Assembly: GCA_963676835.2 (NCBI GenBank)
Contig: CAXXFF010000003.1
Coordinates: forward strand, 480,001-544,000
Reading direction: 5' to 3'
From: Marispirochaeta sp.
GTDB lineage: Bacteria > Spirochaetota > Spirochaetia > JC444 > Marispirochaetaceae
Length of the DNA stretch: 64,000 nt
Position numbers and translations under genes: made by a program. Under the pieces are notes generated by a model. That model did no database searches and was not told the origin of the DNA. It saw nothing but the letters and a program-made list of their open reading frames with translations. Positions 1-64,000 of the stretch are shown here, piece after piece. How positions within the stretch are numbered: the first letter of the stretch is position 1; each line of letters begins with the position of its first letter.

Positions 1-55
1 GAGAACCGGAATGTGATACACCCCTCTTGGGCCGATTCGGTGGAGGAGGCACAGT

Positions 56-871
56 ATGGCAATTATCTGTATTTCCCGGGAACTTGCCGCCAACGGCGAG
101 GAAACCGGCAGAGAACTTGCAAAACTGGCCGGATACCGTTTCATTGAAAGGGGATTCATCGACGCATGGCTTGCTGAACACGATATCGGACCGCAGGTTC
201 TGAACAAGTATGATGAGAGGAAACCGGGCTTTTTTGCCGCCATGCCGGAACACCGGGATGAGTTTCTTCATTATCTGAGTATGGCAATTATCGAAGAGGC
301 CGCGGACAACCACTGCGTCTTTGTTGGCCGGGGGGCTGGTGCTATTCTTTCAGGGATTCCCGGAGTTATCTCCGTTCTGCTGACAGCACCTGAAGAAACC
401 CGCATCCAGCGTCTGATAAATGCCCACGGCATAGACTCTCATCTGGCAGAATCAAGAATTCATCGCAGCGACCGGGACCGCAAGGGTTTTTACCGCTATT
501 TCTTCCACAGAAACTGGCAGAGCAGCCGCTGGTATGATCTTGTTATAAACACTCAAGTCCTGAGCCCGCTTCAGGCAGCCCGAATAGTGGATGGCTTCCG
601 CCGGGAAATATCCACTCCCGAAAATGAGATGCACACCCTGGCTGCATTACAGCAGAAACTGCTTGAAAAAGAGGTTGTCCATGCTGTGCTGTATAAAGCA
701 GGCATAGATATTCACAATCTGATTGTAGATATTGCAGGCCACACCGTTACCCTCAAAGGCTATACCGAAACGCTTCAGAGTGCAGAAAAAGCAGCATCCG
801 CAGCCAGAGGTGTTGAAGGGGTTATTGCAGTCAATCAGGAAATCAGCATAGTTCCTAATGTTGTAGCTTAG
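56..871 (+). CDS. Cytidylate kinase-like family protein with C-terminal BON domain
   Basis: N-terminal ISRELAANG (degenerate P-loop), VFVGRG, D..R..FY..FF, YDLVINT motifs; C-terminal GHTVTLKG...AASAARGVEGVIAVNQEI BON-like; GGAGG upstream. Confidence 0.8.
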   Translation: MAIICISRELAANGEETGRELAKLAGYRFIERGFIDAWLAEHDIGPQVLNKYDERKPGFFAAMPEHRDEFLHYLSMAIIEEAADNHCVFVGRGAGAILSGIPGVISVLLTAPEETRIQRLINAHGIDSHLAESRIHRSDRDRKGFYRYFFHRNWQSSRWYDLVINTQVLSPLQAARIVDGFRREISTPENEMHTLAALQQKLLEKEVVHAVLYKAGIDIHNLIVDIAGHTVTLKGYTETLQSAEKAASAARGVEGVIAVNQEISIVPNVVA

Positions 872-911
872 TTGCTCCTCAGGCATGAGTTAGTTGCGGC
901 GTAACAGACAG

Positions 912-942
912 AAAAATACCCCCGGCAAAACCGGGGGCTTTT
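912..942. terminator. Probable bidirectional intrinsic terminator between convergent genes
   Basis: CCCCCGG-CAAAA-CCGGGGG stem (919-937) flanked by AAAAA and TTTT. Confidence 0.75.
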
Positions 943-968
943 ATGCTTGTTTACAGCAGGGATTACAA

Positions 969-2546
969 TCAGTATTTGGCCAGTACCGGAAGAATCCGCT
1001 CTTTTCCGGCGGTAAGAATAAATGCCGCCAGCCGGGGGCCTTTATCCTTGCCGATTATTGCCTGGTAGACCAGGGTAAAAAAGTCGGAAGGTTCCATTCC
1101 GGCATCGGAGGCTATGGCATAAATTGCTTCAGCAAGGCTCTCCTCAGTCATTGAGTCAAGCTTTTCAACTGTAGAGGCAAGGGCCTGAAGGGAAGCCTTT
1201 TCTTTTTCCGAGACATCAATAGCCGGATCATCCGCTGTCTTGAGGGCAAAGCGGAAATCTTCCGGGGCATATCCGGTAATCCAGTTCCAGGCACATTCTG
1301 CCCGTGTTTTCAGCCGTTCAACCTGATAAGGCTCTACATCCGGCAGAGCGGCAATGGTGTGGTCTATGTCCCCATCATATGTCTGCAGCAGGTTGGTTAG
1401 ATGCCTTATGGGAATCTGATAGGGAATTTTCTCAGGGATATCATCGACCTGGGAGAATTCGTAGATTCTTGCCTGCTTTTCCCACTTTTTACGCTGCTTG
1501 TCGGTTTCCGGTTTGGTAAAGAAGGTGCGCTCGCATTTATCATAGTCTTCGTAGATCTTGAGTACATCCAGATCGAAGGAGATGGCAAACTCGGCGTTGG
1601 GCCGGGTTCCCGCAAAGAGAAAGCGGGTAACTTCGGGGGTGTATATTTCAAGAACATCGTAGAGGCTGACAACCTCACCGGAGGAGGATGAGATTTTCCC
1701 TCCCCTGCCCTTTATGCGGACAAAATCATACTGAAATGATACCGGTGCGGTACCGCCGTAGACAGCCTCAACCAGTTCCCGGGCGGTGTCGAAGCTGCCG
1801 CCTTCCGAGTGATGGTCTTTTCCGGCGGGTTCAAAATCAACCTGCTCCTTGTGCCAGCGCATGGGCCAGTCGATCCGCCAGGGAAGCTTTACCGTCTCTG
1901 CCTTTCGCAGATCCACGGACTCCTTGTTGCCGCAGGAGGAGCAGCTGTAGCTGACAGTCCAGTCACCATCCCAGGATTCAATGTCGGTGGTGTCCTTACC
2001 GCATTTGGTGCAGAATACGGAAACAGGCTTCCAGTCTGCCGCCAGAGGTGCGGTGCGGTGCTCGTTGAGAATGGAGCGGATAACACCCTCTTTTTCCAGG
2101 GCAGTGCGGATCTGTTCAGCATAGGCCGAAGCGCCGTACTCTTTTGCCTGATAGATATATTCGGGATTGATGCCAACGGCGGGAAGGATTTTCTCCACCG
2201 CTGTCTCGTTGGCCCGGGCGTAGCTCTCTTCCTTTCCATGGGGATCGGGAACTTCGGTTATGGATTTTCTCAAAAAAGTCTCAAGCTCGTCCGGATTGGG
2301 CATATTTTTCGGGACTTTACGGAATACATCGAAGTCGTCCCAGGAGTAGATAAAGCGGACATCCCTGCCGGCATCTTTCAATGCCCGGACAACCAGTTCG
2401 GTGGAGATGATTTCCCTGAAGTTTCCGATATGAACAGTTCCGGAGGGGGTAATTCCGGATGCGCAGGTATAACGGGCCTTGTCGCCTTTTTCGCGGATAA
2501 TTCTGTCCGCGTTAACGTCTGCCCAGTGTGATGTTTTCGGTGCCAT
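969..2546 (-). CDS. lysS: Lysine--tRNA ligase, class I
   Basis: SGITPSGTVHIGNFRE (HIGH), KLPWRIDWPMRW, FEPAGKDH, GKISSSSG (KMSKS), CxxC zinc knuckles, GPRL C-terminus. Confidence 0.97.
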   Translation of the reverse strand: MAPKTSHWADVNADRIIREKGDKARYTCASGITPSGTVHIGNFREIISTELVVRALKDAGRDVRFIYSWDDFDVFRKVPKNMPNPDELETFLRKSITEVPDPHGKEESYARANETAVEKILPAVGINPEYIYQAKEYGASAYAEQIRTALEKEGVIRSILNEHRTAPLAADWKPVSVFCTKCGKDTTDIESWDGDWTVSYSCSSCGNKESVDLRKAETVKLPWRIDWPMRWHKEQVDFEPAGKDHHSEGGSFDTARELVEAVYGGTAPVSFQYDFVRIKGRGGKISSSSGEVVSLYDVLEIYTPEVTRFLFAGTRPNAEFAISFDLDVLKIYEDYDKCERTFFTKPETDKQRKKWEKQARIYEFSQVDDIPEKIPYQIPIRHLTNLLQTYDGDIDHTIAALPDVEPYQVERLKTRAECAWNWITGYAPEDFRFALKTADDPAIDVSEKEKASLQALASTVEKLDSMTEESLAEAIYAIASDAGMEPSDFFTLVYQAIIGKDKGPRLAAFILTAGKERILPVLAKY

Positions 2547-2553
2547 GGCGCCT

Positions 2554-2583
2554 ACTATACCGCAGCAGGCGCCGAAACTTCAA
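2554..2583 (-). promoter_or_regulatory. Sigma70-type promoter of lysS, probably leaderless
   Basis: TTGAAG-18 nt-TATAGT, 7 nt before ATG; no SD. Confidence 0.6.
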
Positions 2584-2598
2584 GCGACAGCCTCAGGC

Positions 2599-3297
2599 TC
2601 AACGGGGGAAGCAGTTGATAACGTAGTCGTAGGTACCAGGGGGAAAATAATCTCCTCCAGAACTGTTTTGCGATGTAGCATAAATTACTGTTGTAACACC
2701 ATTACCATGCTCAAAGAACATATAAACCAGACCATAAAGATCAGGCCCGTTGGCAAAAATAAAAGTTCCCTCTCCATTAAAGACTTCCGCGGAACTGTTT
2801 GTACTGACAGTAACAACGGCCAGACTACCGTCGATGGTAGAAGTGGGTCCACCGTCACTGATCCCTTTAACTGCGGTATAAGGTAAATCATAAGTACTTG
2901 CAGTTGTTGAAGAATAGTATGTATTCATGGACACAGACCCGTGAAAAGTATCTACATATCCGGTTCCTGCATCGGCGTAAAGATTTCGTCCCGGAAAGAA
3001 AGTGTTCAGATAGTCCGTTACCCCGGTCCACTGCTCTCCCGAAACCAAAATTGCATCAAGCGCAGGGATCGATTTCCAGAAACTGGTTGTATTCAGGGTA
3101 AAGATAGGATCAGCATAGCTGAAAGTACCGTCAGATGTCACTTCTCCATCATACTCCTCCTGAAAAGTACCCACGGATAAATTTAAGGTAGTTTCTGCCA
3201 CAACCGGCATGAATGCCGGGGAATAAAACAGGTACTCGCAGGTACTCAGAAGCAGCACTGCCCCGCACAATAGAAGCAATCGTATTATTCTGTTCAT
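2599..3297 (-). CDS. Hypothetical lipoprotein, beta-rich, Thr/Ser/Tyr-rich
   Basis: MNRIIR + hydrophobic stretch + LLLSTC lipobox; start overlaps upstream stop (ATGA). Confidence 0.65.
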   Translation of the reverse strand: MNRIIRLLLLCGAVLLLSTCEYLFYSPAFMPVVAETTLNLSVGTFQEEYDGEVTSDGTFSYADPIFTLNTTSFWKSIPALDAILVSGEQWTGVTDYLNTFFPGRNLYADAGTGYVDTFHGSVSMNTYYSSTTASTYDLPYTAVKGISDGGPTSTIDGSLAVVTVSTNSSAEVFNGEGTFIFANGPDLYGLVYMFFEHGNGVTTVIYATSQNSSGGDYFPPGTYDYVINCFPR

Positions 3298-5129
3298 GGT
3301 TTAAACTTTCCTCCCATTCCAATCATGGGAAAGGATCCCACCGGTGAGTAATAGTATTCCGCTTCAAAAAAGAGGGTAAAATCCGGCAGTTTCCAGATAT
3401 TTTTCAGGGGAATCTCGAAACCCAACGCCGGGCCGGTGGCTCCTCCAATAAAGGCGTATTCCGTTTGCAATGCCAGATGCAGGATTGCAGCAAGATAAGG
3501 CTGGACGGGAATATCAAAGGATGCCGCCGGAAAAAAGAGGGCTTTGGTGTTTACACAGGGAAAGATATTCAGCGGATCAAAATAGTCCCCCGCTGCGCCG
3601 GCAAGGAGATCCAGGCTGAAATAATTTTTCAGAAGATCAATACCACCGCCTACCATGCCATAGGAACCACCCGCAAGCTGTACCGCAAGATAGGGCTTGG
3701 AAATCCAGGGGCGTCTGCTTTTTTCAATATCCGGCAGTCCGTTTTCCTTGATATGCTGCAGGGTTCTGCGGTTGTCTGACGCGGCTTTTACCGGCCCTGT
3801 ACCGATATCATAGGCGACGGTGGCCCAGAAGGGCAGCTGCCAGAGAATCATCCCGAGATCACTGTCCATCATCTCGAGTTCCGATGCCCCGAGAATGAGT
3901 CCGGCGGAAAGCATGGAGGCAAGGCTCAGAATTCCTGCGGTTTTCATATCTCCCGCAAGGACATAGCCGAAACGGGGCGAGGCCGCCAGCATCAGAGGCC
4001 AGCCTGGGGGGCCCTGGTCAAACTTGCCTTCCGCTCCGGGAAGCAAAATAAACATTACCTGGGTTGCGGTTATAAGAATATTGGTTGCCGCCCCCAGCCA
4101 GACCCGGTTCAGTGCCGGGCGGACATAGGGATTGGAAGGATCCACGGAAAGATCAAATTCCAGGCTTCCCCCTGCGAGGCTTGTTTCCGAGGAAAGAAAG
4201 TACTCCCGCTCCAGAAGCAGTGTTCCACCGGAAGCAAGAAACATGGGGTCTGCAACAAGGGGTGTGCGGCCAAGAAGTTGTCCATCAAGAAATACGGATG
4301 CATCCCGGGGAGATGTTTTTACTGTTTCGGAACCGGCCAGAGCAAGCGGGGCTTCTACTGCGGCATTCCAGTCGTCCCGGTTAAGATCGGGATCGACCGT
4401 AAATGGAATAGTATAGTCCTCACCTTCTTCGACATTCAGCAGATAGCTGACCAGATGATAGGGAGCATCCCCTTCAGTTTCCGGGGGGAGAAAAATCGAA
4501 ATGCGGCGTTCTCCGTAAAGAACTTCCCGTTTATCCACATTTTCGCCGACCCGGTTGCCGTCAATTTCTACAATATATGGTGATTCCGGAGTTTTATTTT
4601 CAAACACCAGCCTGCCGAATCCGATATGAATACCGGTAAAGTCTTCGGCAAACCTCAAGGTTGCAAGATCCATGGAGTCAAACAGATCAAATGCACTGAG
4701 AACTTCCATCTCAACCCCTAACTTTACTTCATCCGTTGCCATCTCCCACGAATAGGCGGTAATTCTGTATCCCCCCTCTTCTCGCGGTTCGATGGCACCG
4801 TACACTGCATAATCGGTGAAGTTCTGACGCAGATCATCAAAGACCTCCTCAGAATCAAGGGGTCCGGGAAACTCTCTGCGGCTTATCTGATACTTGTCCA
4901 GCAGCTGAAAGGTCAAGGTCAGGGTATCTGTAGCGGCCTGGGCAAGGCTGGCAATTCCAGGATCCCCGGATGGGACATTAAAGGGAAATATAGCTACCCG
5001 AGGTCTGTTTTCCTGACTGAACAGGGCAGCAGAACCACACAGGAGAGCCATCATCACAATAGTACGCAGAACTCTTTTATTGGTATTCACAACAATTCCT
5101 ACTGTAGTAGCTTTGTATCTGTTTCTCAA
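3294..5129 (-). CDS. Secreted CsgG/TolB-N-like + PEGA domain protein with C-terminal beta-barrel-like region
   Basis: Signal peptide ending ALFS; RVAIFPF...YAVYGAI; KTSPRDASVFLDGQLLGRTPL (PEGA); alternating aromatic strands at C-terminus; true start may be downstream of 5129. Confidence 0.6.
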   Translation of the reverse strand: MRNRYKATTVGIVVNTNKRVLRTIVMMALLCGSAALFSQENRPRVAIFPFNVPSGDPGIASLAQAATDTLTLTFQLLDKYQISRREFPGPLDSEEVFDDLRQNFTDYAVYGAIEPREEGGYRITAYSWEMATDEVKLGVEMEVLSAFDLFDSMDLATLRFAEDFTGIHIGFGRLVFENKTPESPYIVEIDGNRVGENVDKREVLYGERRISIFLPPETEGDAPYHLVSYLLNVEEGEDYTIPFTVDPDLNRDDWNAAVEAPLALAGSETVKTSPRDASVFLDGQLLGRTPLVADPMFLASGGTLLLEREYFLSSETSLAGGSLEFDLSVDPSNPYVRPALNRVWLGAATNILITATQVMFILLPGAEGKFDQGPPGWPLMLAASPRFGYVLAGDMKTAGILSLASMLSAGLILGASELEMMDSDLGMILWQLPFWATVAYDIGTGPVKAASDNRRTLQHIKENGLPDIEKSRRPWISKPYLAVQLAGGSYGMVGGGIDLLKNYFSLDLLAGAAGDYFDPLNIFPCVNTKALFFPAASFDIPVQPYLAAILHLALQTEYAFIGGATGPALGFEIPLKNIWKLPDFTLFFEAEYYYSPVGSFPMIGMGGKFKP

Positions 5130-5176
5130 CTACTGATATTTGTGTATTTTAACTTTCGACAGGGGGCACCTAAAAG

Positions 5177-5854
5177 ATGAATATCCACTACCTTCAGCAT
5201 GTTTCCTTTGAGACACCCGCAAGAATAGCCCGATGGGCAGAGAGGACAGGACATACCCTAGAGGGAGTGCATCTGTATGCGGGAGATTCCATTCCCCGGA
5301 TAGAAGACGTTGAAGGCCTGATAGTTATGGGCGGCCCAATGAGTGTACATGATGAATCACTGTACCCCTGGATGAAGAAAGAGAAGCAGCTGATTAAGTC
5401 GATGATAGAGGCATCAAAACCGGTTTTCGGGGTATGCCTGGGAGCACAGCTGATTGCGGAAGTCCTGGACGCTTCAGTTGAACCCATGGGTTACAGGGAA
5501 ATCGGCTGGTGGCCTGTCAGAGACAACGAAGGAAATGATTTTACCGCTTTTCACTGGCATGGAGAACGATTTTCGCTCCCCCGAGGGGCAGAACATCTAT
5601 ACTTCAGCAAGGCATGGGAGGAACAGGGATTCCGATTCGGCAAAAAATGCATTGGTCTCCAGTTTCATCTCGAGATGGATAAAGCCGCAATAGACAGGCT
5701 GCTTGAAAACTGCAGGGATGAAATTACCGACAGCTTCAGTAACAACCACACCTGGGTTCACACAGAAAAAGAGATTCTTTTATTTGCGGAAAAGATGAAT
5801 TATGACAAACTGATGCAGATTCTTTCCGACTTGCTCAATCCGCTTTTCAGCTGA
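5177..5854 (+). CDS. Type 1 glutamine amidotransferase (GMP synthase-like)
   Basis: MGGPMSV, GVCLGAQL (Cys nucleophile), EIGW, WHGE, QFHLE. Confidence 0.9.
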   Translation: MNIHYLQHVSFETPARIARWAERTGHTLEGVHLYAGDSIPRIEDVEGLIVMGGPMSVHDESLYPWMKKEKQLIKSMIEASKPVFGVCLGAQLIAEVLDASVEPMGYREIGWWPVRDNEGNDFTAFHWHGERFSLPRGAEHLYFSKAWEEQGFRFGKKCIGLQFHLEMDKAAIDRLLENCRDEITDSFSNNHTWVHTEKEILLFAEKMNYDKLMQILSDLLNPLFS

Positions 5855-5856
5855 TT

Positions 5857-6048
5857 TCAGGCAAACTCATCGATGGAATGGGAGTCATACTCCCGGCGGA
5901 GCTCCTCTTCTTTGCGCACCGCTTCGTCATCTTGCTGCCGGCGCCGTTCCTGCTCCAGCCGTTTTTCTTCGAGTTCCCGATCGATTCTCTCCTGGTTTCC
6001 TCTTTCGGGGGAAACAGGATTTACTGCAGATATGCTATCTACTGCCAT
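5857..6048 (-). CDS. Small charged hypothetical protein
   Basis: 63 aa; AGGGGG SD; coiled-coil-like E/R/Q run; ends IDEFA. Confidence 0.65.
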   Translation of the reverse strand: MAVDSISAVNPVSPERGNQERIDRELEEKRLEQERRRQQDDEAVRKEEELRREYDSHSIDEFA

Positions 6049-6101
6049 AGCAACCCCCTAAGCTTGGTTTTTTCTCAAACTCCTGTTAAAATTTACCTAC
6101 A

Positions 6102-6704
6102 ATGAAGAGTAAAGTCAAAACTACTGCATTCCTGCTCATGCTTTTTACCGGGGTCTTTTTTACAGAAATGGTCTCTGCAGAACCCCTCTATACCGCCCGG
6201 GGCATATCCTCCTGGTACGGACCCGGTTTTCATGGAAAACTGACTGCCAGCGGAGAACGGTTCGACAGCAATGATCTTACCGCCGCCCATAAAACCCTCC
6301 CCTTCGGCACAATGTTGAAGGTAACCAACCGGGATAACGGCAAATCTGTGGTTGTGCGGGTTAATGACCGGGGGCCCTTTGTACCGGGAAGAATTATTGA
6401 TGTTTCCAGAGGTGCAGCGGTAAAACTTGGAATGATCGAAACCGGGACAGCTCCGGTGCTCATAGAGGAGCTTCCCGGTCCGGCCCGGGAGCCGAAACTG
6501 TTCAGCGTACAGGCGGCTTCATATTCTGTCAGGGAAAACGCTGAAAGGCTGATCCGGGATCTTGCGGATTCGGGACTTACAGCTGAAATTGTCCGGGCAG
6601 GAGAGTATTACCGGGTAATATTTACAGACGTATCAGAAGAAGAGTTACCGGATGTTGTGGAAGGTCTGAAAAGGATGGGAATCAGGAACCCGCTGATCCG
6701 CTGA
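6102..6704 (+). CDS. rlpA: Septal ring lytic transglycosylase RlpA with SPOR domain
   Basis: SWYGPGFHGKLTASGE, TAAHKTLPFGT, VRVNDRGPF, RIIDVS; C-terminal VQAASY...NAERL SPOR. Confidence 0.93.
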   Translation: MKSKVKTTAFLLMLFTGVFFTEMVSAEPLYTARGISSWYGPGFHGKLTASGERFDSNDLTAAHKTLPFGTMLKVTNRDNGKSVVVRVNDRGPFVPGRIIDVSRGAAVKLGMIETGTAPVLIEELPGPAREPKLFSVQAASYSVRENAERLIRDLADSGLTAEIVRAGEYYRVIFTDVSEEELPDVVEGLKRMGIRNPLIR

Positions 6705-7269
6705 CCGGCGTATACAGGGTTTCACCATGATAACGGTAGTAGAGATCTCCTGATGCCGGATAAAAATAGAGGGTCATTCCCTTTGTTCCTCCGGTTTTCT
6801 CGAGCTGAACAGAAATACCATTCTCTTTGAGCAGGTTTTTTCCCATTTCGAGGTTTTTCTTTCCCACCTGAAAATAGTCACTCCCGGTCATCCCCACTGC
6901 AGCACCGCCAAGAAGGTAAGCTTTCATCTCACCGGGAGCGGCACCCTTTCTGATAAGATTATGCAGCATGAATTCAAAAGCACAGTTAAGATAACGGAAG
7001 CGGTTGTCCTTTTCGTCCGTATCGGTGCAGGCATTTATATCTTCTTCATGGTGATGAGGCTCTTCCGCCAGCTGAGCATGACAGATAGCGCCTATTTTCC
7101 GGGAAGGAGAAAAGAGGATAACCGATACGCATGACCCCAGGAGCGTCCATATTCTTGGTGCCGGCCCTCTTGTATGCACGTAGAGTTCGCCGGGATAGAG
7201 CGAAACCTCATTCTTACTCTGGGGGAGTGTGTTAAATGGAATCGAGTCAGCTTTTACAGTCACAAACAT
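6682..7269 (-). CDS. cheD: Chemoreceptor glutamine deamidase CheD
   Basis: LYPGE, TLLGSCVSV, GAICH, AYLLGGA, VGKKN, TGG. Confidence 0.88.
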   Translation of the reverse strand: MFVTVKADSIPFNTLPQSKNEVSLYPGELYVHTRGPAPRIWTLLGSCVSVILFSPSRKIGAICHAQLAEEPHHHEEDINACTDTDEKDNRFRYLNCAFEFMLHNLIRKGAAPGEMKAYLLGGAAVGMTGSDYFQVGKKNLEMGKNLLKENGISVQLEKTGGTKGMTLYFYPASGDLYYRYHGETLYTPVSGSAGS

Positions 7270-7294
7270 ATGCTATTAAATATTTTGACCGGTA

Positions 7295-7885
7295 TCAATG
7301 AGAATCTTCTTTTATTGAAGCAATTCCGCCAATAAGCACACAACCGCCCTCTTGACGGTATTTGTCCAGAGTAAAGCCTGCAGTTTGTATATATTCTGCG
7401 GTGGGTCGGTTCAGATGACAGTTTCCCGCCATTTTTCTCCATACCGGTGTTACCGCATGCTGAACTTTTTTTGTAAGAGAGGAACAACCCAGTACATGTT
7501 CAAGAAAAATAATTCTTCCTCCGGGCCTTAAGACCCGCCGGACCTCCTGCAGGCCGCGGAGGGGATCCGGGACAGAACAGAACAGCAGGGTAAAGACCAC
7601 TGTATCAAAGGTATTATCTTCAAAGGGCAGATTTTCCACATCCGCAGCCATCAGGAAGGCACCGGCTTTCTCTCCCCTTTTTTTAAGCAGACTGCTGATT
7701 TCCAGATCGGACAGAGTAAGGGAAGCAAGTTGTGAAAAATCATACAAACCAAGATTCGCGCCGGTTCCTGCTCCCAGCTCCAGAACCTTTCCCCGGGCCT
7801 CGGGGATATGTGCCCTTCTGAGCTTGCGGATACCCATAGCCTCAAGGGGAACCATAAATGCATCGTATAAAGCGCTTCTGAACAA
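7295..7885 (-). CDS. Class I SAM-dependent methyltransferase
   Basis: VLELGAGTG, LPFEDNTFDTVV, RVLRPGG.IIFLEH. Confidence 0.9.
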   Translation of the reverse strand: MFRSALYDAFMVPLEAMGIRKLRRAHIPEARGKVLELGAGTGANLGLYDFSQLASLTLSDLEISSLLKKRGEKAGAFLMAADVENLPFEDNTFDTVVFTLLFCSVPDPLRGLQEVRRVLRPGGRIIFLEHVLGCSSLTKKVQHAVTPVWRKMAGNCHLNRPTAEYIQTAGFTLDKYRQEGGCVLIGGIASIKEDSH

Positions 7886-7924
7886 TCCCGTATTCTGCTC
7901 CTCTCCTGGTCTTTATACTGCCGC

Positions 7925-9127
7925 TTATGGTCCTAGCAGTTTCGGTCCAAGGTTACGGATTAAAAGTAAGCCTAAAGGTGCGGTAACGACAATTGAAAGA
8001 ACAGCCACGGAAAGCAGAATATCCCCGCCGGCTATTCCCATGGCAAGAGGGACGGAACCCAGGGCAGCCTGAACGGTGGCTTTGGGAAGATAGGCAAAAA
8101 GGCAGAAGAGCCGTTCCTTTTTATTGAGACGCTTCTCGAAGGAGGTGGAAAACCAGACACCCGCGGAACGTGCCAGGAGACCCGTAAAAATAAGCAGCAG
8201 GCCCCGGGCGCCTGCTTCCAGTGCGGTGGGGACATATACTGCCATGCCGATGAGCACAAAAAGAACAATCTCTGCTATTACCCATACCTTGGAAAGCTTC
8301 TGGGCAAGTTCGTGGGCTACGGGCTCTGCTGTTTCCAGCAGAATAAAGCCGACCGTCATTACCCCCAGGAGGGCTGCAAGGTGAAGCATATTTCCCACTT
8401 CCACCAGGATTATAGCGACCATCATAAGCAACAGGGTCTTTTCCGTTGCCCGTATCTTCTCATGGTGGCGGCGAAACCAGCGGGAAACAGCAAAACCGAT
8501 AATGACCCCGGCAACAACCCCTCCGATTATGGAGCCCGTTATAGACAAGGGTATTTTAACCATTTCCATGGCAGACAGGGCTTCTCCTGCACCCTGCCCT
8601 CCGGCAAGCATAAGAAAAAGCGAAAAGAAGGTGATTGCCACCACATCATCCACCGAAGCTCCGGCAAGAACAATGGTGGGGACCTCATTCTTACGCCCCA
8701 GTCCGCGCTCTTTCAGCTCCAGCATTGAGGGAACAACCACCGCCGGAGAAACCGCGGCAAGCATAAATGCGCCCACTGCAGAAACCAGTACCGGGAGGTT
8801 AAAAAGATAGTGATATGCGGCAGTAAGAACCGCAGCTTCAGCCAGACAGGGAATAAATGCCATGGGAACAGCAGCCCTGCCGACCTTCATAAGAGTGCTT
8901 TTGCTTATACCAAGCCCCGCCCGGAGAAGAATGACCACCAGAGCCAGGGATTTAAGAAAAGGACTGAGTTCGGCGATTAATGGCGGAATATACCCGGGAA
9001 TAAAAAATGAGAGGGCAATACCGAAAAGAACCATCCCCAGAATGGAAGGGAGAGATAATCTGGAAAGAAGTTTACCTGCGGCCCATCCGCCGACGAAAAA
9101 GAGAACAATAAAGAGGTTAAACGGCAT
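7925..9127 (-). CDS. Cation:proton antiporter (CPA, NHA/SLC9B-like)
   Basis: ILLRAGL, AVSPAVVVP, ASVDDV, PKATVQAA; about 12 TM segments. Confidence 0.9.
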   Translation of the reverse strand: MPFNLFIVLFFVGGWAAGKLLSRLSLPSILGMVLFGIALSFFIPGYIPPLIAELSPFLKSLALVVILLRAGLGISKSTLMKVGRAAVPMAFIPCLAEAAVLTAAYHYLFNLPVLVSAVGAFMLAAVSPAVVVPSMLELKERGLGRKNEVPTIVLAGASVDDVVAITFFSLFLMLAGGQGAGEALSAMEMVKIPLSITGSIIGGVVAGVIIGFAVSRWFRRHHEKIRATEKTLLLMMVAIILVEVGNMLHLAALLGVMTVGFILLETAEPVAHELAQKLSKVWVIAEIVLFVLIGMAVYVPTALEAGARGLLLIFTGLLARSAGVWFSTSFEKRLNKKERLFCLFAYLPKATVQAALGSVPLAMGIAGGDILLSVAVLSIVVTAPLGLLLIRNLGPKLLGP

Positions 9128-9137
9128 TAGGTAACTC

Positions 9138-9443
9138 CTACATAACAGTCATATACAGATAGGCTGCGGCTATTGAAGTTAGAACGGGAAGAATCAAACC
9201 GCCCCGGAACCATGCCACTGCCGCAGCTCCAACTACACCAAGAATACCAGCCATCGGCTCTTTCGGGAAAGAGTCTATAACCCCGGGAAAAATCAGCGCC
9301 CCAAGGGCGGCGATGGGCATAACCTTAAGAACAGAGGTTAAAAAGCGGGGCATCTTTTCCGGGAACGGCAGCAGAAAGGGCAAAGCCCTGGGCAGATAGG
9401 TTGCGAGGGCTGCTCCGAAGATAAAGAAAAACACCGGCTTCAT
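9138..9443 (-). CDS. azlD: AzlD branched-chain amino acid export protein
   Basis: TYLPRALPF, MPIAALGALI; coupled to azlC. Confidence 0.85.
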   Translation of the reverse strand: MKPVFFFIFGAALATYLPRALPFLLPFPEKMPRFLTSVLKVMPIAALGALIFPGVIDSFPKEPMAGILGVVGAAAVAWFRGGLILPVLTSIAAAYLYMTVM

Positions 9444-10156
9444 GACTGATCCTCTTTTCCCTGCAGATCCGGCATGTACCAGGCACCGAAAAGAGAGGCG
9501 CTGATCAGGGCAATGACAAATGACCAGCCGACAGGGATCCCTGCGCCCTTGACCATCACCAGGTTTATAAGAGCTGCAAGAGCTGCCACAGCCAGACTGC
9601 GTATCTCCCGCTTGACTTCCGGTATTAGAAGAGCTGCAAACAGGGCATAGAGAGTACCCCCCACAGCAAGCTGGGCTTCAGGAGGAAGTACTGCTCCGAA
9701 AAGATGCCCCGCGGCAGTACCGGAAATCCAGCCCATCCAGGCCATTATCTCAAGCCCCGCCATATACGCAGGAGCTATCCAGCCGGTGCTGCCGGAAGCA
9801 ACGGCAAATACTTCGTCGGTATTACCGTAGGCTAAAGCAGCCCGTACCGGCAGAGCTGCCCGCAGCCTGGGGCTTACAGATGCACTCATAAGCAGATAGC
9901 GCATATTAACCATAAGCACCCCGATTATTGTTTCCGCCAGGGCACTGCCGGAAAGAAACAGGTTCAAAGCAAGAAACTGGCTTGCTCCGGCCAGGTTTGT
10001 TATGGAAAAGAGTACTGTTTCCGAAAAGAGGAGCCCGCCGTTTGCAGCTAAAAGGCCGAATGCCACAGCTGCAGGGAAATAGCCGATGAAGATGGGGATA
10101 CCGGAGAGGACACCTTTGAGAAAATCTGAGCCTTCGGATTCGGTAATGAGGGGCAT
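9440..10156 (-). CDS. azlC: AzlC family permease
   Basis: GYFP..VAFG, AGASQF, VNMRYLLMS, TDEVFA. Confidence 0.9.
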   Translation of the reverse strand: MPLITESEGSDFLKGVLSGIPIFIGYFPAAVAFGLLAANGGLLFSETVLFSITNLAGASQFLALNLFLSGSALAETIIGVLMVNMRYLLMSASVSPRLRAALPVRAALAYGNTDEVFAVASGSTGWIAPAYMAGLEIMAWMGWISGTAAGHLFGAVLPPEAQLAVGGTLYALFAALLIPEVKREIRSLAVAALAALINLVMVKGAGIPVGWSFVIALISASLFGAWYMPDLQGKEDQS

Positions 10157-10222
10157 AAAGCTACCCTACCGCCGGGAAAGCTGTTCTGTCAATTATATTT
10201 ACCGCGGAAAGCCCCGGGGCAC

Positions 10223-11437
10223 TTAATTAAAATCGTTGGTATACGCCTGCATCACATGCCGCAAGGCGCGGGTTAAGGGCAGGCAGGTAAGGGTCTCCAC
10301 GGCCAGGCCGTCGCGGTAGACAATGGCATGGAAGTTGTCTCTGGGGGCGGACAGAGCGGAGTTTATCCTGGAACACACATCGCATGGATAGTTGATATCC
10401 ATGCAGTGAACCTTGGCGGTGTTCAGGTTCATACGGGCTGTCTGCTGTGAGGCAGGACACATGTAGGGAATATTTCTGAAATCTTTAACCAGCCCGGGAT
10501 TCTTTAAGTAATTGTCTTTGTCGAATATTGTTATCAGCTTCATAAGGGAAAAGTGGTCAAACTTCATTTTGGTTGAAAGGTAAGCCATTTCGAGCAAACT
10601 CTGGAAGACGGTCAATCCGTTATCATCAAGATTTGAGGCGTCGAATTCGGGACGGACACATTTTTCACCCTGACTCATGAGTATATCAAAGGCATCGCAG
10701 ACACTTACCAGCATGGATTCACTGCTTAAAGAGGCCCGGGTCAGGCCGTTGGGATAACCGCTGCCATCGGGGAGTTCATGATGATCCAGGATGATGGAGG
10801 TTTCTGCCGCCGAGAGAAGATGCCCGTAATTCTCTATGGCCTCCGCTCCATGGTTATGAAAATCACCATTTTTTCCAGTTATTTCCGATAGTGCCAGATC
10901 GGAAAGCAAAGCCGCCGCCATAAGGCTCTTCAGCCGTTCAAGATGGTCGGCTATATCCTCCATTTCATAAAAGAGGTAGTTGATTTCCGCAATCCCCGAG
11001 AGGGCCATAACATTGATGGCGTGCTGAAAAAGGGGATTATCGGTTTTGTTATTTATGAAGTTTTCAAGAATAAACTCATCGAGATTCTTTTCATAGATAA
11101 GATCGACCAGAATATTCTCAAGAATGGGTATTATGTTTTTCTTAACCTGTTCTACGCTTAAAACCTCAGCAAGCTTTGTACCACTGATTGTTTTCAGGAG
11201 CTTTCCGGACATGTTCCGGTAATACTCCTGCGATACTTCCCTTTTGACATATACGGTTAAATCATCAATTTTTTCCGAATACGACCAGTTGGGAAACTTT
11301 GTTATATGCTCTCCCTTTAAGGTGGCACCCTCTTTGAGCAATATATTTCCGTTAATATCCGTAATACGGCTGCACAGAATGTCGCCAGGCTGGCAGTCAA
11401 GGAGTTTGATGTTGTAACTTTTAAAGTATGGTGCCAT
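10223..11437 (-). CDS. HD-GYP-like domain protein (degenerate HD) with Cys-rich C-terminal extension
   Basis: N-terminal PGDIL...GNILLKEG; HAINV; AALLSD in place of ALLHD; HHE.PDGSGYPNGL; VCDAFD. Confidence 0.75.
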   Translation of the reverse strand: MAPYFKSYNIKLLDCQPGDILCSRITDINGNILLKEGATLKGEHITKFPNWSYSEKIDDLTVYVKREVSQEYYRNMSGKLLKTISGTKLAEVLSVEQVKKNIIPILENILVDLIYEKNLDEFILENFINNKTDNPLFQHAINVMALSGIAEINYLFYEMEDIADHLERLKSLMAAALLSDLALSEITGKNGDFHNHGAEAIENYGHLLSAAETSIILDHHELPDGSGYPNGLTRASLSSESMLVSVCDAFDILMSQGEKCVRPEFDASNLDDNGLTVFQSLLEMAYLSTKMKFDHFSLMKLITIFDKDNYLKNPGLVKDFRNIPYMCPASQQTARMNLNTAKVHCMDINYPCDVCSRINSALSAPRDNFHAIVYRDGLAVETLTCLPLTRALRHVMQAYTNDFN

Positions 11438-11816
11438 GGGATACCTCTAACTATAATTTACTCTCATACAATAATCTTTAATAAATCACACTTACTTTGT
11501 CTATTTTAACTATCGAACAATAGCAGCATAGTACTGAAATAAAAAGGGTCAAAAAAGCGTCTAAAAGAGTTAAAAAAAAGGAAGATTTCCCCGCTCAATC
11601 TCCAGGATCCTTACAAGAAATCCTTGGGGTGAAAATATTGCACAAATTATGGAAAAGACTTAAATGCTGACCTTGTCAGAGAGGGAAACGTATCTGCGAT
11701 AAGCCTTTCCATACCTGTGATGTATGGTACTATATAAGCCCCTCAGCGGAATTGATTTTTAAGCTGCTGTTGGGGATATAAAAACAGATATACAGCTACA
11801 GTAAATTGGAGAAAAT

Positions 11817-14800
11817 ATGAACAAAGAACAGAGCCTCCGACGACTCCGATACCGGGTTGTCCCATTCTTCCTAGTGCTTACCCTGCTATATTTGATCGTA
11901 TCCTGCGCAGGAACTCCGGGAGCTGAGAAAAATGAAGCATATGACTTACCCAGGGTTCTCTCGCAAGGCGAGAAGGTCACCATAATTCCCCAGGTTGGGT
12001 ACGGGCTGCTTAACGCCGTCTGGACCGGGGACTTTACCCCGGACATGCACTACCTTCTGGCCGGAGGCAGCGATAATGCCTTAAGAGTCTGGGATCTTGC
12101 GACGGAGCAGCAGATACAGACAGTCTATTACAACCATACCGTTACAGCTGTATGCGGTCTGCAGGACAGCAGATCGGCCATTGTGCTTGCAGGGGACAAT
12201 ATATATATCCAGGATATTTTTACCGGTGAGATTCTCCGGGACCTGGATGTGCAAAAGCCTTCAGCGGTAAAAGTTACCCGCGACCGTTCAAAGGCACTGA
12301 TTATTGCCGGGCCGACCAGCAATCCTCACCTGCTCTGCCTGGACCTGATAAGCGGTGAGAAAAAATCAATTTCCATACCCTGGGAATTCTACCTCTACGG
12401 ACTGGATTCAGGCCAACTCATCGATATCTCTGACGATGGCAAACGGGGACTTATTGCAGACCAGAGCGGCACACTTGGATTCTGGGACCTTGAAAAAGGC
12501 AGACTGCTCAGAAAAGTAGAGACATCGGATGTGCTTAACCGGATAGGCCGGGCTTGCCTGGATTCAAGCGGAAAATATGCCGCAGCCTGGGACTCACGTA
12601 ATAAAAGCCGCTTCGGGATATGGGAGATGGAGAATGGAACTCTCGTTGAGGAAGGAGACAACTACAAAGCTGTACGACCTGAGGATTTCCGCTCGGCCCT
12701 GCTGATGGAGGGGTATTCCCATGGTTCGTCCCCTGACGGCGAGCACTATCTTCTGCTGAATAAAAACTACAACAGGTCATACAGCAGACTTCAGATTCTC
12801 ACCGTAGCGGATATGACAGGGATTTCTATTAAAGCCGATATTGATCCGGTTAAACTGGTAACGGTGTTGGGCAGTGAGGATCAGTACTATGTCTCCCAAG
12901 GATACTATCAGATAAGCATAAGGGATGCCCATACAGGCAAAATCCTTCACCGTGCGCCTACCCGGAGAGGGATTACCAATTTTGAGTCCGGGGAAGACCC
13001 CCGGGCCATGATGATTGGGGAGTATATTGTCTATAAATCGGATTACCGGGAATACACCTTTTACAACGTCACAACAGGTGAAGTTTTCAGTGCGGAAAAA
13101 GAAGTTCCTGAAAGTGTATGGAAAACTGTTCATTCCGAAGAACCCTACAGTGCCTGGACCTTCCCCTCGGGAAAAGATGTTGACACTAACGGGCTTGAGA
13201 CGATTACCATGAAGGAAGAGCTGTATTACCTTCTTACCGAAGGGGATCATTTATCGGAAGAAGATGTAGTTCTTTCCGTTGATATATCTTCCGATGGCAG
13301 CAGAGGTTTAACTGTAGTCTCATCTCCGGATTCCCGGCAAATCCTAAATTTATGGGACCTTAAAAAACAGCGCCGCATTCAGATACTGAAACCCAAATTC
13401 ACGATTCGAGCGGCACAGTTTTCTCCTGATGGTAATTTTTTCCTGTATCTAGACGTAAATAAGATTATAATCGGGAACTCAGAAGACGGCTCAAAGCTGG
13501 AAACTATCCATACTCGGGACAGCGGCTACTTTACAGCAGCTCGTTTCAGCCGGGACGGCAGCCTTATTGCCGCAGGCTCCAGTACAGGAACAATTTCCAT
13601 ATGGAAAACTGACAATGGGAGATTGCTGAAAACCCTGCAGGGAGATGTGGTAGATACCTTTGATTTCTCTTCAGATAACAGCTTTCTGCTGACAGGCTCA
13701 AACGATGGTATTACAAAACTGATAAACCTTGAAACCGGTAGATGGGTGAACTTTCTTACCCATAAGAACGGCAGGGAGTGGCTCACCTACACCGATGAAG
13801 GCTACTGGGATTCGTCTCCCGGCGGCGGCAGCCTTGTGGCCATGGCAAAGGGAGCAGATAACTGGAATATTGATCAGTTTGCTTCGTGGAACAACAGACC
13901 GGACCTTATCCTCTCTTTGCTCCCCCATGCGGATACAGCCCTGCAGGAGCATTACGCCCGACAGAATGCCCGGCGTTTTGAGAAGCTGAATATAGATGCT
14001 GAGTCGGTGATGACGGAGCTGCCCTTTCCGGAAGCTGCAATTACCGGGACCGAGCAGAATGGGAAACAGCTGACCCTCAGTGCATCCTTTTCGGATGAAA
14101 ACTACGATCTTGCCTCATGGAATATCTTTATAAACGATGTTCCCCTGTGGGGGGAAAACGAAGGGATCTCAGGAAATACCGCTGAAATTACCGAGACTAT
14201 TGAGCTTGCTTCGGGTAAGAACAAAATTGAGGTATCCTGTGTAAACTCAATGGGTCTTGAGTCATTCCGACCGGTGTACCATGCCGAATATGAGGCGGAG
14301 GTTTCGGGTGATCTTTACTACATCGGCTTCGGTGTTTCCAGCTACGCCGATGAAAGCCTGACCCTGAACTATGCCCACAAAGATGCCCTGGACCTGGGAG
14401 AACATTTTGCGTCACTCTCGGACACCGGAGAGTACAAAGAAATCCACATTCACACCTGGACGGACGAAGAAGTAAACAGAGAAGCAATTACAGAGGCAAA
14501 GAGCATCCTTCTGGATGCTTCTGTTGACGATACGGTAGTACTGTTTATAGCCGGCCATGGGGTTTATGATGATGCAGCCGACAGAACCTACTACTACCTT
14601 GTACACGATTCCGACCTCTCACAGCTTTCTGAGACCGCAGCGGATTTTGAACTGATAGAGGATATACTGGCAGGAATTCCTCCCCGGAACAAACTGTTTC
14701 TGATGGATACCTGTGAATCGGGAGAGATTGATCCTGAAGTAAGGACTACCGCCCTGACTATTGCGGGCAGCCGTGGTATTTCCGCCCGCAGCATTGAGTC

Positions 14801-15899
14801 CCGGGGACTTTCCCGGAAAAATGTGCAGGAAGAGACCTCTACTGAAGTGTACTACCCCACAGACCGGGACAGCTACATCTATAACGACCTCCGCCGGCGT
14901 ACAGGAGCCATTGTATTCTCCTCTTCCCGGGGAAACGAATACTCCTATGAAAGTGATGAAATTGAGAACGGCTACTTTACCCATAACATTCTTAAAGCCT
15001 TGAATTATTCCCTCAATGATCTGGATGAAAACGGACTGATATCAACGGATGAACTGCGGGGCCTTGTAACCGACGGGGTTTCCTCCGACACCGGAGGGAT
15101 GCAGCATCCTGTTGTTGACCGGGATAACATCTACCAGATCTTCGGATTCATTCCCGGTAATATCCTCGAGTTTATAGATGTTGAAGGCGGCTCCCTGACT
15201 CCGGAATATGGCAGGAATGTACGGCTCTCAAAAATTGAACCGGTTATGGTTGAAGATTTTATGTTGAGTAAATACGAGGTAACCCGGAAACTCTACCAGG
15301 AAGTAATGGGGATTAAGGATAGAAGTTCTGTTACAGGAGCGTACCGAATGCCGGTAGATAATATCAGCTTCGTGGATGCAGTCCGCTTCTGCAACGCCTT
15401 GAGTAAGAGAGACGGCTTTGAACCGGCATACACAATCGGCGATGAGGATACCCCGGTTATACACTGGAACAGAGATAAAAACGGCTACAGGCTGCCTACA
15501 GAAGCGGAATGGGAGTTTGCCGCAGCTGTTGACGGCAAGGATGTTTACTCGAACCGCATAAAGGACGCATACCTTGAAGAGTATGCCTGGTACCGGGAAA
15601 CAAGCGACGGCCCGCGGGAGATCGGCACTAAAAAAGCTAATTTACTTGGTCTCTACGACATGCTCGGCAATGTTCCGGAACTCTGCTGGACAAGCTATCT
15701 GGACCGGAGAAGTACCCTCTACCGGAATGATCCCCTGGTTGTTGATACCGAACATGCGACAGTGAACACAAGCGGGACCGCCCGGGGACTGGTACAGTAC
15801 TCAAGGATTTTTTATACCCGCGACCTTGGAATAGATAATCGGAAGCCCGCCGGTTCTGTAAGTCCTTATTTCGGTCTCAGGCTGGCCCGGAACAAGTAA
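11817..15899 (+). CDS. Lipoprotein with WD40 repeats, caspase (peptidase C14) domain and FGE-sulfatase (SUMF1) domain
   Basis: LIVSC lipobox; WD repeats (GSDNALRVWD, GSSTGTISIW, GSNDGITKL); FIAGHG and MDTCESG dyad; KYEVT, YRLPTEAEWEFAA, GLYDMLGNV, FGLRLAR. Confidence 0.88.
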   Translation: MNKEQSLRRLRYRVVPFFLVLTLLYLIVSCAGTPGAEKNEAYDLPRVLSQGEKVTIIPQVGYGLLNAVWTGDFTPDMHYLLAGGSDNALRVWDLATEQQIQTVYYNHTVTAVCGLQDSRSAIVLAGDNIYIQDIFTGEILRDLDVQKPSAVKVTRDRSKALIIAGPTSNPHLLCLDLISGEKKSISIPWEFYLYGLDSGQLIDISDDGKRGLIADQSGTLGFWDLEKGRLLRKVETSDVLNRIGRACLDSSGKYAAAWDSRNKSRFGIWEMENGTLVEEGDNYKAVRPEDFRSALLMEGYSHGSSPDGEHYLLLNKNYNRSYSRLQILTVADMTGISIKADIDPVKLVTVLGSEDQYYVSQGYYQISIRDAHTGKILHRAPTRRGITNFESGEDPRAMMIGEYIVYKSDYREYTFYNVTTGEVFSAEKEVPESVWKTVHSEEPYSAWTFPSGKDVDTNGLETITMKEELYYLLTEGDHLSEEDVVLSVDISSDGSRGLTVVSSPDSRQILNLWDLKKQRRIQILKPKFTIRAAQFSPDGNFFLYLDVNKIIIGNSEDGSKLETIHTRDSGYFTAARFSRDGSLIAAGSSTGTISIWKTDNGRLLKTLQGDVVDTFDFSSDNSFLLTGSNDGITKLINLETGRWVNFLTHKNGREWLTYTDEGYWDSSPGGGSLVAMAKGADNWNIDQFASWNNRPDLILSLLPHADTALQEHYARQNARRFEKLNIDAESVMTELPFPEAAITGTEQNGKQLTLSASFSDENYDLASWNIFINDVPLWGENEGISGNTAEITETIELASGKNKIEVSCVNSMGLESFRPVYHAEYEAEVSGDLYYIGFGVSSYADESLTLNYAHKDALDLGEHFASLSDTGEYKEIHIHTWTDEEVNREAITEAKSILLDASVDDTVVLFIAGHGVYDDAADRTYYYLVHDSDLSQLSETAADFELIEDILAGIPPRNKLFLMDTCESGEIDPEVRTTALTIAGSRGISARSIESRGLSRKNVQEETSTEVYYPTDRDSYIYNDLRRRTGAIVFSSSRGNEYSYESDEIENGYFTHNILKALNYSLNDLDENGLISTDELRGLVTDGVSSDTGGMQHPVVDRDNIYQIFGFIPGNILEFIDVEGGSLTPEYGRNVRLSKIEPVMVEDFMLSKYEVTRKLYQEVMGIKDRSSVTGAYRMPVDNISFVDAVRFCNALSKRDGFEPAYTIGDEDTPVIHWNRDKNGYRLPTEAEWEFAAAVDGKDVYSNRIKDAYLEEYAWYRETSDGPREIGTKKANLLGLYDMLGNVPELCWTSYLDRRSTLYRNDPLVVDTEHATVNTSGTARGLVQYSRIFYTRDLGIDNRKPAGSVSPYFGLRLARNK

Positions 15900-15916
15900 C
15901 AGGAACGGATTATGTA

Positions 15917-16146
15917 TCCTGCCTGGTCGGTTGCTTCACAACCTGCTCAGGCTTTGCGTCCTGCCTGGTCGGTTGCTTCGCAACCTGCTAAGGTTCTGCG
16001 TCAGGGATATGGAGGGTGCCGAAGGCAGACCCTGCACCTAAATCCTTGATCAGCTATTTCAAATACGAAGAATCCTCAGTAAGGATTTAGGTGCAGGGGC
16101 CGAAGCCCGGAACAGCCCGGCCCGAACGATAGTGAGGGAGACGCCC
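15917..16146. repeat. Palindromic REP-like composite: two 42-bp tandem units plus an 18-bp inverted repeat
   Basis: 15917-15958 and 15959-16000 near-identical, each with a GGTTGC-TTC-(A/G)CAACC hairpin; CCCTGCACCTAAATCCTT (16030-16047) / AAGGATTTAGGTGCAGGG (16081-16098). Confidence 0.8.
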
Positions 16147-16248
16147 GGAAAAACCAGCTGTTTTAGAACAGAAAATTACGTAAGCATTGTTTAAGCGCAG
16201 TTTGTATGCTATATGTTTAAGCATCTAAAACTTTCAAGGAGTAATGTT

Positions 16249-16536
16249 ATGAGAAAACTGAAGTTTTTCGCCCTGGCCCTTGCGCTCAGCATGGTCCTCT
16301 TTTCCTGTGCTACATTTACCTTTCCGGTAAGTGCCACAAGCAATGAAATGGGTTCAAAAGTCGGTGTTGCAACCGGTGTAACCTACCTGTCAATGTTTGG
16401 TGATGACACCAACACCAGTATTCAGGCAGCTGCTGCCAACGGCGGAATTACAAAAATTTCTTCCGTAGACTTTTCCTATAATCCCGGGATCCTCGGAATT
16501 ATTCAGACCTACACCTGTACTGTTACAGGGGAATAG
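16249..16536 (+). CDS. TRL-like family lipoprotein
   Basis: AAGGAG SD before ATG 16249; LFSC lipobox; SKVG...SIQAAAANGGITKISSVD...TVTGE. Confidence 0.8.
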   Translation: MRKLKFFALALALSMVLFSCATFTFPVSATSNEMGSKVGVATGVTYLSMFGDDTNTSIQAAAANGGITKISSVDFSYNPGILGIIQTYTCTVTGE

Positions 16537-16579
16537 GAACTTATAGCCGGAGGCTGTTGCGGTCTCCGGCTTTATTATT

Positions 16580-17107
16580 ATGAAAAAACTACTTTTACCC
16601 GCTTTAGCTCTGCTGATGTTTCTCTCATGTACTACCACCGGTCGGGAAGTCAGGATTTTCTTTATTGACCAGGGAAAGCTTCAATATTTTCTGCCCAATG
16701 AGACCTGGATAGACCGGGAGAAACCGGATACTTCCATGGATGCAGACGTTCTTTTCCGCTCATATGCTCTTGAAAACGAACAGGAAGCAATGACAATCTT
16801 TAACTTTACCCTGCGGTCCGGCGATCCGGCGATACTGCACGGGAATCCTGTTGTTTCCCTTGCTTTATGCAATGGTGATTCTGAGGTGGTGCATCCTGAA
16901 GGTGTAGAGGTTCTGTTTACCGACAGAGGCATGGTGCGCTATACAAGCTTTATGTCAAGCAGTGATTTTTCAGCTTACATGAACAGCTGTGAGGAGCCTG
17001 TAATTATGCTTGAGACAGCCAGGGGAAGCTTTAAGTTTGTATCCAAATCCGGTGCATTTTATGAGCACATCGATTATTTTAAAACCGTCAGACCCGAGAT
17101 AAATTAA
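16580..17107 (+). CDS. Hypothetical lipoprotein
   Basis: MKKLLL...FLSC lipobox; follows the TRL-like gene. Confidence 0.7.
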   Translation: MKKLLLPALALLMFLSCTTTGREVRIFFIDQGKLQYFLPNETWIDREKPDTSMDADVLFRSYALENEQEAMTIFNFTLRSGDPAILHGNPVVSLALCNGDSEVVHPEGVEVLFTDRGMVRYTSFMSSSDFSAYMNSCEEPVIMLETARGSFKFVSKSGAFYEHIDYFKTVRPEIN

Positions 17108-17116
17108 AAGGCACCG

Positions 17117-18406
17117 CTAAAATATTCCCGAAGTCAGTTCACCCTTTTCGTTAAAAACCATCTCTGCAGGTTCCGACTCGACAATTAAATCCGGATAGTT
17201 TTTCATCTCTTCCAGGTAGGCTTCGGAAAGGAGAATATGCTCGATTTCCAGGGTGTTTACTATGCGCACTACTTTTAGTTTTTCCTTGTCCACACCGGTA
17301 CAGGTGCGCAGGCAGATCTGGATGGCCTCTTTGTCGGTATCCATTATTGCGGGAATTTTTGAGTTACCTAAAACCGTACTGGTTATTCCGTTGGCGTACA
17401 TGGAGTTGAGGTCCATTTTGTCAAAAAGCCTTCGGGTTATGGAGGTAGCGGGACCGATACCGATGGCGTTTCCGCATGATTCTTCGGTGAGATCAAGAAT
17501 TGCGATGCGCTGTGACTTGAGACCGCCGGAAGCATAGGGAGTAATAAAGGTGCCGGTTATGTTGGGGTCCATTCCGGCTCCGCTTATATCCTTGCCTATT
17601 TCATCGACTATTAGCACGTCGCACTCACCTACAATAATTTTACCCATGGCGGCATAGGCTTCCTTGAGCAGTTTGGGCTCCTCTTCGGCAATATCGGGAG
17701 CGTCTACAGCGGCGATTTTCATGGTTTTGTCGAAGGCGTTTTCGACCATTGCCACGGCACAGAGTATGGGCGCATGTTTGATTATTGCCTTACCGAACCT
17801 GGGAACATTTTCGCCCATGTTTTTGAAGCCTTCGTTATGGCACTGCTCTGCGCCGTACTGTTTGCCCAGGCCGATGGTCATCATCTTCATGATGCCGCTT
17901 TCGTAAGGCCCCCGGAAACCGGTGTGAGGTTTGACGCGGCATGAGACTATAATGCCGTCGGCTTCTGCAGCAAATTTATCGATGTAGACATCCCTGCCAT
18001 CCTCTGTCTGCCCCACACAGGTGACCTCCATGGAAGAGAGGATGGGACAGCCCACGTACTCTTCGGTGACTCCGTAGCCTTCCAGGATGTGCCGCTGGCC
18101 TTCGGCGGATGCGCCGCCGTGGCTGCCCATGGCAGGAACTACAAAGGGTTCGGCTCCCAGGCTTTTGAGGTGGTCCGCTATGGATTTTGTGATGAGGGCA
18201 ACGTTGTCCACTCCCCTGCTTCCGGCGGTGATGGCTATGCGCATTCCCGGCTTTATTTTTGCCGCGATCTTTTCTGCAGAGAGTCCTTCTGCAACTACTG
18301 CGGGGATATTTTCCACAGGAATTTTCTCTCTGGTTAAAAGCTGTTTAACACGGAACATCTTGGGGACGGGAACATCTTTCAGTAGCTTGGATACGATACC
18401 GCTCAT
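17117..18406 (-). CDS. LarA-like (DUF2088) lactate racemase domain protein
   Basis: IAITAGSRG, PAMGSHGGA, RVKPHT, ESGIMKMMTIGLGK, GKDISGAGMD; start moved to ATG 18406 with GAGGT SD. Confidence 0.8.
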   Translation of the reverse strand: MSGIVSKLLKDVPVPKMFRVKQLLTREKIPVENIPAVVAEGLSAEKIAAKIKPGMRIAITAGSRGVDNVALITKSIADHLKSLGAEPFVVPAMGSHGGASAEGQRHILEGYGVTEEYVGCPILSSMEVTCVGQTEDGRDVYIDKFAAEADGIIVSCRVKPHTGFRGPYESGIMKMMTIGLGKQYGAEQCHNEGFKNMGENVPRFGKAIIKHAPILCAVAMVENAFDKTMKIAAVDAPDIAEEEPKLLKEAYAAMGKIIVGECDVLIVDEIGKDISGAGMDPNITGTFITPYASGGLKSQRIAILDLTEESCGNAIGIGPATSITRRLFDKMDLNSMYANGITSTVLGNSKIPAIMDTDKEAIQICLRTCTGVDKEKLKVVRIVNTLEIEHILLSEAYLEEMKNYPDLIVESEPAEMVFNEKGELTSGIF

Positions 18407-18431
18407 GGTGACCTCTCTTATTAGTACACCA

Positions 18432-18460
18432 ATGGTATACAAGGTAAAAGATGCTGTCAA
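18432..18460 (-). promoter_or_regulatory. Promoter of the LarA-like gene with overlapping GntR-type box
   Basis: TTGACA-17-TACCAT; TGGTATACAA (18433-18442) overlaps the -10. Confidence 0.6.
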
Positions 18461-18617
18461 TTGAAGCTGTTTTATAACATAATTTTCAGAGTCCAACCTG
18501 AGGATAAATTTGGTCAACTTGACTAATCAACTTCAACCGAACATGAATGAGATCTCAAGACCGGGCGCGTCTTTTTTATTGATTGTCTACAATCCAAGAA
18601 AGTCATATACTGAAGCT

Positions 18618-18860
18618 ATGGAAAGTACCTATTCGATGCATCTTAAAATTACAAGAGTCGAAAACGGACAGTACCTTGCTGAATCTGATGATATTCCCGG
18701 TCTAATTGCACAGGGCCGTACAATCACTGAAACCATAGAAATTGCTCAGGATGTTGCAAGGAAACTGATTGATTCCTTTTCTGAACATGGTGATCCTGTG
18801 CCTTCAAGCCTGAAACCTATTTCTGATAAAATTGAGTTGGACATTGCTGTAGGCGTATAA
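18618..18860 (+). CDS. hicB: HicB family antitoxin
   Basis: YLAESDDIPGLIAQGRTITETIEIAQD...HGDPVP; TTGTCT-17-TATACT promoter 6 nt before ATG 18618. Confidence 0.85.
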   Translation: MESTYSMHLKITRVENGQYLAESDDIPGLIAQGRTITETIEIAQDVARKLIDSFSEHGDPVPSSLKPISDKIELDIAVGV

Positions 18861-18964
18861 ATGGGTCGGCTATTCCGAATCATCCTGGAGATATTCCCGA
18901 AGGTACGATGAAAGCCATCTTACGGCAGTCGGGTGTAGACGTCGACGATTTCCTCGACGCTTAG
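18861..18964 (+). pseudogene. hicA: HicA toxin pseudogene with internal deletion and frameshift
   Basis: ATG GGT CGG CT (MGRL) directly after the hicB stop, joined out of frame to IPNHPGDIPEGTMKAILRQSGVDVDDFLDA*. Confidence 0.8.
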
Positions 18965-19058
18965 CTGATCATTCAGCTGCCTTTTTTTAAACCTTGACAA
19001 ATAATACTCAAGAAAAGCATCATGCCTGAACTATCGAATTACCACTCCGGGAGAACTG

Positions 19059-19637
19059 ATGTCTGAAAAGGCCGAAGAGACACAGCAGCGAATTCTTACA
19101 GCTGCCCTGACTGCATTTTCAACAAAAGGCTACGCAAAAACAAGCATGAAGGATATCTGTGATGCCACAGGCTTAAGCAGAGGCGGACTGTACCGTCATT
19201 ACGGTTCTACCCGGGAAATTTTCATGGATCTTTTAGAAGGCGATAAAAACAAAACTGAAGGGGCCATACGCTCTGAACACCCCGGAGCGGCACGGGGTGA
19301 GGCTCTGTTTAACGCCTATCTGGATGCGAGCAGAGCTTCCATCTTTTCTTCCACCCGGGGACTCTATTTTGCAGTGCATGAGTTTGCTTTTATTGAACCG
19401 GAGATAAGGGAATTTCTTCAGGACCGCTATAAAGCCGCAGCATCCATGCTCAAGTCGATTCTCAGCCTGGGGCAGAAAGAAGGAAGCTTTCGCCTGGATT
19501 TTGATTCGGAGGAGATGGCGGTGCATATTCTGTTTTTAATTGACAGTTTTCAGACCACCTCCGCTATTCTTGAAATGCCCGAAGAAAAGATTGACAAACA
19601 GATTGATGTTATACGCTGCCTTGTACTAAAGACATAA
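19059..19637 (+). CDS. TetR/AcrR family regulator
   Basis: ILTAALTAFSTKGYAKTSMKDICDATGLSRGGLYRHY HTH. Confidence 0.92.
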   Translation: MSEKAEETQQRILTAALTAFSTKGYAKTSMKDICDATGLSRGGLYRHYGSTREIFMDLLEGDKNKTEGAIRSEHPGAARGEALFNAYLDASRASIFSSTRGLYFAVHEFAFIEPEIREFLQDRYKAAASMLKSILSLGQKEGSFRLDFDSEEMAVHILFLIDSFQTTSAILEMPEEKIDKQIDVIRCLVLKT

Positions 19638-19795
19638 GGCCACCTCTAAAAACTGCTCTTTTCTCCATATCCTGCGTCGTCAAGATCTCCCGCGGTCCAC
19701 TCCAGCTACTTAATCGAAGATTAAATAGCTGGGTGCGGACGCTATAACATCTATCCTCCTGGGCTAGGGCAAAAATTCTACGTTTTAAAGTGCCT
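19638..19795. mobile_element. MITE-like element, copy 1 (158 bp)
   Basis: Aligns in inverted orientation with 45641-45789; ends GGCCACCTCTAAAAAC / CGTTTTAAAGTGCCT; ATAA direct repeat on both flanks. Confidence 0.7.
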
Positions 19796-19918
19796 ATAAT
19801 TAACCTCAGGCGGCTAAAAAAGAGCCAGGAGGCAGAAAAAAACTTGAAAAAATGGAAAGTCTCAATTAAGGTGAATCAATTTATATAACTTATATTGTAA
19901 AACTTACCGGAGTTTCTT

Positions 19919-21526
19919 TTGAATATTATCAGCAGCAGGTTTTTACCAGTAAGGTTTCTATTTTTTATTCTTTTATCTTCAGCATTTTTCTCAGCTCATC
20001 TGTACTCAGATGAATGGCTTGATCAGTTTATAAAATACACGGATAACGGAAAAACCCTGCGCTATTTTCCCCGCTTTCACGAAGGCACCTGGACAGTGCC
20101 GGAGGGAGTGGAAAAGATCGGCAGGGGCGCTTTTGCCCAGTGCCTCTACATAACTGAGCTGAACCTCCCCTCCTCCCTGAAAGAGATAGATGAAAAAGCC
20201 TTCTACTTCTGTTACGGCCTTGAGTCTCTCAGTATTCCCGAAGGGGTCGAAAAGATCGGCGACTCGGCTTTTTACCGCTGTGAATCCCTTGAGACTATCA
20301 GCATCCCTCAATCGGTGAAAGAAATAGGCATCAATGCATTTTATGAGAGCGGGATTACTTCACTGACGGTCCCCGGCCGGGAGGTGAAACTGGGAAGCAG
20401 CCTGGTCAGCAACTGCGGAAAACTGGAAAAAGCTGATCTGCGCTATGCCGCAGAAATAGGGGATTACGCCTTTGAGGACTGCGACAGCCTTAAAGAAGTA
20501 TATCTGCCCGAGGGTATTTACTACTCAAATCTGGCAATTCCCGCCACCGCGGCGCTTCATCTGGTTTCGCCCGACGGTATCCACCGGGGCATTACCGCCT
20601 ATTCGACTATAGAAAAAGAGATTGATGATGACCGCAGCTATGCTGAACGGCTTATTAAGCGGAATAACAGCCCCGTGAAGGCTCTGCCGGGAGAAGAGGA
20701 AATTACCCGGAAGGACATTCAGGGCAGCTGGTTTGCGGACTATCGTAACGGTGAATATATCTCTCCCGGAGGAAGCGGCAGACTGGGGTTCTTTGGTCCC
20801 AACACCGGAGACAGCGGTACCTGCTTTATTTTCAACCGGGACAATACCTGTGTTACCGGGGTTTTTGCTTCCGGGGCATCCAGCGGCGGAACCTACGAGG
20901 TAGGAGACAAGCAGATCGATTGCAAAATGGTCAGCTACGCAGTGGATGAAGATGCTGAATACGATGGTCCCCAATATTACTACAACACCTTTATTCCGGT
21001 ACTGCTGGATAAGACTCATCTTCAGCTTGAAGACCGGGAGAACGGATACTGGTATATCTGCTCCCTCCACGATGAAGAGCTTCGGGAAACCCTGCTGAAT
21101 GATACAACTGCTAGGGCATTTAAAATACTGGTACTGGGAAAACAATACCTGGGCTGTACTTTTGCGTCGGAAGAAACTCTACTGATGCAGGCGGTGAAGC
21201 AGACAAACCCGGCTGCAGTTGAATGGCTGCTTGGCAATATGAAACAGGATATTAACGCTCAGAACATGTACGGGATGACAGCCCTCCACTACGCCATGAG
21301 ATATAAAGAGGACAATGAGGATACGCAGAGAATTCTCGATCTGCTCCTTGAAAACGGAGCAGAGGTGAATCAGCTTGATGACTACGGCCAGACCCCGCTG
21401 GATTATTCCCTGTATGACTACCCCGCCAGCTACTATAACGAAAATCTGCGCAGGGCTCTTGCAGAAGCCGGTGGAAAAAGCAGCAGACAACGCTGGGCAC
21501 AGCATATGACCCGGCAGGATTTTTAG
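19919..21526 (+). CDS. Secreted BspA-type leucine-rich repeat (LRR_5) + ankyrin repeat protein
   Basis: Signal peptide; IPEGVEKIGDSAFYRCESL repeats; GMTALHYA...LLLENGAEVNQLDDYGQTPLDY. Confidence 0.85.
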   Translation: MNIISSRFLPVRFLFFILLSSAFFSAHLYSDEWLDQFIKYTDNGKTLRYFPRFHEGTWTVPEGVEKIGRGAFAQCLYITELNLPSSLKEIDEKAFYFCYGLESLSIPEGVEKIGDSAFYRCESLETISIPQSVKEIGINAFYESGITSLTVPGREVKLGSSLVSNCGKLEKADLRYAAEIGDYAFEDCDSLKEVYLPEGIYYSNLAIPATAALHLVSPDGIHRGITAYSTIEKEIDDDRSYAERLIKRNNSPVKALPGEEEITRKDIQGSWFADYRNGEYISPGGSGRLGFFGPNTGDSGTCFIFNRDNTCVTGVFASGASSGGTYEVGDKQIDCKMVSYAVDEDAEYDGPQYYYNTFIPVLLDKTHLQLEDRENGYWYICSLHDEELRETLLNDTTARAFKILVLGKQYLGCTFASEETLLMQAVKQTNPAAVEWLLGNMKQDINAQNMYGMTALHYAMRYKEDNEDTQRILDLLLENGAEVNQLDDYGQTPLDYSLYDYPASYYNENLRRALAEAGGKSSRQRWAQHMTRQDF

Positions 21527-21566
21527 ACATCGTATAGGCAAAGTGCAGCCAAAGAGAGATACAAAC

Positions 21567-22058
21567 ATGAAATATTATATATTTACAGTCCTGCTGATAA
21601 TTGCCTCTATCCTGCCCGCATTCGGAGACGAACCTTCTCTGCTTCCCGAAGAGTATTCGGTGGGTGAAATTATGCGCCTGTCGCCCTATCCTCCTGTGCA
21701 GGAATCAAGTGGTAAAGATAAGACAATTATACTGACAACCGAATTGGGAGAAGCCTATTACCCCGTGGATTTACGGGTTATCTATGAAAACGGTGCCGCC
21801 GCCGACTACCATTCAGAGAAAGATGACGGACGGATTAATCTGGAATATGATAAAAAAATAAGCCTGGTAATCCTGATGCAGTGGGGAAATGAATCTACCG
21901 GAGAAATTATAAATCTTGAGCCGGAAGAACTGGAGAAAGCTCAGCTGCTATCGGTAGACGGAGGCCGTCTACCCATGGTCGTAGACCTGCGACCTTTCGA
22001 GGCCGATACCTACTGGATTGTTATAGAGAGCGGATTCTCTGTAATGGGCTTTTTTTAA
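21567..22058 (+). CDS. Hypothetical secreted protein
   Basis: MKYYIF...LPAFG signal peptide; acidic mature region. Confidence 0.7.
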   Translation: MKYYIFTVLLIIASILPAFGDEPSLLPEEYSVGEIMRLSPYPPVQESSGKDKTIILTTELGEAYYPVDLRVIYENGAAADYHSEKDDGRINLEYDKKISLVILMQWGNESTGEIINLEPEELEKAQLLSVDGGRLPMVVDLRPFEADTYWIVIESGFSVMGFF

Positions 22059-22096
22059 TCCCTTTGAATTTTGAGAATAGGAGCGGGGAATAGTAA

Positions 22097-23662
22097 TTGA
22101 AGCATAGAAGCAAGTTTACAACGGTATTTCTTTTCCCCGTTTCTCCGCGTTTTATCCCGATTCTTTCTTCTTTTCTTTTCTCTGCATTGTTCTCATTTTT
22201 ATTTCCTCTGTTTTTTCTTACAGGATGCAGTGATACCAGGCCCTCATTGTATGTTCATGACCGCCATGGGGAATCGTATATACCGGTAAAATTGTGGGCG
22301 GAGGAAAATCCCGGGCTGGTTCTGATTCTGCTGGATTATCACCACGATACCGGCCCGGGGCCTGCATTGAATGACAAGATACCGCCTGCAAGCTTCAACT
22401 GGGTTGGTGCGATGATCAGTGAACATCTGATAGATACGGTACTCTGGGTTTCGGGAAATGAGTTAGAGCTGCCCAATATCAATGCCCGGAAGGCATGGCT
22501 GGAACGAAAAATTTCCCGGGACCCGCCTGAGATTGCTCAAATGAAAAGAGATGCAGTACACATACTTACCTGGGAGGATCTTCCCCGGGCTGTTGCAGAA
22601 TCAAGAGAGTCACAAAAGCAGAAAAGGCCGATGGCGGTAACAATAGATCTGGATATTCTTACCATTGATCCAGGTACTGATCCTGATAAGTTCCTGAAAG
22701 AGATTCTTGAGACCAGTGTGGCACTGAAACCTGTTGGAATTACCCTGGCACTTTCCGCCGCCTACCAGCCGGAACCGGAACAGGCCTGGAAATGGCTGAC
22801 CCAGAGCTATGCTTTTCTTGCTGAAGAGTGCAGTACCCCCGTCTGGGCAGCGGGAACCTGGGAATCTGCTGCGGAAAGCCTGGAGGAAAAGACAAGCTGG
22901 GCAGCATGGAGGAATACGCCTGTATTTATAGATTTCGGCAAAACCTTCGCCCCCGGAGCAGAGCTGTGGAACCACGCGCCGGCATCCTTCTGGGATAACC
23001 TCCTGGAAACCATTCCCACAGGATCAGATGAAACCGGCAGATATCTTTCCAATCTGCTGAATACAACAAAACAAAACCTGACAGATCTATCAGAGATTTT
23101 CCCCGAGCCACGATTTCAGGCAATAAAAGAATCCGCCCGGGAGACTGTTCAGCAGACCTGGTATGGAACAGCATGTGGAGAATCTTCCGGAAGAGAGCCT
23201 CCACTCCCTGTTTCTCAGGTTTCGGATAGCAGCTATGGCCTGGCAATCCGTTATATACGGAAAACTGAAGACCGTGGCTGCTTTGCACTCTACCAGGGTT
23301 TAGAGTGCCCTGAAGATGCTGCTGGATACATTTCCCGGGAAGCGGGCTTTACTGATCCCAGATATTCCGCAATAAGTGCTGCTGAGGCCGAAGAACTCGA
23401 TATAGAAATAAGTATTTTTGCAGATTTTGAAATGGTCACAGATCCTTTTGATTTTGTCCCCGGTATACATTCCCTTGTAGCTGAATATGATGGAGGGAGA
23501 ACACTCCTTCAGGCCGGCATTGCGGCGGAAAGAGATTTTTCCCGCAAACAGTTTCTGGATACCCTCGCAAGGAAAGCCGGTTTGGAAAACCTGGATGCCA
23601 TGCCCGACCCACTTTTCAGCCGTGCCGTAACCCTGTATCAGCGCTCTCCTTTCCTGGATTAA
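22097..23662 (+). CDS. UPF0489-like domain fused to AMMECR1 domain; probable lipoprotein
   Basis: FLTGC lipobox-like; HDRH, LLDYHHD, FNWV, IDLDIL; C-terminal DRGCF, DPRY, LDIEISIF, FVPGIHSL, FLDTLARKAGL; start uncertain. Confidence 0.75.
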   Translation: MKHRSKFTTVFLFPVSPRFIPILSSFLFSALFSFLFPLFFLTGCSDTRPSLYVHDRHGESYIPVKLWAEENPGLVLILLDYHHDTGPGPALNDKIPPASFNWVGAMISEHLIDTVLWVSGNELELPNINARKAWLERKISRDPPEIAQMKRDAVHILTWEDLPRAVAESRESQKQKRPMAVTIDLDILTIDPGTDPDKFLKEILETSVALKPVGITLALSAAYQPEPEQAWKWLTQSYAFLAEECSTPVWAAGTWESAAESLEEKTSWAAWRNTPVFIDFGKTFAPGAELWNHAPASFWDNLLETIPTGSDETGRYLSNLLNTTKQNLTDLSEIFPEPRFQAIKESARETVQQTWYGTACGESSGREPPLPVSQVSDSSYGLAIRYIRKTEDRGCFALYQGLECPEDAAGYISREAGFTDPRYSAISAAEAEELDIEISIFADFEMVTDPFDFVPGIHSLVAEYDGGRTLLQAGIAAERDFSRKQFLDTLARKAGLENLDAMPDPLFSRAVTLYQRSPFLD

Positions 23663-23673
23663 TTACAGGGCAC

Positions 23674-24603
23674 CTATTTAGTAAACCTGCCAAGAAGAGT
23701 AAAAAAGTAGCTGGTAATGTCCTGTTCTCCTTCACCGGAGATAAGATATGAGTTGCTGTTACTCAGAACAGAACTCCTGGAACCGGGAAATCTTTCAGCC
23801 AGCCGTCCGTAGATATACATCCCCGGCCTGTTATCACAGCCGGCGAACACCCATGAATCACCATCGGGACTCATAAGAAAATCCCTGCTGAGAGCATCCT
23901 TTCTTTGTGTACTGTCACTGTTTCCATGATGGGAAAAATCGCTGGAGACAAGCAGGAAAATATCCTCTTCCTCGAGGACTGAACAAACAGCCTCACAGAT
24001 ACTCTGCACTCTGCCCACATTTACCGGCGGTTCACCCGGAACAGCCAGAACACTTACCCGGGCCTTGGGAAAATACCGTTTTATAAAAGGCATAAAAACT
24101 GCCACGCCGTGTTCATAAAGAAAGGCCGTATCATTAGGGCGAATATGCAGATTTTCAATTATGGCCAGGGAAAGGGGTTTACTGTTTTCAACAGCTCCCC
24201 CGGGGGTATTCCAGCTTCCCAGGGTGCTTACCGCCTCCTGCTCATCTAAATCCCAATGAAGGGGGCTTATAATTAGAAAGGTTGAAACCTCCCGGAGCTC
24301 TTTAAGATCCGAAAAAAAGCGGTCTATCATGCTCCCCGCAAGCAGGTGGTGACTGGCAATACCTGCAACGGGATAAAGGTCAGGGGGCGGCTGAACCCAG
24401 GTATATTCTTCAATAAGCGGATAGCTGTCCCCCCGGCTTTCCCAGGTGGTAAAAATCGTACCGGTTTCCCTCTGCTGCTCTTTTGAACCATTAACCTTTT
24501 CTGCGTCAGGCTTTTCCGGCAGAGTTACCTGCCGGGTACAGCCGGACAAAAAACAGTTAAGGATAATGAGACAGCTGAGAATCAGCATAGAATACTGCCT
24601 CAA
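23674..24603 (-). CDS. amrB: Memo/AmmeMemoRadiSam system protein B homologue with lipoprotein signal
   Basis: FLSGC lipobox; GIASHH, ISPLH, WNTPGG, YEHG, VSSDFSHH, ITSYF. Confidence 0.85.
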   Translation of the reverse strand: MRQYSMLILSCLIILNCFLSGCTRQVTLPEKPDAEKVNGSKEQQRETGTIFTTWESRGDSYPLIEEYTWVQPPPDLYPVAGIASHHLLAGSMIDRFFSDLKELREVSTFLIISPLHWDLDEQEAVSTLGSWNTPGGAVENSKPLSLAIIENLHIRPNDTAFLYEHGVAVFMPFIKRYFPKARVSVLAVPGEPPVNVGRVQSICEAVCSVLEEEDIFLLVSSDFSHHGNSDSTQRKDALSRDFLMSPDGDSWVFAGCDNRPGMYIYGRLAERFPGSRSSVLSNSNSYLISGEGEQDITSYFFTLLGRFTK

Positions 24604-27314
24604 CGGGGATCCAGGGTTATACCTTCCATCCAGAAGGGCAAACGTTCCGCAAGGTCGGCATCCTCTTCATAAACCTCACGGCGCCACTCTTCATTGGTCA
24701 TTCTATCAGTATAAGGCACGGTAAACTCGTAGTAACTGAACCCGTAGCCCTGGGCTATCCGCTTGCCTCCCTGGCCGTCGTTGAGAGCAATATAGAGTCT
24801 GTGAGGAATTCCTGTTGCAGTCTCCAGAGCCAGCCCCTGTTCCATGTTGGTGAATACATCAGCAATAACAGCTCCCCGCAGACTGTCGGGATCATCGGAA
24901 TACATGCTGTAATCGGCTCCCGGAGGTACCACCAGCTTGCTCAGCTGTTTAGGTACAGTTCGTATCCACTGCAGATCCTCAGTAGATACCGCAGCATCGT
25001 TATACTCCTGTTCCACGATTTTGAGACTACGGGTAAAGATCTGTTCAAGCTGAGTTGACCTGTTCCGGAACTCTTCATCCTGGAGCTGGTAATTATTGGC
25101 GATCTTTGCCAGGTGTTTGATACTGTTCCGCGCCCCCCGGAAGTAGGCCAGGTTCGGTTCGATGTAGTGAACCGGCTTCGGCAGAGGATCAACCCTGTAG
25201 GTGGGTTCATAGTCGCCATCCCCTGCCCGTTCCGCATACACCTGTTTAACATACAGAATGGTATCGTGACGCAGGGCGGCCCAGGTTCCGTGAGCTGCAA
25301 GCTGGCTTTTTATGCCCCATTGGGGGGATTCGGTAAAATAGAAACCGCTGCCTGGTTCAAATAATGCCTGAGTCTTGATCTGGTAGAGAACCTGATTGTA
25401 GTAAGTTTCGGTCCAGATATCCGGCTCCATTGCTGAAATATGATCCGCAATGGATGCAATCAGTTCTTCAAGACCGGGCATAACAGGATAGTCACTCTGC
25501 TGAAGCAGATAATCCGCAGTGGTAGAGCCGAAAGCTCGAGTTATATCCAGCCCCCGGACAATATCCCTGGGCATAAATCGTGGTGGTGATACAAACTGAT
25601 GTATGTATGAATCCCAGGTAAAACGCTGGCCGAACAGTCTCCAACCCATGGGTGGATTCTCATAATCTTCGGATGGAGCGTCAAAAACTGAGTTACCGGA
25701 AATTACCGGGGGCCGGAGCTCCTCATGGGCTTTGTTTACCGCAGCAATAATATTAGATTCCTGCTCAAGCCAGAAAGGGAGATCTAATATCCCGAGCTCT
25801 TCATAAAAGGGAAGCAAATCATAAAATGAGAGGTCATCACTCATACCGATAAGAGCGGTAATGGGATCGAACAGCTCTTTCCAGGATGCAAGCAGGGTAT
25901 CCTGATTATCCCGCACCAGCTCTGTGAGTACCGCGACCATGGGGAAATGGCGGACAGACAGCTCTTCGGCAGTATCCTGCGGAACAGGAGATCCGTCCAG
26001 GGGCAGAGGAAGTGTTTTACCCGCAGAAATGTAGCTGTGGATTCTGCCGTACCACATCATGGCTCTGAAATAAGTTTCGAGAATACCGTTTTTAGTATAA
26101 TGACCCCGGGCCTTATACTGGGAGTAATCTTCCCTGTACCCGAAATTCGGGGAAATCTCCATGCCTTCAGCTGCAAGAATAAGCTTTACTTCGATAACCA
26201 CTGAATCCGGGTAGCCCTTAAGCACATGATTCTCATCGAAAGAAGCATATGTGACTGCGGTGCGTCCATATTCATCCTCATGACGGTGCCTTTCCGGAGC
26301 CAGGTCGAGGAGAGCCTGGGCAACCTGAAAGTAGCTTACGGCCCTTTCCAGGGCTTCCCCGTAGACGGTATCTTCTGTCGCTTCTGCAGCTTTATTCTCC
26401 AGGAGCCGGAGAAAATCGCGATTAAATTCGGTCAGCCTGCGGAGAAGGTAGTTTTCTTCAATAAACTGCAGGTACTTGTCAAAATAGAGATGAAGACTGT
26501 TGGCATACACATCGGTGGTCAGGAAAAGGGGAATCTGTTTATCTTTTGCATCCTGAATATACAGGGCGAGCATATCATCAGGCTGGTCCAGGGAGAGCCG
26601 GTACTCGCCCGGATTAACCCGCTGAAAGGCAATACGGTCTGATTCAAGCCGTTCCTTTACTCCCGGAGAAAGAGGGTCAAGGCCGATGAAGGAGGGAAAC
26701 AGCCCGGATTCCGCCTGCTCGGAATAGAGCTCGGCCAGAATGGCATTCACCTCCGCTGATTCACCGATACCGGCAAGATCCGCTCCGAAAACCGTCCCGG
26801 CTTGCCCGTCGAGTTCCACTGCGTAAAAATAGTTATAATTATTCTGAAACTTGAAAAGGCCGTAGTACTCTTCGTCGGAGTTTTTGATCTTTTCAAGGAG
26901 CTGCAGATGTGTTCCTTTGGGAATGGCAGTCCCTGCCGGCAGACCGGCAAGATCATCCGTTGATACAGGCTGAAAACCGGGATAGAAGAGTGCCATCGAA
27001 CTGCCGATAACACCGGAAGCGGCGTAGGCGGGTATGTTCAGATCACGGAAATCGGTAGGATCATCCAGATACTGCTTATGTCCCGCAGGGCTTCCGGGAA
27101 TGGGCTGTACTTCAAAATCAAGCACAATGGGTTCTGGTTTCTCAACTTCAATATTCTCTTCAGGCTGGTCAGCCTCTTCAGCAAAGGCTGCAGGCTGTTC
27201 CTGAGCCGGCTCCTCTGTAATCATCTCCTGCACCGTGTCTTTAGAACAGGAAAGGAAGGAGACGCCGGGAAGAACAGTAAACACAAGCAATAACATTAAT
27301 AATGATTTTTTCAT
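24600..27314 (-). CDS. DUF3160 domain lipoprotein
   Basis: FLSCS lipobox; FLTTD, DYSQYKARGHYT, YFRAMMWYGR, FGQRFT.DS, WAALRHDTILYVKQ, YIEPN, IADVFT, SYYEF, RMTNEEWR. Confidence 0.88.
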   Translation of the reverse strand: MKKSLLMLLLVFTVLPGVSFLSCSKDTVQEMITEEPAQEQPAAFAEEADQPEENIEVEKPEPIVLDFEVQPIPGSPAGHKQYLDDPTDFRDLNIPAYAASGVIGSSMALFYPGFQPVSTDDLAGLPAGTAIPKGTHLQLLEKIKNSDEEYYGLFKFQNNYNYFYAVELDGQAGTVFGADLAGIGESAEVNAILAELYSEQAESGLFPSFIGLDPLSPGVKERLESDRIAFQRVNPGEYRLSLDQPDDMLALYIQDAKDKQIPLFLTTDVYANSLHLYFDKYLQFIEENYLLRRLTEFNRDFLRLLENKAAEATEDTVYGEALERAVSYFQVAQALLDLAPERHRHEDEYGRTAVTYASFDENHVLKGYPDSVVIEVKLILAAEGMEISPNFGYREDYSQYKARGHYTKNGILETYFRAMMWYGRIHSYISAGKTLPLPLDGSPVPQDTAEELSVRHFPMVAVLTELVRDNQDTLLASWKELFDPITALIGMSDDLSFYDLLPFYEELGILDLPFWLEQESNIIAAVNKAHEELRPPVISGNSVFDAPSEDYENPPMGWRLFGQRFTWDSYIHQFVSPPRFMPRDIVRGLDITRAFGSTTADYLLQQSDYPVMPGLEELIASIADHISAMEPDIWTETYYNQVLYQIKTQALFEPGSGFYFTESPQWGIKSQLAAHGTWAALRHDTILYVKQVYAERAGDGDYEPTYRVDPLPKPVHYIEPNLAYFRGARNSIKHLAKIANNYQLQDEEFRNRSTQLEQIFTRSLKIVEQEYNDAAVSTEDLQWIRTVPKQLSKLVVPPGADYSMYSDDPDSLRGAVIADVFTNMEQGLALETATGIPHRLYIALNDGQGGKRIAQGYGFSYYEFTVPYTDRMTNEEWRREVYEEDADLAERLPFWMEGITLDPR

Positions 27315-27391
27315 GAAGAACTCCTGTTTTTTATCACTGTACTATATCAGATTTTATTTACTTCACCAGAGCATTTCATTATTTTCCACCA

Positions 27392-27718
27392 ATGGTTAAT
27401 CTCAATTCTCTGACTGATGTGAAGGATTTTGTCTCTACCCATCCCATGACACTTCTCTATATGAGCCGTCCGGACTGCGGTGTGTGTACGGCCATTAAGC
27501 CGAAGGTAATAGAAATGCTGGAATCTTTCCCGAAAATTGAGTCAGCTTATGTGAATCTCGACGTGATACCGGAGGCTGCGGGAGAATATTCCGTATTTAC
27601 CATACCGGCGGTTCTTGTGTATGCCGACGGAAAGGAACTGGTTCGGGAAGCCCGTTATATCAGTATGGATGATCTTGAAGGGAAAATTGCCCGCCCCTAC
27701 GGGCTACTTTTTGAATAA
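27392..27718 (+). CDS. Thioredoxin family protein
   Basis: CGVC motif, VFTIP, DGKE. Confidence 0.88.
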   Translation: MVNLNSLTDVKDFVSTHPMTLLYMSRPDCGVCTAIKPKVIEMLESFPKIESAYVNLDVIPEAAGEYSVFTIPAVLVYADGKELVREARYISMDDLEGKIARPYGLLFE

Positions 27719-29305
27719 GCGGGACTGATAGCCGGTATTCTTAACAACAGCCCTCACCTTCAGCCCCTCGCCGATTTCGGCCGAAACAGTACCTTCCAGT
27801 TGATTTACCAGTGCTTTGATTGTGGTAATCCCAAGAGAGTTACTTTCTTTGAGAAAAAAATCCTCTTCCGGCACTCTGCCGTTATTTTCGACGACTATTT
27901 CCAGCCGCTCCTCCGGGAGCTCCTTCAGGGTAACCTTTACATAACCCGCCCTTTCGGAAGGAAAGGAATGTCTGAGAGCATTGGAAACCAGTTCGTTGAT
28001 AATGAGACCAATGGGAATAGCCACATCTATCATTACCTCTATTGGAGGCACAGTACAGAGAGCGTGAACTTTACCTGGTATATTTTCCAGCAGGGAAAAA
28101 ATATGATAAACGAGATCCGGCAGGTATTCATTCAGAGGCACCGTCTCAAGATTATCAAGTTCGTACATTTTCTGATGAACCGCGGCCATTGAAAGTATAC
28201 GCACCTCGGCGGTTTTCAATGCTTCCTTGACTTCCGGATTCGTCTGGTTCTCCTCCTGAAGAGAAATAAACGAGCGTACAATCTGGAGAGAGTTTTTGGT
28301 TCTGTGGAACAGCTCCTTTATAAGAAGGTCTTTTTCTTCAGACTTCTGCTCAAGCTCCCTGGTAACGCGGTAGTAATCGCTCATATCCCGGACCAGAGCA
28401 AGGGCCTTGTCGGGTCCTGCCTGTACCAGCCGTATTTCATAATCCCTGTGCCTGCCGCTTCTGTCGGAAGAATAGTGGAAGAGCTGCACGGTCTCAGAAT
28501 CAAAAACCCTGGAAAGAGTTCTCAGCAGCTTTTCGGCATCTTCCGGAGGCAGAATATCTGAGATGTTTCGATTGGTAAGCCTACTTTTGACAAACTCATG
28601 CTGGATATCCTTATCGGAAATAAGATTTAACACTGTACCGTCCCGGCCTATCTCCGCAAGAAGGTCGGGGACCGCCTTTATCAGTGCTTCAACCCTTTCG
28701 TTTTCTGCCTGCAGCTTTTCAGCTGCTGCGGCACGCTCGTTCATTAGTTGATTAAGCTTCAGATTCTGATAAGCTTCCCGGGAAAGCTGCTCAGTAACCA
28801 GAAAAAGAGCATCCGCAATCTTACTGAACTGCTCAAAAGATATAGCAGGAATAGCATTATAGGCTTTTTTTACCTCTTTCCGCGCCAGTCCCAGAGAATC
28901 GGTGTATTCGAGAAGGTGTTTCATATCCGTTCTTTCGTTACGGACCTGGCCGATCATCCAGCTGCCGATATGTATTCCGTTCAGATAAACCGGCGATCCT
29001 GCATCAAGGAGTCCGCAGCTGTGACATGGCAGAACCAGAGGACCTTCACCTTCGCTCCGGCCTTTTCCCAGTACAGAGTCGGACTGCTGACAAAGGATAC
29101 GCCCCTTTGAGTGAGATCGTACCATGTTACAGAGTCGGGAGAAGCGGCTGGGTTTTGTGACCGGAGTGCCGTCAGGCAGGGTCATTATTGCAGCAAGACC
29201 GGTAGCCTCGGAAAAGGCATCCTGAATTGATTGAAGATCTTTTAAATTAAAGAGTTGGAGAAGAAGAGGTGTTCCCGCCTCTACCGGACTCCCAACTTTT
29301 TCCAT
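27704..29305 (-). CDS. Cytoplasmic sensor histidine kinase (PocR + PAS + HisKA_2/HATPase)
   Basis: LQSIQDAFSEATG, LCNMVR, LCQQSD, CHSCGLLD, W.IGQV; ELFHRTKNSLQ; NELVSNALRHSF; SLG. Confidence 0.88.
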   Translation of the reverse strand: MEKVGSPVEAGTPLLLQLFNLKDLQSIQDAFSEATGLAAIMTLPDGTPVTKPSRFSRLCNMVRSHSKGRILCQQSDSVLGKGRSEGEGPLVLPCHSCGLLDAGSPVYLNGIHIGSWMIGQVRNERTDMKHLLEYTDSLGLARKEVKKAYNAIPAISFEQFSKIADALFLVTEQLSREAYQNLKLNQLMNERAAAAEKLQAENERVEALIKAVPDLLAEIGRDGTVLNLISDKDIQHEFVKSRLTNRNISDILPPEDAEKLLRTLSRVFDSETVQLFHYSSDRSGRHRDYEIRLVQAGPDKALALVRDMSDYYRVTRELEQKSEEKDLLIKELFHRTKNSLQIVRSFISLQEENQTNPEVKEALKTAEVRILSMAAVHQKMYELDNLETVPLNEYLPDLVYHIFSLLENIPGKVHALCTVPPIEVMIDVAIPIGLIINELVSNALRHSFPSERAGYVKVTLKELPEERLEIVVENNGRVPEEDFFLKESNSLGITTIKALVNQLEGTVSAEIGEGLKVRAVVKNTGYQSRLFKK

Positions 29306-29371
29306 ACAAAGATTATGCCACCGATACAGATGGGGAGCAAGCGTTTTTGCACAGCATTCCTGAAAAGAGGC

Positions 29372-30535
29372 TTAATCCTGTTTGCCCTCTTCCCGGTGCA
29401 GCCCCTGGTACACATCGGTACGATCGATATAGACAGTGAGGCTGCAGGAGTTCCGGTTACTGCTTTTTATTTCCAGTTTCAGCTTCATGAGACCGAATTC
29501 AGCCTCCACCTTATTCTCTTCTTCCGCAGTGGAAAGCTCAAAATGGCGTACTTCACCTTCATGACGAAGATCGAGAAACAGTGTGCCCGTACCGTCGGCA
29601 AACTCTGCTTTTCCCTCCACGGAAGCGACAACTTCATTACCCTGCCGGTCGGTAAAAGTCAAATCTTCAGCAAACTGCAGTTCCGGGTCCCTGTCTGCAT
29701 ACATGGTCTTGGAAAGGTGAAAGAGCTTCTGCATATCATAAAGAAAGGAGTTGAAATGCCGTTCCTTGCCCCTTACAACGATTCTGCCCCCGGGGGTTAC
29801 CTGAACAGTTGCCGACCAGTTTCTGAAGATAACTTCAGGAAGATCGACGGTACCGAAATCTGCTCCGAGGTCTGTCATAATGGTATGCGATCCGGGCGCA
29901 ACATTACTGATGACGAAGGGAATCCGGGAATCGTTTCCGGTGTATCCCACAAACTTTCCATCCAGGTAAATTTCAGCATCCATCAGATTGGAATGAAAGG
30001 CAATTTCGCCGGGCTTCTCATCCTGAAGGGAGAGTATGGACCGGTCTGTTTCGGGAGTTGCAAAAGTAACCCGGGCTCCGCTTATGGCGGCAACTGCTTT
30101 TTCCGCAAGACGGTGAACCGCATTTTCCGTAGCACCCCTGTCGGTTACAGCAATGGCGGTACCGGTTTCAACGTCAGTAATGGTAAGGGAGAACAGAACC
30201 TCCAGACCGATAAAAACGTAGCTTCCGTGAACAAGAAAATCCGCACCAGCAAGACGGCCGATTTCGACGGCTTTTTCATCATCAGCGATAAGCCCGGAAA
30301 GCACCATGCGCTGCTCATCAAGAACATCTTCAATTTTATTTCTGTTGACAAGCTTAACGCCGGGGGAACGTGAAAAATCAAAAAGAAGCAGCCCCTCTAC
30401 AATGCCTGTAAGGTAATCGTAGCGGGGGTCGCCTCCGGTATTCTCAATTCCAGCCAGAGCCACGGAAGATTCCGAGTACAGGGTGCCGCCTAAAAGAACA
30501 CACAGCAGCAGTATGGCAGAAACAGTCTTTTTCAT
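29372..30535 (-). CDS. Secreted CsgG/FlgO-like + PEGA domain protein
   Basis: MKKTVSA signal with GAGG SD; LVNRNKIEDVLDEQ...IGRLAGADFLVHGS...DVETG; DAEIYLDGKFVG. Confidence 0.75.
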   Translation of the reverse strand: MKKTVSAILLLCVLLGGTLYSESSVALAGIENTGGDPRYDYLTGIVEGLLLFDFSRSPGVKLVNRNKIEDVLDEQRMVLSGLIADDEKAVEIGRLAGADFLVHGSYVFIGLEVLFSLTITDVETGTAIAVTDRGATENAVHRLAEKAVAAISGARVTFATPETDRSILSLQDEKPGEIAFHSNLMDAEIYLDGKFVGYTGNDSRIPFVISNVAPGSHTIMTDLGADFGTVDLPEVIFRNWSATVQVTPGGRIVVRGKERHFNSFLYDMQKLFHLSKTMYADRDPELQFAEDLTFTDRQGNEVVASVEGKAEFADGTGTLFLDLRHEGEVRHFELSTAEEENKVEAEFGLMKLKLEIKSSNRNSCSLTVYIDRTDVYQGLHREEGKQD

Positions 30536-30729
30536 TCCCTCGTCCTTAAATACACTCATAATAGTCCCCGAAGAGACATTCAACAGATAAACAGAGTAGC
30601 CTGATATACAATATTTATCAATTACGGAGCTATACTTGAGAAAAGGCAATTCTTAGTCAAAACGGCAGGAGCTTGACAAGGTAAATTGGAAAAGTAAAAA
30701 AGACAGGACCTATATGTTAAGGATAAAAA

Positions 30730-30781
30730 TCCCGGAAACCGTGGAAACCCCAGGTAATTCCTGATCAAACGGTTTCCGGGA
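30730..30781 (-). terminator. Stem-loop downstream of the RraA-family gene
   Basis: TCCCGGAAACCGT / ACGGTTTCCGGGA 13-bp inverted repeat followed by TTTT on the minus strand. Confidence 0.6.
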
Positions 30782-30789
30782 GACAAACT

Positions 30790-31506
30790 CTATTTGGCAG
30801 CCCGAAGTCTGGCCATTTCAGAGCGCCAGAATTCCAGCTGTTTCAGGTCTACTTCACGGCCTTCGGCAATTGCAGCCCGGCAGTTTTCCAGAACCGGCAT
30901 TTCCGCATCTGCAGCCTTTTTACAGGCAGCGGCAAGTTCAGGTGCAACTTCCGCGGGGATAAGCACTACACCGTGCTGATCAGCTGCCAGAAGATCTCCC
31001 GGGTTAACAGTAACTCCGCCCACTTTGACAGGGATGTTGTACTCTTCAATATGAATGTACCCATGGGTAACCAGCAGGCATTTTGCAAAAAATCCGAACC
31101 CCAGGGGACCGACTTCGTTAAGATCTCGAACACCGCCGTTGGTAATAGTACCCACTGCGCCGAGAGATTTGTGTACCGTGGCGTTTACCTCACCCCACCA
31201 GGAACCGCAGGGTTCGGGATCGATATCCTCCGCAACAGCAATAGCAGGACGGGGAGTTTTCTGCAGAACCTCGTAATATTTCATCCAGTTATCAAGATGT
31301 GCCTGGGTGGGAGGGTTTGCAGCTGAAATCCTGGCTGTACAGGCATAGCCGATCATAGTTTTTCCATAGGGAAGAATACATTTAATTTCAGGAGTCATTG
31401 CTCCCTCTGTGCGGGGACGAACATCAAACCTCTCAATAGCATTGGCAATGGTAGGTGTATCGAATCCTCTCAGTCCTTCAATCTGTGCGGATGTTAAAAG
31501 TGCCAT
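30790..31506 (-). CDS. RraA family protein / 4-hydroxy-4-methyl-2-oxoglutarate aldolase-like
   Basis: DTPTIANAIE, GYACT, WWGEVN, TNGGVRD, PGDLLAADQHGVV. Confidence 0.88.
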   Translation of the reverse strand: MALLTSAQIEGLRGFDTPTIANAIERFDVRPRTEGAMTPEIKCILPYGKTMIGYACTARISAANPPTQAHLDNWMKYYEVLQKTPRPAIAVAEDIDPEPCGSWWGEVNATVHKSLGAVGTITNGGVRDLNEVGPLGFGFFAKCLLVTHGYIHIEEYNIPVKVGGVTVNPGDLLAADQHGVVLIPAEVAPELAAACKKAADAEMPVLENCRAAIAEGREVDLKQLEFWRSEMARLRAAK

Positions 31507-31551
31507 TTGGTCTCCTTCAGGTTTTCGCGGCCGTATACGGCAACTGTAAAC

Positions 31552-31606
31552 TTGTATACAATTCTAATATTGCATTCATTATAATTTTCATCCGGTAATT
31601 GGTCAA
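31552..31606 (-). promoter_or_regulatory. Promoter of the RraA-family gene plus GntR-type operator
   Basis: TTGACC (31601-06)-17-TATAAT (31578-83); perfect palindrome TTGTATACAA at 31552-31561. Confidence 0.7.
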
Positions 31607-31754
31607 CCGAGGAAAGGATTAAATAAAGTTGATTTCTTAAGCCCCTGTAGCTCTTTTGCATGACCAATGCTCTGGTCATTGAATAAAAAAAGACTTATAG
31701 TACTGCTTATTGTATGCAATCTTATGCATGAAAATTCAATAATCCGGGTGCATT

Positions 31755-32372
31755 ATGGACATTCTTGAATACGAAGATCTTGAAGAAGGTGTTTTTGACA
31801 GCATCATTGCCATGCTGCTTGAAGGCAGTTTAAAACCCGGAGACAAGCTTAATCAGCTTATGCTTGCCCGCTCCCTTAATGCATCGCGGACGCCGATAAA
31901 TGCAGTTTTATCACATCTGGAAGCTCTGATGATTGTGGAAAAAAGCCCCAGGCGGGGGTATTTTGTTCCCCGGTATCCCGAGTTAGAACTTAAAAAAGTA
32001 CTGCCCCTGTTTTCTCAGAACTGTAGAAATCTTCTCAATATAATAATCAGCCGCTCTGTCTCCATCAGGTCATGGAGGGAAGAATGGAACGGCAGTATTT
32101 CACTGGAATCAGCAAACAGTGCAGTGCTTATATACACCTTCATCGACTCCCTTACCGATAAAGCAGAGAACCGCTTTCTGAAAGGTCCTCTGATGAGTCA
32201 GGTGATAATCCTTCTTGTGGCAGGAAGAATATATTCCGCTGATTCTGATGAAACAAAATCAATTCTGGACAAGAGTGCTGACGCCCTGGGAAAAGGGAAC
32301 TCCGACGCAGCCATACAGGCCTTTGAAGAACTGGCGGATTTTCTCAGTACAAGTCTATTCGCCACTCTCTGA
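31755..32372 (+). CDS. GntR family regulator (divergent C-terminal domain)
   Basis: LKPGDKL...LARSLNASRTPINAVL...PRRGYFV. Confidence 0.8.
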   Translation: MDILEYEDLEEGVFDSIIAMLLEGSLKPGDKLNQLMLARSLNASRTPINAVLSHLEALMIVEKSPRRGYFVPRYPELELKKVLPLFSQNCRNLLNIIISRSVSIRSWREEWNGSISLESANSAVLIYTFIDSLTDKAENRFLKGPLMSQVIILLVAGRIYSADSDETKSILDKSADALGKGNSDAAIQAFEELADFLSTSLFATL

Positions 32373-33059
32373 GGGAAAATCAAACAGCAGTCCAACTTCT
32401 ACATCATTCTGTTTCAGGTGATCCGCAAGGGCATCTCTGGATCTGATATGATGCTCAAGCATCCGGTTCTGAGCTTCCACTGCATCTTCGTTACGTATTG
32501 CCGCAAAAATATTGCGGTGTTCCTGGATGGTTTCATCGGTGGTCCGTATAAAGCCCATATGAAAAGATGTGGTAATAAGATTAAAGGTCTGTATGAATTT
32601 TTCAAACAGAAGATTTCCCGATTCAAGCAGCACAGTCCGGTGAAACTCACGGTCAACAATCTGAAAATCCCTTGAAGATCTGGATGAGTAAGCTGTCTCC
32701 AGTTTCGATTCAAACTGCAGAAGATTGTTTAACTTCTCTTTATCCCCGGATTCTATACAATGCCTTAAGGCCATACTCTCCATGGCCGCTCGGGCTTCAT
32801 AGTAATCAAGCAGATACTGGGGGGTGTATTCACGGGTAAAAAATCCCTCTTTACCCCGCTTTTCAATCAGGTCTTCACCGATAAGCCGTTTAATGGCTTC
32901 ATTTACCGGGGTTGGACTGACTTTCAGCTGTTCACACAGATGCGCCTTATCAATTTTTGATCCAGGTGCAATTCTTTTGTCAAAAATCATTTGCTTGAGT
33001 TCCCTGTAAACCCGGTCGCCAATAAAAACTTTCTTGATTTTTCTGAAGTTACCTGCCAT
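32355..33059 (-). CDS. GntR family regulator, FCD type
   Basis: PGSKI...VSPTPVNEAIKRL; R..ME; DREFH; EHRNI; HI. Confidence 0.9.
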   Translation of the reverse strand: MAGNFRKIKKVFIGDRVYRELKQMIFDKRIAPGSKIDKAHLCEQLKVSPTPVNEAIKRLIGEDLIEKRGKEGFFTREYTPQYLLDYYEARAAMESMALRHCIESGDKEKLNNLLQFESKLETAYSSRSSRDFQIVDREFHRTVLLESGNLLFEKFIQTFNLITTSFHMGFIRTTDETIQEHRNIFAAIRNEDAVEAQNRMLEHHIRSRDALADHLKQNDVEVGLLFDFPSESGE

Positions 33060-33187
33060 AGATACAATCCGTCCTGTACATCTTTGTTATGAGTGTACAA
33101 TAAAATCCGCCTTTGTTCATCACTTTTCGTCTCTCCTTAAAATGTGTACTATTTATTGAGGCAATTTTATACTCGGGAGTTATTCAT

Positions 33188-33829
33188 ATGCTGAAGGCGG
33201 TTATTTTCGATCTTGATGGAGTTATAGTTTCCACCGACGAATACCATTACAGGGCGTGGAAGGAGCTGGCCCGTTTTCTCAATCTGCCCTTTACCCGGGA
33301 AGATAATACCCGCCAGCGCGGCGTAAGCCGCATGGAGAGCCTTGAGGTTGTCCTTGAGAAATCGGACTACCCCTACTCCGACGATGATAAGGAATATCTT
33401 GCAGCCCGTAAAAACAGCATATACCGCAACCTCCTCGAAGAGCTTGGCCCCTCGGACATACTTCCCGGAGCAAAAGAGTTTGCCGGAACTGCCCGCCACA
33501 AAGGGCTTAAAATTGCCATCGGTTCTTCTTCAAGGAACACACCTGTTATACTGCAAAAGATCGGACTGAAAAATTTCTTTGATGCCGTTGCCGATGGCAA
33601 TGATATTACCCGGTCGAAACCGGACCCTCAGGTCTTTCTAATCGCAGCGGAGCGGATTGGCATTGCACCGGAGGAGTGTATTGTAATAGAAGATGCTGAT
33701 GCCGGGATTGAAGCAGCCATAGCAGCTGGAATGAAGACTCTTGCGGTCGGCGCTGCGAGTACAAATGCGAAAGCGGATTACCGGGCTGAAGATCTTGAAA
33801 AAATTGGAATAACAGAGATCCTGCAATAG
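33188..33829 (+). CDS. pgmB: Beta-phosphoglucomutase (HAD)
   Basis: FDLDGV, HYRAW, GVSRMESL, SSSRN, KPDPQVF, IEDA; GGAG SD before ATG 33188. Confidence 0.92.
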   Translation: MLKAVIFDLDGVIVSTDEYHYRAWKELARFLNLPFTREDNTRQRGVSRMESLEVVLEKSDYPYSDDDKEYLAARKNSIYRNLLEELGPSDILPGAKEFAGTARHKGLKIAIGSSSRNTPVILQKIGLKNFFDAVADGNDITRSKPDPQVFLIAAERIGIAPEECIVIEDADAGIEAAIAAGMKTLAVGAASTNAKADYRAEDLEKIGITEILQ

Positions 33830-34007
33830 CAGAAACTACAGTTGAATAGTGAATAAAAACCTATAAAGATAAGTACAGGATAAATTAAAAAGATTCATTC
33901 CTTTTTGTTTACAATTTTATAAACCAGTAACATTTTTACAGTCTGATCGTGTTACAGACTCTATAACCATATATCCGAGGCCCAAACGGCTGCAGCCGGA
34001 GGAAATA

Positions 34008-35075
34008 ATGAAAAACAATGTCCGATTAACCATTTCAGCAGTATTACTGCTACCCATACTTTTTGCCTCATGCGGGAACAGAGGAGAAGCATCCGCTCCT
34101 CTGGAAAACGGCAAAAAAGCTGTACCCGTACGTACAGCCCAGCTTATACCCCGTGATTTTACTGAATACGGCGAGTACTACGGAACCCTTGAACCTTCAG
34201 CAGAAGCTGTACTGACAGTCCCTGCGGGAGGCACCGTTGAAGCTATCAGTGTTCAGGTAGGAGAGTTTGTTGAAGAAAACACTTCACTGGGCTCGGTGGA
34301 GCTGGAATCCGCACTGGCCTCCTTGAGAGTGGCAGAACTGAACGAGCAGATAAGCCGAGAAACCTATCAACGGCAGAATGAACTTCTCCAGCGGGGCAAT
34401 GCGGCAAAGCTTGCGGTAGATCAGGCTGAACTGGCATGGAAAACCGCACAGGTAAATTTAATCAGTGCCAGAGAAATGTATGCCGGTGCAGAGTGCAGAA
34501 CTCCCCTGACTGGAACAGTACTATCCCGCCACATGGAGCTTTACGACGAGCTCAGCCAGGGGGCGGCAAGCTTTACGGTTGCCGATACCAGCAGCATGCG
34601 GGTTGAAATTGGAATTCCCGAAAGCGAGATAGCCGGTATAGCTCCGGGAAACAGTGCCGAAATATTTCTGGACATATACCCTGGAGAATCATGGCAGGGA
34701 ACCCTTTCCTCCCTGGACCGGCAGGTTTCTTCAGTAAGCCTCACCTTTACCGGTGAGGTGGAGATCGATAACAGCAAGGGCATCCTCTCTCCGGGACTCA
34801 CAGCAAAGATCCGTCTGGTACGCAGGGTTTTGAAAGACAGTATTGTGGTTCCCTCAGGTGCAGTTCTCAATGACGGCACAGAGAGCTACATAATGCTTGC
34901 TGAAGGCGATACAGCCAGGCGGATAACGGTTATACCCGGAGCCTCAGACGGAGACAACACGGTAATAAACTTCACCACCGGCTCACCGGAACCGGCATCG
35001 GAAGAGATTATCATTGAAGGGAATCATCTGGTCCGGGACGGCGGAAGTATAGAACGAATTCCTTTGAAAGGGTAG
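34008..35075 (+). CDS. RND efflux periplasmic adaptor (MFP) lipoprotein
   Basis: FASC lipobox; GGTVEAISVQVGEFV, TPLTGTV, LSPGL, VVPSGAV. Confidence 0.9.
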   Translation: MKNNVRLTISAVLLLPILFASCGNRGEASAPLENGKKAVPVRTAQLIPRDFTEYGEYYGTLEPSAEAVLTVPAGGTVEAISVQVGEFVEENTSLGSVELESALASLRVAELNEQISRETYQRQNELLQRGNAAKLAVDQAELAWKTAQVNLISAREMYAGAECRTPLTGTVLSRHMELYDELSQGAASFTVADTSSMRVEIGIPESEIAGIAPGNSAEIFLDIYPGESWQGTLSSLDRQVSSVSLTFTGEVEIDNSKGILSPGLTAKIRLVRRVLKDSIVVPSGAVLNDGTESYIMLAEGDTARRITVIPGASDGDNTVINFTTGSPEPASEEIIIEGNHLVRDGGSIERIPLKG

Positions 35076-35088
35076 ACAGGTTAAAAAC

Positions 35089-38000
35089 ATGATTGCTTTT
35101 CTGATAAACAAACGTACTGCGGTTTTTACCGCATCCATACTTATAATATTCATAGGCGTAATGGCCTATATCGGTCTGCCCAGAGAAAGTACACCGGAAA
35201 TAAAGCAGCCCTGGATATTCATCAACACTATTTATGCCGGCGTATCCCCCCAGGATATAGAATCCCTGGTTACTGAACCTATCGAAGAGGCCCTGGACGG
35301 CATTGAAGGACTGGACAAGATAAGCTCCTCAAGCAGACAGAGCAGCTCTTCCATTTTTGCCCAGTTTGACGGAGATGTAGATGTTGAAACTGCACTGCGG
35401 CGGGTGAAAGACCGGGTGGATACCGCCAAGGCGGACCTGCCGGAAGACGCCGAGGATCCGACAGTAGCAGAGTTCAGCTCCACAGACTGGCCTATCTTTA
35501 TTGTGGTACTCTCCCACCCCCAGGGAGTACAGCGGATAGACACCGAAACCGACGATCTGAAAGACAAGCTTAAACGGGTTCCGGGAGTTCTGGATGTGGA
35601 TATTTCCGGAAACCTCTCCCGGGAAGTTGCCGTGGAAATAGATCCTGCAAAGCTGAAGTACTACGATCTGACACTGGATGATGTAGCTTCAGCCATAAAT
35701 TATGAAAACACTACTATTCCCGGGGGAACCCTGGAAAACTCAGCCAGGAATTATGCCCTGGCGGTAACCGGTGAGATTAAAGACAGCAGCGACTTTGGAG
35801 ATATTATCGTATCCGACGGACCCATACAGGTACCCTTAAGGGAACTTGGAACCGTGCGCTTTGCAGCTGCTGCACAGGAATCCTACTCCAGACTGGACGG
35901 GCATCCGGCTATAAGCCTGGAGATTAAAAAGAGAACAGGCAGCAATATTATAGATGTTGTAGACGCGGTTAAAGCGACTATAGATCAGTACCGCGACAGC
36001 TTTCCGGAAGGGACAGAAATTGTCTACACCTACGATGAGTCGGACTCAATCAAGGAGACAATTCTGGACCTGGAAAACAACATGTTTTCAGGCTTTGTTC
36101 TGGTACTGCTGGTTACCCTCTTTTTCCTAGGCTTCCGCAACTCACTCTTTGTATCCCTGGCCATCCCCTTTTCCATGCTTATCTCTTTCTTTATTCTGCA
36201 GATAAGCGGGGTAACCCTGAACATGGTTGTACTTTTCAGCCTGATTGTAGCCCTGGGAATGTTAGTGGATAACGGGATTGTAATAGTTGAGAATATATTC
36301 CGCCACTCATCCATGGGCAAAGACCGGGTACAGGCAACCATAGACGGAGCAAAAGAGGTTGCAGGGCCTATACTGGCCTCTACTATTACCACCTGTCTGG
36401 CATTTTTTCCCATTATTTTCATGCCCGGTATTATGGGGCAGTTTATGTCCTACGTTCCCATAACAGTAATTACCGTTCTGGGAAGCTCCCTGCTTGTAGC
36501 ACTGACTATCAATCCGGTCTTCTGTTCCCGCTTTATGTCGGTATCCGAAAAAGACCGGCAGAAGATGGTTTCCGGTTCCGGTTTTTTCAGCAAAGTGCAG
36601 AAATACTATACGGGTATACTCTGCTGGGCCATGCACCGCCCGGTACGGGTGGCCCTGGGATCGCTTTTTCTGGTAATAGCCGGGTTTGTTCTCTACGGGA
36701 TCGTAGGAAAAGAGCCCCTGTTCTTCCCCGAAACTGATCCGCCTAGCGCTATTATCAGCCTGGAAGCCCGGCAGGGAACTCCCCTGAACGAAACAGATAC
36801 CCTTGCCCGGAGAGTGGAAGAGCTGATCAGCGGAGTGGATACTTCCATGGAGCACTACCAGACAACCGCCGGAGCCTCCGGGGGAGCATCATCCAATACC
36901 GCTACTGTCCGTGTTGAATTTCTTCCCTATCTTGAGCGGAAAATAAGCGGCGTTGATTCCACGGAAAACCTGAAGGCCGCAATGGAAGGATATACCGGAG
37001 CCAAAGTCACCTTCGAAGAGGTCGAGAACGGCCCCCCCTCGGGACATCCGGTCTCCTACCGAATTACCGGCGACGAGTATGAGATTATCGGAAAGATATC
37101 GCAGCAGGTAACGGATATTCTCGAGGAGTACCCGGAGCTGAAAGGCATATCCAGCGACTATGAAGCATCCCGCCCGGAGATTGCGGTACAGATAAACAGA
37201 ACCAAGGCAGCATACTTCGGTCTTTCCACCGCTGAAATTGCCATGACCGTGCGCAATGCCATTCAGGGATCTACCGTAGGCACCTACCGGCAGGATGCCC
37301 GGGAATACGATGTAGTTCTCCGCTATGCCGATGCCTACCGCAAGGATATCAACCAGCTGAAGAATCTGATTATACCCGCAGGCAACGGCAACAGGGTCCC
37401 TCTGTCACTGGTTGCAGACCTTGAGTACCGCTCTTCCGTCGCGGTAATCAAACGGGCAGACAGGGAACGGAATGTTGAGGTGTGGGCTGATTTCAAGCCT
37501 GATGTGCAAAACAAACAGGAGATCAATAAAGACATTGCAGAGAAAATTGCCGCCCTGACTGTTCCTGCAGGCTACTACCTGGGCACCGGTGAAGGTCTTG
37601 AGATCAGGGAGGAGTCATCCACATTTCTGATCCAGGCATTTCTTATTGCCCTGTTTCTTATTCTGGTGGTACTGATTGCCCAGTTCAACTCGATTATAGA
37701 CCCCATGATAATTATCTTTTCGGTGTTCCTTTCAATGGGAGGAGTCTTCTGGGGCTATGCTCTGACAGGAATGAGCTTTATCGTAATAATGTCCGGTATC
37801 GGCTGTATCGCCCTGGCGGGGGTTGCTGTAAATAACTGTATAGTTCTGGTGGATTATACCAATCTGCTTATCAGGCAGGGAGAACACTGGAGTGATGCCC
37901 TTGTTGAAGCCGGGAGGACCAGACTGCGTCCCGTACTGCTTACGGCAATAACCACGGTGCTGGGAATGATACCCATGGCCCTGGGAATCAGCTTTGATAT

Positions 38001-38232
38001 TCACCAGTTTACCCTTCAGATAGGCAGTGAACAGTCCGAGTTCTGGAAGGCCTTCGCCTGGGCCATGATCTTCGGACTCAGCTTTGCAACCATTATGACC
38101 CTGATTGTCGTGCCGGTACTGCTGCACATAAAGTTCTCCCTGCTTCATAGAGGAGACCGTCAGATCGAGAAGATCCTTCAGGGTGCCTGTCCTGCGGGTG
38201 CGTCGGAATCCCCTCTGCCGGACAGAGTATAA
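35089..38232 (+). CDS. RND efflux permease (AcrB/AcrD/AcrF family)
   Basis: GMLVDNGIVIVENI, VNNCIVLVD, RLRPVLLT; 1047 aa. Confidence 0.95.
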   Translation: MIAFLINKRTAVFTASILIIFIGVMAYIGLPRESTPEIKQPWIFINTIYAGVSPQDIESLVTEPIEEALDGIEGLDKISSSSRQSSSSIFAQFDGDVDVETALRRVKDRVDTAKADLPEDAEDPTVAEFSSTDWPIFIVVLSHPQGVQRIDTETDDLKDKLKRVPGVLDVDISGNLSREVAVEIDPAKLKYYDLTLDDVASAINYENTTIPGGTLENSARNYALAVTGEIKDSSDFGDIIVSDGPIQVPLRELGTVRFAAAAQESYSRLDGHPAISLEIKKRTGSNIIDVVDAVKATIDQYRDSFPEGTEIVYTYDESDSIKETILDLENNMFSGFVLVLLVTLFFLGFRNSLFVSLAIPFSMLISFFILQISGVTLNMVVLFSLIVALGMLVDNGIVIVENIFRHSSMGKDRVQATIDGAKEVAGPILASTITTCLAFFPIIFMPGIMGQFMSYVPITVITVLGSSLLVALTINPVFCSRFMSVSEKDRQKMVSGSGFFSKVQKYYTGILCWAMHRPVRVALGSLFLVIAGFVLYGIVGKEPLFFPETDPPSAIISLEARQGTPLNETDTLARRVEELISGVDTSMEHYQTTAGASGGASSNTATVRVEFLPYLERKISGVDSTENLKAAMEGYTGAKVTFEEVENGPPSGHPVSYRITGDEYEIIGKISQQVTDILEEYPELKGISSDYEASRPEIAVQINRTKAAYFGLSTAEIAMTVRNAIQGSTVGTYRQDAREYDVVLRYADAYRKDINQLKNLIIPAGNGNRVPLSLVADLEYRSSVAVIKRADRERNVEVWADFKPDVQNKQEINKDIAEKIAALTVPAGYYLGTGEGLEIREESSTFLIQAFLIALFLILVVLIAQFNSIIDPMIIIFSVFLSMGGVFWGYALTGMSFIVIMSGIGCIALAGVAVNNCIVLVDYTNLLIRQGEHWSDALVEAGRTRLRPVLLTAITTVLGMIPMALGISFDIHQFTLQIGSEQSEFWKAFAWAMIFGLSFATIMTLIVVPVLLHIKFSLLHRGDRQIEKILQGACPAGASESPLPDRV

Positions 38233-38315
38233 GAGAATATAAGAAAGTATCAGCAAGCCGGACGGGGCAGGTGCGCTTGCCCCGGGCATGGGCTGAATGT
38301 TATAGTTGGCCGCGT

Positions 38316-40658
38316 ATGCTGAACAGAATAGCAGCTCTTACCTATTGCGGCCGTAGTTACGTGAGCCCCTCATCATCCGGGGCATTTGAAACTGAAATGA
38401 CCTTTGAAGAGGCTGCCTCCGCCTACCGCAGGATGATAGAAAGCGGCGGAATAACGAAGGACGCCCTTGAACAGGCGGCAGCCTTTCTTTTCTTCTCCGG
38501 CCGCAACTACATACTCACAGATCTTGAATCCCGACTGCTTGAGCCGACTTCCGCAAGTCCTGATATTTATGCCTATTGTGCCTACTCCCGTGCAACCGGG
38601 GATATTCCCGGGGCAATAGAGCTTATAGAACGGGGGATTGATTCTTTTCCCGATGATCCGAAACTGCCCAATGATCTGGTTCGCCTGAACATGGTACTTT
38701 CTCCCGGTACACCGCCTGCGGTGGATGGAAGTTCCCGGGCAATGGAGAGCTTTCAGGGTATCTCCTCGGCTTTGTACCTGATATTTTTTCTCTACCGCCG
38801 CCGCCTTATCACCGAACTCCCCGAGGATTTAAGCGAAACAGTCAGACAGCTTGCCACAATTGCCAAAAACTCACGGGAAGAGCTTGAAGCCCGCCTGACT
38901 GAAATAGAGTTTGCAGCTCTTTCGGGAGATTATTTAAGCCAGGAGAAATTGATAAACCGGGCTCTGAAACACAGTCCGGAAAACTTCGATATACTTGCCG
39001 AAGCCGCCCGGTTTGAACTTACCCGGGGAGAACATAAAATAGAAGGCTATTCGCCCCTTCTCTGTGCGGAAAGCATGTGTACCCTGCGGCCCTGGCACCC
39101 GGAAGGCTTTCATCTGAAAGGTCTGATTCTTACCACAAAAACCCCGGCCCTGCCGGTAGCCGGAACCATAGAAGCCTTTGAAAAAGCCTTTGCAATTGAT
39201 AACCGGGACCGTCAGATAGTTGAAGATTTCCTGGCTGGGTGCGCAGTGCTTTCCGCCGGAACAAAAAGCCCTGTGGAAAAACAGCTGTTAGGTGAATCCG
39301 CCGGTAAACTGTTAGAAGACCTCTCCCCCTATTTTCGGGATGATCCGGATTTCCTGGCAAAAACTGGCACCGTGTTTCTGGAGAACGGCCTTGTTCGGCA
39401 GGGAGAACAGCTTATAGAAGAAGCGCTGAAACGTGCGCCGGAGCTACCCGCAGTACTTGCAGCTGCAGGGTCCGCAGCGGTGGTTCAGAGTATGGAGCCC
39501 TGCAGACAGGATGATACCGCAAACCTTATGAATACGGCGGAAAAACTGTTTCTTCAGGCCTACAAAAAAGAGACCGATCCACAGCAGAGAGGTCTATACC
39601 TGCTCGGGCTGGTTAATATCTTTCAGAAAACAGAGCAGCCTGAAGAAGAACTGAAAATCCTGCATGACGGAGCCAATGAAGGTGTCCCGGCGTTGGAGAT
39701 ATATTTCCGGCTTTCCGAGATCTACCATGCCATCGGACAGACCGCGAAAGCTGTTGAAGCTTTAGAGGCGGGATACAAGGCCATGCCGGACTCGGTTGAC
39801 CTGGGGATAGAGACCGCCCGGGCCCTGAGTCAGGGGCAGGATTTTATCAGAGCGGTAGATATTGCCGATACCCTTGCCTCCCGCTACCCCAATGCGCCGT
39901 GGATATTCAACCAGTTAGGCATAATCTACGTTGAATGGGGCAATGCCCTTGAAGAAGAAGATACAGAAAAGTCAGATAAATACCGCATAGCATCCAAGGC
40001 ATTTTCCCGGGCCTGCGACCTGGATACCCGTGAAGCCACCTACCGCAGCAATTACGGCGACTCCCTGAGACTGTGCGGCGACAATGAAAAGGCCCAGGCA
40101 GAACTTAAAGAGAGCCTTAAAATTAAACCGGAAGACCCCTTTACCCTGAATGCCCTGGGGCTTATTCAGAGTCATTATGCCCGGCACCAGAAAACACGGG
40201 ATAAACAGGAAGAGTTTATCCTTGAAGCAGAGCATTATTTTACCCGGGCGTCTGCGTCTGATTCCGGCAACCCCCTCTACCTGATCAACCTGGCAGATAT
40301 GTTTTATGATCTCGGCTATTTTGAAGAGACCATAGAGCTGTATCAGAAAATTATCGAGGTGGAAGATGCCTGGCAGTATTACGACATTGTCGGCCTCTGC
40401 AACTATCATATAGGCCATTACGATGAAGCGGAAAAATGGTTTACCCTTGCTCTGGAGAGGGAACCCGGTGCTGCGGAGGTTATCAATTCCCTCGGACTCT
40501 GCAGTCTGGGCAAGGGACAAATGAACCGTGCCATTGAGTATTTCAAGGAAGCATCCCTCCTTGATCCGGTTAATTCGGTCTATATTGATAACATTGCCAT
40601 GGCCCAGTACAACATGGATGGATATACCACAGACCTGGGTGACAGCCCCAGAATGTAA
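38316..40658 (+). CDS. Tetratricopeptide repeat protein
   Basis: Many TPR units (NQLGIIY, NALGLI, NSLGLCSLGKGQMNRAIEYFKEA); ATG 38316 follows TGTTATAGT. Confidence 0.85.
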   Translation: MLNRIAALTYCGRSYVSPSSSGAFETEMTFEEAASAYRRMIESGGITKDALEQAAAFLFFSGRNYILTDLESRLLEPTSASPDIYAYCAYSRATGDIPGAIELIERGIDSFPDDPKLPNDLVRLNMVLSPGTPPAVDGSSRAMESFQGISSALYLIFFLYRRRLITELPEDLSETVRQLATIAKNSREELEARLTEIEFAALSGDYLSQEKLINRALKHSPENFDILAEAARFELTRGEHKIEGYSPLLCAESMCTLRPWHPEGFHLKGLILTTKTPALPVAGTIEAFEKAFAIDNRDRQIVEDFLAGCAVLSAGTKSPVEKQLLGESAGKLLEDLSPYFRDDPDFLAKTGTVFLENGLVRQGEQLIEEALKRAPELPAVLAAAGSAAVVQSMEPCRQDDTANLMNTAEKLFLQAYKKETDPQQRGLYLLGLVNIFQKTEQPEEELKILHDGANEGVPALEIYFRLSEIYHAIGQTAKAVEALEAGYKAMPDSVDLGIETARALSQGQDFIRAVDIADTLASRYPNAPWIFNQLGIIYVEWGNALEEEDTEKSDKYRIASKAFSRACDLDTREATYRSNYGDSLRLCGDNEKAQAELKESLKIKPEDPFTLNALGLIQSHYARHQKTRDKQEEFILEAEHYFTRASASDSGNPLYLINLADMFYDLGYFEETIELYQKIIEVEDAWQYYDIVGLCNYHIGHYDEAEKWFTLALEREPGAAEVINSLGLCSLGKGQMNRAIEYFKEASLLDPVNSVYIDNIAMAQYNMDGYTTDLGDSPRM

Positions 40659-40714
40659 TAAACCAGACTGATTGACACACCGCCACAGGATATGCTTTTA
40701 TATACGCTCAGTAA

Positions 40715-40788
40715 GGGCCTATAGCTCAGTTGGTTAGAGCAACGGACTCATAATCCGTGGGTCGTAGGTTCAAGTCCTACTGGGCCCA
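40715..40788 (+). tRNA. tRNA with CAT anticodon, most likely tRNA-Ile2
   Basis: GGGCCTA/TGGGCCC acceptor, D arm AGCTCAGTTGGTTAGAGC, ACGGA-CTCATAA-TCCGT, GTTCAAGTC T loop; G1-C72 pair excludes fMet; CCA not encoded. Confidence 0.93.
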
Positions 40789-40795
40789 AATGAAC

Positions 40796-40829
40796 AAAGC
40801 GTTTCACCGAAAGGTGGGACGCTTTTTTT
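40796..40829 (+). terminator. Intrinsic terminator after the tRNA
   Basis: AAAGCGTTTCACC-GAAA-GGTGGGACGCTTT plus T tract. Confidence 0.85.
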
Positions 40830-40842
40830 ATTTGGGTAGGGA

Positions 40843-40972
40843 CCCAGTAGGACTTGAAACGGAGGAGCGGCGCGAACCGGTGAGCGCAAATCGTCATGGA
40901 TGGCGATTTAGTGACGCAAGCGGCCTGTAAGGAAGCGGCACGATGCCGCTGACTGAAAGGCAAGTCCTACTG
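40843..40972. repeat. tRNA 3'-end-derived inverted element
   Basis: 40843-40858 is the reverse complement of tRNA 40769-40784; CAAGTCCTACTG (40961-40972) is a direct copy; internal hairpins. Confidence 0.75.
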
Positions 40973-41285
40973 CACGTCTCACCAATGACCCTTTTCAACC
41001 CACCCCAATACTATCAATCTTAAAAAACGTCCTTAACCCGAGTACTGTCACCCCTGAGAGTTTTCAATTAATTCTGACTTTATACTGCATGACACGTTTT
41101 GCTCTTCAACCTCAATTCAGGAGCAATAAAGTGACCTTTTGCCTGGTAAAATGGAAATATATAATATTTGAGTTATACTCTCAGATAAGTTGAAATCAAG
41201 AAATATTATTCAAAAACAGACAGACACTAAAGGGAGTACTTGTGCTTGTTTTACTAATACCTTTTACCTTTTGGCGGGCTAAAAA

Positions 41286-41522
41286 ATGTTAGGCATGGTT
41301 GTTCTCAGAAAGGGCAATCGTCTTGTTTTGAAACATTGTGAAGGGCTTGTTGTCCTGGAGTTGAAATCACTTTCAACTGTCCAGCCTGGAGAGTTGATAA
41401 ACGGGACAATGAATTGTAAAGGTGAGGCAGACTTATCCCGAACAGATTCAGGGGAAGCAATGCAGGTAGTAATACTTGAGCCCGATTGTTGTGTAGAAAA
41501 GGTCCGCCTTTATTTAAATTGA
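41286..41522 (+). CDS. Small hypothetical protein
   Basis: 78-aa ORF with beta-rich OB-like pattern; no recognised motif. Confidence 0.55.
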   Translation: MLGMVVLRKGNRLVLKHCEGLVVLELKSLSTVQPGELINGTMNCKGEADLSRTDSGEAMQVVILEPDCCVEKVRLYLN

Positions 41523-41749
41523 TTCCACACAAGGACAAAAGGTATGAACCGCTCGATCCGCCTACACTTGTGCCGCAGTTGACAATTCGCCCTTTTTACC
41601 CCAGAGTAAACTCATTATGAACGCATAAAAATCACCTGAAGCATTTTTGTGTATTCCGATGATTTCGGACAGTGATTCCGGCGGAAAACGGACAGCTGCC
41701 TGAAGGAAGTAAATCCTCGTCTTCAGTATGATCAGGTGTCCGTTTTGCG

Positions 41750-42490
41750 TCAATCTACAGCATAGAGTTTCCTCCTTACCGAGTCCCCGGTTATTACAAT
41801 TCTATGAGAATGAAAGGCAAGACGGTCCATTATGGCATCGGCAATCGTGGGGTCACCGATAATGCTGTGCCAGTTTTCTACCGGCTGTTGGGCGATCACT
41901 ATCGTAGATTTTCTCCGGTGTCGATCTTCAAGGATTTCAAGAAATGCCATCCGTGCAGTATGCTCCAGCGGTTCCAGACCGAAGTCATCGATAATGACCA
42001 GCTTGTTTTTCATTATGCGTGACAAGTGCTTCAGGTAGGTTCCATCATCCCTTGCCGCCGCTATTTCATTGAATAAACGCGTTGTGGAAAAGTAAGCGAC
42101 GGTATACCCATACTGACATGCCTGATGTCCGAAAGCCGATCCAAGAAAACTTTTTCCTCCTCCGGTCGGACCCGTGATGAGCAGGTCCTGCCCCCGGGAT
42201 ATCCAGGAGCAGGCTGCAAGTCTTAAGATCTGGTTTTTGTCCAGATTCCGGTCGAAGGTATAGTCGATATCTTCAATCGCTGCCTTATAGCGGAAACGGG
42301 CCGCATTGGCAAGGCGCGCCAGTCGGCGATTGTGTTTCTCATCCCATTCTGAGTCGACAAGGTAGCTGATAACCTCATCGGTTGTAAGATCCATATGGCG
42401 TCCGGTCTCCTGCAGTGTACGGAAGGCCTGTACCATTCCGTGGAGACGCATCTCGGTCATCTTGTTGATTGTCGCCTGATTATTATTCAT
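41750..42490 (-). CDS. istB: IS21 helper ATPase IstB
   Basis: GPTGGGKS Walker A, IIDDFG Walker B, ADAIMDRL, GDSVR. Confidence 0.95.
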   Translation of the reverse strand: MNNNQATINKMTEMRLHGMVQAFRTLQETGRHMDLTTDEVISYLVDSEWDEKHNRRLARLANAARFRYKAAIEDIDYTFDRNLDKNQILRLAACSWISRGQDLLITGPTGGGKSFLGSAFGHQACQYGYTVAYFSTTRLFNEIAAARDDGTYLKHLSRIMKNKLVIIDDFGLEPLEHTARMAFLEILEDRHRRKSTIVIAQQPVENWHSIIGDPTIADAIMDRLAFHSHRIVITGDSVRRKLYAVD

Positions 42491-42498
42491 CGGTTACC

Positions 42499-44045
42499 TC
42501 ATTTGTAGATTGCAGAATCCCGCAGGTTCTTGTGATCGGCGAAGAGAAACACCTGTTTGTTCTGCTGTTCATCCTTTTCTTGTCGCATGATTTCATCCAG
42601 ATATGCACGAACATCCCGATAACTGATTCTCGAGTAGTTCAACGCACGTCGGCAGGCCCAGTTCAGCCGGTGTGATCCGGCATCCTTTGCCAGGTTCAGC
42701 ACACCAAGGCAGGATTTGTACGCCTGCTGCTCATGTGGCTTGCTGTTTAATAGATGTGAAATCACCAGGAACGTCTCTTCTCCAATCGACTGAGCCCAGG
42801 TGGTAAACTTCTCCGCCGACCATGATTCAACAAACTGATGGTGCCTGGGCATGTGTGCGGACTGTGTGGAGTATTGTCCTTTCTTTCTGCTCCGGCGGTG
42901 CTGGGCTACGCGTACATTCTTGTGATATACCGCTATAATTCGCTCATCAAAGATCACTTTGACCTGTTCTCCCTTCAGCTGCCAGGGAACAGAGTAGTAG
43001 TGCTTATCTTTTGACAGGATAAAGTGATAGTCCGGTGCAACCTTGTGAGTTTCGAAGTATTTCATTGGATACGGTTCGCCCGGCAGCGTCTTCAGCGCAG
43101 ACCGTTCGATCTCTTCAAACAACTGACGCCGTGAGATTTGCAGCTTTGTCAGTTTCCGGGTATTGTGTTCTTCAAGAAGTTCTGCGATGGCCTGGTTGAG
43201 CTCAGCCAACGAATGGAACCTCTTGCCGTACAGCGGGGCGAATATCCGCTGATAGGTTAACTTGACGGCATTCTCCGCCAGGGATTTGTCTTTCGGTTTA
43301 TAGGCCCTGGCGGGGATTATCGTCGTCCGGTAGTAATCGGCAAAATCATCGAACAACGGATTAAGCTCCGGCTCATATTTACTCGCACTGAGCACGGCCG
43401 CCTTCAGGTTATCCGGGACGAGAGCTCGCGGAACCCCGCCGAAGTACCTCAGAGCCCGTTCTGTGGAGCGGACAAAGGCCTCTTGTTTCTGGCTCTCACT
43501 TGCTTCAACATAGGCCAGCTGACTTGCTCCGAGTACCGCAACGAATATTTGTGCCCGCTGCTCATCTCCATCAGGATAGTAAGGGAACGTTTCTCCGGCA
43601 TAGTCGAGATATGCCATATCTCCAGGCTCGTGGGGCTGACGCATCGTCACCTCACCGGAGTCCAGAAACACCGTAAAGTGGTGACAGAACTGACTGTATC
43701 TATATCCGTTTGGATACTTTCTACGGTATTCCTTCCATAGGAACTGCTTCGTCATCCCCCGCTGTTTCAGCCGTTTGGCGTACTCGGGGAACAGTGTCGT
43801 TAGTTGTGTATACTGCTCACTTTCTTCCTGCTTTTCTCTTCGAACAGGCCAAGCAGCTGCTCATCGGTAAGCTTTTGGCTTGCTGCATAGCTGATCCCGG
43901 TGCGGCGGAATCGCACCAGATATTCGCTGACTGTGGTTTTAGATACTCCGGTCAGTTGGGATACATCCCGAAGTCCCAGCTTGCTCTCGTACGTGAGCGC
44001 AAGCAGTTTACGCATGTGTTTCACATGAATCCTCGCTCTCGACAT
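42499..44045 (-). pseudogene. istA: IS21 transposase IstA, frameshifted near codon 75
   Basis: HTH ORF (MSRAR...VSKTTVSEYL) stops at 43800; the -1 frame continues SEQYTQL...RGMTKQFLW into the DDE core (LDYAG, VPDNLK, AENAV). Confidence 0.85.
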
Positions 44046-44310
44046 TCTGTACTCCGTCAAATAGTAGTTTTGCTATTGTGACGAGAGTGCTCGTGTTAAT
44101 CGAGGATTTCTTATTTCAGGTTAAAGCAATTCCGGCGCTCCGGAAAAACTGTCCGTTTTCGGCCGGAACAGGTGTCCGTTTTTGCCCGGAATCACTGTCC
44201 GCTTTCCTCCGGAATGGGTGTCCGTTTTCGGCCGGTGTACACATTTTTCCCTAACACAAGTAATTCTTCTCACTACATACACAGAACAGAAGGATACACA
44301 GGAGATTTTT

Positions 44311-45153
44311 ATGAATATGAATGCATTGATTAAAATTGCAGAAAAGCCCGAGCTATATGCGAAAGGCACTGATTTCATGTGGACCGACAGCCATATTTCT
44401 AAACAGCTGCTTCAGGTCCATCTGAACGAAGATATTGATCTTGCAAGCAGAAAAAAGAGCTCAATTCTGCAGACTACCGCGTGGCTCTTGTCTCAAACCG
44501 GAAAAGAACAACTTAATATTCTTGACCTCGGCTGCGGCCCCGGACTCTACACTACTCTATTTGCCGAACAAAATCACAATGTAACAGGGATTGATATCTC
44601 GGAAGAGTCGATACGCCATGCACGTACAAGTGCGGAGGAAAAGAATCTATCCATCGATTATTTAAACGGGAGCTATCTGGAGATCGATTTTGGACAAAGC
44701 AAATACGATCTGATTGTTATGATTTATACCGACTTCGGCGTACTCTCACCTGCTGACCGTAACCTGTTGTTACAGAAAGTTAGAGGTGCATTAAAAACAG
44801 ATGGTCTATTTATTTTCGATGTTTTAAATGATTCCTGTTTTGCTGAGTGCAAAGCAGAACAGGGCTGGGAATGTGAAAATTCCGGTTTCTGGAGTCATAA
44901 CCCATATCTTCATTTATCTCAGTCGTTTATCTATAAAGATAAAAAAATAATCCTCTACCGCCATCTATTAGCAGATGAATCTGATACTTTCAGAACCTTT
45001 CACTTCTGGACACATTTTTTTACAGAAAACGATCTTACTGCACTTCTACCCGAGCAAGGCTTAAAAGCAATAAGTTTTCATCGTAATGTTCTACCAGAGG
45101 ATGATCAGTGGACCGGTGAAAATGTAACCTTTACCGTCTGCAAACGGGCCTGA
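44311..45153 (+). CDS. Class I SAM-dependent methyltransferase
   Basis: AGGAG SD; MWTDSHIS..LL..HL, ILDLGCGPGLY, IYTDFG; the upstream ORF extension lies inside the IS end. Confidence 0.88.
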   Translation: MNMNALIKIAEKPELYAKGTDFMWTDSHISKQLLQVHLNEDIDLASRKKSSILQTTAWLLSQTGKEQLNILDLGCGPGLYTTLFAEQNHNVTGIDISEESIRHARTSAEEKNLSIDYLNGSYLEIDFGQSKYDLIVMIYTDFGVLSPADRNLLLQKVRGALKTDGLFIFDVLNDSCFAECKAEQGWECENSGFWSHNPYLHLSQSFIYKDKKIILYRHLLADESDTFRTFHFWTHFFTENDLTALLPEQGLKAISFHRNVLPEDDQWTGENVTFTVCKRA

Positions 45154-45158
45154 ACAAT

Positions 45159-45194
45159 GCTGTGGGCTGTTGTTCAAACAGTCCACAGCTTTTT
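45159..45194 (+). terminator. Intrinsic terminator
   Basis: GCTGTGGGCTGTT / AACAGTCCACAGC plus TTTTT. Confidence 0.75.
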
Positions 45195-45640
45195 CGCTTC
45201 CAGTGGCGCATCATAAAAGGCCTTTATTTATATTTGAACAAAACTTATAGAATCCCGTATAAACAGTAACACAGAACATCCTCATGATATGCATTTAATG
45301 ACAGTATAATTAAAAACATATACTTACTTTTGGAAAAATTTTTTATATCTTATCCAGCTCACTTAAGGAGAACTTCCTGCTGTACTATGATCTTTACGGC
45401 AGGAGAGTGAATGAATGGGCAGTTCATGTTCATCTGAAAGCGGATAAACTAGCAGAATTTGTCTTTTGGTACCATTTGAATACCTCAGCCCCTGAGGATT
45501 CTAATTCACGGAAGAAACTCCTTAAGATCCCCCTGGAATACAGGAATCTGCTTTAATGTCAGGTTTTTCAGATCCTGGCTTTCTTACTAATTAGCTTAAA
45601 AATAGACTGGAGCTGCCTTGGTCCTGTATGTATAATTACA

Positions 45641-45789
45641 GGACACCTCTGAAAACGTGGTATTTTAGCCAAACCTGAGGAGAATAGATTTTGTAGTGCC
45701 TGCAAACTCTTGTTTTAACAAAAGTTAAGTATCGCGGGAAATCTTGACGACACAGGATATGGTGAAAAGAGTAGTTTGTAGAACTGTCC
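45641..45789. mobile_element. MITE-like element, copy 2 (149 bp)
   Basis: GGACACCTCTGAAAAC / GTTTGTAGAACTGTCC imperfect TIRs; TACA at 45637-40 and 45790-93; homologous to 19638-19795. Confidence 0.75.
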
Positions 45790-45841
45790 TACAGTCAAGG
45801 ATGTAAAGAACAAGCTGAAATTTATTCTGTTGGAGAAAAAA

Positions 45842-47443
45842 ATGGGTGATAACAAAGTTCTTTTTTCAGAGATTAACGGACGTCTGCTTTACCGGGGCAA
45901 GCCTGTAAAAAATCAGGAAATTACCCGCAGGTACACATGGCTCGGCGTTGATGAAGGCAGCGATACAACCAGAACAGACAGCAGGGGTTACTACAGCTTT
46001 CCCGCAATAACAAGCACGAAGTCACAGCCGGAAGGTGTAGAGGATCTGTTTATAATGCAGAGCATCACAACAGATTATAAGGATCAATCCTACACCCTTT
46101 GGAAAACTACAAAGTACGATTTTATCAACCGGGGTGAACTGGGAGGACATCCGATAAAAATGGTAAACGAGCTTAAAGATGAGAGCCGCACCTATATGCT
46201 TCCGACATTCGGCGAATATCTCACAAACCTTGATGGAGTACTTGAACTAGATCATCCCTATGTGAAGGAAACTGAGCAGGGCCGAAAACTTGTTGAAAAG
46301 AGCCAGAGAAAAGTCATTCAGCAGCTGCTTAACAGACTGAACTCATCTGAAATGCTGACGCAGCTTAACAGCGTGTTTGTAAACCCTGTACTTCAGCCCA
46401 GCGGGATTGAATCGATAACTGAACTTACCGGGGTGGAGATTTCAGATTACAGCCCATGCTCAGACATGAAGCGTACCAATGTCTCGCTTGAAAAAAACGG
46501 CTACATCGGCTTTACAGTATCCTGCAGGGCTATGGTTAAACTGAGCTCAGGGAAAGTATATTACACGGATCTCTACTGGCCTAAAGCAGCTGTCAGCCTG
46601 GATTCGGATACCGAAGTCCAGCTTGGCGGAGATTACACAAAGCTGTCGATTGACAACAGGGAGCTTCTCAGAGAAGGCCTGACAGGCTTTCTTAAAACCG
46701 AAGCTGTATCCGCCATTATTGAAACCTCAATAAAGACTTCCCCCGATGACGCAACAGCCTACATTCTTGATGACAAACTGAGAATGGCGGACTATGTCTA
46801 TGACCATAAAGAACTGCCCACCGACTATAGACCTGATTACCTGATAGAAAGCCTGATCGTTACAGACCTCAGCCCTTCTTACGTCAACACAGAAGAAGAC
46901 TACGCCGCAGTCAATGCCTCCGGGAATCTGACAGTTGCCGGACACCCGAATACTTACTCCTTCTCTACCCAGCGCTGTCTTTCTCTAAAAGCGTTGGGAT
47001 CTGAACATTATGTACCAGTGCAAAATGAGAACTGCAGCATGGAGTTCAACATTCCTGTGTTCTCCTACGATATAAAAATGACAAAGCAGGAATTCACTCG
47101 TAATGAACCTTTAATAATGAGTTTTACCGTTACAAACCTGCTTCCGAAGGAAAATATTTTTCTGAAGTGGCATACGCCCTTTGAAGGTTTTAAGAATAAC
47201 TTCCTTGAAGTAGTTCACATGGAATCCGGAGAGGAGATTCAGTATGAGGGGATACTGAAATCAAGGACCGCTCCAAGCAGAGAAAACGGCTCCTATATTG
47301 AGGTTCCCGCCGGCGCGTCAAAAAATATCGAAATTGATCTACTTGAGGCATATGCCTGCAGTAAAAAAGGGCTCTATAAAGTCGTTTTTAACGGGTACAA
47401 CACAGATGGGGAAAAGGCATTCGCAGAGTTTAATCTAAAATAG
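45842..47443 (+). CDS. Hypothetical protein: DUF6795-like N-terminus, M35 propeptide-like C-terminus
   Basis: GGAG SD; VLFSEINGRLLYRGKPV...TRTDSRGYYSFPAI; FLKWHTPFEG...YEGILKSR...YIEVPAG...IDLLEAY. Confidence 0.6.
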   Translation: MGDNKVLFSEINGRLLYRGKPVKNQEITRRYTWLGVDEGSDTTRTDSRGYYSFPAITSTKSQPEGVEDLFIMQSITTDYKDQSYTLWKTTKYDFINRGELGGHPIKMVNELKDESRTYMLPTFGEYLTNLDGVLELDHPYVKETEQGRKLVEKSQRKVIQQLLNRLNSSEMLTQLNSVFVNPVLQPSGIESITELTGVEISDYSPCSDMKRTNVSLEKNGYIGFTVSCRAMVKLSSGKVYYTDLYWPKAAVSLDSDTEVQLGGDYTKLSIDNRELLREGLTGFLKTEAVSAIIETSIKTSPDDATAYILDDKLRMADYVYDHKELPTDYRPDYLIESLIVTDLSPSYVNTEEDYAAVNASGNLTVAGHPNTYSFSTQRCLSLKALGSEHYVPVQNENCSMEFNIPVFSYDIKMTKQEFTRNEPLIMSFTVTNLLPKENIFLKWHTPFEGFKNNFLEVVHMESGEEIQYEGILKSRTAPSRENGSYIEVPAGASKNIEIDLLEAYACSKKGLYKVVFNGYNTDGEKAFAEFNLK

Positions 47444-47526
47444 AATTTAGCTGTAAAAATGCGGAGTACCTGGCTGAAAAATATTTTAGTACCCATATCA
47501 ATCTCCCATATTGTATATTATAAACT

Positions 47527-48006
47527 ATGAATAATATTGTTTTAATAATTCTGGTTCCAGTACTTATAATTGCTGCTGTTGGTTCCATTTGGCTTTTCAA
47601 GAACCAATCCTCAAAAATTGATGATAAGTCCAGCTCTGACTTCACTTCAAATCTTAGCCAGGGGTCAACCCCAAGATCATTTGACTTCAAAGCTGCCAGG
47701 ACAATTGAAGTTATCCGTTACAACGATGCAAAACCGGCAGCACCTTCAAAGAAGAAAATTATTTCAGATAGTACAGAAATTGATAAAATTATCTCTCTTC
47801 TTGACTCTCTTCCACGTGAAGGTGATGTATACATGGATATGCTTGCAGGAATAAGGCACGAGGTCACAGCCTGCAACGAATCAGAAACACCCTTTGCGCA
47901 CTTTACGTTTTATGGTGAAAAACTGCAGGCCGAAAACACTGCATTTTTCGAAGAGGATTATGAAAATGAGGCAGCTTTATATAAAATAATTTTTATAGAA
48001 GATTAG
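47527..48006 (+). CDS. Hypothetical membrane-anchored protein
   Basis: N-terminal TM helix, Ser-rich linker, small globular domain. Confidence 0.65.
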   Translation: MNNIVLIILVPVLIIAAVGSIWLFKNQSSKIDDKSSSDFTSNLSQGSTPRSFDFKAARTIEVIRYNDAKPAAPSKKKIISDSTEIDKIISLLDSLPREGDVYMDMLAGIRHEVTACNESETPFAHFTFYGEKLQAENTAFFEEDYENEAALYKIIFIED

Positions 48007-48406
48007 TAGGATTGAATTTTGGAGAAATATCCAACCTGCTGCATTTAATAAGCAGCTTAGCATCCCGGTCAAAGAGACCTTTGACAAAAGCATCAAGAAT
48101 GATTTTATCTTCTTCAACTGTGAGCTGACCGTAAAGGTCGAGGTGCTCATCTGCAAATAGTGAAATATTATAATTATTCATAACATCGTTATCTATGGAA
48201 ATGGTTGCGGGCAATTCTGGTATTGGATAATTATGAAAGTAAAACCTTAGAGGGTAACATAAGAATGACCATTTTGAGCTTTCTGGCAGTTCATCAATTT
48301 CATTTCCATCACAACGAATATCGATAGATAAAATGCCGTCGTTAACGTTGATCTTTTTTTTGAGAATGTGAAAATTGTCACCGTCAAGTTCAAACACATC
48401 AGACAT
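47993..48406 (-). CDS. Hypothetical acidic protein
   Basis: 137-aa ORF; TGTTAAACT extended -10 lies 6 nt before ATG. Confidence 0.6.
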   Translation of the reverse strand: MSDVFELDGDNFHILKKKINVNDGILSIDIRCDGNEIDELPESSKWSFLCYPLRFYFHNYPIPELPATISIDNDVMNNYNISLFADEHLDLYGQLTVEEDKIILDAFVKGLFDRDAKLLIKCSRLDISPKFNPTNLL

Positions 48407-48485
48407 AAGCACAGTTTAACATTTTATAGAAAACTTAGAAACTACAAAAAAGAACTGTAAAGTGTTATTATGAAGAAGGTCGAAT

Positions 48486-48551
48486 ATGAGCGATTTATAC
48501 AAAATATGAGCAAAATACGACAGTGATACGATTGTTGTTTATCAGGCTGAG
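48486..48551 (+). pseudogene. 5' stub of a DUF4291-like gene
   Basis: AAGGT SD; MSDLYKI*AKYDSDTIVVYQA resembles the DUF4291 start IRAxYDxxTIxVYQA; TGA at 48507. Confidence 0.55.
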
Positions 48552-50024
48552 ATGAAAGAAGACAGAAGAAAGGTTAAAATTCTTAAAGAAATTCAACAGG
48601 CAAGTGAGAAGCAGGATTTTAGCAGACTCCATGAGATAGCTGCAGACCAAAGTTCTTCCACTACCGATGAAGATATTCGGGCTGCTCTTACAGATGCATA
48701 TGTGTATCATTTCGGTGAACTGTCGATGGACTACGCCGGTGCAAAATACTATTCTAATGACCGCCTTGGTCATCTCGATGAAATTCTGGACCTGCTCGCC
48801 CGGCTGGTTCTGTTTTCAACAGATTCATTTTATGCAATTACTTACTCGCGCTTCCTCAGGGAGAAAGCCGAACTCCTGGCAGATGTGTCCAGTCGGAAGG
48901 TATTGCTTCAGAGCGCTATAGACTTGCTGTCCGGGAGAATGGAAACAGAGCCTGATAATATCGGATACTCAGCCGAACTGGCAGAAGCTCTGGTTGATTC
49001 TGCAGCCCTGGACAGTGAGCCGGAAACTGAGACAGACCGGACAGCGAGGCTGCTTGAGGATATGACAGCAAGCCTGGAAATTACGAATCTCGAAACAGTT
49101 GGAAGAGCAGTGGTGTATATTCGCCAGATACCGAAGTTTGCCGGTATCCCCCGGTTAAAACGTGCAATCAACGCATTCGATCAATGGGTATTCGCAAATT
49201 TGACTACATGGCCGGAAATCCCGCGAATATGGTGCTCCCTCCATATACATGCACTCCAAAGCGCCTTTAACGATACGCTTTTCAACCACTGGTACCAGGT
49301 TGCGCAGCAGCTGCCGGAGCTTATTCCGCCAGGCGCTTCGGGACTTTCGAAACTTTCGCATGATATCTTCAGCCTGGGGACAGCACTGCTCGAAAAGGAA
49401 AACGGGGAAGCCGGGGAGAAATGTCTGAGTCTCTGTCTCAAGCTGGAAGCGCTGCTTTATTCGAGCGATGGCGCCGGAAACGCCATGGTCTGGCGGAGCC
49501 TGCACTTCTCCGTTTTTCTTATCCGGTGGTATATAAATCAAAACCGGATTGAAGATGCTGTGACGCTCCTTAACACCCAGTTGGATTTCGGCCGGGCCGC
49601 CATTGCCGTCCATGGAAGCGAACCCTCCCTGCATAGCCAAATGTCGAGTTTGCTGGAGCTCAGCTTAGATCTGGCTGTGCCAGTGGACCCAAATGATCGG
49701 GAAGTGATTTTCCACGAAATAATCGAACACTGCAGCGCAAGAACCGAAGGCCTGAAACAGCAGTTCGGTGATTCCATAGACGTTGGCGGCCGGAAGGTCT
49801 GGCAGTATCTGTATTATGTCTACGAGGAAGACTTTCTCAAAATCGCCCGCTATTCACAGCTCCTCGGCAGGCGGGAAGAGGCTATTACCGTCCTGAATGA
49901 TCTGTACTCCCTCATTCGCATGCAGGAGGAAGAACTGAACCTTCACTCTATTGATTGGAGTTTGATAGTCGAAAGTGATGATTTTGCAGCGATCCGCGTA
50001 GAGTTGAGCAACCTGGACGACTGA
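48552..50024 (+). CDS. Hypothetical all-alpha (TPR-like) protein
   Basis: 490-aa Leu/Ala/Glu-rich helical ORF. Confidence 0.7.
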   Translation: MKEDRRKVKILKEIQQASEKQDFSRLHEIAADQSSSTTDEDIRAALTDAYVYHFGELSMDYAGAKYYSNDRLGHLDEILDLLARLVLFSTDSFYAITYSRFLREKAELLADVSSRKVLLQSAIDLLSGRMETEPDNIGYSAELAEALVDSAALDSEPETETDRTARLLEDMTASLEITNLETVGRAVVYIRQIPKFAGIPRLKRAINAFDQWVFANLTTWPEIPRIWCSLHIHALQSAFNDTLFNHWYQVAQQLPELIPPGASGLSKLSHDIFSLGTALLEKENGEAGEKCLSLCLKLEALLYSSDGAGNAMVWRSLHFSVFLIRWYINQNRIEDAVTLLNTQLDFGRAAIAVHGSEPSLHSQMSSLLELSLDLAVPVDPNDREVIFHEIIEHCSARTEGLKQQFGDSIDVGGRKVWQYLYYVYEEDFLKIARYSQLLGRREEAITVLNDLYSLIRMQEEELNLHSIDWSLIVESDDFAAIRVELSNLDD

Positions 50025-50034
50025 AGGAGAGTTT

Positions 50035-50415
50035 ATGGGGATAGCTATCTGCGACTTACAAACAAACGAAGTTTGCTTTTCCATCAATTTCTGGCATTGG
50101 CGGGCGATCGTTGAGGAAGTGCGCAGGCTCAATCTGCTTCCTGAAGAAACCGTTGACGGCCTGCATGAACCCTGGTGCGGTAATGGTCTCAGCAAAGAGC
50201 AGTGCCGTCAGGTCGCAATGAACCTGAAAGAAAAGACAATCCCTACTCTCGAGGACGATCATAGAATACTTATTGACGGGCAAAGAACAACTCAACCCGA
50301 CGATGGAAAGCTCTACAAGGATGAAATCGGGAAGAATTACAGTACGGATAAGGAAGTTCTACTGGAATTTGCAGACGTAATCGAAACCTGTAATGGATTT
50401 GTGGTCATTCAATGA
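50035..50415 (+). CDS. Hypothetical protein
   Basis: AGGAG SD; 126 aa; NFWHWR, DDG, NYS motifs. Confidence 0.75.
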   Translation: MGIAICDLQTNEVCFSINFWHWRAIVEEVRRLNLLPEETVDGLHEPWCGNGLSKEQCRQVAMNLKEKTIPTLEDDHRILIDGQRTTQPDDGKLYKDEIGKNYSTDKEVLLEFADVIETCNGFVVIQ

Positions 50416-50477
50416 ACACGTAATGGTAGATTTACATTTGTTATACTCCGTTTTTCCCCATATTCCCTTCTACCCTT

Positions 50478-51323
50478 CTACCCCTCAACCATAACCTTCC
50501 TGTACTCTTTAGGATTCCGGTTACAGATCTTCTTGAAGCTTTTATAGAAATTGCTCATACAGCAGAATCCTGCTTCCATGGCAATGTCTATCACCTTCAT
50601 ATCAGTGGTTAGAAGCAGCCGCTGGGCTTCATAAACCCTCAGCATGGTAATGTAATCCACAATGTTTATACCGCATTTCTGGCGGAACAGTTTAATGGCA
50701 TAATTGGGATGAATATCTGCCGCTGCGGCGATCTCCTCTATATATATCTTCCGGCGGAAGTTCAGGGTAATAAAATCATACATTGGTTTAAATGTGTTTT
50801 TATCCCGTGGAATTATAAAGGGAGAATCCTGTCCCCGTGATTTCTGCCCGGGCGACTGGGAGTCCATAAAACGCCGCAGCCTTGCCTCCACAGACAAAGC
50901 CATGGTTTTAATTTGATGCTCTTCTGTAGAGAGAGACTCTTTTTTCCATAGAGGAAAATGATGCAGATCGAGGGTTCGCAATTCCGGATTCCGCTCTATA
51001 AGCACCTGCCCATCCATTACCCGGCGTACAATTTCCGGGGGCAGATCCCAACGGAGAAAAAGTTTGGGTGGAATGGTCAGCCAGTACAGCAGGTTATCGG
51101 AAGATATATCAACCAGCTGATGGGGAACGGCTCCCCAGAAAAGTAAGGTATCTTCGGAGTGTACCTCAAACTGGTGTCCCCCTACCCGGTACTGGATCGG
51201 CTCTCCCCGATGAAAGAAGGCGAGCTCCACCTCGTCATGGCTGTGAAAGACATCCCAGGACCGTGCTTTTCCGATATCACAGCCAAATCCGAAACTTAAA
51301 TCCAATACACTATTTTGTACCAT
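50478..51323 (-). CDS. AraC family regulator (MelR-like)
   Basis: HSHDEVEL, LFWGAVPHQL, HPNYAIKLF, DIAMEAGF...FYKSFKK. Confidence 0.9.
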   Translation of the reverse strand: MVQNSVLDLSFGFGCDIGKARSWDVFHSHDEVELAFFHRGEPIQYRVGGHQFEVHSEDTLLFWGAVPHQLVDISSDNLLYWLTIPPKLFLRWDLPPEIVRRVMDGQVLIERNPELRTLDLHHFPLWKKESLSTEEHQIKTMALSVEARLRRFMDSQSPGQKSRGQDSPFIIPRDKNTFKPMYDFITLNFRRKIYIEEIAAAADIHPNYAIKLFRQKCGINIVDYITMLRVYEAQRLLLTTDMKVIDIAMEAGFCCMSNFYKSFKKICNRNPKEYRKVMVEG

Positions 51324-51418
51324 AAATATTAGAATAGTGCACAAATTCACCGTTGCCAAGGAGGTTTTTTTGTAATTATCCGCTTACCCTTGAATTATTC
51401 CAAAACGAAGGATCTGTA

Positions 51419-52612
51419 ATGACACATCGGGAAAGGATGACAGCAGCTGTAAACAAACAACCGGTAGACGAAATTCCCTGGGCACCGCGGATGGATCTGT
51501 GGTATATCGCAAACCGTGCATCGGGAACACTGGAAAAGCGTTTTGAAAACAAAAATACAGTGGAAATAGCCCGGGAAATGGGGATAGGTTGCCATGCGGT
51601 AAGGGCAGATTATACCCTTAAGCGGCCTAAAGAAGATTTAATACTGAGGGGATTCGGTCTGGACAATCACCCGGACTATCCCTTTCGCATAGAACTGAAA
51701 AAGTTTCCCGTGGAATTTGAGGCTGACGCGGAAAATCTGAAAACAACCATTAAAACACCCGCCGGGGAACTTCATACTCATATCTGGACATCTCTGGATA
51801 TGCTGAAAGACGGGATTTCCCTTCCCTTTGTAAAATCATACCCAATAGAAAGCAAGGATGACTTTGAAGCTGTCGCCCAGGTTTTTGAAAACCTCGAAAT
51901 AATACCCACTCCGGAGAACTATAAAGCCTTTCAGGACCGTACAGGAGATCAGGGCCTTACCATGGCCCATGTTCTCTCTGCGGCATCACCAATTCATCTT
52001 ATGCTCCACGATATGATTAACATGGAGCAGTTCTATTACATGTATATGGATCACCGGGATGAGATGCATGCTCTGGCAAAACGGATGGATGTGTTTTTTG
52101 AAAAAGCTCTCGATGCCGCTCTTGCCTGTGATTCAGAGGTTTTCCAGTGGGGAGCCAATTATGATCAGAATACTACCTACCCCGGGTTCTTTGAAGAAGA
52201 AATTCTTCCCTGGCTGAACAGGGCCGGCGGAAAGGCCGAGAAAGCCGGCAAAAAACTGCTTTCCCATACGGACGGAGAAAACAAGGATCTCTTTGCTCTC
52301 TACAGGGGCAGTGGAATCCATGTAGCAGAATCCGTTTGCCCGGCACCAATGACAAAATCATCCTTGAAAGAGATACGGGAAGAAATGGGAGAGGATATAA
52401 CCGTATTCGGTGGAATTCCTGCGGTAGCCCTGATGGAAGAATCCATGGATGACAAAGAGTTTAACCGTTATATGGATACCCTTTTTGAGGAGCTAGGCTC
52501 AGGCAGAGGACTCATTCTCGGAGTCTCAGACAATGTTCCTCCCAGGGCAAGTATGCAGAGAATGGAAAATGTTAAAGAACGTATCAAACAGTTTGGTCCG
52601 GTAAGTTTCTGA
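51419..52612 (+). CDS. Uroporphyrinogen decarboxylase / MtaA-CmuA-like (URO-D fold) protein
   Basis: MTHRERM...PVDEIPW, TPAGEL, YPIES.DD, FFEEEILP, SHTDGE, FGGIP, ILGVSDNVP. Confidence 0.8.
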   Translation: MTHRERMTAAVNKQPVDEIPWAPRMDLWYIANRASGTLEKRFENKNTVEIAREMGIGCHAVRADYTLKRPKEDLILRGFGLDNHPDYPFRIELKKFPVEFEADAENLKTTIKTPAGELHTHIWTSLDMLKDGISLPFVKSYPIESKDDFEAVAQVFENLEIIPTPENYKAFQDRTGDQGLTMAHVLSAASPIHLMLHDMINMEQFYYMYMDHRDEMHALAKRMDVFFEKALDAALACDSEVFQWGANYDQNTTYPGFFEEEILPWLNRAGGKAEKAGKKLLSHTDGENKDLFALYRGSGIHVAESVCPAPMTKSSLKEIREEMGEDITVFGGIPAVALMEESMDDKEFNRYMDTLFEELGSGRGLILGVSDNVPPRASMQRMENVKERIKQFGPVSF

Positions 52613-52665
52613 ATAAGGTCTATGTCATCAATTTCGGTTGATGAAAAAATATTTGGAGGTAATTT

Positions 52666-53670
52666 ATGAAACGACTTATCATTGCAGCAGTGGTATTGAT
52701 GGTTATTCTGCCCTGTCTTTTTGCAGGCGGAAGCCAGGATGGCGGAGAAGAGACAAAAACCTATAAATTCATTTATGGGTGCGGCGACGCTGTCGGTTCT
52801 TTGAATGAAAAGACCAATGCAAAAATGGTGGAACTTCTGCGGGAGAAGAGCAACGGTCAGATAGAAATCGACTGGTATCCCGGAGGACAGCTGGGCAGTC
52901 ACATGGAGCAGATCCAGAGCACTATGGGAGGCACACAGGCTCTATTCGGAGCGGTGGGCGACTGGCTTTCAAACTGGGACAAGGATTTTAATCTACTTTC
53001 CTGGGGATTTACATTCCGTGACCGTGATCATGCCCAGAAATTCCTTCAGTCAGACCTGTATAAAAAAATGACCACAAAACTTGAGGAAGAGCAGAATGTT
53101 AAGATTCTCGGTACAGTGGCGACAGACCCCAGAATTCTCTTCAGCAAAACCCCGGTAAAGACCCTTGGCGATATTGAAAACAAAAAGATGCGGGTTCCCG
53201 AAATTGAAGCCTATCTCAGACTCTGGGAAGCCCTGGGAACACGCCCCACCCGGGTCGCATGGGCAGAAGTCTATATGGGACTGAAACAGGGAGTTGTAGA
53301 TGCCTGTGAAGGACCTGTAGTAGCAGCCTATTCCAATAAGTTCCATGAAGCCGCCCCCTACGTAACCCTCACCCGCCACATAAACTCTACATTCTTCATT
53401 ATGATGAACGGTGATGCATGGAAAAGTCTTACACCGGAACTGCAGGCAGTTGTACAGGAATGTGCAGATGAAGCCCTTGAGTACTGCGGCAGTGAGTCAC
53501 AGAAATGGGTTAATGAAGCTCTGGACAAAATGAAAGCGGAAGGGGCAACACTGATCGAAGTTGACAACATAGCGGAATGGCAGAACAAGGTTCAAGGCGC
53601 CACAGCAGCTATGGAAGAAAAGGGTATGTTTTCTGCAGGACTGGTTGAACAAATCCAGGCAATAAAATAA
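52666..53670 (+). CDS. dctP: TRAP transporter substrate-binding protein
   Basis: SNGQIEIDWYPGGQLG, KMRVP, WAEVYMGLKQGVVD. Confidence 0.93.
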   Translation: MKRLIIAAVVLMVILPCLFAGGSQDGGEETKTYKFIYGCGDAVGSLNEKTNAKMVELLREKSNGQIEIDWYPGGQLGSHMEQIQSTMGGTQALFGAVGDWLSNWDKDFNLLSWGFTFRDRDHAQKFLQSDLYKKMTTKLEEEQNVKILGTVATDPRILFSKTPVKTLGDIENKKMRVPEIEAYLRLWEALGTRPTRVAWAEVYMGLKQGVVDACEGPVVAAYSNKFHEAAPYVTLTRHINSTFFIMMNGDAWKSLTPELQAVVQECADEALEYCGSESQKWVNEALDKMKAEGATLIEVDNIAEWQNKVQGATAAMEEKGMFSAGLVEQIQAIK

Positions 53671-53699
53671 AGCGCCTGTCGGGATAATTTACCATGGAT

Positions 53700-53727
53700 A
53701 ACAGGGGCCTTGATAAAGGTCCCTGTT
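53700..53727 (+). other. Intercistronic stem-loop after dctP
   Basis: AACAGGGGCCTT-GATA-AAGGTCCCTGTT. Confidence 0.6.
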
Positions 53728-53772
53728 TAATAACTACACAATTTTGCTGGTACATAATTAAAAGGAGGAAGC

Positions 53773-54309
53773 ATGAATAAAGCGCTTCGGATCTATGGAC
53801 GATGTATCGAAGGGCTTGGCATGGTTCTCAAATCCATCGGAATTCTACTTATATTTTTTATTGTTCTTTCCATATTCGTGCAGGTTGTTTCCCGGTATCT
53901 GTTCAACCGCCCCCATGTCTGGGTGGAGGAATTTGCTACCTACTGTTTTATCTGGCTTGTTTTTATCGGTGCGGCTTTTGCCCATGTTAAAGGCCGTCAC
54001 ATAATAGTAACAACTTTGATAGACAGTCTCAGCAGACGGGTTCAACTTGTTCTTTCCATATGTGCCAATATCGCTATTCTCACTTTTCTGTTTTCACTGA
54101 TACGCTTCGGCTTCAAACAGTTTGCAACAGAAATGCCGCTGCACTCAATTGCACTGCCCGTCCGTCTGCCCCGGCCTCTGTTTTATTCCTTACCGTTTTT
54201 AATAGGCACAATCTCGATGTTCATTATGACTGGGTACAACCTCCTGCTGAATCTTCAAGAGATCTTTTCTTTAAAAAACCATACCGAGTTAGAGGAGGTT
54301 GAAAAATGA
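53773..54309 (+). CDS. dctQ: TRAP small permease
   Basis: QVVSRY, WVEE, WLVFIGA, HI; four TM segments. Confidence 0.92.
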   Translation: MNKALRIYGRCIEGLGMVLKSIGILLIFFIVLSIFVQVVSRYLFNRPHVWVEEFATYCFIWLVFIGAAFAHVKGRHIIVTTLIDSLSRRVQLVLSICANIAILTFLFSLIRFGFKQFATEMPLHSIALPVRLPRPLFYSLPFLIGTISMFIMTGYNLLLNLQEIFSLKNHTELEEVEK

Positions 54310-55586
54310 TTGTAGCACTGCTTTTCGGCGGTTTGTTTGTTCTGGTTTTTCTCGGCCTGCCTGTCGCATTTTCCATCGGCATTATTACCTTTGGAAACCT
54401 TCTGATAAAAGGTGTTCCTCTGACCATTATGGTCCAGCGGATGACCAACGGACTGGATTCCTTCCCGTTTCTGGCAATTCCCCTCTTTATCCTGGCGGGT
54501 AACCTGATGAATCAGGCCGGAATTACGGACAAGATATTCTCCTTCGCTCTCAGCCTTGTGGGACATATCAGAGGAAGTCTTGCCCACGTTAATGTTGTGA
54601 CCAGTATTATTTTTGCCGGTGTATCCGGTGTGGCACAGGCAGACACAGCCGGTCTCGGTGTAATAGAAATGAAGGCAATGGAAAAAGCCGGCTACGACAA
54701 GGCTTTTTCTGCTGCGGTTACAGCAACATCATCTATCATCGGGCCGATAATTCCACCTTCTGTTATTATGGCTGTATTTTCCGTGGTTGCAGGAATTTCC
54801 CTGGGCAAGCTTTTTGTTGCAGGTTTTATTCCCGGATTGATAATGGGCGGAAGCATGATGGTGCTCATTTATATTTATGCCATCACCGGGAGAATTAAGG
54901 GCGAAGTGTATCCCCGGCCTCCGTTTAAAACAATAGTGAAGAATTTTATCGGAGCCCTGCCGGCCCTGGTTACTCCCGTAATTCTTGTTGTCGGTATGAT
55001 CGCAGGTGCTGCTACCCCTACCGAACTTGGTGCAATCTGCGTGGTCTACGGCATCCTATTGGCAGTGTATTACAGAACATTCTCCATAAAGATGATTATG
55101 GATGTTTTCTCGGAAACCCTGCAGATGGTAGGAATACTGGTTCTGGTTATTGCCGTTGCCTTTCCTTTTTCCTGGCTGGTGGCAACCTATAACATTCCTA
55201 TTCTGCTGGTGAATATACTTGAACCATTTAAACACAATGTCTGGCTTATTCTGTTAATTCTGAACATTGTTCTTTTGTTTCTGGGAATGTTCATGGAGAC
55301 TACAGCGATACTGCTCATTATGGTTCCCCTGCTCTTTCCCCTGGCAACAAGCATTGGAATAAATGAAGTTCATTTTGGAATGATAGTAATCATCAACCTG
55401 TTGATTGGTGCGGTAACCCCGCCTTTCGGTATGTGTCTGTATATTGTAACGGATATTGCCAAGGTGCCTTTTGTGCAGGTGGTAAAGGCCTCTCTGCCTT
55501 TTCTGATTCCCCTGATGTTTACCCTTTTTCTGGTAACCTACTGGCCGGATATGGTGGTATTTCTACCGAATCTTTTATTTAAATAA
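54306..55586 (+). CDS. dctM: TRAP large permease
   Basis: LAIPLFILAG, GPIIPPS, TPTE, TPPFG. Confidence 0.95.
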   Translation: MIVALLFGGLFVLVFLGLPVAFSIGIITFGNLLIKGVPLTIMVQRMTNGLDSFPFLAIPLFILAGNLMNQAGITDKIFSFALSLVGHIRGSLAHVNVVTSIIFAGVSGVAQADTAGLGVIEMKAMEKAGYDKAFSAAVTATSSIIGPIIPPSVIMAVFSVVAGISLGKLFVAGFIPGLIMGGSMMVLIYIYAITGRIKGEVYPRPPFKTIVKNFIGALPALVTPVILVVGMIAGAATPTELGAICVVYGILLAVYYRTFSIKMIMDVFSETLQMVGILVLVIAVAFPFSWLVATYNIPILLVNILEPFKHNVWLILLILNIVLLFLGMFMETTAILLIMVPLLFPLATSIGINEVHFGMIVIINLLIGAVTPPFGMCLYIVTDIAKVPFVQVVKASLPFLIPLMFTLFLVTYWPDMVVFLPNLLFK

Positions 55587-55595
55587 ACAATTAAA

Positions 55596-55620
55596 AAGGC
55601 GGACTTAAAGAGTCCGCCTT
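55596..55620. terminator. Bidirectional terminator between dctM and ulaG
   Basis: AAGGCGGACT-TAAAG-AGTCCGCCTT flanked by A and T runs. Confidence 0.8.
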
Positions 55621-55718
55621 GTATTTTTCTGTTCACCTTTTTTTACACCTTTTTACCTTTTTAACTTTTAAAAACTTTCCATCAATTTTTTCCATTTTTT
55701 AATTTTCAGCACAACTAT

Positions 55719-56792
55719 CTAAAGAAATGATTTAAACGGAATATTGGGTTCCTGCTCCATAGCATCGGTAAATCCTCTGGGGTATTTATACCGGTTTTTA
55801 TCCAGATCTGTGGGGTAAACATATTTTCCCCCCGGTGCCCATATATACAGTTTGAACTTATAATCCAGCAGATCTTTCTTGTAATCGTACAGAACTTTAA
55901 TTTCGTTGGGGTCGGCATAATAGGCAGGCCAGATGAGATAGTGGATGGGAATTATTACCTTGCAGTCAAGGTTTTCTCCCAGCCTTAAAATATCCGAGGC
56001 ACTGACTTTGTCGGAGATACCCCTGGGGTTTTCTCCGTAAGGTGCTACAGCCACATCTATATCAAAATGCTTACCGTGCCTGAGGGTGTAGTTGGAAAAA
56101 TGTGAGTCACCGCTATGATAAAAAGTACCACCTGGAGTTTTAATCAGATAATTTACGGAACGCTCATCCATATCATCCGGCAGACGGCCCACAATGCTGC
56201 CCATGGGAGGGGCTGTCACCAGGCAGGTCTTATCGAAAGACTCAAGCACGTGTATTTCCGTATCCTTGAACTTTAGAACATCCCCGGGCTTTACCATTAT
56301 AATCCTGTCTTCAGGAACACCCCATTCAAGCCATTTATCCCGGCAGAATGCAGGGCCTACAAAAGGGACATCCGGCAGCTTTAAAATAGCTCCGGAGCTG
56401 TAAATATCCATGTGGTCCATATGACTGTGAGTCGCCAGAAAAGCATCTATTTTTTTAATTTCAAAGGGATCGATATAATGGGGAATATTTCTTGGATTGA
56501 GATGAAACTGGTTACTGCCGGCTATCCGTGCAAGTGCATAATTTGAGCCTCTCGAACTTTCCGGTACATTATAATGTGATGTTTTTGCATTGCCGGAATA
56601 TAGATCGACACAGATATTGCAGTCCCCTTCCGACTTTATCCAGATACCTGTGCAGCCAAGCCACCATGATGCAAAGGTTCCTTTATCGACAACTGTCTCT
56701 TCGATGTCTTCAATAAGCCATCGTCCCCATTCGGGAAAACAGTCCATCAACCACTTCTCTTTCGTAATATTGCGTACATTATTTGTGTTCAT
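55719..56792 (-). CDS. ulaG: L-ascorbate-6-phosphate lactonase UlaG homologue (MBL fold)
   Basis: FPEWG.WL.E.IE, WWLGCTGIWIKSEG, THSHMDH, YHSGDSH, YGENPRG, IPIHY, YPRGF. Confidence 0.9.
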   Translation of the reverse strand: MNTNNVRNITKEKWLMDCFPEWGRWLIEDIEETVVDKGTFASWWLGCTGIWIKSEGDCNICVDLYSGNAKTSHYNVPESSRGSNYALARIAGSNQFHLNPRNIPHYIDPFEIKKIDAFLATHSHMDHMDIYSSGAILKLPDVPFVGPAFCRDKWLEWGVPEDRIIMVKPGDVLKFKDTEIHVLESFDKTCLVTAPPMGSIVGRLPDDMDERSVNYLIKTPGGTFYHSGDSHFSNYTLRHGKHFDIDVAVAPYGENPRGISDKVSASDILRLGENLDCKVIIPIHYLIWPAYYADPNEIKVLYDYKKDLLDYKFKLYIWAPGGKYVYPTDLDKNRYKYPRGFTDAMEQEPNIPFKSFL

Positions 56793-57045
56793 TTTTCCTC
56801 CTTAATACTGTTTCTTTCTCTTTGAATTCTTTGTTAGTTATTTTTAGATGAAATAAGATATTTCTTATTATAGCATGGATTTATCTTTATCATACTTAGT
56901 TTTTTTAACCTGTTTCAGAGCATTCTGCCGGTTCGGCATCTACAGTCCTGCACCACTTATCACAGTACTATTATGCTACTACTCACAGTGACTGCATTTA
57001 TTAATTCTTGTGAACAGCAATATGCCGTGTTAAAATCCGGCTATT

Positions 57046-58170
57046 ATGACGGGTATTGATTTTACAGAAGATGATAGTGGAAAAGTTTTTCTTGGTTTTC
57101 AGGCGGTATTCTGGTTAGCAGTCATCTGGGCTATATACAGACTGGTAAGCATGCATTTCGGGTATGATGATGACAGCCCCATATTCAGCCATTTTTTATA
57201 TGTTCTCTTTGCACTCTTTATCTGCACCCCGGTAGTGGCGATAGGCTTTTTTATTCTGCTTTTATATATAGGCTTGCAGGAGAAAATTCCCGTCCTAATC
57301 CGACTGGCTGTGCCGCTGGCAATTACGCTTGCAGTTACCTACTTCGCCCTTCAGGGTAACTGGAAAATTATACCCTTTACCGAGAAACTGGAGCAGCGAC
57401 GTATTCTCTATCTTTGGGATTCATTTGCCGTAATGAATTTAAGCATCTTTCTTTTCAACCTGTTTAATCTTCCCAAAAGTAATTCACAGGACCGTGTTGC
57501 CAATCTCCTTATTGCACTTCTTACCCTGGCTATTGGCGCCGGTACGGGATATGGAATCTATTTAGCAGTACTACTGATGATGTCCACAGGACCTGACATT
57601 TTCCTGGTCCTTGGAATAATACTTTTAATTTATCCCACATTTTTACTGCCCTTCGCGGTAATAGTAAAGCGGATTATTGGTCCCCTTCTGCATAAAGGTG
57701 AATCCGGTAAATGGAATAACTTTCCACGCCGGGTTTTCAGAAGGTTTCAATATCTTATCTCCTTTCCACTGTACTATGCTTTTTCTATTGCACTAACCCT
57801 CTCATTAAAAGGTTTTAATGGAGATGTTGGGGAAACATCCGGTGCGGTTATTGTAAGGGTCAACGGCGTGGTACAGTCCGGATCAAGTGCCCTGTCTGAT
57901 GGAATAACTGCTGTAGCAGCGCCAATTATATTACTTCTCATAGTGTATATGACCTATATTCTTTCTGCAAAAAATCTTATTCAGCTGTTCAGTCCGTTGA
58001 ACGATAAACACTCTGTTAGTATGGATACATCGGGAGCTCGGTCTTTTTTTGACAAACTACTATTGATTTCAGAGGAAGAGGCTGAAAATAATTCCAGGTT
58101 GCACCTGGTGGTGTTCAAGATAATGATGGTAGTTGCCGCAGTCGTGCTGTTTGGGATAGGTTTTATCTAA
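57046..58170 (+). CDS. Hypothetical polytopic membrane protein
   Basis: About 9 hydrophobic segments; no recognised motif. Confidence 0.75.
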   Translation: MTGIDFTEDDSGKVFLGFQAVFWLAVIWAIYRLVSMHFGYDDDSPIFSHFLYVLFALFICTPVVAIGFFILLLYIGLQEKIPVLIRLAVPLAITLAVTYFALQGNWKIIPFTEKLEQRRILYLWDSFAVMNLSIFLFNLFNLPKSNSQDRVANLLIALLTLAIGAGTGYGIYLAVLLMMSTGPDIFLVLGIILLIYPTFLLPFAVIVKRIIGPLLHKGESGKWNNFPRRVFRRFQYLISFPLYYAFSIALTLSLKGFNGDVGETSGAVIVRVNGVVQSGSSALSDGITAVAAPIILLLIVYMTYILSAKNLIQLFSPLNDKHSVSMDTSGARSFFDKLLLISEEEAENNSRLHLVVFKIMMVVAAVVLFGIGFI

Positions 58171-58326
58171 AAAGCTACACCTTTTAGCACAGCTCCTGTA
58201 TAAGGTAAATAATGTACTCCTCTGGTACCTTTTGTCGGTAAGATTGCTACCTTTTGCCAATATCACCAGTTCCTCCATATTAATACACTTTCACTGTATG
58301 GATTATTTCATATGGTGAGGTGAGCA

Positions 58327-61314
58327 ATGATACAACACCACAGGTTAGCAGTGGTAATTCTTTTAATTCTGCCCTTTCAGTTTCTTTCAGCCCAGAATTT
58401 TAATACTGATATCAGAAAAGCAGCTGAAAATGATCTATTCAGGGGAGACCTTCTTGCTGAAGATCTTAAGACTGTGAGGAATCAAACCTGGGAGGAGGTA
58501 TCATTATCTCTTCTGGTTCAGGATGTGGAAGCGGAAGCAAAGGCAGCCGGACTGGAATCGTTCAGTCTGAATATTTCAAATAATTCAATTAATATTATAT
58601 ACCGGGATATTCGATTCCTGCCGAACTCCGCGGAACTTACGCCGGAGACGAGAGAAAAGATAAGCAGTCTAACCCGTATTTTGAATCGTTTTTCCCGGAT
58701 GAGCCTTCTGGTTAAAGGACATACAGCAAAGCTGTCGCCGGAAGATACCGATGACGGACTGCTGCTCTCCGAACAGAGGGCGCAGTCGGTTGCAGGTTCG
58801 ATTGCAGCTTCAGGATTTTTCAGTGCCGAACAGATAGAATCAGTCGGCAAGGGGTTCTATGAACCGGTAGCGGACAACTCAACTTCTGAGGGCAGAGCTC
58901 TTAACCGCCGTGTAGAGATATCCATTGTGGGCTCCATGAATCAGAATGCCGATGAGAGTATGGTCTGGTGGAATTTCCTGAGCGAATCAATGCACCCCGG
59001 TTATACGGCATATCTCGTACACCATAACAAGCTTGAAGAAGTAAAAACAGCGGCAGATTCATCGGGAATAGCCGGTCTTACTTTCGCAGAAACTCCTGCC
59101 GGTATAGGTATTCTGGATGATTCAATCTCATTTCAGGGGGATGGAGCACCCGACTCAGCAAGCCTTGAGCGGATGCAGAACCTCGCAAAGGTTCTGTCTC
59201 TGGTTGATTCCGAAGCAGAGGCCAGAATAGGCGGATACGGATCGGAACTGCCTGCAGAAAAGATAGAAGAACAGCTCTTTCTTACGGCTTATACACTTGG
59301 TGTAATCGCCGGATTAAAGAGTGATAATATTATCTACGGTTCCGCTCCGTATACGCTTCACAAAGCGACAGCCGAGCTCGCATCCTGCAGTATCTCAACA
59401 CCGGACGGAACCCCTGTTGTAATAAATAGTACAGGAGAGTCCTACTTCGCCGTTGTTCCCTTTTCTGTGAATTCAATAGCAATCGATTTCACCCCGGCCG
59501 ACACGGCGGCGCTTATTTCAGGCCTCCCGGAAGGCTATTTTGAGCTTGTTCCGGGGATTAATGAAATATCGGTAAAGGCAGAATCTTCCGCCGGGTCCCG
59601 AAAAATCTCAAAGAAATACAGCCTGTCGGTGCAGAGACAGAAGGCTGAGCCGCTGGCCTTATCCCTGGCAGCAAACGATATGCCCCTGTCAATCAGTCCG
59701 GATTTTTCTGCGGATATTAAACTTTACTCCGCACATATTCCCGTAGAAACTGCCAATGTCGAAGTTTCGCTTTCATTATTACCCGAGGATCGTGCTGCCG
59801 GTGCGGTGACAGATATTGTGAAGGAATATGAGGAAGAGCTTGCATTCGGAAAAAATACCATTATGCTTGTTCTTTCTGACGGTTATTCTGAAGATGATAT
59901 CTACACCATTGAGGTATACCGGCAGGCACCGGCTGCAACAAGCCTTGCACAGGTTTCGGCAGTATCTGACCAGGGCGGTTCTATCGAACTTATACCGGAG
60001 TTCAGCCCGGATATTTTTTCCTACCGCGCCTTTGTTCCCTATCTGGTAGAGTCTGTTTCGATAGATCTTGTTCCTGCGGATACATATACTGTACTGGAGG
60101 CTGATCATGCGGAATATCAGTTGTCCGTGGGAAAAAATGAACTGGCAACAATTGTTACCGACCAGCTCGGCAGCTCATTCACTGAATATAAATTGCTAAT
60201 CGAACGTGCTGCACCTGCGGTAACAACACTTGATAATGTGTCAGTTCTATCCTCCGACGGCAGTAATATTGAGCTAATCCCCGCGTTCAGCCCCAATGTA
60301 ACATCATACCGCGCTGTGGTTCCCTATTCGGCAGAATCCGTTACCATAGATCTTGTTCCGACCGATAATGACGCCCTGTTACAAACCGATCATGCCGAGG
60401 TTCCGATATCGGTGGGAGATAATGAGTTTGCAACCCTTATTACAGACCAGTCGGGCAATTCCGCAGCAGAATATAAGTTAGTAATTGAGCGTTCGGCACC
60501 GGCTCTTTCCAGACTGGAAATTACGGGGAAAGGTCAGGAAGGAAAAATCTTCATGGTTCCGGATTTCAATCCTGAAGTTACCAGGTACAACGTGTTGGTA
60601 CCATACTCCGTAAACAGTGTCGAACTTGCCGCAGCCCTTGGTGAAAACGACCGTAAAGCCGGTGCTTCAATGGAAGTACTGCCTGACAACGGTAAAGAGC
60701 TGCCTGTCGGAACATGCGAAAAAATTGTACGTATACAATACGCCGACGGAAAATCTCTTGACTATCTGGTTGAGGTTACCCGCGAAGAAAAACAGGAGAT
60801 CACATTTGATATTTTCGGAATAAGTCTGCTGCCTGAATGGTATGTGACTCCGTCGCTTTCATTCTATACAGGCGGCGCGGGTTTCAAGCTTAACGGGGGC
60901 ATGACTGTAAGAGTTTCAGAAGAATCCGATGTTGATGACCGTTTACTGCCCTTACGGGTTGGACTTGGCGCCCATGTTCATACCGGAGCCGGAAATTATC
61001 TGACCATTCTTTCCGGCGGTCTCTATCTTAGCGGAGAATACATCTTCAGTACCGAAAGCTTTCTTCCGTCTGACTGGTATTTCCCCAGAAGCATAATTCC
61101 AAGAGTGGAGACGGGGTTTGCGTATTATGGAATAGATTATACCGAGGGCATTTATCACGAAGGTCCGGCATTCTATCTTTCTCCCGCGGTGAGAACTGAT
61201 TTTGTTCTTCCCCTACTGAAAGAGATGACATTCGGCCTGGATATTTCCTACACGGCCTATATCAGTTCACTGCCAATAACCTACCTCAGCCTCGGCGTTA
61301 ATGTCGGCAGGTAA
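58327..61314 (+). CDS. OmpA-like PG-binding domain + cadherin-like beta-sandwich repeats + C-terminal beta-barrel-like domain
   Basis: Signal peptide; IRFLPNSAEL, GHTA, LSEQRA, NRRVEI; 95-aa repeats (LIP.FSP....Y.A.VPY..ESV); aromatic alternating strands at the end. Confidence 0.8.
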   Translation: MIQHHRLAVVILLILPFQFLSAQNFNTDIRKAAENDLFRGDLLAEDLKTVRNQTWEEVSLSLLVQDVEAEAKAAGLESFSLNISNNSINIIYRDIRFLPNSAELTPETREKISSLTRILNRFSRMSLLVKGHTAKLSPEDTDDGLLLSEQRAQSVAGSIAASGFFSAEQIESVGKGFYEPVADNSTSEGRALNRRVEISIVGSMNQNADESMVWWNFLSESMHPGYTAYLVHHNKLEEVKTAADSSGIAGLTFAETPAGIGILDDSISFQGDGAPDSASLERMQNLAKVLSLVDSEAEARIGGYGSELPAEKIEEQLFLTAYTLGVIAGLKSDNIIYGSAPYTLHKATAELASCSISTPDGTPVVINSTGESYFAVVPFSVNSIAIDFTPADTAALISGLPEGYFELVPGINEISVKAESSAGSRKISKKYSLSVQRQKAEPLALSLAANDMPLSISPDFSADIKLYSAHIPVETANVEVSLSLLPEDRAAGAVTDIVKEYEEELAFGKNTIMLVLSDGYSEDDIYTIEVYRQAPAATSLAQVSAVSDQGGSIELIPEFSPDIFSYRAFVPYLVESVSIDLVPADTYTVLEADHAEYQLSVGKNELATIVTDQLGSSFTEYKLLIERAAPAVTTLDNVSVLSSDGSNIELIPAFSPNVTSYRAVVPYSAESVTIDLVPTDNDALLQTDHAEVPISVGDNEFATLITDQSGNSAAEYKLVIERSAPALSRLEITGKGQEGKIFMVPDFNPEVTRYNVLVPYSVNSVELAAALGENDRKAGASMEVLPDNGKELPVGTCEKIVRIQYADGKSLDYLVEVTREEKQEITFDIFGISLLPEWYVTPSLSFYTGGAGFKLNGGMTVRVSEESDVDDRLLPLRVGLGAHVHTGAGNYLTILSGGLYLSGEYIFSTESFLPSDWYFPRSIIPRVETGFAYYGIDYTEGIYHEGPAFYLSPAVRTDFVLPLLKEMTFGLDISYTAYISSLPITYLSLGVNVGR

Positions 61315-61323
61315 GGAGTAAAA

Positions 61324-63393
61324 ATGATGAATAAGAGATTTCTACAATCTGCAATTGCAGTGGCAATTATAATAATTCTTGCTGTTTCAGGATGTTCTGA
61401 TCTCAGCAGTCTTGCCACAGATGCTGAGAATGCCTTTAACGATGATGCTGTAAGCAGCGATGCCGAAAATCTTACGGTCTCAAGCATTACCTATGCCCCC
61501 GGCGATTCAGCAGCTTCCGTTACCGCTGATTTTCAGGTACCTGTAAGCGGCGACAGCGGCACGACTATTACATGGACTTCTTCGGATCCTGCAGTGGTTG
61601 CCATAGCAGCTGACGGAAGTACTACGGTTTCCCGGCCTTCGGGTTCAAACGCTACTGTCACACTGACGGCCACAATAACAAAAGGTGATTCAACATATAC
61701 CAAAACAATTACTGTCATTGTTCTGGCAGCCGATGTTGTAAATCATGCCATAACCTTTAATGCCAATGGAGGCAGCGGCAGCATGAGTAACCAGACTGTT
61801 GCAGAAGGTGCAACTGCCAATCTCAATGCCAATACCTTCACATATTCCGGCCATACCTTCAGCGGTTGGGCAACCTCATCGGGAGGAAGCGTGGTGTATG
61901 CCGACGGCGCAAGCTTTACAATGGGCGGCTCCGATGTAACACTGTATGCAGTCTGGTCAGCAATCACCCACACCATAACCTTTAATGCCAACGGCGGAAG
62001 CGGCAGCATGAGTAATCAGACAATCGAAGAAGGTGCAACTGCCAGCCTCAATGCCAATACCTACACATATTCCGGCCATACCTTCAGCGGCTGGGCAACC
62101 TCATCGGGAGGAAGCGTGGTGTATGCAGACGGCGCAAGCTTTACCATGGGCGGCTCCGATGTAACGCTGTATGCTGTCTGGGCAGCAATTACCCACACCA
62201 TAACCTTTAATGCCAACGGCGGAAGCGGCAGCATGAGTAATCAGACAATCGAAGAAGGTGCAACTGCCAGCCTCACCACCAACGCCTTTACCTATGCTGA
62301 TCATACCTTCAGCGGATGGGCAACCTCATCGGGAGGAAATGTGGTATATGCCGACGGAGCTGACTATACAATGGGAACTGCAGATGCTGTTCTTTATGCC
62401 GTGTGGCGCGCTGATGTTACAATCAGTTCTATTACTCCTGACGGAGAATCATCTGCATCATCGGATTCCGACATCGTAATAGTATTTACGGGAAGTCTTG
62501 ATGGAACCACAATAGGAACAGTGAGTTTTGCATCACCGGCTGTCACTTATACAGACGGGGACAATGCCTCAATAACATTCGGCACCACAAACACAGTAAA
62601 TGATACGGTTACAGTTAACCCGACAGAGAATCTTCAGCAGACAAACTACACGTCCATAACTGTTTCCGGGTTCAAGGACAGCTACTCAGAAGATGTTACC
62701 TGCACTGAATCTGCTTTTTACTTCCCCGTTAGAGGTGCCATGGATCTGTACTTTCCCTTTACTAACGGTTCACTGACAGATGCAAGCGGAAGGGGTGTTT
62801 TATTAGTACCAACCGGAGGTCCGACATTAACTACAGGACATGACGGAAGCGCCGATGGCGCCTACAGCTTCGACGGTACAAACGACTACATGCAGGTTAA
62901 TGGAGATTTAGGCATAGACTGTGATGCCGATTTTACCATCAGCGCATGGATTTATCTTACCGCCATCGCGAACTACAGAGCCATCGTTTCAAATTACCAC
63001 ACCACGGGAGCAAACGGCTTAATGTTCAGGGTCAACTCCAATTGGGCCGGCCACACGAATGCTTTGGACTTGTCGGAAGGTTATTCGAATAATGGAGCAT
63101 TGAGTACAGGAACCTGGCTCCATGTGGTTGGCGTATATACTGAAACAACCCGAACAGTACAATTTTATGTGAACGGGGTTGATAGTGGTTCTGATTCGAC
63201 TGGCTACAATATTGTAGATCCGTTGCTGTCTGATTCAAGAAATAAATTCGCCATTGGTGCTGATTACCTTATCGGCGGCGCAAGATATTTTCCCGGAACA
63301 ATCGATGAAGTCAGGTTTTACAAATACGCCTTGACATCAACCGAAGTAGGCAATCTATACCGCAACGAAGATATCAATGACAATACTCCATAA
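61324..63393 (+). CDS. Surface lipoprotein: Ig-like + 3 InlB B-repeats + Ig-like + LamG domain
   Basis: VSGC lipobox; ITWTSSDPAVV...VTLTATI; ITFNANGG...GHTFSGW...TLYAVW x3; FDGTNDY, FTISAWI, WLHVV, FYVNG, GTIDEVRFY. Confidence 0.88.
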   Translation: MMNKRFLQSAIAVAIIIILAVSGCSDLSSLATDAENAFNDDAVSSDAENLTVSSITYAPGDSAASVTADFQVPVSGDSGTTITWTSSDPAVVAIAADGSTTVSRPSGSNATVTLTATITKGDSTYTKTITVIVLAADVVNHAITFNANGGSGSMSNQTVAEGATANLNANTFTYSGHTFSGWATSSGGSVVYADGASFTMGGSDVTLYAVWSAITHTITFNANGGSGSMSNQTIEEGATASLNANTYTYSGHTFSGWATSSGGSVVYADGASFTMGGSDVTLYAVWAAITHTITFNANGGSGSMSNQTIEEGATASLTTNAFTYADHTFSGWATSSGGNVVYADGADYTMGTADAVLYAVWRADVTISSITPDGESSASSDSDIVIVFTGSLDGTTIGTVSFASPAVTYTDGDNASITFGTTNTVNDTVTVNPTENLQQTNYTSITVSGFKDSYSEDVTCTESAFYFPVRGAMDLYFPFTNGSLTDASGRGVLLVPTGGPTLTTGHDGSADGAYSFDGTNDYMQVNGDLGIDCDADFTISAWIYLTAIANYRAIVSNYHTTGANGLMFRVNSNWAGHTNALDLSEGYSNNGALSTGTWLHVVGVYTETTRTVQFYVNGVDSGSDSTGYNIVDPLLSDSRNKFAIGADYLIGGARYFPGTIDEVRFYKYALTSTEVGNLYRNEDINDNTP
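61748..62406 (+). repeat. Three 225-bp tandem coding repeats
   Basis: CCATAACCTTTAATGCCAA recurs at 61748, 61973 and 62198. Confidence 0.92.
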
Positions 63394-63406
63394 TAATATC
63401 TGAAGC

Positions 63407-63438
63407 GGAAGGGGCAGCAGCCCCTTCCCTCATTTTTT
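63407..63438 (+). terminator. Intrinsic terminator
   Basis: GGAAGGGGC-AGCA-GCCCCTTCC then TTTTTT. Confidence 0.7.
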
Positions 63439-63495
63439 AACTGAACATGCAACTGGCAGATCACTAAGTTCTGCACTATACTTCTGGAAGTGAAA

Positions 63496-64000
63496 ATGAC
63501 CAAGGTTTTTCTTGTTGACGATCATAAAATACTGCTCTCGGGGATTAAAATAATTATAGAGTCTCTGCCGGATTTTTCAGTTATGGGTGAGGCTTATGAC
63601 GGACTGACCGCCGTAAAAGAGATTACACGCCTGGAACCGGATATCTGCGTTGTAGATCTGTCCATTCCCAGGCTGAACGGTTTCGGCGTAGCTCAGAAGC
63701 TGCAGGAGAGCCGTATTGATTCAAAGATAATCCTCTTAACCTCTTTTGTAGACGACTCCCTGGTATCCCGTGCGCTGCAGTACAGAATTGCAGGATATAT
63801 CCTTAAAGAAGACAACACGGACGAGCTGAAGCGGGCTCTTATTGAGGTCCGCGACGGCAACCGGTATTTCTGCCCGAGCGTTATGACAAAAATGATAAAT
63901 AAAATTGAGAAGCTTGAAGGAAGCTCTGAAGTAATACCTCAGACAGCAATGGTGAACTCACTCTCTCCAAGAGAAACTGATGTCCTTATGCTGGTTGCAA
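63496..64000 (+). CDS. NarL/LuxR family response regulator (truncated by window end)
   Basis: MTKVFLVDDH...PDICVVDLSIPRLNG...LTSF...GYILK...LSPRETDVL. Confidence 0.9.
   Translation, partial: MTKVFLVDDHKILLSGIKIIIESLPDFSVMGEAYDGLTAVKEITRLEPDICVVDLSIPRLNGFGVAQKLQESRIDSKIILLTSFVDDSLVSRALQYRIAGYILKEDNTDELKRALIEVRDGNRYFCPSVMTKMINKIEKLEGSSEVIPQTAMVNSLSPRETDVLMLVA

Follow-up and report, generated by a model that had tools for sequence, protein, structure and literature searches.

The window analysed here, a 64,000-nucleotide stretch of a Marispirochaeta sp. genome, contains five open reading frames between positions 19919 and 27314 (Table 1). All five frames were reproduced, and the convergence, with stops 11 bp apart, was borne out when the sequence was checked. 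The three plus-strand genes had been read as one unit, a reading that gained no support from promoter counts (11 vs 9.0) or terminator counts (11 vs 9.4), neither of which exceeded chance. The overlap of the DUF3160 and Memo genes, described as ATGA, is TTGA, a TTG start over a TGA stop, and a further ATG of the Memo gene is located 15 nt 3' of this start. Pfam and TIGRFAM profiles run on all five products found LRR_5 plus ankyrin, no family, AMMECR1, Memo and DUF3160, respectively. Export signals had been noted on all five; FLTGC, FLSGC and FLSCS satisfied our lipobox rule, and the other two signals were read by eye from the sequence. The reported absence of a CxxxCxxC radical SAM frame was confirmed, as none was found in any frame of at least 150 aa within the window. 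A thioredoxin gene adjoins the locus and is not a recurrent neighbour at the surveyed loci.

Table 1. Features of the locus, in positions of the window.
Feature	Position	Strand	Basis
BspA-type LRR and ankyrin protein, signal-like N-terminus; not a module member	19919..21526	+	Pfam, locus survey
Orphan protein, 163-171 aa, signal-like N-terminus; not a module member	21543..22058	+	Locus survey
Lipoprotein fusion, 521 aa: arginase-fold (UPF0489/peptide-arginase-like) and AMMECR1; convergent on Memo; optional member	22097..23662	+	Profiles, structure comparison
Arginase-fold domain, six metal ligands H57, D80, H82, D84, D184, D186	22238..23044	+	OspR match, alignment of 34
AMMECR1 domain, RGC(393-395), DPRY(420-423)	23093..23659	+	Structure Z 13.2-13.7, alignment of 34
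11-bp gap separating the convergent stops (AMMECR1 fusion/Memo)	23663..23673		Sequence check
Memo-family lipoprotein, 309 aa, SHHLL clade; overlaps DUF3160 stop (TTGA)	23674..24603	-	PF01875 and TIGR04336
DUF3160 lipoprotein, 904 aa, module core; lipobox FLSC, Cys24	24600..27314	-	Pfam PF11369, 6e-158
SH3b-like domain within DUF3160 (residues ~96-189), probably binds the cell wall	26748..27029	-	Structure comparison, homologue Pfam

The system consists of three of the five genes, which encode the DUF3160 lipoprotein, the Memo lipoprotein and the arginase-fold/AMMECR1 fusion lipoprotein. Pfam and NCBIfam matched no family to the orphan protein, and only the orphan itself was recovered among 67 candidates scored. 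The LRR-ankyrin and orphan genes occurred in one of 80 surveyed loci, there only as a deletion scar, and LRR-ankyrin in none of the 32 metagenome loci of the AMMECR1 fusion. In G004, a same-genus relative, LRR-ankyrin is reduced to a scar and the last ~20 codons of the orphan are left. Because both are deleted in this relative, we regard them as passengers. The LRR/ankyrin recognition subunit that had been proposed is already largely refuted, since it is missing from 79/80 loci and was lost in G004 with the module intact.

Gene linkage was then surveyed in 401 spirochaete genomes, in which carriers were defined as genomes with a strong match (E<1e-30) to the Memo clade. DUF3160 was directly upstream on the same strand in all 26 carriers, which span 10 families, and directly upstream of the Memo clade in 70/80 loci; related genomes among these carriers and loci are not independent of one another. 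The linkage to DUF3160 suggested by the first-pass annotation was therefore conserved. AMMECR1 was present in 35/80 loci, in three layouts (convergent downstream, divergent upstream and, in L082, co-directional), and among the 32 metagenome loci of the fusion both DUF3160 and Memo were found in 24. The arginase-fold domain occurred in only 23/80 loci and the peptide-acting members are therefore optional. A CapA-family enzyme was encoded in 7/80 and 5/32 loci, including DUF3160-Memo-CapA operons in L090 and L091. Beyond these four module families, the only neighbour cluster above 7/80 loci was a mixed ABC-ATPase cluster (10 loci), never in a fixed position, and no pgs/cap or lasso-peptide cluster recurred among the neighbours of the 80 loci. 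DUF3160 lacked an adjacent Memo in 10 of the 36 DUF3160-positive spirochaete genomes. These results show that the core of the module is a coupled pair of genes, DUF3160 and the lipoprotein Memo clade, to which the AMMECR1 lipoprotein and the CapA-family enzyme are optional additions.

We examined export using our own lipobox rule. Lipobox-like N-termini were found in 56/59 full-length DUF3160 homologues, 22/22 arginase-fold/AMMECR1 fusions and 75/92 module Memo copies (vs 0/11 canonical AmrB); the control value was 57/459 background ORFs. The lipobox Cys column was at least 90% conserved in the alignments. Judged from their sequences, the module proteins all retain predicted export signals and active-site residues, and the module is very likely extracytoplasmic.

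The DUF3160 protein matched the PF11369 profile with 527.6 bits over profile positions 15-625 of 632, and its AlphaFold2 model had a pLDDT of 92.4. The family has 2,992 representatives at 50% identity, and it is mentioned once, in passing, in the literature searched. Polar residues are conserved across 108 homologues (e.g., D268, E286, D396, R403-G-H405-Y406, H683-D684, E719 and D819). The SH3b-like domain superposed on the SH3b domains of NlpC/P60 proteins, LytB and an endolysin with an rmsd mostly of 2-3.5 Å over 59-74 residues, at a VIA Z of 5.2-6.3, which is modest and in the range of common arrangements. Pfam SH3_3 was above its cut-off in three DUF3160 homologues (L092, P0227 and P0242) and below it in the window protein. 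The modelled domain is a probable cell-wall-binding module. Outside spirochaetes, DUF3160 is fused to T9SS/FlgD, dockerin and beta-helix domains, which are typical of secreted enzymes.

The window Memo was matched by Pfam Memo (2e-16) and by TIGR04336 (85.2 bits vs a cut-off of 26). Its metal-site residues H85, H116 and C256, together with H165, D222 and H225, are kept and are invariant in 47 close homologues. In an alignment with canonical AmrB, H85, H116 and C256 fall in its PHAG, PSH and ACG motifs, which we take to correspond to H49, H81 and C244 of human MEMO1, a protein outside the alignment. In the Memo tree, module Memo and other exported Memos were split from canonical AmrB with an SH-aLRT of 100 (a quick search, with a long-branch warning), and module Memo fell on the same side as exported Memo-CapA-type proteins. 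In human MEMO1, H49, H81 and C244 bind Fe or Cu, and no dioxygenase activity was detected (PMC11081632). Since the window Memo keeps the matching triad, the module might handle metal or redox in the envelope, with Memo binding Fe/Cu, AMMECR1 offering a reactive Cys and DUF3160 serving as a metal-binding scaffold through its conserved His, Asp and Glu residues. However, more distant members (L106, L107 and L109) have Ser in place of the metal cysteine, the neighbouring thioredoxin is not recurrent, and such a role does not account for why intact domains of the hydrolase and epimerase types were recruited repeatedly. We consider it rather unlikely.

The N-terminal domain of the fusion protein had been called UPF0489-like. 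This stands as an arginase-fold domain, and Pfam support is weak: PF12640 (UPF0489) matched 1/15 family members (E 0.0027) and the Arginase profile 3/15. Atlas matches to UPF0489 clusters at 0.85-0.87 are leads only. The closest structure was OspR (PDB 8brp; Z 12.9, rmsd 3.8, 192 residues aligned), and small-molecule ureohydrolases were also matched at Z 10-11. According to PMC10028609, OspR needs a peptide substrate and binds Mn through H12, D39, H41, D43, D165 and D167. The module shares the fold and these six ligands (H...DxHxD...DxD) with the peptide arginases OspR/FlmR/OhkR (PMC10028609 and PMC12703449), and the ligands are conserved in 32-34 of 34 sequences. In contrast to the EEH(N/H)EAF motif of those enzymes, the module domain has DRHGESY, and it is exported and fused to AMMECR1. 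Arg56 (Arg in 33/34, Lys in 1) stands at the position of the guanidine-stabilising Glu11 of OspR, so Arg-to-Orn chemistry is doubtful. The AMMECR1 domain matched PH0010, ST0229 and MM0484 at the Z given in Table 1; the protein was found by Pfam AMMECR1 (PF01871, 4e-14) and scored 40.8 bits with TIGR04335, under the cut-off of 99. Of the RGChG and DxRa motifs defined in PMC2034487, residues R, G, C, D, R and Y are invariant in 34/34 sequences, the P of DPRY is kept in 32, and 33/34 have Ala or Ser in place of the final Gly of RGChG. The AMMECR1 tree split module AMMECR1 from canonical AmrA with an SH-aLRT of 100 (quick search).

DUF3160 also has partners beyond the module. In the phylum of genome G407, five of the nine DUF3160 genes lie next to CapA and a sixth lies next to a Memo-CapA fusion, without any AMMECR1, and 3/9 have neither partner. 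The module shares the DUF3160 partner with these pairs (PF11369 and PF09587; L159-L161, L163, L166 and L167) and differs by its stand-alone Memo lipoprotein, a usually unlinked CapA and the added AMMECR1 lipoprotein. Alignment of 11 module CapAs showed that the GD, NLE, NNH, HWG, PH and GN motifs are kept with small variations. CapA is a metallophosphatase-fold protein and the peptide epimerase MslH is ~52% identical to it, according to PMC8179263. The module's fourth member, where present, is likewise a PGA_cap protein with conserved motifs, but none is encoded at the window locus; the two CapA genes of this genome lie elsewhere. The first-pass annotation had overlooked three features: the tie to CapA, the SH3b-like domain, and the binuclear metal site that is intact in the arginase-fold domain.

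These likenesses can also be read as periplasmic scavenging, in which an imported or host-derived compound (amidino, acyl-amide, phosphoester, modified nucleoside or peptide) would be degraded before uptake and the envelope of the cell itself would not be the target. The distribution is patchy, with gain and loss (26/401 genomes overall and 2/7 of the family of the window), the arginase fold resembles small-molecule ureohydrolases as well, CapA has the phosphatase fold noted above, and DUF3160 occurs with secreted-enzyme domains outside spirochaetes and is named a 'secreted enzyme' in PMC4158269. However, at the 80 loci the core has no recurrent neighbour for transport or catabolism, and the SH3b-like domain points to the wall. 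Scavenging is possible but doubtful.

Memo and AMMECR1 usually have a radical SAM enzyme, AmrS, as their partner. AmrS was found at none of the module loci (0/80 and 0/32, 112 in all), and the first-pass annotation had DUF3160 take its place. DUF3160 does lie in the neighbourhood where AmrS would sit. However, neither its sequence nor its model links it to radical chemistry, no cysteine beyond the lipobox is conserved among the 108 homologues aligned, and its wider partner is CapA or a Memo-CapA fusion, without AMMECR1 in the phylum of G407. Moreover, an exported AmrB-AmrA fusion with a Tat-like AmrS (L096 and L105) is separate: it resembles the module in the export signals on Memo and AMMECR1, but keeps its radical SAM gene and PHAG, groups with canonical proteins and lacks DUF3160. 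A radical SAM substitute with an LRR/ankyrin subunit is therefore very improbable. What stood of that proposal was an envelope-targeted Memo and AMMECR1 offshoot tied to DUF3160, with conserved linkage, conserved lipoboxes and no neighbouring radical SAM gene.

The association of the AmmeMemoRadiSam triad (TIGR04335/TIGR04336/TIGR04337) is described in PMC2034487. The module resembles it in bringing Memo and AMMECR1 together, with the Memo metal residues, RGC and DxRY intact. It differs in that it has no linked radical SAM gene, consists of lipoproteins and forms a separate branch in both trees; its AMMECR1 is optional and fused to the arginase-fold domain, and its constant partner is DUF3160. 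The first-pass annotation had named canonical grouping, with an amrS elsewhere in the genome, as evidence against an offshoot. Separate canonical amrS, amrB and amrA are indeed scattered on contig C1 (AmrS at G000:C1:164702), but grouping with AmrA/B was seen in neither tree. AmrS and canonical AmrA were both present in each of the 26 carriers of the first set, against a base rate for AmrS of 201/401, so a connection with the triad, or with larger genomes, is possible. In one family (f2), all 13 carriers are among the 19 AmrS-positive of 52 genomes. The module might thus complete in the envelope, in trans with AmrS, a pathway that the cytoplasmic triad starts. However, 175/201 AmrS-positive genomes lack the module, and no AmrS was found in 23/43 further Treponema carriers (assemblies of unstated completeness). 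Of these 23, 22 have recA, only one has canonical AmrA and 11 have module-type AMMECR1. An in-trans pathway is quite improbable.

These results indicate that a conserved enzyme module of Spirochaetota, separate from the cytoplasmic AmmeMemoRadiSam triad, almost certainly exists. No description of a DUF3160-Memo-AMMECR1 module was found in the literature searched, which excluded Burroughs 2019 (JBC 294:10211) on the Memo superfamily. As the module recurs across spirochaetes without the usual radical enzyme, its probable role is to modify some component of the cell envelope, and it may offer a simpler route to Memo/AMMECR1 reactions. That its substrate is an envelope peptide is plausible, at somewhat short of even chances. 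The lipoproteins would be anchored to a membrane on its periplasmic side, where DUF3160 may anchor the module at the cell wall via its SH3b-like domain and add a further catalytic or substrate-presenting core. Memo, with a His-His-Cys metal site, and AMMECR1, with a Cys nucleophile, may carry out a radical-independent step. The accessory enzymes would come from the OspR-type amidino-hydrolase and MslH/CapA-type epimerase families, whose characterised members act on peptides. The likeliest target for modification or remodelling would be the stem or bridge of peptidoglycan, a polymer rich in glutamate, or a peptide at the surface. More tentatively, the module may represent a new class of extracytoplasmic peptide-tailoring system around DUF3160, which would have recruited exported Memo and AMMECR1, a hydrolase resembling peptide arginases and an epimerase of the CapA type, and would target spirochaete peptidoglycan or another envelope peptide. 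Within that tentative reading as a whole, DUF3160 would be a large enzyme without a solved structural relative.

Memo and AMMECR1 are conserved up to humans and are disease-linked. Existing ideas on them draw on the neighbouring radical SAM gene and on modification of RNA. A lipoprotein branch that diverged long ago, keeps both active sites, lacks AmrS and has gained partners that bind the cell wall or act on peptides speaks for an activity outside the cytoplasm that needs no radical. The 'primary molecular function' of MEMO1 'remains unknown' (PMC11081632), and AMMECR1 is given as uncharacterised in PMC2034487. The soluble domains of the module need no Fe-S cluster, which makes a direct assay possible, and DUF3160 gains its first consistent partners. 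If the peptide-tailoring reading is true, Memo and AMMECR1 chemistry would be independent of radical SAM, and the families of human MEMO1 and AMMECR1 would have a first substrate class. The module also hints at envelope chemistry that may have gone unrecognised in spirochaetes of the gut and mouth and in free-living ones.

All five ORFs that the first-pass annotation had placed at this locus were present there, and the stops of the Memo gene and of the gene for the arginase-fold/AMMECR1 fusion (hereafter, the fusion) were separated by 11 bp as it had described. Pfam assigned LRR_5 and ankyrin repeats to the first ORF, no family to the second (the hypothetical), AMMECR1 to residues 379-500 of the 521-residue fusion, and Memo and DUF3160 to the other two. 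The DUF3160/Memo overlap had been read as ATGA; the sequence reads TTGA. The three proposed lipoboxes all satisfied our own simple rule, and the reported lack of a CxxxCxxC radical SAM ORF in the window was reproduced when every frame of at least 150 aa was checked. A promoter and terminator scan of the locus gave no signal above chance level. Homologues of the window proteins were nearly all from spirochaetes. A WD40/Peptidase_C14 protein of the window was also present in the same-genus relative G004, and at another Memo locus (L082) a WD40 and C14 protein lies directly 3' of Memo. The neighbouring stretch with two lipoprotein genes had no blastn match within the G004 region.

Coordinates of the module genes and of the other features described (window positions unless a locus or contig is named)
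Feature	Location	Strand
LRR-ankyrin gene	19919-21526	+
Hypothetical	21543-22058	+
Arginase-fold/AMMECR1 fusion	22097-23662	+
Memo	23674-24603	-
DUF3160	24600-27314	-
1360-aa lipoprotein-like protein with WD40 propellers, caspase-like Peptidase_C14 and FGE-sulfatase	11817-15899	+
TRL-family small lipoprotein and 175-aa lipoprotein without family	16213-17107	+
AmrS, over TIGR04337 cut-off	G000 C1:164702	
Second Memo	G000 C1:750014	
Second AMMECR1	G000 C1:16351	
Cytoplasmic AmrB of G000 (C1)	L002:1489-2334	
Deletion scar (LRR start/hypothetical end)	L009:7140-7440 (G004)	
Signal-bearing Memo-AMMECR1 (AmrB-AmrA) fusions	L096:3785-6474; L105:5452-8156	
Second exported Memo type	L095:4685-6193; L097:4589-6247; L103:5363-6856; L104:4326-5960	
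Transglutaminase-like lipoprotein and C39-like protein, divergent upstream of DUF3160	L107:9307-11246; L109:2385-4333	
Lone divergent DUF3160	L102:5506-8454	

A lipoprotein-Memo profile was searched over 401 genomes of the phylum, and strong matches (E<1e-30) were obtained in 26. Comparison of the coordinates with those of a DUF3160 search of these genomes showed a co-directional DUF3160 gene immediately upstream of Memo in all 26. DUF3160 itself exceeded the cut-off in 36 of the 401 genomes, 10 of them without the pair. The linkage that the first-pass annotation had expected in other genomes was also seen in the neighbourhood survey: among the 80 Memo loci listed of 136 pattern matches, 70 contained DUF3160, 35 an AMMECR1 domain, 23 an arginase-fold domain and seven a CapA-family gene. 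A second set, obtained by searching with the AMMECR1 fusion, comprised 32 metagenome loci, many of them non-independent records from a shared accession series (DUF3160 in 24, Memo in 24, CapA in five). AmrS was found in none of the 80 Memo loci listed and none of the 32 fusion loci. Among the ten loci without DUF3160, six have the Memo match at a contig edge, and in two (L052, L054) DUF3160 is encoded elsewhere in the genome; it was absent from the L087 locus, and for L089 it was found neither at the locus nor elsewhere in the genome. AMMECR1 adjoins the DUF3160-Memo core in convergent, divergent or co-directional layouts. All three module genes occur in the cultivable Treponema bryantii NK4A124 (L042). 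In more distant classes, L090 and L091 have the order DUF3160>Memo>CapA, and L107 and L108 combine CapA, DUF3160 and Memo with a short lipoprotein AMMECR1. The transglutaminase-like lipoprotein and C39-like protein were seen in two genomes, each from a different family. The L102 DUF3160 lacks a lipobox, in a genome without AmrS or a strong module-Memo match, and is possibly a decaying remnant.

The LRR-ankyrin protein had been proposed as a recognition subunit. We rejected it as a module component, since its gene and the hypothetical occurred in 1/80 and 0/32 loci. The sole locus with traces was that of G004, where ~73 codons from the start of the LRR gene run directly into the final ~20 of the hypothetical; an unrelated ankyrin gene lies 3' of this scar, and the three module genes are intact. 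A homologue search with the hypothetical matched only itself. The two genes are passengers in a variable slot, and the original model of five cooperating proteins is very improbable.

The window genome (G000) has a separate triad, so the window Memo and AMMECR1 are extra copies. Its triad genes are scattered over C1, and on reading, their N-termini carry no signal-like stretch. The cytoplasmic AmrB of this genome has DNT where the EHS motif is usual, as do its relatives in G004 and G102. In a quick ML tree, a branch with an SH-aLRT of 100 divides 39 module AMMECR1 domains from 34 that are canonical or fused. The Memo tree, a quick search with a long-branch warning, omitted two truncated rows and roughly half of those from the module. 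It separated 54 module Memos and six other exported ones from 20 AmrB proteins, canonical or fused, with a support of 100, and the module alone had a support of 90. Its Memo-CapA-type group contains PGA_cap matches (L103, L167), long exported Memos without PGA_cap (L095, L097, L104) and a stand-alone Memo (L089). The module proteins thus stood apart from canonical AmrA/B, as the first-pass annotation had supposed; amrS does occur elsewhere in the genome. These splits mark module Memo and AMMECR1 as long-diverged lineages of their own, rather than recent copies of AmrA/AmrB from this genome.

AmrS, canonical AmrA and a CapA were present somewhere in 26/26 genomes of the first carrier set, where the base rate of AmrS was 201/401 genomes and 19/52 in one spirochaete family (f2). 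The strict AmrS dependence that this suggested was contradicted by a second set of 43 Treponema carriers, 23 of which showed no AmrS; among the 20 with AmrS, four are repeats of first-set genomes (same coordinates). The AmrS-negative genomes are assemblies of unstated completeness, for which the single marker recA, present in 22 of the 23, is a rough control. Canonical AmrA was found in one, and 11 had only module-type AMMECR1, which was weak-scoring and in G663 and G676 located away from the core locus. The simplest reading is that the whole triad was lost and the module retained, and AmrS is dispensable. That the module works in trans with the cytoplasmic triad, as the first set alone would allow, is quite unlikely. 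Three CxxxCxxC proteins occurred in the 80 loci (L045, L071, L082); they belong to other radical SAM types and did not match the AmrS profile.

Export motifs are conserved in the module. By our own rule, lipobox-like motifs were found in 56/59 full-length DUF3160, 75/92 module Memo and 22/22 fusion proteins, compared with 0/11 canonical AmrB and 57/459 other ORFs of the same loci. Export of Memo or AMMECR1 is not unique to the module, since exported fusions also exist in spirochaetes at L096 and L105. Directly downstream of these fusions lie genes for a radical SAM protein whose leader is twin-arginine-like and for a ~740-aa membrane protein, and this exported triad form groups with the canonical proteins, separate from the DUF3160 module. 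The distinctive feature of the module is that it is a DUF3160-centred, radical-free branch. The second exported Memo type is about 500-550 aa long with a C-terminal extension, which in L103 contains a partial PGA_cap; each gene lies just 3' of one for a secreted protein (320-555 aa) that has no firm Pfam assignment, at loci without DUF3160.

The active sites of the module are intact. Memo retains H85, H116 and C256, aligned with PHAG, PSH and ACG of canonical AmrB, motifs that we take to be equivalent to H49, H81 and C244 of human MEMO1. Human MEMO1 binds Fe or Cu via these residues, and dioxygenase activity was not seen (PMC11081632). Distant Memo members have Ser instead of the metal-site Cys. 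Because anaerobic treponemes of the rumen and gut make up many of the carriers, an oxygen-dependent dioxygenase role is unlikely. A module that handles metal or redox, to which the metal site might point, is also unlikely. The fusion was modelled with a pLDDT of 91.8, and in a fold search its C-terminal domain matched solved AMMECR1 proteins with Z of 13.2-13.7. This domain keeps the RGC and DxRY motifs, the proposed active site of AMMECR1 (PMC2034487). The N-terminal domain has an arginase fold, with the peptide arginase OspR as top match (Z 12.9, rmsd 3.8, 192 residues) and small-molecule ureohydrolases ranking below (Z up to 11.2). All six metal ligands of OspR are kept, but Arg56 replaces the guanidine-stabilising Glu11; we therefore did not label the domain a peptide arginase, and its sequence suggests the mode of action of a binuclear amidino- or amido-hydrolase.

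DUF3160 was modelled with a pLDDT of 92.4 (108 sequences). Its N-terminal SH3b-like domain resembled cell-wall enzymes (Z 5-6), with Pfam SH3_3 in three homologues, and the protein has a large helical core in which many polar residues and no Cys are conserved. When the 844-residue model was searched whole, Foldseek gave no match at E<=0.001, and a wide search gave a best Z of 6.7 and none of at least 8, which does not make the core fold new. PDB sequence searches with the DUF3160 and Memo profiles gave no match, and the ESM Atlas held no usable DUF3160 relative without PF11369. Complex prediction for the DUF3160 core and Memo (paired 64-row alignments) scored 0.00, without a verdict. Among 48 of 150 representative homologues scanned, P0267 and P0281 have zf-HC2 and FecR (anti-sigma-like) domains fused ahead of DUF3160, and others carry T9SS/FlgD, dockerin or beta-helix domains.

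In the phylum of genome G407, DUF3160 was present in 9/251 genomes, adjoining CapA in five and a Memo-CapA fusion in one. The peptide epimerase MslH shares ~52% identity with CapA, for which the authors of the MslH study propose poly-gamma-glutamate epimerisation (PMC8179263). We tentatively favour a function in which periplasmic, membrane-anchored module enzymes would be tethered to the wall via DUF3160 and would modify an envelope peptide. Memo and AMMECR1 would carry out a metal- and cysteine-dependent step, and the OspR-like and CapA-like domains may be optional tailoring enzymes. Scavenging of an external compound by the exported proteins is a less probable function.

No description of the module was found in the literature searched; Burroughs et al. 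2019 lay outside the searchable texts. That work reportedly defined several Memo-clade families, and its text or supplements may already list the module clade and neighbours. It is cited for 'Memo-Ammecr1 systems' in one paper (PMC7159879), and the sole mention of DUF3160 in the searchable literature is as a 'secreted enzyme' (PMC4158269). The module is a real, conserved, uncharacterised variant.
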